Source: Chiloscyllium plagiosum (taxonomy: Eukaryota). Taken from it: DNA of 33,330 nt. This document shows, in pieces, positions 1 to 33,330 of the stretch. A program made the position numbers and the translations under genes. The stretch is taken from positions 14,503,659 through 14,536,988 of the forward strand of contig NC_057751.1 of assembly GCF_004010195.1 (NCBI RefSeq), given 5' to 3'. Positions within the stretch are counted from its first letter, which is position 1, and each line of letters begins with the position of its first letter. Below the pieces are notes generated by a model that saw nothing but the letters and a program-made list of their open reading frames with translations, had not been told where the DNA came from and did no database searches.

Positions 1-65
1 CAACACTGCCAAGGACCTTACCATTAAGTGTATAAGTCCTGCTAAGATTTGCTTTCCCAAAATGC
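1..65 (-). mobile_element. CR1/HER1 LINE fragment running off the window edge
   Basis: Near-identical to about 5148-5211 inside the large CR1 copy (ccattaagtgtataagtcctgctaagatttgctttc). Confidence 0.8.
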
Positions 66-344
66 TATTGATATTTAACATTGTTGGGTAGGTCTTGTAA
101 CAAGTCATTCAAAAGTATGATCATCGTTCAGACTGATAACTGAATTGGGATATGATAAAGATGTTACAAGTTCGCTCACCATTCTGGGCCCATGTTGATA
201 ACCATCTGAAACAGTTACTTCCAACAGGGTAGGCTGCAGTGCTGTCCAATACTCAGGGTACATCCTCAGCGTTTTAAGAATTACTTCACCAGTCAATGCG
301 GTAACTCAATCAGGACTGATCCCAAATGACAGCGTTGTGCAGGG

Positions 345-580
345 AGGAAAGATTCAGGAGAATAGGACTCACACTCAGGACTTCAAAAGAATGAGGTGAC
401 CTCATTGAAATGTGTTCAATTCTTGCCAAGATCGATACAAGGGGCGGAGGGGGAAGAGACAATTTCCCAGGTTGGAGAGTCAGGAGGTCGCGATCATTGT
501 CTCAGGATAAGGGGCCATCCATTTTGGACAGAGATGAAGAAAAAGTGCTTCACTCAGAGGTTTGTGACATTTGGGAGTTC
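345..580 (+). mobile_element. Degraded CR1-type LINE 3' ORF2 fragment
   Basis: gaatgaggtgacctcattgaaa...ttcactcagagg resembles the RGDLIE...FFTQRVV region of other CR1 copies in the window. Confidence 0.6.
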
Positions 581-621
581 GCCAACCCAGACAGCTGCGA
601 TGTCCATGCATGTCTGTGGGG

Positions 622-980
622 AGGGAGGTGATGGCCTCGTGGTATTTAATTGCTGGACTGTTAACCCAGGGATCCAGGTCATGTTTTGGGGATCCAGGTT
701 CGAATCCAGCCAGAGCAGGTGATGGAATTTGAATTGAACAGGGAGAAATCTGGAATTAAGAGCCTAATGCTGGCCATGGACGCAATGTTGACTGTTAGAA
801 GAAGCCATCTGTTTCACTTCGATCGTTCAGGGAAGGAAACTGCCATCCTTATCTGGTCTGGCCAACATGTGACTCCAAACGCATGTCAATGTGGTTGACC
901 TCGAACTGCCCTCTGGGGCAATGAGGGATACCCTCGCCAGCAATCCCCTCATCCCGTGAACGAATGAGGGGAAAAAAAAA
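622..980 (+). mobile_element. tRNA-derived SINE, second family (not HE1), with A-rich tail
   Basis: A-box-like tggcctcgtggt, B-box ggttcgaatcc, 3' gccagcaatcccctcatcccgtgaacgaatga followed by an A run; a reverse-strand copy lies at 16675-16975. Confidence 0.7.
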
Positions 981-1339
981 GTCTACAAGAGTATTCAAGA
1001 CTGGGATTGACATGTTCCTTTGGACATTAAGAGAAGGTAAGGATCTGAGGAGCAGGAGGTAGTGTTGATCTGAGTGAATGGCGTAGGAGGTGTCCCCATT
1101 TCCAACGAGGATGGTGGTCAAACAATGAAACCGGTGAAAATGCAGGACAGTATCAGCCACTCACTCTCATTGTAGTCTCAGTGAGGTCGATGTGTCGACT
1201 GGAATCACAGACTTATGCAGCAACCCTGTGCGTTTGAGTGATGGGGTGTGGGCTCTGTGTCAGATCGAATCATCTTGTCCACAGCTGATGTCAATAACCT
1301 TCTAGCCTTGAGCGCTTAATCAGTTCTCCTTTCCTGCAG

Positions 1340-1519
1340 TGTTATAAGTGCATGAAGGACCAGTATCCCTTGATGGAGCTCAGCCTGCAGGGATCCCGGG
1401 TCACGTACAAGTTTAAACGCAGTAAGAAGATACAGCACGAGCTTAAGATTACCACAGCGAGTAATGAGACTCTGGTGCTTGGCCTGCAGAGTCGTGAGCA
1501 GACTGAGGACTGGCGGAAG
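1340..1519 (+). CDS. AFAP1-family gene, internal exon A (C-terminal part of PH1)
   Basis: Acceptor ttctcctttcctgcag|, donor AAG|gtttgg; 180 nt, phase 0-0. CYKCMKDQYPLMELSLQGSRVTYKFKRSKKIQHELKITTASNETLVLGLQSREQTEDWRK matches the AFAP PH1 pattern (CYK..KD..P.MEL.LQG...KK..HELKIT....LVL.VQS.EQ.E.W.K). Confidence 0.93.
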
Positions 1520-1999
1520 GTTTGGAGGTGTTAACACCAGAAATTTAACTCAGCGACTAACTTGTACAGTAACCCTGTTTATAAATGACTCAACACTAGA
1601 ATGACCTTCATTACAAGTCACTAACCAGTATAGGGATTGTGGGTATAGCTGGTGAACAACTAAACCTTGTTATGGGTGACTAACCGGTACATTAATCCTT
1701 GTTGCGGGCACTAACAAGAACACTAACGGTGATCTATGTTATCGGGTACAAAGTGGTGTAGTAACTATGGTTCGGGGAGCTTGTTGGTACAATCTCCATC
1801 ATTAGGAATGACTCCCTGTGACATTACCTCATTTTATTGGTTTACAAACTTGTACAACAACAGCATTTAGGTGGATTCACTGATATTGACAGCACCCATT
1901 GCGACTAATTCTTACTGTATGCCTTGTTCCAGGGAATGAAGCATTACAGTACCCCTTGGTCACTGGTAGTTTGGCCTGAGAGCATCTGCTTTAGAGTAT

Positions 2000-2478
2000 G
2001 GTTGGTACTGTGTCTCAGTGGTTAGCACTGCTGCCTCACAGCACCAGGAACCTGGGATCGATTCCGCCCTCGGGTGACTGTCTGTGTGGAGTTTGCAACT
2101 TCTCCCCGTGTCTGCGTGGGTTCCCACAGCTTGGTCTGGTTTCCTCCCACAGTCCAAAGACGGGCAGGTTAAACAGATTAGATGAAGGGCTGATCATCTA
2201 ACTCTCCTGCTCCTCAGATGCTGCCTGACTTGCTGTGTTTTTCGAGCGCCACACTTTTCGACTCTGACCTCCAGCATCTGCAATCCTGACTTTCTTCCAG
2301 GTTAGGTGGATTGGGCATGCTGAATTGTCCATCATGTCCTGGGATGTCAGCCATTGGAAATGCAGGGTTATGGTGACACGGTGAGGGAGCAGGTCTGGGT
2401 GGGATGATCTCTGGAGAATTGATGTGGAATCGATGGGCCAAATGGTCTGTTTCCACACTGTGGGGATTCTATGATTCA
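2000..2478 (+). mobile_element. HE1-type V-SINE, interrupted by a Penelope pLTR fragment
   Basis: tRNA head ctcagtggttagcactgctgcctcacag, V-domain tgtctgtgtggagtttgca...ttctccccgtgtctgcgtggg, CR1-like tail ctgtttccacactgt. Confidence 0.85.
2180..2297 (+). mobile_element. Penelope-like pLTR fragment inserted in the HE1 SINE
   Basis: gatgaagggct...ctcctgctcctcagatgctgcctgacttgctgtg...ccagcatctgc matches pLTRs at 13500-13610 and 25903-25990; flanked by caggtta (2165-2171, 2298-2304). Confidence 0.78.
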
Positions 2479-2977
2479 GAAGCCTGTCTGGCTCATGATA
2501 AAATACACAAGCATGGGTTTAACTCTGATACACATGATCGAATGGAGTTAGTTTGAACAGCCTCCTTCGAGTGTTCCAAAAAGAAGGAGAAGCATGTGTC
2601 AGGTCATAAATTTGTCTTGTGGGACGATCGGGGACATGAATCAAATTTTACGCTAAACGTTGCTTAATTGCAGAGTGGAAGGGCACTGTTGCATACAGGA
2701 GTGAGGTGTAGAGGCCAGAAACTGGCCAGTTTTGTTTCCCAGGTCTCTCAGAGTTAGTTGTACCCTTCAGCCTTGGGTTAGTGGTCGGGCAGTTGTTGGT
2801 GACACTCTCCTATTCCTTGCAGGAAGAGGGGGACTGTGGTAGGAGCGAGCTGTAACTGGAGTTATCTGGCGGGGGGAGGGGGGAATCAAAACAACAATGC
2901 CAGTGAGAAACGATTTGGTCTGAAACAATTCTGGACTCATCTTGGGTCCCATAATGCAGAGCTTTTACTGTCTTTAG

Positions 2978-3070
2978 GTCGTTGAAGAGGTGAGCAGTAT
3001 GTCTTCCCGAACATCATCATGGAATTCATCACAGACGCCAGGGACGGACAGTCAATGTGTCGCAAGCAAA
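2978..3070 (+). CDS. AFAP1-family gene, exon B (end of PH1, Ser-rich linker)
   Basis: ttttactgtctttag|GTC...AAA|gtaagt; 93 nt, phase 0-0; VVEEVSSMSSRTSSWNSSQTPGTDSQCVASK continues the PH1 helix (cf. VIKE in AFAP1). Confidence 0.88.
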
Positions 3071-3505
3071 GTAAGTCAAAACATACCGCTCAATGTTCAC
3101 CCCAGAGGCACCAACATTTTGGTCGAGACAGGTTGGGCCAAGTGGGCTAATCCGACGATGAACATTCTATGTCAAGAGCTAGTCTGCCAAGCTTGGGAAA
3201 GGAAGGTAAGGGGAATCCCTTTGCGTGTCGATCCAACACCAAGAGGAATAAGGAGGCCAAGGTAAAGGTCAGGGGTCAGAGGGATTCGATTCAAAGAGAA
3301 AGTTGTACGCCTGCTGTGGACATGAATACACACAAAGTTCGACCCACAACTGAAGTTTTTCAGGTTGAAATGAATTTCCCACCACGTACTTAGACTAGCA
3401 TGTGACTCGTGACATTTGTATGACCTGTCATGGCCTCTGAACTAACAAGAATGCTTTGCCAAGGGAGCCATGTTTTCTGAAATAATGTGCTTTGCTTTCC
3501 CACAG

Positions 3506-3590
3506 TCAGCACTGAGGGGCAGTCGAGGTTCCGAACTGGAGAGACCCCCAGGTGAAGTGCTCGCTGACAACCCAGCCACTCGAGACACAG
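3506..3590 (+). CDS. AFAP1-family gene, exon C (inter-PH linker)
   Basis: tttgctttcccacag|TCA...ACAG|gtgagg; 85 nt, phase 0-1; SALRGSRGSELERPPGEVLADNPATRDT. It supplies the phase-1 G that exon D requires. Confidence 0.82.
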
Positions 3591-3834
3591 GTGAGGCCTC
3601 ACTCTATGACCTCCATTCCCTCAGGAGTTGTTACTGTCTGTCTCGCCAACTGCTCTGATCTCAAACACTGGACTTCAGGCTCCAAGCTGGACTCAAGAGT
3701 GTAGCCTATGTCTTTTCATTTAGTGCCCAGCCCAAACCCTCATGCCCACCACCCACATGGCATCCATACCCAGATCCTTTGTGTAAAGTACAGGCATGGT
3801 AGCAAAAGCATAGTTTTGTTCGAACAAAACGTGG

Positions 3835-4185
3835 GGATTTTTTGAAATCATGAGGGGCTTAGATTGAGTGAATAGCAAAGACCATCTCCTGAAGGGTAAA
3901 GAAATGTCAAACTAAAAGATAGATTTTTACAGCGAGGGGAGAAAGATTTGAAGGGGACTCAAGGGGCAACCTTTTCACACTGAGGGCATTGTATGTGAAT
4001 TGTTCTGCCAGAGGAAGTGGTCGAGTGGAACGTTTTCAAAGAACTTTGGACAGGCATACAAAGGCGAAGGAGGGATGTGGGCCAATTGCAGGTAAATGGG
4101 ACCAGCTTAGTTTGGGAAACTTGGTCAGCATAGACGAGTTATACTGAAGGGTCTGCTTCCGTGCTGTATGACTCCATGGTTCTAA
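3835..4185 (+). mobile_element. Degraded CR1/HER1 3' end
   Basis: aaatcatgagggg...ggggcaaccttttcacactgaggg...ctgccagaggaagtggt...gaagggtctgcttccgtgctgtatgactc. Confidence 0.75.
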
Positions 4186-4428
4186 TTTGAGATGCTGCTG
4201 GATTTTGTTGAATGAATGCAGGTGTAAGATAAATAGTAGTGGCAGTGATGATCTTAAACCGATTCAGAGAAATGCGTTCCCTTGCTGTATTTATGTCGAT
4301 AATTCTGAAATTGGGAACACAACCACAAACTCTGAAACTGCTTATTTGAAATCTAGCCGACTTACATCGTAAGTATGTTTTAAATGGGAGGTTATCCAGT
4401 TTGGTGGGAGGAAAAGTGCTGCTAAGTA

Positions 4429-6075
4429 CATAGAGTCAGAGAGATGTACAGCACGGAAACAGACCCTTCGGCCCAACCCGTCCATGCCGACGAGATATCC
4501 CAACCCAATCTAGTCCCACCTGCCAGCACCCGGCCCATATCCCTCCAAACCCTTCCTATTCATATACCTATCCAGATGCCTCTTAAATGTTGCAATTGTA
4601 CCAGCCTCCACCACATCCTCTGACAGCTCATTCCATACACGTACCACCCTCTGTGTGAAAACGTTGCCCCTTAGGTCCCTTTTATATCTTTCCCCTCTCA
4701 CCCTAAGCCTATGCCCTCTAGTTCTGGACTCCCCGACCCCAGGGAAAAGACCTTGTCTATTTCTCCTATCCATGCCCCTCATAATTTTGTACATCTCCAT
4801 AAGGTCACCCCTCAGCCTCCGACGCTCAGGGAAACCAGCCCCAGCCTGTTCAGCTTCTTCCTGTAGCTCAAATCCCTCCAACCCTGACAACATTCCCGTA
4901 AATCTTTTCTGAACCCTTTCAAGTTTCGCAACATCTTTCCGATAGGAAGGAGACCAAAGTACATGCAATATTCCAACAGTGGCCTAACCAAAGTCCTGTA
5001 CAGCCGCAACATGACCTCCCAACTTCTGTACTCAATACTGTGACCAATAAAGGAAAGCATACCAAACACCTTCTTCACTATCCTATCTACCTGCGACTCC
5101 ACTTTCAAGGAGCTATGAACCTGTACTCCAAGGCCTCTTTGTTCAGCAACAATCCCCAGGATCTTGCCATTAAGTGTATAAGTCCTGCTAAGATTTGCTT
5201 TCACAAAATGCAGCACCTCACATTTACCTAAATTAAACTCCATTTGCCACTTCTCAGCCCATTGACCCATCTGGTCCATATCCTGTTGTAATCTGAGATA
5301 ACCCTCTTCGCTGTCCACTACACCTCCAATTTTGGTGTCATCTACAAACTTAACTAACTATACCTCTTATGCTCACCTCCAAATCATTCATGTAAATGAC
5401 AAAAAGTAGAGGACCCAGCACCGATCCTTGTGGCACTCCACTGGTCACAGGCCTCCAGTCTGAAAACCCTCCACCACCACCCTCTGTCTTCTACTTTTGA
5501 GCCAGTCCTGAATCCAAATGGCTACTTCTCCCTGTATTCCGTGAGATCTAACCTTGCTCACCAGTCTCCAATGGGGAACCTTGTCGAACACCTTACCGAA
5601 GTCCATATAGATCACATCTACCACTCTGCCTTCATCAATCCTCTTTGTTACTTCTTCAAAAAAACTCAATCAAGTTTGTGAGCCATGATTTCCCTCGCAC
5701 AAAGCCATGTTGACTATCCCTAATCAGTCCTTGCCTTTCCAAATACATGTACATCCTGTCCCTCAGGATTCCCTCCAACAACTTGCCCACCACCAACATC
5801 AGGCTCACTGGTCTATAGTTCCCTGGCTTGTCCTTACCATCTTTCTTAAACAGTGGCACCACGTTAGCCAAGCTCCAGTCTTCCGGCACCTCACCTGTGA
5901 CTATCGATGATACAAATATCTCAGCAAGGGGCCCAGCAATCACTTCCCCAGTGTTCCAAGGTACACCTAATCAGGTCCTGGGGACTTATCCACTTTTATG
6001 CGTTTCAAGGCATCCAGCACTTCCTCCTCTGTAATATGGACATTTTGCAAGATGTCACCATCTATTTTCCTCGAG
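4429..6075 (-). mobile_element. CR1/HER1 LINE, 5'-truncated, frameshifted RT ORF2
   Basis: Minus-strand ORF pieces KSPGPD, PGNYRPVSL, QHGFVRGKS, YMDFGKVFDKVPH, WQMEFN..KC, RPLLEYC, RGDLME, FTQRVVRVWN; the 3' tail is at about 4430. Confidence 0.92.
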
Positions 6076-6660
6076 ATTCCCAAGGATCTGGGTGCCTTGT
6101 TCTTAGGGAGCTGAAAGCCAGTGCAGCAAACGTTATGCTCACCTTTGTTGTGAGGATTTCTGTTCAGGGCAAGGAAGTCTGCCTTCAATTGTACACTGCT
6201 GGGACCGCACCTGGATAATTCTGTGCAGATGTGGTCCCTTGACCTCAGGAGGGAGTGACTTGCTATAGAGGGAGTGCAGCAGAGGTTCATGGGATTGTTC
6301 TCTTAACTAGTCCGACTGTCATCAAAGGAGAGATTGAGGAGACTGGGTCTGTGTTATCCTGAATTTAGAAGGACGAGTGGCAATCTCACAGAACAGCAAT
6401 GTTTGAGAAGATTTGTAGCTCAGGTTGATGCTGAGCTGCAAGCTGGACGTGAGACTCTGATGATGTTACCTCGTCATGGTGACCAAAAGGCTGAAAACAA
6501 ACCTTCCAGCTCAGCAAGCCAACTGACATACGTAATCTCATGGAATCTTACAAAATTCTTCAGAAACAGAAATAATGCTTCCCTGGCTGTGGACTCCAGA
6601 ATCAGGGAACTCAGTCTCAGAGGGAGAAGGAGGCCAATGAGAGGAGGAAGAATTTCTTCA
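6076..6660 (+). mobile_element. Older CR1-type LINE 3' fragment, interrupted at 6394-6533
   Basis: cacctggataattctgtgcag...gagggagtgcagcagaggttca...ttgaggagactgggtctg...gaatttagaagg; its tail probably resumes at about 7980-8125. Confidence 0.65.
6394..6533. mobile_element. Miniature Poseidon-type Penelope pLTR element with degenerate hammerhead
   Basis: ctgatgatgttacc...ggtgaccaaa...ccttccagctcagcaagc matches the end of the 20999-21504 element; inverted gctgagctg/cagctcagc; flanked by aatctcacagaa / aatctcatggaa. Confidence 0.68.
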
Positions 6661-7035
6661 TAGAGTCATACAACATGGAAACAAACCCTTTGGTCCAACT
6701 TGTCCATATGAACCAAATATCCGAACCTAATCTCGTCCCATTTGCCAGCACTTGGCCCATATCCCTCTCAACCTTTCCTATTCATGTCCCCATCCAGATG
6801 CCTTTTAAATGCTGTAATTGTACCAGCCTCCACCACTTCCTCTGGCAGCTCATTCCATACACACATCTGTGTGAAAAAGCTGTCCATTGGGTCCCTTTTA
6901 AATCATTCCCCTCTCACCTTCAACCTATGCCCTCCAGCTCTGGACACCCCTGCCTGGGAGAAAAGAAATTGAATATTCACCCACGCATGCCCCTCATGAT
7001 TTTATAAATCTCTATAAGGTTACTCTTCAGCCTCT
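6659..7035 (-). mobile_element. CR1/HER1 3' end
   Basis: Homologous to 4430-4820 (catagagtcata...ggcccatatccctc...ttcctattcat...). Confidence 0.85.
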
Positions 7036-7980
7036 AATCAGCACAAGTAGATAGGTTGGTGAAAAAGGCATACAGGATGCTTGCCTTTATTAGCTGGGTA
7101 TACAATATGGAGCAATGAGATCTTGTGACAATCTTCTAAAACATTGGTTAGCCCACAGATGGTTGGTTTAGAATAGATTCCCTTCAATATGGAAGCAGTC
7201 CCTTCGGCCCACCAAATCCACAATGACCTTCTGAAGAGTAACCTACCCAGACCCATTCCCCTACCCTAAATTACCCTTGACTAATGCACCTAACACTGTG
7301 GGCAATTTAGCTTGGCCAATTCACCTGACCTGCACATCTTTGGACTGTGGGAGGAAACCGGAGCACCCAGAGGAAGCCCACGCAGACACGGGGAGAATGT
7401 GCAAACTCCACACAGACAGTCACCTGAGGCGGGAATCGAACCCAGGTCCCTGGCGCTGTGAGGCAGCAGTGACCACTGAGTTGCTGGGAAGTGAGTGCAA
7501 TGGAGAAGACGCAGATCAGATTGACCAGAACGTTGCCTGGGATGGAAAATCTCAGTTATGAGGAGAGACTGGATAGGCTGGGTTTGTTTTCCCTGGAGCA
7601 ATGAAAGGATTTGACTTAGACTGACATTATTAAGAGAGACAGAGACAGAGTAGATCATGAGAATCTTTTCCCCATGACAGACGTATCTAAGACCAGAGGA
7701 CAGAAGTTTAAGTTGAGGAGTAAGTGATTCAGAGGAGATCTGAGCAAAAGATTTTTCGCCCAGTGGGTGGTGGAAATGTGAAACATGCTGCCCGAGAGGT
7801 TGGTAAAGACAGATATTCTCCCGGCATTGAAGCAGCATCTGGAAGAGCTCTCAAAAGACCATGGCATAGTCGGCTATGGAACAAGTGCAGGTTAATGGGA
7901 TTATAGTGCAGTTTGGTGTTTATTGGTCAGCAAAGACATGGTGAGTCGAAGGGCCTGTTCCTACATTGTATGACTCTGAC
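7036..7980 (+). mobile_element. CR1-type LINE 3' region, interrupted by HE1 at 7168-7480
   Basis: caagtagataggttggtgaaaaaggcata...ttgaccagaacgttgcctgggatgg...gaagggcctgttcctacattgtatgactctga. Confidence 0.72.
7168..7480 (-). mobile_element. HE1-type V-SINE
   Basis: Reverse complement of the HE1 consensus (tgcacatctttggactgtgggaggaaaccggagcacc...gaatcgaacccaggtccctggcgctgtgaggcagcagtg). Confidence 0.9.
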
Positions 7981-8468
7981 TTGGAGATAGATCTTTGCAA
8001 TATCAGGGAGTGGAGGACGATGAGCCACTGGCAAGACAGAGGAGATGGGGCCTGGGGGAGATCAACTATGATCTTGTTGAATGGTGGCGTCGTCCTGAGG
8101 AGCTAAATGATCGTGCTTATCTAAGTCTTTTTACTTGTCAACACAAGTGAGCCACTGAGATATTAACAGTCGCAAGTCTCCCATTCTCCTCTGAGCTGCA
8201 CAATGTCGGGACATTGAGAACAAACAGATGAGGAAATCACTTGGCCTTTGTTCCTGGATCTTTGGTCAGCTTCTGGCCTGATATCATCACTACATGAGCT
8301 CTTGCACTCCCTTTCCACATCCATTACTTCTTACTTGATGTATCTGTATCGCAAACTGGAGGTTTGAAGTGGTTCCACACTGGAGGACAGGGAACGACAG
8401 ATATGGGGAAGGGGACAGTGATTAGAAACGTGACTCCACACTGACGGCACTCCATCTGATCTGCCCAG

Positions 8469-8680
8469 GTTACCTGAAGGTGCTCGTGAACAGCCACTGG
8501 CAGACTCTGTGGTGTCACATTGAGGACCGAGTGCTGTTGATGTATAAAGATGTCGGCGGAGCCGGGAGGCTGCACTACTCCGTGGACCTGCAAGGTTGTG
8601 AGGTCAGGATGCAGGCTGACAGCACCCACAAGTACAGGCTGACTGTCTCACAGCAGCACAAGGATCTGGCTGTGCTGCAG
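8469..8680 (+). CDS. AFAP1-family gene, exon D (PH2 domain)
   Basis: ctgcccag|GT...CAG|gtaagg; 212 nt, phase 1-0; GYLKVLVNSHWQTLWCHIEDRVLLMYKD...SVDLQGCEV...LAVLQ matches AFAP PH2 (GYL.VL.N..W...WC...L.GCEV...AVLE). Confidence 0.93.
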
Positions 8681-9423
8681 GTAAGGTGCTCCTTTGAATG
8701 GCTTCTTGGGTTCAGTTAGAGTAACGAGTTGTGGGAAAAAAATCTGCCACCCTGCCTACCCATTTGTATGCCCACACAGGAAATCAAACTTGGCCAAACG
8801 ATACCAGAAACTCCCAGAATGCCTCAGCATTGACCAAACAGGCTGACAAGTGAAACCAGAGAGAACCACAGTCACTCGCAGACAAGGGAATACATTTCCC
8901 AAAACACACTAACAATAAGCTTCCCTGGACCCGGTCAACAAAGCTGTCCCAAAGCCCAAGAGCAGTCTGATAACACAGAGATATCAAAGCAACACAAAGG
9001 ATAAGTCAGACGGAGAGGTAGCAGAGGACCTCGCTCCCAGGATAGGAACAATGGAAGCACCTTCCTGTTTCAAAAGAGAACTCTCACCTACCTACAAAGA
9101 GAGCTGGAATCTCCCGATCCCATCAAGAACTGATTGATACTGTCAGGATGTTACTTGCATCAACAATCAGGACACTTTTCTGATAACTCTTTCTCAATTA
9201 TCACCATTGTCACTGGATTACTTAATTTCCAAATACATTGTACCTTTCCCCATTTTAATTCACCTCATTGCACAAGATTCCTATAAAACCTGGCATGATT
9301 CTCAGCTCGGGGAAGAGAATTCCCAACACCTGGACAGACTCTCTGTGCTGCTTCAGCTGAGTCAATTTCTCTTCCACCAGACGAAAAGTTAATTTCACTT
9401 CGATCTGTGTTTTGTGATCTCGA

Positions 9424-9744
9424 GATTAGATTCCCGAAATCTAATGCAAACAGGTCCTTCGGCCCAACAAGTCCATGCCGACCCTCCAAAGAGTAACCCA
9501 ACCAGACCCATTTCCCTGACCCTATATTTAACCCTGACTAATGCACTTAACACTACAGTCAATTTAGCCTGGCCAATTCACCTGACTTGCACATCTTTGG
9601 ACTGTGGGAGGAAACCCAGAGCACCCAGAGGAAACCCACACAGACACAGGGAGAATGTGCAAACTCCACACAGACAGTTGCCCAACGTGGGAATCGAACC
9701 CAGGTCCCTGGTGCTGTGAGGCAGAAGTGGTAACCACTGAGCCA
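9424..9744 (-). mobile_element. HE1-type V-SINE
   Basis: Same body as 7168-7480 with a gattagatt tail. Confidence 0.9.
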
Positions 9745-9927
9745 ATTTCTCCGACACGTGTGGAGCTATCTTCACCTATCATCCCAATCCTCAACCAAGC
9801 TGCAGGACTGGTCACTGTGTAGACATTGATGGCAGGCAGAGAGGCCAGATGCTTTGTCTACCATCCCATGATTCCCCCCTTCTTACTGGCAGCTCTTCAA
9901 TGACCGACTGCAGCCCGGTTACGTCAC

Positions 9928-10830
9928 AACATAAGAAACAGGAGCAGGAGTTATCTGGCCCCTTGGGGCTGTCTGATCATGGCTAATCTTTTTGTGGACT
10001 CAGCTCCACTTACCCATTTGCTCACCATCACTCTGATTTCCTTCACTGTTCAAACATCTCTCCCTCTTTGCCTTAAAACCATTCACTGAGGAAGCCTCAA
10101 ATGCATCGCTGTGCGGAGAATTCCACAGATTCACGACCCTCTGAGTGAAGAAATCCCTTCTCAACTCCTAAAGCTGCTTCCCCTTATTTTGAGACTACAT
10201 CCCCTAGTTCGTGTTTTACCCACCAATGGAAACAACCTCCCTGCTTCTATCTTATCGAGTCCCTTCATCTTTTTATATGTTTCTATCAGATACCCTCTCC
10301 TCCCCATTCTTCTAAATTCCAATGGATACAGTTCCAGTCTGTTCAGTCTCTCCTTATAAGCCAACTCTCTCAATTCCAGGATCGTGAACCTCCTCTGCAA
10401 ACCTTCCAGTGCATTCTGTCTCAAGTAAGGAGACCAAAAATGTACACAGTCCTCTAGGTGTGGCCTCACCAGCACCCTCTACAAATGCAGCGCAACCTCC
10501 CTGTTTTAAACTCCATTTCTCTAGCAACGAAGGACACTTGCCTTCTTACTTACCAGCTGCACTTGCAAACCAACTTTTTGTGATTCATGCACAAGAACAG
10601 CCAGGTCCCTCTGCACAGCAGCACGCTGCAATGTCCCACCATCTATTCTTTCCAAAACGGATGACCTGACAGTTACCAGCATTGTTCTCCATCTTCCAGG
10701 CCCTTGCCCACTCACTTAACCTATCTATGTCCTTCTGCAGCCTTTCCGTGTCATCTGCACACTTTGCCCTCCCACTCATCTGCAAATTTTAACACACTTG
10801 GTCCCCAACTCTGAATTGTAAATTGCTACA
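9928..10830 (-). mobile_element. CR1-type LINE 3' portion, decayed
   Basis: Minus-strand peptides ADDTERLQKDIDRLSEWA, LVRPHLEDCVHFWSPY, LFPLVGKTRTRG. Confidence 0.85.
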
Positions 10831-10923
10831 AATATTCCAACGTTATAGTGTTGGACAGGCTGTTTTAACTGGACAGACTGTGTTGGATTGGATAGTGAAG
10901 CTCAATTCAGTGTTCTCTCACAG

Positions 10924-11066
10924 ACTAGCTCGCCAGAGGACAGAGATCGATGGCTCAGCCTCCTGCAGGCAGGGTGTGGCATGAACACAGAACCCGCTCA
11001 CCTGTACGAAGACACTGTCCTGCCGAGTGGAACTGATGTAGCTCCAAGGGATGGAAACCAAGTCAG
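10924..11066 (+). CDS. AFAP1-family gene, exon E (end of PH2, Tyr motif)
   Basis: ttctctcacag|ACT...AG|gtcagc; 143 nt, phase 0-2; TSSPEDRDRWLSLLQAGCGMNTEPAHLYEDT... (cf. ASSSEDMGRWIGILLAETG..TDPEALHYDY in AFAP1). Confidence 0.9.
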
Positions 11067-11619
11067 GTCAGCCATCTTTCTCTCATTTCCACCTAGATTG
11101 CTGCTCAGTCTTAGTACGGATTGTTTGCAATTTTTCCCCGAGATTTCTGGGTCATATTTTGCGCTTCTTTTCTGCCTGACACTTGCAGTGTGACATGTGG
11201 GACCAGAACTCTGTCCCTGTGACTAAAGACCACCCTAGTATTCCTGTGCTCTGACACTTGCTTAGCCCGACAGGAGGTCTTTGCAACCTCCAATAAGTTT
11301 TGGACTGGGTGAACAGAATGGACAACTAAACTAACAAAACGTGAAAAACTCAGTCACTAGTTGCGAAGTTCCATGTTTCAGTCACAGAATAGTTCTAACA
11401 TTCCAAATTCATGACAATACAAAAGTTTTGCCAGCAAGGTAACATTCTTAGATTAACTGTATGGACAGTGGATTTCAAGGTAGGCATGTGTGATCTACTT
11501 TGAATTAAAAATGAATAAAACAGGATCCGGTGTGAAATGGTGAGAAGTCAGAAACAGTGTGGATTCAAAGTGACTTGATAGTCCAGGTAGATACACGAGT
11601 AAAACATGATAAACACGTC

Positions 11620-12620
11620 GAGAGATGCACCAAAAATGATAAATGGGGTGTTGACCTTGACATTTAGAGATCTCGAAGGTATACAGGAAGGGTATAAGTC
11701 TTACAGCGACACAAAACGCCAGTGAGATCATATCTTTGAGCAGTTCTGGGCATTACACTTTCGGATATGAAGAGAGTTCAGTGTCGGTTTACCAGAATGA
11801 TAGCTGGCCTCCACGTGTTGAGAGCTGAGGAGAGATTCAACAAGTGGAAGCTGTATCCCCTCAAATTTTGAGAATGAAAGGGGGATTTGATCGGACAGGA
11901 TAAAAGGAGGGAGAAGCCATTTCAAATCTCGAACCAGAGGTCTAAAACTCTGCGTTAGACCTTTCAAGAGTGAAACTCAGATAAAATATAACACAATATA
12001 TGGTGAAAATTTGCAACTCTCTTCTGCAATCAGCGGTTAATGATAGATAACTATTCATTTTAAATCAGGGATTGTTAAATAGAGCATAGAACGTTACAGC
12101 TAGTACAGGCCCTTCAGCCCTCGATGTTGCACCAACTGGCAACATTAATCTGATGCCCATCTAATCTACACCGTTCCATTATTATCCATTTGCATGTCCA
12201 ATGCCATTTAAATGCGCTTAACGTTGGTGAGTCTACCACTGTTGCAAACTCTGGTAGAGTTCCATGCCCCTACTACTCTGAGTAAAGAAACTATCTCTGA
12301 TATCTGTCCTAAATCTATCATCCCTCAAGTTAAAGCTATGTCCTCTCATGCTAGCCATCACCATCCGTGGAAAAGGACTCTCACTATCCATCCTATCTAA
12401 CCTTCTGATTATCTTATAGACTCGATTAAGTCACCTCTCAACCTTCGTCTCTCCAACGAAAACCGCCTCAGTTCCCTCAGCCTTTTCTCATAAGACCTTC
12501 CGTAAATATTTATTGTCCGTTGGAATAAAGTCAAAGGTGGATACATGGAGTAAATTCATTGATCAACTTTGACCACATTGAATGGCAGATCAGATTCAAG
12601 GGGCTGAATGGTCCTCGCTC
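11620..12620. mobile_element. Old + strand CR1 fragment with a younger - strand CR1 3' end (about 12080-12500) inside it
   Basis: 12080-12500 matches the subfamily at 18796-19130 (gcccctactactctgagtaaagaaacta); flanks show degraded CR1 3' motifs. Confidence 0.7.
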
Positions 12621-12900
12621 TTTGGAATACAAACATTCAGTCCCGAATTTTGGAACTTGCTGTCAAAGAGTTTCCGGGATCCAAAAATAATTGACTACAT
12701 CTCCTCTTGTTTCTGGTCTCGAGGATCCAAGGGGCTTTAATGCACCTTTCGGAGTTGGAGTTAAATTTTCCCCAGTCTCCTTGTTGAGATCAGACTCTGC
12801 AATACCATCTCGCTGATACGACTGAATGTCACTAAAATGTGCTGAGGAGGAGCTGTGCAGAATGGTTGTTGGCTCAATGTGATGTTTTCATTGTTCTCAG

Positions 12901-13015
12901 TGGTTTGCTTCAGCGACGAATCACCACTCCCAACACGTACATGGACGACCCATTCGGCCAAGTGTCCGGTCAGAACGCTCTAGAAGACAGGAGCTCGGGA
13001 GCCACTCAACAGACG
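12901..13015 (+). CDS. AFAP1-family gene, exon F
   Basis: ttttcattgttctcag|T...ACG|gtaggt; 115 nt, phase 2-0; (S)GLLQRRITTPNTYMDDPFGQVSGQNALEDRSSGATQQT (cf. RRVISANPY in AFAP1). Confidence 0.87.
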
Positions 13016-13418
13016 GTAGGTCTGAAAACAAGGACGTAAGCACTTCACGAGAAAGAGGTGCTGAGATTGATCTTGCTGTGGAGAAGCAGAGGAGTGGAGG
13101 GAGTGTACTAAGATTTATAATGCGAAAGAAAAGCAAGATCAAATTTCAGGGCAAAATCTGAACTCATTCGTTTTACCAAATGTAGAATTTAGATACTGGT
13201 CTCAGTATATGTGACAGTTGAATTGTCATCGTTTCTTTAGAAGAGGAAACCTTTTGGCCTGACCCAGAGAAGTCACATCAGTTCCCCACCTTTTTAAAAG
13301 GTCCTTTGAAAGGGCCTGAGAAGCCGTTTAATTGCATCAGCTATGGGTCCACGGAGTCTAGATTAGACTGTGGTGCTGGAAAAGCGCAGCAGGTCAGGCA
13401 GCATCCGAGGAGCAGGAA

Positions 13419-13454
13419 AATCGACGTTTCGGGCAAAAGCCCTTCATCAGGAAT
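13419..13454 (-). ncRNA. Minimal type I hammerhead ribozyme motif, core intact
   Basis: Minus strand reads ATTC-CTGATGA-A-GGGC-TTTT-GCCC-GAAAC-GTC-GATT: CUGANGA box, 4-bp stem II, GAAA box, GUC triplet with palindromic ACGU. Confidence 0.72.
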
Positions 13455-13493
13455 GAAGGCAGGGAGCCTCCAGGGTGGAGACTCCCTGCCTCC

Positions 13494-13529
13494 ATTCCTG
13501 ATGAAGGGCTTTTGCCCGAAACATCGATT
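13494..13529 (+). ncRNA. Minimal hammerhead motif, variant (AUC triplet)
   Basis: ATTC-CTGATGA-A-GGGC-TTTT-GCCC-GAAAC-ATC-GATT; the G-to-A change breaks the ACGU palindrome of stem III. Confidence 0.6.
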
Positions 13530-14128
13530 TTCCTGCTCCTCGGATGCTGCTTGACCTGCTGCGCTTTTCCAGCACCACTCTGATCTAAACTCTGATTTCC
13601 AGCATCTGCCCGATGGGTCTACGGATTGCCAGTGCATCTCACATTGCAAGAATTAATTGTTCAGAAAGAACTTTCTTGTACATTTTTTGCTGGAAACACA
13701 CTTGGCGATCATGGACAAGACACTTGCTACACAGCACTTGAACCACCTGAGTTTTTACCACCTTGCAGTACCTCTGTGTCCTCCATCTTGTTCCCGCGCA
13801 TTCCTAACACCTAATCCATCACGTTTAAGGTGGAGCCATTCTGTGGTTGAACAGAAACAGCAATAGCGATAATAGGTTGGTGCAGTTGCGTTACTCACTG
13901 GTACAGCGTTCCAATTTAAGGAACTTGATATAGTTTTCCGAACACGCAACTCTGGACCATTCCTGGTCTGTTGTTCCCAGATTTGAGGTGAGCTCAGTTG
14001 AGATTAAGCGAGGTCTCGTCTCCCTTGACGACTGAGAATGAGCTCACTGCATTGCCGGGCCTGATCCTCAGTAAAGAGCAGCAGATCAGAGATGAGGGCC
14101 ATTCTTTCCATCTGTTTGTTTCCTGCAG

Positions 14129-14246
14129 AGGGTCAACTGGCCAAGCCGTGAAGTGGTGAACAGAGAAGGCGCAACATTTCAAGACAGGGAACATTGCAGC
14201 AGTACAAACAACAATAATCCGGCAAGATATAGCACCCTGCCAAGTG
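14129..14246 (+). CDS. AFAP1-family gene, exon G
   Basis: tctgtttgtttcctgcag|AGG...AGTG|gtaagt; 118 nt, phase 0-1, no stop; RVNWPSREVVNREGATFQDREHCSSTNNNNPARYSTLPS. Supported by strong splice sites and phase fit; homology is weak. Confidence 0.78.
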
Positions 14247-14798
14247 GTAAGTGTTGGCTGGGCATTCTGTTTAGCTCCTCCCTTCAACTATCCTGTCCCA
14301 TGTCTTGCTGAGGTCAATCTGAAAACAATCAACATTCCATATATCAGTAGGGAGGATGGTAACATTGTGGTTGTAACTGGCAATACAGAGGCCTGGACTA
14401 AAACACCGGGGGTTAAAATCACACCCAACAGCTAGAGGAATTCCAATTCAGTTAATGAATCCCAATAAAATGCTCGTCCATTAATAACACAGAGGTCACT
14501 AAACCAGGCAGGAAAGAGATGTGATAAACTGATCTTCAGCGATGAAATCTGCTCTTGAAGCATGTTAGTCCAAGTAAAGAGTGTTTTGAACTGGGAGGTC
14601 ACCCTTTGCGATAGTATTACTGTTGAACCTATTGAGGGACAAGATTATAATCTCTCAGGCGCAGAAAATGTCAGCTAATTAACTCATTTGTGAGCTTCTC
14701 TGTGAGAACTTTTAACACGAGCTGATGCAAGGATGAGAACGTGTACTCGAGGTGGAGGGGTTCATTACTCTAACTACTCTGGAACTTTCAATACATTA

Positions 14799-15083
14799 TG
14801 GGTGGCACGGTGGCTCAGCAGTTAGCACTGCCGCCTCACAGTACTAGGGCCCCAGGTTCGATTCCAGCCTCGGGCGACTGTCTGTGTGGAGTTTGCACCT
14901 TCTCCCCGTGTTCTGCGTGGGTTTCCTCCCACAGTCTAAAGATGTGCAGGTTAGGTGAATTGGCCATGCTAAATTGCCCAGAGTGCTAGGTGCATTAGTC
15001 AGAGGGAAATGGGTGTGGGTGGGTTACTCTTCGGAGGGTCGGGTTGGGCCGAAGGGCCTGTTTCCACACTGAAGGGAATCTAG
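14799..15083 (+). mobile_element. HE1-type V-SINE
   Basis: ggtggcacggtggctcagcagttagcactg...ggttcgattcc...gggccgaagggcctgtttccacactg. Confidence 0.9.
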
Positions 15084-15387
15084 TCAAGTTTTAAATAAAG
15101 TTAGATATCTCTGATAAACTTCTTTTTCTCTACTGAGGTTATTTGCTGAGGTGTAGTTTTTCATGAAAAGGCAACAGACCAAAATTGAATTATCAAAATG
15201 GAATTTTCTGCACAGACAATAAAGTGGAAGCAAAGACAAACTTCATATTGTTGTAAAAACCCATCTGATTCATTCGTGTCCTTCAGTGAAGGAAATTTTC
15301 AGTCCCTACCTGACCTCGCCGATACGTAACTCCAAATCTACAGCAATGCGGTTACTGTTAATTGTCCTCCGAAATGGAGCACCCAGT

Positions 15388-16065
15388 TATAGAGCATTTA
15401 GCATGGAAGCAGACCCTTTAGTCTAACTCATCCACACTGACCAGACATCCCATTCTGATCTAGTCCCATTTGTCAGCTTTTGACCCATATCCCTCTAAAC
15501 CCTCTATTTCATTAACCCATCAAGATGCCTTTTAAATGTTGTAATTATGCCAGCTTCCACCACTTCCTGTGGCAGCTCAATCCATACGAGCACCGCTCTC
15601 TTCATGAAAATGTTATTCCTTTTTAAATCTTTCCCCTCTCACTTTGGGGTGATACTTTTGACCCATATCCCTCTAAACCCTCTGTTTCATTAACCCATCA
15701 AGATGCCTTTTAAATGTTGTAATTATGCCAGCTTCCACCACTTCCTGTGGCAGCTCAATCCATACGAGCACCGCTCTCTTCATGAAAATGTTATTCCTTT
15801 TTAAATCTTTCCCCTCTCACTTTGGGGTGATATCTTCTTGTTTTGGACTCCCCCACCCTATGAAAACGACCCTGGCTATTCACCCTAACTCTGCCCCTCA
15901 CGATTTTATAAACCTCTATAAGGTCACCCCCTCAGCCTCTGATGCTCCAGGGAAAACAGCCCCAGCCTATTCAGCCTCTCCCTCTGGCTCAAACCCTCCA
16001 AAGCTGTCAACATTCTCGTAAATCCTTTCCGCACCCTCTTAAGTTTCACAACACTCTTTCCTGGA
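15388..16065 (-). mobile_element. CR1/HER1 3' end with internal 178-bp tandem duplication
   Basis: Homologous to 4430-4950; 15477-15654 is repeated at 15655-15832. Confidence 0.85.
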
Positions 16066-16304
16066 GAAGTTGAATCACAGGAAAATTCACCATGGGTGTA
16101 TCCATGTCACGTGACTGAAGCAGGTCAACCCACCAGCGTCTTCTCCAGGCTCATTCGCAACTGGCGATAATTGCTGGCCTTGTCAGCGACGCTCGCATTC
16201 TCTGAATGAACAAAGCTGGGACTGGGCGAAACTGAATTGCAGGCACAAAGCCAGAAGCAGTGACCTATCTGTGTGACGCTTTGATGAGCATTGCTGGTCG
16301 GAAC

Positions 16305-16670
16305 ATTTTTTTAAAAATTTGTTCCCTCATGGGACTTGGCTGTTGCTGACAGAGCCCGTGCGTGTGAGTTGCCCCTTTGGGAAGATGGTGGTCAGTTGAC
16401 AGTGCAGTCCCCATAGGTAGATCCCCCCCCCCCCCCCCCACCAATGTCGTTAGGAAGGGAAATCCAGGATTTTGGCCCAGTGTCAGTGAACAGACGGTGA
16501 TATACATGGCTTGGAGGGGAACCTGCAGTTCCCATGTATCTGCTGCCCTTGTCGTTCTGGATTGAAGGGGCCCTGGGTTTGGAAGATGCTATTTCAAGAT
16601 CTTGGGCAACTTTCTGCATTGCGTTTGAGAGGTGGTATTCAACTGCTGCTCCTGAGCAGAGTAGATGCTT
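16305..16670 (-). mobile_element. 3' end of a different non-LTR element (CR1/L2 group) whose tail resembles the second SINE family
   Basis: T-run then ttccctcatgggacttggctgttgctgacagagcc, similar to the SINE tail at 16680-16730; body aggaagggaaatccaggattttggcccag...gcttggaggggaacctgcag. Confidence 0.55.
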
Positions 16671-16674
16671 CACG

Positions 16675-16975
16675 TTTTTCTCTTCATTCACGGGAAGAGG
16701 GAGTCACTGGCTAGGCCAACATTATTGCTTGTCCCTAATTGCCCAGAGGGCAGTTTAAGAGTCACCCACATTGATCGTGGGTCTGACTCAGATGTAGACT
16801 GGACCAGATGCTTATCTTCCGAAGGGACATCATTGAACCAGATGGGGTTTTTTCTGACAAGTGACAATGGGTTCTTGGTCGTCATTAAATTCTTAATTCC
16901 AGATTCAAATTCCACCATCGTGGGATCCAAACCCAAGTTCCCCAGGACATTGAAGATCTCAACCCCTGGGAGGGG
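16675..16975 (-). mobile_element. tRNA-derived SINE, second family
   Basis: Reverse complement of 622-980 (ttgcccagagggcagtt...ttcttaattccagatt...aaattccaccatc). Confidence 0.72.
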
Positions 16976-17860
16976 TCTCTCGGTTCCCTGATCGGTCAAT
17001 TAAGCAACAGAACTATGGTCTGCTTCAGCAAGATTTCACACTTTAATTAGTAACGGCTGGGCACAGGTTTGTCCAGCAACACAGAGGTTAAAAGCTTCTG
17101 TGTTCCTTGGAGAAACTGCGCAATTCCCTTGGAACAAAGGCAACTTTTGTCTGTTTCTTCTGAAATAGTACAGCCTTAATTGCAGAGTAAATCCAATAAA
17201 ATGACATTATGGACAGCAGGTTAACCCAATGATATTTCCTGGGAAACAACATTATCTCTTCACACCTGCATTTCAAGGTGAGCTGGGACGGTTCGTAACG
17301 TCCTATCGAGCTTTGTTAATTCCATACTGTGAAGGGTCCATTGTTCTGCTTTATCTTTGATTCAGTTAGCTCAGCAAGGCAGGAATACAGCTTTCAGCAG
17401 GGTGAGAAGCCATTTTAAACACAGTGTTAACATGCAGCCTGAAGCCATTTTATTATGTTACTTGCACTGAGACGCCATTTTGTCGTCAGCAAAAGCATGC
17501 ATTAAATGATTGCTCCTGACAACAGCCTAAATCAAGATTTTAGATCCTCAACATTACGCTGGGTTTCTGGATTAATAGTCTAATGATAATACCATCGCCT
17601 CCCTCCAGTTACTGTGGGCCCATGAAATGAAGAAGTAGGCACCGATAAAAGTTTCCTTTCTGGCAACACCTCAAGTTGTTGTCGCTACTCAATGCAGGTA
17701 TTTTCAATTCCCACTTGTGTCACCCAGATGAATGTGCGGATGGAACACACTTGTAGCTGGGCAGTGATTTATTCAGTCTGAAAAGGATGATGGAGAGGTG
17801 AAACAGCAAGGGACTCTGCTGGATGAAATACTTGCAATTTCTGTGTTGTTTCCCCGATAG

Positions 17861-17998
17861 TGTTTCGTGAAACCAACTTTTTAAAATCTTGGAGCGACTT
17901 TGAAATCAAAACATGCGGAGCTGAAAAGGAGCCTTTCAGAAATCAAGCGACGCAGACAGACAAGAAGGATTTCAAAGAGGCAATGGATATCCTGTCTG
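17861..17998 (+). CDS. AFAP1-family gene, exon H (start of coiled-coil region)
   Basis: tgtgttgtttccccgatag|TG...TCTG|gtaagc; 138 nt, phase 1-1; only the phase-1 frame is open: VFRETNFLKSWSDFEIKTCGAEKEPFRNQATQTDKKDFKEAMDILS (end resembles ERKDLRAAIEVNAG in AFAP1). Confidence 0.82.
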
Positions 17999-18109
17999 GT
18001 AAGCAGAGACCATAATGTCTGCCGCAAGGGCTTGTGTGATTTGTCACTGTGCTGACCAACTCCGTCACATTTGGTGATGGAGGCAGTAAACAGATAAGAT
18101 AAATGTGTA

Positions 18110-18640
18110 AGTCATGTTCAAAGCGAGTGCAGGTTAGAGACAGCAGTTCCGGTCACCACATTATGGGAAGGAAGGGATTGCATGGAGAGGGGTGAGAGGA
18201 GATTTACCAGGATGCTGTCTGGATTGGTTTGTCCGGCAATGAGCAAAGGTTGGATAAGCAAGCGTCGCAGAAGCGAACTTTCAGAGGGAACCTGTTTGAG
18301 ATGTAGAGGATAATGAGGGATATGGATAGAGTGGACAGAAAGCAATATTTTCTATGGATAGGAGGAGTCAGTGAACGGGGCATAGATTAAAGGCTAAGAG
18401 GAGAGTTGAGAAGGAAAATGTCTGTCACTCAGAGTGATTGCAGTCTGGAATTTGTTGCCTGAAAGAGTGGTTGATTCAGAAACTCTCCTAACATTTAAGC
18501 AGGATTTAGATATTCAATTGCATTGCCGTAGCCTCCCAGGCCATTCCCATTCGAGGTATTCCAGTAGTTCCTTCTTTATTGACGAACATGGAATCAAACG
18601 GACTGAATGGCTTCTCCCTGTGCTGGAGCCGTCTATGATT
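18110..18640 (+). mobile_element. Highly degraded CR1 3' fragment
   Basis: gagatttaccaggatgctgtctgga; peptide AVWNLLPERVVDSETLLTFKQDLD. Confidence 0.65.
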
Positions 18641-18795
18641 AAAATGCTCATGGTAATTTCCTAATTGATTACAGAACTCATTTTGGAAGCCTTGTGTCCC
18701 AGCAGCAATATGAACAATTTGCATTTTTATCGGATTTTTAACCTGGGCAAGCACCCCGAAATGTTACTTCGGAGCCACATCAAGGACCTGTGAAA

Positions 18796-20873
18796 CTAAT
18801 CTGATGCCCATCTAACCTACACCGTTCTGTTATTTTCCATATGTATGTCCAATGCCCATTTAAATGCCCTTAACGTCGGTGAGTCTACTAATGTTGCAGG
18901 CAGGCCATTCCACGCCCCTACTACTCTCTGAGTAAAGAAACTACCCCTGTTATCTGTCTTAAAACTGTGTCCCCTCACATTAGCCTTCACCATCTGAGGA
19001 AAAAGGCTCTCACTGACCACTCTATTTCACCCTCTGGTTATCGTACACGTCTCGATTAAGTCACCTCTCAACCTTCTTCTCTCCAATGAAAACAGCCTCG
19101 GTTCCCTCAGCATTCCCTCATAAGACCTTCTTTCCATACCAGGCAACATCCTAGTAAATCTCCTCTGAACCCTTTCCAAAGCTTCCACATCCTTCCTATA
19201 ATGCGGTGTCCAGAACTCCACGCAATACTCCAGGTGCGGCCTTACCAGTGTCTTGTACAGCTGAAGCATGACCTCATGGCTCTGAAACTCAATCCCTCTA
19301 CCAATAAATGCCAACACACCATATGTATTCTTAACAACCCTATCAACCTGGGTGGCAACTTTCAGGGATTTATGCACCTGGACACTGAGATCTCTCTTTT
19401 CATCTACACTGGCAAGAATTTTACCATTAGCCCAGTATTCTGCATTCCTGTTACTTCTTCAGAAGTGAACTACCTCACAGTTTTCCGCATTAAACTCCAT
19501 TTGTGACTTCTCAGCCCAGCTCTGCATCTTATCGATGTCCCTCTGTAACCCACAACATCCTTCAGCACTATCCACAATGCTGCCTACCTTAATGTCAACC
19601 GCAAATTTACTAACCCATTCTGGATGCCCGCATCCAGGTTATGTATAAAAATGACAAACAGCAAGGGCCCCAAAACAGATCCCAGTGGCACACCACTGGT
19701 AAGTGAGCTCCAGGGTGAACATTTCCCATCAACCACCACCCTCTGTCTTCTTTCAGCTCGCCAATTTCCGATGCAAACCACTAAATCAGCTTCAATCCCG
19801 AAACTCCGTATTTTGTGCAAATGCCTACCATATTGAATCTTATCAAATGCCTTACTGAAGTCCATATACACCACATCAACCACCTTACCTTCATCCACCT
19901 GTTTTGTCACCTTCTCGAAGAACTCACGAAGCTCAGTTAGGCACGACCTACCCTTCGCAAAACTGTGTTGACCATCCATAATCAAATTATTCCTTTCCAG
20001 ATGATTATAAATTCTATCTCTTATATCCTTTTCCAATATCTTACCCACAACCAAAGTAAAAGTCACTGGCGTATAATTAGCAGGGTTGTCCCGACTCCCT
20101 TCCTTAAACAAGGGAACAATATTTGCTATCCTTCAGTCTTCTGGCACTATTCCTGTCAATAATGATGACATAAAGATCAAAGCCAAAGGCTCTGCAATCT
20201 AGATCCCAGTGGCACACCACTGGTAAGTGAGCTCCAGGGTGAACATTTCCCATCAACCACCACCCTCTGTCTTCTTTCAGCTCGCCAATTTCCGATGCAA
20301 ACCACTAAATCAGCTTCAATCCCGAAACTCTGTATTTTGTGCAAATGCCTTCCATATTGAACCTTATCAAATGCCTTACTGAAGTCCATATACACCACAT
20401 CAACCACCTTACCTTCATCCACCTGTTTTGTCACCTTCTCGAAGAACGCACGAAGCTCAGTTAGGCACGACCTACCCTTCGCAAAACTGTGTTGACCATC
20501 CCTAATCAAATTATTCCTTTCCAGATGATTATAAATTCTATCTCTTATATCCTTTTCCAACATCTTACCCACAACCAAAGTAAAAGTCACTGGCCTATAA
20601 ATAGCAGGGTTGTCCCGACTCCCTTCCTTAAACAAGGGAACAATATTTGCTATCCTTCAGTCTGCTGGCACTATTCCCGTAGACAATGATGACATAAAGA
20701 TCAAAGCCAAAGGCTCTGCAATCTCCTCCCTGGCTTCCCAGAGAATCCAAGGATAAATTCCATCTGGCCCAGGGGTCTTATTTATTTTCAGATCTTCTAA
20801 AATTGCTAAAACCTCCTCTTTGTCAACAGCAATCCCATCTAATCTAGTAGCCTGTATCTCCATATTCTCCATA
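18796..20873 (-). mobile_element. CR1-type LINE, RT region, with 524-bp tandem duplication
   Basis: Minus-strand peptides [60 protein letters not shown]. Confidence 0.92.
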
Positions 20874-20998
20874 AACAGAGCAAATAAAATCATGGATATG
20901 GGAAGAAGCAAGGATTCAAGGGAATCTGGAGATTGTTGAAGGTTGGTTGGGGATGGAGGGGATGACAGAGATAGGGAGATTTGAAAGCAAGAATGGAA

Positions 20999-21504
20999 AG
21001 CAAGAATATACAGACAATGAGCAAAACTAACGTCATTTAGAAAATACCGTGCAAGGACTGTAAAAAACACTACATTGGGCAAACAGGTAGAAAACTAGCC
21101 AACAACTTACATAAACAGCAACCAGCCACAAAAAGACATGACCCTCTCTCACTAGTATCCTCACATACGGATGAGGAAGGACACCACTTCGACTGGGACA
21201 ACACATCCGTCCTACGACAAGCCCAACAAAGACACGCACAGGAATTCCTAGAAGCTTGGCATTCCAACTGGAACTCTATCACCAAACACATCGAGTTAGA
21301 CCCCCATCTACCACCCCCTGAGAAAAGCAACAGAAAGTGACTTCACAACAGGAAATGACATCACCAACCCAAATAAACCCAAACATATAAATAGTAAGCA
21401 GGAATTTTCAGCATTGCTTCACAGAGGCCCACTGAAGATGTTACCTAGTGAGGTAACGAAACGCCTGGAAATGAACCTCCAAGCTCAGCGAGCAAACCTA
21501 CAGC
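20999..21504 (+). mobile_element. 5'-truncated Penelope-like (Poseidon-type) element: GIY-YIG pseudogene plus pLTR
   Basis: SKTNVI*KIPCKDCKKHYIGQTGRKLA...HFDWDNT...EFLEAWHS; hammerhead motif at 21429-21468; flanked by caagaatggaa (20988-20998, 21505-21515). Confidence 0.85.
21429..21468 (+). ncRNA. Hammerhead motif in Poseidon pLTR, cleavage triplet mutated
   Basis: CCA-CTGAAGA-T-GTTACCT-AGTG-AGGTAAC-GAAAC-GCC-TGG: stem I CCA/TGG, 7-bp stem II, GCC in place of GUC. Confidence 0.65.
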
Positions 21505-21921
21505 CAAGAATGGAATTTTACAAAATGAGCCATTGCTTATAAGAAACGAATATAAGTCAGGGACAGGGTGGGCAATCAATCCTGCCTTTGCCAGTGATGC
21601 TCACATCCCACAAAAGCTTACATTTTGAAAAATGTAGGAGAGACTCGATGCCAGTTTGGGTACAAACAACAGAGTTTTTGGGCGAGCTCAAGTTCACGGA
21701 AGATGGAAACTGGGAGGGAATCTGTTGGAATAGTCAAAGGTCGAGGGAACAAAGGCAGGGCTCAGGGCTCAGGTGAGATCAAGAGGGGGCAGTTGGCTGA
21801 AGTCACCGAGGTCGAAATAGGATGGTCTTGGGTTAGAGGCTCAAGCACATTTCAGGGTTAGGTACAACATCAAACATAGAGAATGGTCTCAGCTCAGTTT
21901 CCAGGGAAAGGGACAAAACTA

Positions 21922-22218
21922 AGATTAGATTAGATTCCCAACAGGCCCTTTGGCCCAACAAGTCCACACCAACCCTCCAAAGAGTAACCCACCCAGACCT
22001 ACTTCCCTCTGACTAATGCACCTAACACTACGGTCATCTAACCTCTAACCTGCACATCTTTGGACTGTGGGAGGAAACTGGAGCACACGGAGGAAACCCA
22101 CGCAGACACGGCGAGAATGTGCTAACTCCACACACAGACAGTCGCCCAAGGCTGGAATCGAACGTGGGTCCCTGGTGCTGTGAGGCTGTAGGGCTAACCA
22201 CTGAACCACTGTGCCACC
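21922..22218 (-). mobile_element. HE1-type V-SINE
   Basis: (agatt)3 tail, V-domain and tRNA head in reverse. Confidence 0.9.
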
Positions 22219-22382
22219 TCTGATTGCTAAGAGCTGGTGGTGAAGAAACAGAGTGTGGCAGAAACAATTGCTTCAGGCTCCCCGATACTTAGCTGGAGAA
22301 AATGTTTTCCAGTCCAGTACTGGACAAGCATTCTGAGACAGAAAAGGGTTTAAGAGGGGGAAGGGGAGAGGTGTTTATCGTG

Positions 22383-22565
22383 GTGAGTGTGTGTGTGTGC
22401 GTGTGTGTGTATGAGTGAAGGTGAGAGTGTGTGTGTGAGTCAGAGAGAGTGTGTGTGAGTGAGAGTGTGAGTGAGAGAGTATGTGAGTGAGAGTGAGAGA
22501 GTGTGTGTGAGTGAGAGAGGGTGTGTGTGAGTGAGAGACAGAGTTTGAATGAAAGAGAGAGAGAG
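22383..22565. repeat. Compound (GT)n/(GA)n microsatellite
   Basis: Directly visible. Confidence 0.95.
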
Positions 22566-22690
22566 GGCATTTAAGCGGGCATTGGATAGGCATATGGAGG
22601 ATAGTGGGCTAGTGTAGGTTAGGTGGGCTTGGATCGGCGCAAAATCGAGGGCCAAAGGGCCTGTACTGCGCTGTATTCTTCTATGTTCTA
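22562..22690 (+). mobile_element. CR1 3' tail fragment
   Basis: agggcatttaagcgggcattggata...aagggcctgtactgcgctgtattcttctatgttcta; reverse of the 12080-12210 subfamily tail. Confidence 0.75.
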
Positions 22691-22854
22691 NNNNNNNNNN
22701 NNNNNNNNNNNNNNNNNNNNNNNNNNNNNNNNNNNNNNNNNNNNNNNNNNNNNNNNNNNNNNNNNNNNNNNNNNNNNNNNNNNNNNNNNNNNNNNNNNNN
22801 NNNNNNNNNNNNNNNNNNNNNNNNNNNNNNNNNNNNNNNNNNNNNNNNNNNNNN
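22691..22854. other. Assembly gap (164 N)
   Basis: Run of n. Confidence 1.
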
Positions 22855-22962
22855 GTGAGAGTGTGAGTGAGAGAGAGTGTGTGTGTGTGTCAGTGTGTGT
22901 GAGAGAGTGTGTGTGTGTGAGAGAGAGTGTCAGTGTGAGAGAGAGAGTGTGTCTGTGCGCGT
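22855..22962. repeat. Compound (GT)n/(GA)n microsatellite
   Basis: Directly visible. Confidence 0.95.
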
Positions 22963-23343
22963 GACTCTGTTTTCAGCTGAAGGTCAACATGCCAATGGGA
23001 AATAGGTCGCTGACCTGTGCTGCCCATGGTGACCCCTCGCTGACAATGTTATGTCCTAGTCTGACCTGTGTTTGCTCTCAGCTCTCCAGCGCCTTTGTGA
23101 AGGGGCTCCTCCTGCTTTTCAGCCCAGAGGGCGTGTGCGCACGTCAGCAGGCAGTGTTATGTCTTGCTGTTGGCTTCTGACCCCCATCGCACTGAGGCCC
23201 ATTTCTTTAAACGAGTTGCTTCGCTTTATGTTCGCTTCTCCCTACTCGCTTGTGACAGGGCGTGGGAGCTTGTTAACTTTGTGTGTGTGTGTGTGCGTGT
23301 GTGCGCAACGGTAACCCCATGCTGTGTTTGTTCTCGGCTGCAG

Positions 23344-23531
23344 AGAAAAAGGCGCTGCCAAGGTTGGAAGAGAAGATCCGTCGTCTCGAGCAGGCTATGT
23401 ACAGAGCGAAAGAGAGGGTGAAGTCGGGATCTGAACTTAACCTGCTGTCCCTGAGCAAGACGTTGAAACGGGCATCCTGTGGCCAGTCTCTGGCTCTGTT
23501 TTCCTCAAACTCAGAAGCAGCGAGTCCTGAG
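23344..23531 (+). CDS. AFAP1-family gene, exon I (coiled coil / actin-binding region)
   Basis: tgtttgttctcggctgcag|AG...GAG|gtctgt; 188 nt, phase 1-0; EKKALPRLEEKIRRLEQAMYRAKERVKSGSELNLLSLSKTLKRASCGQSLALFSSNSEAASPE (cf. LEEKLKQLEE...SLKKALAGG in AFAP1). Confidence 0.88.
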
Positions 23532-23607
23532 GTCTGTACATGTTGTTGGAGGGCGTAGGGGAGGGGACTTCTCTGCTTTGAATGCTACCCACGCTGCCTG
23601 TAACTGA

Positions 23608-23888
23608 ACAAAAAGGCTTGCATTTATATAGCACCTGCCACGAGTTCAGGGGCAACCCCAAACTGCTTCACAGCCACTGAGGTGCATTCAAAGTATGGTG
23701 ACTGCTCTGATGGAGTGAAATGCCACTTTGGGCACAGAAAATCACCACAATCAGCAATGAAATAAATCATTAGCGGTCAGGAGAGAGTTATTTATCAGCT
23801 GGGATAGTGGGGAGCCGTTCAAACAGTGCCACGCAATCTTACACATCAATCTGAGAGAGCAGACTGATTTCATCACCCATCCATAAAA
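23608..23888 (-). mobile_element. DeuSINE-like (SacSINE1/AmnSINE1-related) ancient SINE, 3' part
   Basis: ttgcatttatatagcacc...ttcacagcca...tttgggcacag...cagcaatga...agtgccacgcaatcttacacatcaatctgagagagcagac resembles the recalled Deu domain; the 5' part appears at about 26833-26935. Confidence 0.62.
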
Positions 23889-23889
23889 C

Positions 23890-24154
23890 CTGGGACAGGC
23901 AGATGACGAGGGGAAGTTGGGCCAGCTATGAGTTTCGAAGGGTAAGAGGCAATGAAAGGGTCTGAACAGAGTAGATGTGGAGAGGATGTTTCCTCTTACA
24001 GGGAAACCAGATCACGGTTTAAAAATCACTTATCACAAAGAGGAAGTGAATTTCGTTTCTGTCAGAGGGTTGTGAATCTTTGGAATTCCTGTCCTGAAAA
24101 GGCATGGAAGGACAGACCTTGACCATCTTTAAGGGAGAGATCGATGGATTCTTA
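23890..24154 (+). mobile_element. CR1 3' fragment, continuing at 25992-26077 and 26326-26397
   Basis: agtagatgtggagaggatgtttcctctt...cagagggttgtgaatctttggaattc...tttaagggagagatcgatggattctt. Confidence 0.72.
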
Positions 24155-25991
24155 GAGAAAGTGCGGACCGCAGATGCTGGAGATCAGAGTCGAGAGTGTG
24201 GTGCTGGAAAAGCACAGCAGGTCAGGCAGCATCCGAGGAGCAGGAGATTCGACATTTTGGGCATAAGCCCTTCATCAGGAATGAGGCTTGTGGGCCGGTT
24301 GGCGGGGGCGATGCTGAGAGATAATTGGAAGGGGGGGTGGGGCTGAGGGGAAGTCAGCCGCAAATGCAATCAGTAGGTGAAGGCAGGGGAGAAGGTGTCT
24401 CAGCCTGCTCCTGTCCCACTGAATTCAGCTCTGCATACCTTGACACCGTCCTGTCCCCCTTGGTCCAGGTGCTCCCCACCTACATTCTGGACACCACCCA
24501 CTCCGTCCACCTCCTCCAAAACTTTTGTTTCCCCGACCCCCTATGCCTGATCTTCACCATGGACATCCAGTCCCTGTACACATCTATCCGCCAGGACCAA
24601 GGCCTCCAAGCCCTCCATTTCTTCCTTTCCCGCCTTGACACCCACATCCGTCCTGGCTGAACTTGTCCTCACCCTCAACAACTTCTCCTTCCAATCCTCC
24701 CACTTCCTCCAAACCAAAGGGATAGCCATGGGACCCGCATGGGCCCCAGCTCTACCTGCCTCATCGTTGGGTACGTGGAACAGTCCATCTTCCGCAGCTA
24801 CACCAGCACCATTCCCCACCTTTTCCTCCGCCATATCAATGACGGTATCAGCACCACCTCGTGTTCCCACGAGGAGGTTGAACAGTTCAGTAAATTCACA
24901 ACACCTTTCACCCCAACTTCAAGTTCACCCGGACCATCGTGGACGCCTCCCTCCCCTTCCTGAAGCTCTCCACCTCCATCTCCGGCAACCGACTAACCAC
25001 GGACACCCACTACAAACCCACCAACTCCCACAGCTACCTGGACTTCAGCTCCTCCCACCCTACCTCCTGTGAAAATGCCATCCCTAATTCCGAAGTGCTC
25101 CGCCTCTGTTGCATCTGTTCCCAGGATGACCAATTCCACCACAGAAAATCCTATCCGCAAATTCCCCTCCCACCTGGTCGACGGTGCCCTCCAGTGCATC
25201 TCCACCATTTCCTACACCTCTACCCTTCAACCCCCACCCCTCCCCCCGCAACAAGAAAAGAACCCGCCCGCCCACCCCAACTCCTGGCACCTTCCCTTGC
25301 CACCGAGCCCACACCTTCCCCCTCTCTCCGTCCAAGGCCCCAAAGGATCCTTCCACATCCCACCGAAATTCACCTGTAATTCCACACATGTCACCTACTG
25401 CATCCGTTGCACCCAGTGTGGTCTCTTCTACAGTGGGGAGACAGGACGCCTTCTTGCGGATCGTTTCAGAGAACATCTCTGGGACACCCACACCCACCAA
25501 ACCCACCGTCCCGTGGCTGAACACTTCAACTCCCCCTCCCACGCTGTCAAGGACATGCAGGTCCTGGGCCTCCTCCATCACCAAACCCGAACCACCTGAC
25601 GCCTGGAGAAGGAACGCCTCATATCCCACTTTGGGACCCTGCAACCCCACGGGATTAATACAGATTTCACCAGTTTCCTCATTTCCCTTCCCTCCACCTG
25701 GTCCCAGTCCCAAGCCTCCAACTCGGCACCACCCTTTTGACCTGTCCATCGTCTTTCCCATCTGTCCACTCCACCCTCCTCTCCGACCGAGCACCTTCTC
25801 CCCCACCTTCATCTACCTAATGCATTCTCAGCTAACTTCCCCCAGCCCTACCCCCCTCCCATTTACCCCTCAGCGCCCCCTCGGCCCACAAGCCTCATTC
25901 CTGATGAAGGGCTTATGCCCCATACGTCGATTCTCCTGCTCCTCGGATGCTGTCTGACCTGCTGTGCTTTTCTAGCACCCACACTCTCCAC
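24155..25991 (+). mobile_element. Penelope-like retroelement (Neptune-type), decayed RT + GIY-YIG, inverted 5' pLTR
   Basis: Peptides FTMDIQSLYTSI, LTLNNFSF...QTKGIAMG, LRHIND (decayed YIDD), KPTNSHSYLDFSSSHP, FTCNSTHVTYCIRCTQCGLFYSGETGR..DRFREH, VAEHFN; inverted termini about 24190-24397 / 25791-25990. Confidence 0.9.
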
Positions 25992-26077
25992 ATAGATGGA
26001 TTTTACGCCAAGCAAGTGACCAAACTGTTATGAGGGGTGAATGGGAGCGTGGATTTGAGGTTACAATGGGATCAAAT

Positions 26078-26325
26078 TCTCCCGTCTCTGTGAGGATCTC
26101 CTCCGGGTGCTCCGGTTTCCTTCCACAGTCAGAAGATGTGCAGGTTAGGTGGACTGGCGATGGGAAATTGCCAATGGTGTCCAAGGAATGTGTGGGTGAG
26201 GTGGATGAGCCATGGGAAATGCAAGGTTACAGGGACGGGCTAAGGGGGTGGGTCTGTGTGGGATGGTCGGTGTGGATTTGACGGGCTGAGTGGCCTCATC
26301 TGACACTGTTGGAATTCTATTATTC
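26078..26325 (+). mobile_element. 5'-truncated HE1-type SINE
   Basis: ctccgggtgctccggtttcc...gatgtgcaggttaggtgga; lacks the tRNA head. Confidence 0.8.
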
Positions 26326-26406
26326 AATAGCTTATTGAATGGGGGAGTGGGCTCAAAGGGCTGAATGGCCTCCTCCTGACTCAAATTTTCCATGTTTCAA
26401 AGACAC

Positions 26407-26832
26407 GGGATGGCACGGTGGCTCAGTGGTTAGCACTGCTGCCTCACGGAGCCAGGGACCCAGGTTCTATTCCAGCCTCGGGTGACTGACTGTGTGGAGT
26501 TTGCACGTTCTCCCCGTGTCTGCGTGGGTTCCCTCCGGGTGCTCCGGTTTCCTCCCACAGTCCAAAGATGTGCAGGTCAGGGTGGATTGGCCATGGGGAA
26601 ATTACCCATAGTGTCCAGGGATGTGCAGGTTAGGGTGGATTGGCCATGCTAAATTACCCCATAGTGCTCAGGGATGCGCAGGTTAGAGTGGATTTGCCAT
26701 GCTAAATTACCCATAGTGTTAGATGCATTAGTCAGAGGGAAATGGGATTGGGTGGGTTACTCTTCGGAGGGGAGGGGTGGACTTGTTGGGCTGAAGGGCC
26801 TGTTTCCACACTGTGGGGAATCTAATCTAATC
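26407..26832 (+). mobile_element. Full-length HE1 V-SINE with three 53-bp internal repeats
   Basis: Intact A/B boxes, units starting at 26567, 26620 and 26673, (aatct)n tail. Confidence 0.92.
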
Positions 26833-27684
26833 ACAACACCTCTCACAGCATTTCCACAATAGAGCACTCAGAGTATCAGCCTGAATTAAGGACTCAGATC
26901 CTCAAGTGGGACTTGAACTCACTATCTGGGACCCATATTTTCATGGCACCTGCAGGGTTGGGGGCTGGGATTGTGGAAAGCACAGTTAGACAGTCAGGTC
27001 AGTCTGAGATGGACTCACAGCTGTAAACGACCTGAGGCCTCGAGTTGTCAAACACGACGGCCTGGACAGCGGCCCGTACAGACAGCAGGGTGGGACGGTT
27101 GGAAGTCTGAAGCATTTCTCCACTCGTCTCAGGAATGTGTGACCTTACTTTGCCTTGCGCTGTTAGTTCAGTCAAGACACTAACTTCACACGTACACAAT
27201 GCTCCGTCATTTTTAAACAGAAGCAGATATCTATTGGAGTTTGAAGCAGTGCTGTTTGACATATCTCACAGCATTTTACTCATCCCTGACCTGCTCCTCG
27301 GACTAAAAATCTATCAAATCACCAATCTCAATTTTAACATCGCAAATGTTTCAATCTTTTCCCATCTGTTCAGATGCGGACTCGAATCACTCACTTGGAT
27401 CTCTGAGTTCAGATCCAAACTCCACCTGTTTAAACAGGAGTTGGAGTCTGAAAGAGCAAGTTTTTTGAGCAATTAAACAGGCAGCTTTTCACCAGCAACA
27501 AATGTAGCTTTTGCATTTTCTTCTTGATATTCATTTATAACTGGCCTTTTGATTTGACCCGGGCCAGACTCAATCAGATTTGATGGAATGCCATCATTTG
27601 GGCTCTGGTCAGTCTTGCAGAGCTGCTGCCAATCTGCTGTGACTTGATATCAATGTCACTGCTCATTTCTCATTCAATTGACAG

Positions 27685-27795
27685 GGTCCGATAGTCAGCC
27701 CAATCTTAAGACGCACAGCCTCAGCCAAAAGCACTCTGAGAAGGACACCGTCCATCACGGTGGTTGAAAAGGGCCGAGTCCTGCAGAAAACAAAG
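27685..27795 (+). CDS. AFAP1-family gene, penultimate coding exon J
   Basis: tttctcattcaattgacag|GGT...AAG|gtatgt; 111 nt, phase 0-0; GPIVSPILRRTASAKSTLRRTPSITVVEKGRVLQKTK has the AFAP-family G.VL.K.K ending. Confidence 0.9.
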
Positions 27796-27974
27796 GTATG
27801 TATCCCCCACCTCTTTGACGATCTCTTTGAGAGTTGGTCTGCGATTCAGAGATCCCTCTTGGGAAGAACAGAAGAATGCTGGATATCCGCAGGTCGGGGA
27901 GCATCTGCGGAGAGAGAAAGAGAATTTGCCTTTCAGGTCAGTGGCACTTTTAGTCAGAACTGTCACATGTCAGA

Positions 27975-29160
27975 GATTTTAAGATCACAACACCAGAGGA
28001 GCAGAAATTAGGCCATTCAGCCCAGCGGGTCTGGTCCACCATTCAATCATGGATGAGAGGCTTCTCAATCCCATTTTCCCGCTTTCTCCCTGTAACCTTT
28101 GATCCCCTTAGCAATCAAGAGCTTATCTCTCTCTGTTTTAGATATACTCAGTGACCAGGCCTCCGCAGTCTTCTGTGGTCATGAATTCCACAGATTCGCC
28201 ACTCTCTGGCTAAAGAAGTGTCTCCTTCTCCCTGTTCTAAACGGTCTTCCCTTGACTCTGAGGCTGTGCCCTTGGGTCCTCGTTTCTCCTGCCAATGGAA
28301 ACATCACCCCAACGTCCAATCTGTCCAGGCCGTTCAGTATTCTCTAAGTTTCAATCAGATCTCCCCTCATTCTTCCCGACTCCATTGAGGAGTGTCCAAG
28401 AGTCCTCAAATGATCCCCATATGTTAAGCCTTTTATTCCTGGTATCATTGTCCTCTGGACCCAGGGCCAATATATGTTTCCTGAGGTATGGGGCTCAAAA
28501 TTGCTCACAGTACTCTAAATACAGTCTGACCAGATCCTTATAAAGCCTCAGAAGTACATCCCTACGTTAATATTCTAGTCCTCTCAAGATGAATGACAAC
28601 AGCAGGTGGCACAGTGGCTCATAGCACCAGGGTCCCAGGTTCGATTCCAGCCTCGGGGCGACTGTCTGTGTGGAGTTTGCACATTCTCCCTGTGTCTGCG
28701 TGGGTTTCCTCCCACAGTCCAAAGATGTGCAGCTCAGGTGAATTGGCCAGGCTAAATTGCCCACAGTGTTAGAAGCTTTAGTCAGAGGGAAATGGGTCTG
28801 GGTGGGTTACTCTTCGGAGGGTCGGTGTGGACTTGTTGGGCCGAAGGGCCTGTTTCCACACTGTTGGGAATCTAATCTAATCTTACAGAGGTCTATGTAA
28901 ACATTGTATTTGCCTTAATAACTGACCCAACCTGCATGTTTCCATTAAAGGAAACCTGAATGAGGACTCTCAAGTCCCTTCGCACTTCCGATTTCGGAAT
29001 TTTTCTCCCTGTTTAGAAAATAGTCAACGTCTCTGTTCTCCCGACCAAAATGCACGACCTTACACTTTCCCACAGTGTATTTCATCTGCAAATTCCTTGC
29101 CCACTCTCTCCCTACGGCCTCCCTACCTCCTCAATACGATCTGCCCCTCCACCAATTTTG
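27975..29160 (-). mobile_element. CR1-type LINE 3' portion, interrupted by HE1 at 28602-28882
   Basis: ggagcagaaattaggccattcagccc...gaattccacagattc...ggggctcaaaattgctcacagtactc; same family as 9928-10830. Confidence 0.8.
28602..28882 (+). mobile_element. HE1-type V-SINE with small deletions
   Basis: ggtggcacagtggctca...ggttcgattccagcctcgg...gggaatctaatctaatc. Confidence 0.9.
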
Positions 29161-29274
29161 GCCTGCACACTCCATTCCATCATCTTTCTGCTGATTTATG
29201 ACAGCAAAGAAAATCAAACTTCTGAGCCAGTGAATCTTTTGGTTCACAAAAGCGGCTCGTGCATCCCACAGCAG

Positions 29275-29487
29275 GGGGTCAGGCATGACTCAGCAGTTAG
29301 CAATCTTGCTTTTGTAGTCATGGTTTAAGGTCCCACTGTCATGAGTCGAGTGCAAAATCTATTCACACAATACTGTTAGGGGTGCTGTAATGTTGGATGT
29401 ACCGTCTTTCAAGGGGGGCATTAAACTGAGACTTGATTTCCCCCCCTTTTGGGTGTGTGAGAAACCACACGGAAGTGTTGAAGAAAG
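29275..29487 (+). mobile_element. DeuSINE-like SINE 5' part, resuming at about 30043-30140
   Basis: gactcagcagttagcaatcttgc...ggtttaaggtcccact...gtgctgtaatgttgga...gtctttc...ttaaactgag. Confidence 0.55.
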
Positions 29488-30042
29488 TGCGGCCGTACGG
29501 GACATTGGTTCGGTCACTTTTGGGACTTGGCGTGCAATTCTGGCCTCCCCGCTGCAGGAACAAGGTTGTGAAACTTGAAAGGGCTCAGAAAAGATTTACA
29601 AGGAGGGTGTCAGGGTTTGAGCTGTAGGGAGAGGCTAAATAAGCTGGGGCTGTTTTCCCTGGAGCATCGGAGGCTGAGGGGTGACGTTATAGAGGTTTAC
29701 AAAATCATGAGGGGGCATGGATAGGATAAATAGACACGGTATTTTCCCCTGGGGTGGAGTCCAAAACTAGCAGGCACAGATTTAAGGTGGGAGGGAAAAA
29801 GATTTGAAAGAGACCTAAGGAGCAATGTTTTCATGCTGAGGGAAGTGTGTGTGTGGAATGAGCTGCCAGAGGAAGTGGTTGAGGCTGGTACAACATTTAA
29901 AAGGCATCTGAATAGGTATATAAATAGGAAGGGTTGAGAGGGTTATGGACCAAATGCTGGCAAACGGGACTAGATTAATTTCAGATATCTGGTCAACATG
30001 GACTGAAGGGTCTGTTTTCATGCTGTACAGCTCAGTGACTGT
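29488..30042 (+). mobile_element. CR1/HER1 3' region
   Basis: Reverse complement of 4430-5005 (YGTLVRSLL..VQFW.P...KLERAQKRFTR). Confidence 0.88.
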
Positions 30043-30144
30043 AAAGAATAGAATCTTTCCCTGGTCTCTTTGACCAATGTCCAGCGAACTTCATAAAATG
30101 GTCACTTTCCCATTGCTATTTGTGGCAACTTTGCAACTCTAACA

Positions 30145-30442
30145 GAACGAAAAATAAGGGGCACAGCCTCAAAATAAGGGGGAGCAGATTTCAGACTGAG
30201 TCAAGGAAGAACACCTTTACCCAAAGGGTTGCAAATCTGTGGAATTTCCTGCCGAATGTAATAGTTGAGCGACCTTGTGGAATGTTTTGAAGGAAAAGAT
30301 AGACTTTTGAACAGTAAGGCAATTAAGGGCCATGATGAGTGGGCCAGTAAGTGGAGCTGAGTCCAGTAGAGATCAGCCATGATCTTATTGAATGGTGGAG
30401 CAGGCTCGATGGTCCAAATGGCGCACCTCCGCTCCTATTTCT
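30145..30442 (+). mobile_element. CR1 3' tail (9928-type family)
   Basis: gggcacagcctcaaaataaggggg...gatcagccatgatcttattgaatggtggagcaggctcga. Confidence 0.78.
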
Positions 30443-30664
30443 TTCAACTCTTTCTTCTTTCTTTCTTCTTTCAACTCTGCAGGTCTGTTGCATTGGAAGC
30501 CACAGTCCTTCAGCTCAGGTGCTTAGCTCGGGAGAAACACAAACTGTGAATTTAGACCCAGGGTGCTTATTTCATTGACACTTTATCTCAATCACATTGA
30601 TCAGGGACACATCTCACTGCGCCAGTTTGCTATCCCCACTGACGTGGTCCTCCTCTCTTTACAG

Positions 30665-30691
30665 GAATGGGAAATGAAGTCTTCAGTCTAA
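30665..30691 (+). CDS. AFAP1-family gene, terminal coding exon K (EWEMKSSV*)
   Basis: tcctcctctctttacag|GAATGGGAAATGAAGTCTTCAGTCTAA; the EWE.K terminus is characteristic of AFAP1/AFAP1L1/AFAP1L2. Confidence 0.9.
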   Translation, partial: EWEMKSSV

Positions 30692-31502
30692 GCAAACGTG
30701 TGCAAAAATGCAATTATTTTGCAAAGAACTGTCGTCATGTGAATATGCCGAGTTTGCGGAACTTCGGCAATGTAAATATTGGCGTCAGCATGTGGATCAT
30801 GCGAAGGAAAACACAATACTGGATTCACTTGTCATCTCTGACACTTAAAGAAACGTAACACCACTAAGGGGCCTGGTTTCCATTACAGTCTGCGAGCTGT
30901 ATCAAGGGTGACTTTGTAATAAGATGAAAAAGAATTGGACTGTGACCTGACTGGGACAGTTGGATTCCAAAAGCCTACAATATCATCACTTTGATTCCAG
31001 AGCGTCTGTTTCCTTTTAATGCGAGCTAATGTTGTCAACGCAAAATGATGACATGTTTATTTTGGAAATGAGGACTTTCTAAACCAAATGTGTGTTTTCC
31101 CCCCTCCCAAGTTTCCAAATTATATTTTGGCCCCACCTCCATCACACCCCCCCCCCCGCCCCATCTGCCAACCCAGGCCACAGCAGCAACAAGACCACAG
31201 CAATTAATCACAGATGTCACCAACCCTCTGGTCAACTTAACATAACAGGGAGTGACCAATTGATCCTTTGTTCAATGCACAACGTTAAAAACTTTGAAAG
31301 GTCCTGATGCAAAGTGGTGATGCTGATTGCAGTGAGCATAAACGTGCTCTCCAGGCTCGATCGCCCTTTCAAAGGGCTTCCTCGCTCTGTCCTAGTCTGT
31401 CTGGAGTTAACAGAAACAAGGCTGAGATGCCCCACGAAGGATAAGTTGGCGATGGCAAACACTTCCTAGGATTCTATGTGGTAACTCACTTAACAAACAG
31501 GC

Positions 31503-31789
31503 AGAGTGCAGAAGTCGAGGGCATAGGTTAATGGCGAGAGGGGAAAGATTTAGAAAGAATTAAGAGGCAACTGTTTCATACAGAGGGTGGTACGTGTATG
31601 GAATGAGCTGCCAGAGGAAGTGGTGGAGGCTTGTACAATTTAAAAGGCATCTGGATGGGTATATGAATAGGAAGGGTTTAAGAGGAATATTGCTGGCAAA
31701 TGGGACTAGATTAGGTTAGGATACTTGGTCAGCATAGGCAAGTTGGACCAAAAGGTCTGTTTCCGTGCTGGAGATCTCTATGACTCTAG
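31503..31789 (+). mobile_element. CR1/HER1 3' end, probably inside the 3' UTR
   Basis: cagagggtggtacgtgtatggaatgagctgccagaggaagtggtggaggc...ggtctgtttccgtgctg. Confidence 0.85.
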
Positions 31790-32096
31790 GGTGCTGAGGA
31801 AGCTCATTATAGCCACATCAGCAGCAGAAATGTTCACTGTCAGCCTTGTGGACTGGGCACTTGGGGTGGCAGATTCAAGCCAGATTTACCACTGCTGAAT
31901 GCCAATGTGTGACCAAAACAGAAGATAGATGCAGGCACCATGTGACGTCAGGGTTGGTGATACTGCAGTCTGAATAACTGATTGTTCCTGCCTGCTTTAA
32001 TGACCACATGTATCAAGGAGACTGGAAAGACAGCTTAGTCCGTTTCATTGTCCAAGGGACATTGCAGAAGGAGTAAAGAAACAAGTTTCACCAATA

Positions 32097-32102
32097 ATTA
32101 AA
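32097..32102 (+). terminator. Candidate polyadenylation signal (ATTAAA) of the AFAP-family gene
   Basis: First AATAAA/ATTAAA hexamer I found after the stop, in an AT-rich stretch with downstream U/GU-rich sequence; an alternative AATAAA lies at 32646-32651. Confidence 0.35.
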
Positions 32103-32319
32103 CATGTATTTCACATATTGGAGCAAAATAACAATTTGAATATCACTGAACAATACCAACACACTCATAAAATTATCAGAATTGTACATCTTGTCTCTGT
32201 ATTACATTTGTTTATAAATTGAACATGGTATGATTTCGTTGTGCAACGATTTTTTTAACCTTGTGGTGACTGGAGATAATTGTGCCTTCATGGGTGAAAG
32301 CATAAGTGATTTCAGGGAG

Positions 32320-32642
32320 CCTGAGTTGACAGTCCATCCCTCAGTACTCGGCACGGAGGGAGCACAGTACAACCAGAGGGTCAGACTGATGATCAGTCCT
32401 GAGGGAACACTGCCCTGTCAGAGGGTCAGTCCTGACTGATTGACTTCACTATCCACAACCAACATCACTGAAACCAGTTGCCTGGTCACAATTGCATTAA
32501 AGTGCTTGAGAAAGCACAACAAATTGGCTGCCACGTCTCACAGGATCCAGGTTCCAAAATGTACTAAACTGGCCTAAAATACATTCGGGCAGTCTGAGGT
32601 CAGGAAGGGTTCTCCATCAATGCAATATTTTCATTTTTCTCA
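32320..32642 (+). mobile_element. DeuSINE-like ancient SINE
   Basis: caaccaacatcactgaaaccag...ctggtcac...aaattggctgccacgt...tgaggtc...aatgcaa; reverse homolog of 23608-23888. Confidence 0.58.
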
Positions 32643-32654
32643 GTCAATAAACCT

Positions 32655-33330
32655 CACTTTGGATACTGCTGGAGGGGGATGACCTACCAGAGGAAAGCCA
32701 TAGTAGTCAGTTCCCTGGCACTGAACCTGACACTGTGGCAAAGAAGGGAAGGGGGCAGAATAGAAAAGTACTCCTGGTAGGGGACTCGATAGTTAGGGGA
32801 AATTACAGGAGATTTTGTGGTCAGGATCGGGATTCCCGGAAGGTATGTTGCCTCCCTGTGCCAGGGTTCGGGACATCTCCGATCGGGTGTATAAGGTTTT
32901 AAAAGGGGAGGGCGAACAGCCAGAAATCGTGTTACATATTGGCACTAATGATATAGCCAGAAAAACGATTGAGGATATAAAAAATGATTTCAGGGAGTTA
33001 GGATGGAAGCTGCAAAGCAGGATGAACAATTAGTGTTCTCTAGTTTACTACCGGTGCCACGAGATAGCAAGGCGAGGAACAGGGAGCGGGCGCAGCTTAA
33101 CACGTGACTGCGCAGCTGGTGTAGGAGGGAGGGCTTCAGATATGTAGATAATTTGGGATGCCTTCTGGGGAAGGTGGGTACCGGTGCCACGAGATAGCAA
33201 GGCGAGGAACAGGGAGCGGGCGCAGCTTAACACGTGACTGCGCAGCTGGTGTAGGAGGGAGGGCTTCAGATATGTAGATAATTTGGGATGCCTTCTGGGG
33301 AAGGTGGGACTTGTACAAGAAGGACGGGTT
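32655..33330 (+). mobile_element. CR1 LINE ORF1 pseudogene (SGNH/GDSL esterase domain), runs off the window end
   Basis: VLLVGDSIVRG (32768-32800), ARVRDISDRV, VLHIGTND, LLPVPR, WDAFWGRWDLYKKDG; stops and frameshifts; 130-bp tandem duplication. Confidence 0.88.

Follow-up and report, generated by a model that had tools for sequence, protein, structure and literature searches.

An intronic fold-back of two Penelope-like pLTR ends in Chiloscyllium plagiosum: probably a single, severely truncated insertion

Background

Complex insertions have been published for Penelope-like elements (PLEs). As described in the cited sections of two reports, they combine inverted pLTRs, palindromes at the junctions, a target-site duplication (TSD) of 8-10 bp and an optional tail (PMC3846280; PMC8557442); this tail may be found on either of the insertion's ends, and its presence at one end only is treated there as a signature of integration (PMC8557442; PMC3846280). 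Within rotifer Penelopes, palindromes occur consistently at head-to-head junctions, which the relevant section of the source reads as self-priming (PMC3846280), and a curation guide likewise names inverted pLTRs and short 3' extensions as peculiarities of these elements (PMC8969392). PLE insertions can also be very short: in the part of the Chlamydomonas study cited here, de novo insertions are 5'-truncated, with a median length of 128 bp (PMC9977147). On the biochemical side, an anole PLE protein, once purified, was active on both target strands, which it cleaved and extended; its reverse transcription has two internal start sites, between which the tail lies (PMC11167929).

Minimal hammerhead motifs (min-HHRs) are a further feature of metazoan PLEs. 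According to the section of the survey that treats them, such motifs do not cleave as monomers and have low activity as dimers, and in 2014 Schistosoma was already seen to have dual min-HHRs separated by 100-700 bp, with the two motifs on opposite strands (PMC4209133).

Here a hairpin-forming insertion is analysed within a 33,330-nt stretch of Chiloscyllium plagiosum DNA (NC_057751.1, positions 14,503,659 to 14,536,988; termed here the window). A first-pass annotation, made from the letters alone, had described it as two inverted Penelope pLTRs and had offered two origins: a MITE-like ribozyme-bearing retroelement mobilised in trans, or an extreme 5' truncation with inversion. With the complex insertions of EN+ PLEs (Penelope/Poseidon), as these are presented in the cited sections, the fold-back shares head-to-head pLTRs, a junction palindrome with overlap, a one-sided tail, a short TSD and a pLTR hammerhead (PMC3846280; PMC8557442). 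Unlike them it has no ORF remnant between its arms; moreover, its tail measures 19 nt as against the 30-40 bp given there for PLEs, and its TSD 13 bp as against 8-10 bp in the rotifer examples (PMC3846280; PMC8557442). Judged on sequence, then, it has the structure expected of a truncated EN+ PLE insertion, a layout already known in print.

The fold-back also resembles two other systems in outline, and departs from both. MITEs and fold-back elements are likewise short inverted-repeat inserts with a TSD, and L1 twin priming likewise yields an inversion joined by microhomology. In contrast to MITEs, however, the ends of this element are not symmetric TIRs of the transposase type, and no family of fixed length was seen; in contrast to L1 twin priming, it is the 3' end, and not some upstream segment, that is duplicated by the inverted part.

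Results and discussion

Geometry of the hairpin and its central junction

The features on which the analysis rests are collected in Table 1. Without gaps, the inverted repeat comprises 103 nt at 96% identity (13370-13472 and 13476-13578); with one gap, the arms lengthen to 117 nt (13356-13472) and 115 nt (13476-13590) on either side of a 3-nt loop (13473-13475), in close agreement with the arms of about 118 bp and the 3-nt loop reported at first pass. The gapped alignment, of 117 columns, consists of 109 matches, 6 transitions and one 2-nt indel, the latter being an insertion in the left arm (13368-13369) that is absent from 27 contigs of run X1. Folded as RNA, the hairpin reaches -235.3 kcal/mol (z -26), a stability equalled by none of 200 shuffles. 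A Pfam search with the two frames over the element found no match. The open frame spanning the hairpin was also used in a protein search for gene models that share the junction; it returned zero candidates, a result that is uninformative.

Table 1. Features of the fold-back, its host gene and a sister element (window coordinates)
Feature	Position	Strand	Remark
Left copy of 13-bp TSD	13343..13355	.	
Left arm: inverted, tail-less Penelope 3' end/pLTR copy	13356..13481	-	reads on through loop
Minimal type-I hammerhead, left copy, intact in sequence	13423..13450	-	antisense to host transcript
Inversion junction on native palindrome (5-bp stem, 3-nt loop)	13468..13481	.	
Right arm: direct Penelope 3' end/pLTR copy	13476..13590	+	
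Minimal hammerhead, right copy, helix-III palindrome broken	13498..13525	+	transcribed strand
One-sided tail: 19 nt of family sequence without left-arm counterpart	13591..13609	+	
Three extra bases between tail and TSD	13610..13612	.	sequence
Right copy of TSD	13613..13625	.	
Upstream host exon	12901..13015	+	
Downstream host exon	14129..14246	+	
Host exons, 1-5 of list	~1340-1519, 3506-3590, 8469-8680, 10925-11063, 12901-13015	+	
Host exons, rest of list	~14129-14246, 17864-17998, 23345-23531, 27684-27795, 30665 on	+	
Decayed Penelope: inverted 5' arm with tail, RT and GIY-YIG remnants, direct tail-less 3' pLTR	24150..25990	+	junction near 24400

At the center the arms overlap by 5 nt (13476-13480): among paralogous contigs, those that follow the left arm reach 13479-13481, and those on the right arm start from 13477-13478. 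Because left-arm paralogues run through the loop, and because the loose-end consensus behind 13456 contains it (reading through GGGTGGAGA in run X6, with a near match in X1 and X13, at an agreement of about 0.4), the loop and the next 6 nt are native family sequence as far as 13481, with no linker. The arm difference at 13467/13481 may accordingly be a switch point instead of a mutation. The central junction is uncrossed in the 23 listed of 265,570 pieces, so that the junction itself rests on the assembly; the silence of these 23 pieces is weak evidence because the locus's own junction, too, is absent among them.

Flanking repeat, tail and outer ends

The two flanking copies of the 13-bp direct repeat are identical at 12 positions, which bears out the repeat with one mismatch that had been noted earlier; when 30-nt pieces of the window were paired at random, 9 of about 20,000 pairs reached 13 bp with one mismatch. 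At position 13350 organism B, a related species, has the T found in the right copy (13348 differs in B), which suggests that the single mismatch is a later substitution and that the copies began identical.

The element is asymmetric, a property that the first-pass annotation overlooked: the tail and the three bases that follow it are found on the right alone. The tail sequence recurs in copies elsewhere in the window (24170-24190 and 2263-2281), and in the loose ends behind 13609 most paralogues extend further. Its last 8 nt (13602-13609) agree at 7 of 8 positions with the target immediately to the left of the TSD (13334-13341); an equally good match to the tail end occurs in 80 of 32,874 12-nt window slots (0.24%). 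This match, which was seen post hoc and is a hint only, may explain why the tail ends early; it could reflect homology-aided priming or, possibly, a longer degenerate TSD.

Organism B also carries the insertion, and no empty site was found. Its contigs cross both ends of the element, 13193-13396 on the left and 13580-13885 on the right--the right junction being crossed by organism A contigs as well--so that the insertion predates the A-B split. These observations bear on whether the two arms were inserted together at all. An assembly fold-back artefact, two separate insertions or a later rearrangement could each have brought them together, given that the central junction is unspanned in the listed records and that pLTR copies are extremely abundant. 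A mirrored read, however, would not show 6 differing sites and an indel; moreover, the arms lie together within a single TSD, the second species has both outer junctions as well, and the arms share one subfamily, from which the window's three other copies differ. An origin of any of these kinds is, on balance, very improbable.

Host gene and age

Host exon 8471-8680 matches 2COF/KIAA1914 (E 5.6e-8) and the Pfam PH family (E 3.9e-5, just under the curated cut-off), and a PDB search with exon 1340-1519 found no match. The host thus appears to be an AFAP1-family PH-domain adaptor gene, possibly AFAP1L1, with the fold-back in one of its introns. In one contig of X6, which looks like an RNA run, the upstream exon is spliced directly to the downstream exon (12901-13015 to 14129-14246); the upstream exon ends 340 nt before the left arm, the distance given in the earlier description. 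In organism B the same intron has a 10-bp deletion at 13989 and a 14-bp insertion at 14034.

Across four organism B pieces compared with the window, flanking sequence differs at 55 of 1,194 positions (4.6%), while the arms differ from each other at 6 of 115 (5.2%, 95% interval 1.9-11%; Fisher p 0.82 versus flanks). Arms that started out identical when inserted and drifted neutrally from then on would give such values, as would a young master hairpin.

Rfam models of three microRNAs match the hairpin, namely mir-4529, mir-680 and mir-1976, at scores (against gathering thresholds) of 56 (88), 30 (104) and 29.9 (71) bits; since all three fall under threshold, a microRNA precursor was rejected. 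More broadly, the host might have kept the hairpin as a functional intronic duplex, that is, as a small-RNA precursor, an editing substrate or a splicing modulator. Its fold on the transcribed strand is very stable, the insertion is present in two species, intron sequence up to the left arm occurs at low depth in X6, and the Rfam matches, weak as they are, are to miRNA hairpin models. Yet the arms have diverged at the neutral rate of the flanks and none of their 6 changes forms a compensatory pair, a best Rfam score of 56 against 88 bits is what any perfect hairpin would be expected to give, and the one listed spliced contig shows a normal join between the flanking exons; host retention is therefore scarcely to be expected, and is the least probable of the readings considered here.

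Hammerhead motifs

Both strands have hammerhead core boxes, as had been claimed: those of the + strand are at 13498-13522 and those of the - strand at 13450-13426. Measured against the published description (PMC4209133, section cited above), the left copy has the core box, a bulged A, a 4-bp stem II, a palindromic ACGU and a GUC triplet; the right copy has ACAU for ACGU in helix III. Compared with metazoan PLE minimal hammerheads as that section presents them, the core boxes, the bulged base before stem II, G10.1-C11.1 and, for the left copy, the palindromic minimal helix III are shared, while a 4-bp stem II, a weak stem I and the burial of both motifs in duplex set the present pair apart (PMC4209133). 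Rfam gave no hammerhead match at E values up to 1. A search for the exact hammerhead pattern gave 0 matching stretches among viral contigs and 0 among metagenome contigs, collections that are unlikely to contain it.

Within the intron transcript, the computed pairing probability of the right-copy stem II rounds to 0, and forcing a hammerhead core against the hairpin costs a computed 41.3 kcal/mol on either strand. Because the motifs are on opposite strands, because the helix-III palindrome of the transcribed copy is broken, and because of this cost of 41 kcal/mol, the ribozymes are unlikely to fold. The term 'ribozyme-bearing' in the first-pass annotation is thus apt for the sequence but not for the folding: in these models both motifs are probably locked in the hairpin and inactive, and would be passengers.

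Non-LTR retrozymes are, like this element, short, non-coding and PLE-derived and carry a type-I hammerhead; they are, however, tandems of two or more head-to-tail units with ribozymes on one strand (as described in the cited part of bioRxiv 10.64898/2026.07.22.740005), whereas the fold-back has its two units head to head and a single motif on each strand. It is this layout that would prevent release of a circular monomer. A retrozyme was rejected for this locus, where there is no tandem array and the arrangement is inverted.

Penelope identity and sister copies

The arm sequence recurs three more times in the window: once as a solo copy (near 2181-2300) and twice as the ends of a decayed element of about 1.8 kb at 24150-25990. 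The arms of this element (24189-24401 and 25789-25991) match in 179 of 214 columns and are flanked by a 14-15-bp repeat. Its pLTRs at 24170-24287 and 25892-25979 are 87-89% identical to the fold-back arms (106 of 122 and 79 of 89 positions for the right arm), and the two loci represent sister subfamilies. Between its arms lies a GIY-YIG remnant with a CxxC motif, for which the Pfam match (E 0.0014) is under cut-off and which falls in Atlas clusters at 0.94-0.96, those that are named having GIY-YIG in 18-33% of members; RT motifs, frameshifted, are recognised there by eye only, and 0 of 3 RT pieces matched Pfam. The linkage of the pLTR to a PLE-type RT and a GIY-YIG domain is accordingly found through this sister copy and not in the fold-back itself; matching pLTRs that frame RT and GIY-YIG remnants nonetheless support the Penelope pLTR origin proposed at first pass. 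The sister element has the same inverted layout as the fold-back, but with another junction and a long body, and the side of the tail differs: it is on the inverted arm there and on the right (direct) arm here.

Several other repeats were observed in the window, whose repeat landscape resembles that of a shark. The solo copy, a decayed pLTR end at about 2170-2305, lies within a SINE-like repeat, has a 7-bp direct repeat on both sides and contains a damaged hammerhead. Two further hammerhead-like core patterns (6457-6497 and 21432-21462, + strand) are probably ends of another Penelope family; the latter closes a stretch at about 21030-21320 that looks, by eye, like GIY-YIG. Old repeats contain two-copy tandem duplications at 15477-15832, 19677-20724 and 33049-33308 (178, 524 and 130 bp; 99, 97.5 and 100%), which are likely assembly overlaps or gap-filling artefacts. 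At 26560-26719 three tandem 53-bp units lie within a SINE-like repeat, and at 22691-22854 an assembly gap of 164 N separates GT/GA microsatellite tracts.

Copy abundance: family or single event

Records matching the window were taken from 4 of 24 listed runs (98,863, 111,231, 2,712 and 71,716 records), and summed contig depth is not taken as copy number. In two genomic-looking runs depth is 1e6-3e7 on the arms versus about 13-50 on the flanks, and the Penelope-like element whose ends form the arms is evidently very abundant. A raw RNA run has depth in 6 of 30 bins, all of them on the repeat, where paralogues swamp the arms.

The runs contain 975 joints. The 15 that are listed lead from 11 left positions (13417-13454) to 13494-13542, and the letters between joint sides differ from joint to joint in the 12 listed of 605 rows. 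Head-to-head pLTR pairs thus appear to be common and their junctions varied, as far as the 15 listed of 975 joints represent them. Many of the listed joints end at 13494; because it is there that other subfamilies begin to match, these joints describe sister subfamilies. Two joints, 13422>13542 and 13438>13524, have organism A contig depths of 2,916/1,004 and 240/4,282, respectively, and neither occurs in organism B; the second is found also in 11 RNA reads from 10 starts. Both come from other loci, have short sides (23-29 letters) and may be amplified or highly expressed fold-backs.

Copies with the present junction can be bounded from 150-nt RNA reads. Since a single arm is shorter than such a read, copies with this junction could yield reads that are placed entirely on the stretch, yet 2,708 of 2,712 reads fit it partly and at most 4 of 2,712 wholly. 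As a rough estimate, which assumes that about one-third of the reads from such copies would be wholly placed, these copies account for near or under 1% of pLTR reads. Libraries of cDNA under-sample hairpins, which weakens this bound.

These data bear most directly on the first of the two origins offered earlier: a MITE-like, non-autonomous fold-back family, in which a hairpin master of about 255 bp would be copied as a unit, in trans, by Penelope proteins. There is precedent for its ingredients, inasmuch as the cited passages report that PLE proteins can act in trans to mobilise cargo flanked by pLTRs (PMC3846280) and that non-autonomous PLE derivatives exist (bioRxiv 10.64898/2026.07.22.740005; PMC8557442; PMC9977147). 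The two deep joints in organism A suggest, moreover, that some fold-backs may be amplified, and the family is so large that even less than 1% of its copies could be hundreds. On the other hand, the reads lying wholly on the stretch are at most 4 of 2,712, the listed paralogous pieces stop or start at the junction, and the listed junctions (15 of 975) are spread over many positions; furthermore, the asymmetric tail marks a fresh PLE integration. Nor would a junction shared between copies be decisive, because it lies on a native palindrome, at which independent events could recur without any family. The trans-mobilised family is thus not borne out for this locus, and we regard it as decidedly unlikely.

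A wider version of the idea is only somewhat less doubtful: some fold-backs in the genome (this one, or those with joints 13422>13542 and 13438>13524) may constitute palindromic, non-autonomous, retrotransposon-derived 'retro-MITE' families copied as units by Penelope reverse transcriptase and endonuclease, and would then supply introns with long double-stranded RNA. A literature search that covered main texts, few of them from subscription journals, found no shark Penelope fold-back and no palindromic non-autonomous PLE family.

Proposed origin

Most probably the fold-back is a single, old, severely 5'-truncated and dead-on-arrival insertion of an EN+ Penelope-like element, of which only the pLTR end and its inverted partner are left. 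The second origin offered by the first-pass annotation--extreme 5' truncation with inversion--is thereby favored by the pLTR ends standing head to head, by the TSD, by the one-sided tail and by the position of the junction on a native palindrome with a 5-nt overlap.

By analogy with the anole PLE protein, the insertion is proposed to have arisen as follows. The GIY-YIG nuclease of the element would nick the two target strands 13 nt apart, and each nick would prime cDNA synthesis on element RNA. The start site of the right cDNA would include the tail, while that of the left cDNA would lie 19 nt further in. Both cDNAs would stall after about 125 nt at the palindrome, leaving 3' ends that are complementary over 5 nt; these stalled cDNAs would then anneal and the gaps be filled in. 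From then on the insertion would decay neutrally; in the host pre-mRNA, the long duplex would bury the sole sense-strand hammerhead, and the intron would be spliced out.

Plain snap-back of one tail-bearing cDNA was considered and rejected as a full account, because that cDNA would then carry the opposite loop: the native loop belongs to the strand that begins in the tail-less arm, and this strand cannot template the tail without later trimming. The published self-priming, followed by later trimming of one arm, fits as well as the twin-cDNA step proposed here.

Conclusions

As a single locus, this fold-back matters little, being one among very many truncated Penelope ends. As a minimal case it is clean, however, in that the asymmetry of the tail, the overlap at the junction, the polarity of the loop and the TSD can all be read from it. 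The loop polarity excludes plain self-copying of a tail-bearing cDNA and so bears on the pathway of Penelope integration. Across the many fold-back Penelope ends of this genome, the large number of positions of junctions, tail ends and TSDs would also separate twin-cDNA from self-priming models by genome sequence alone. Should a family with a fixed junction prove true, MITEs would have in it a counterpart made by a retrotransposon, and it would supply introns with double-stranded RNA.
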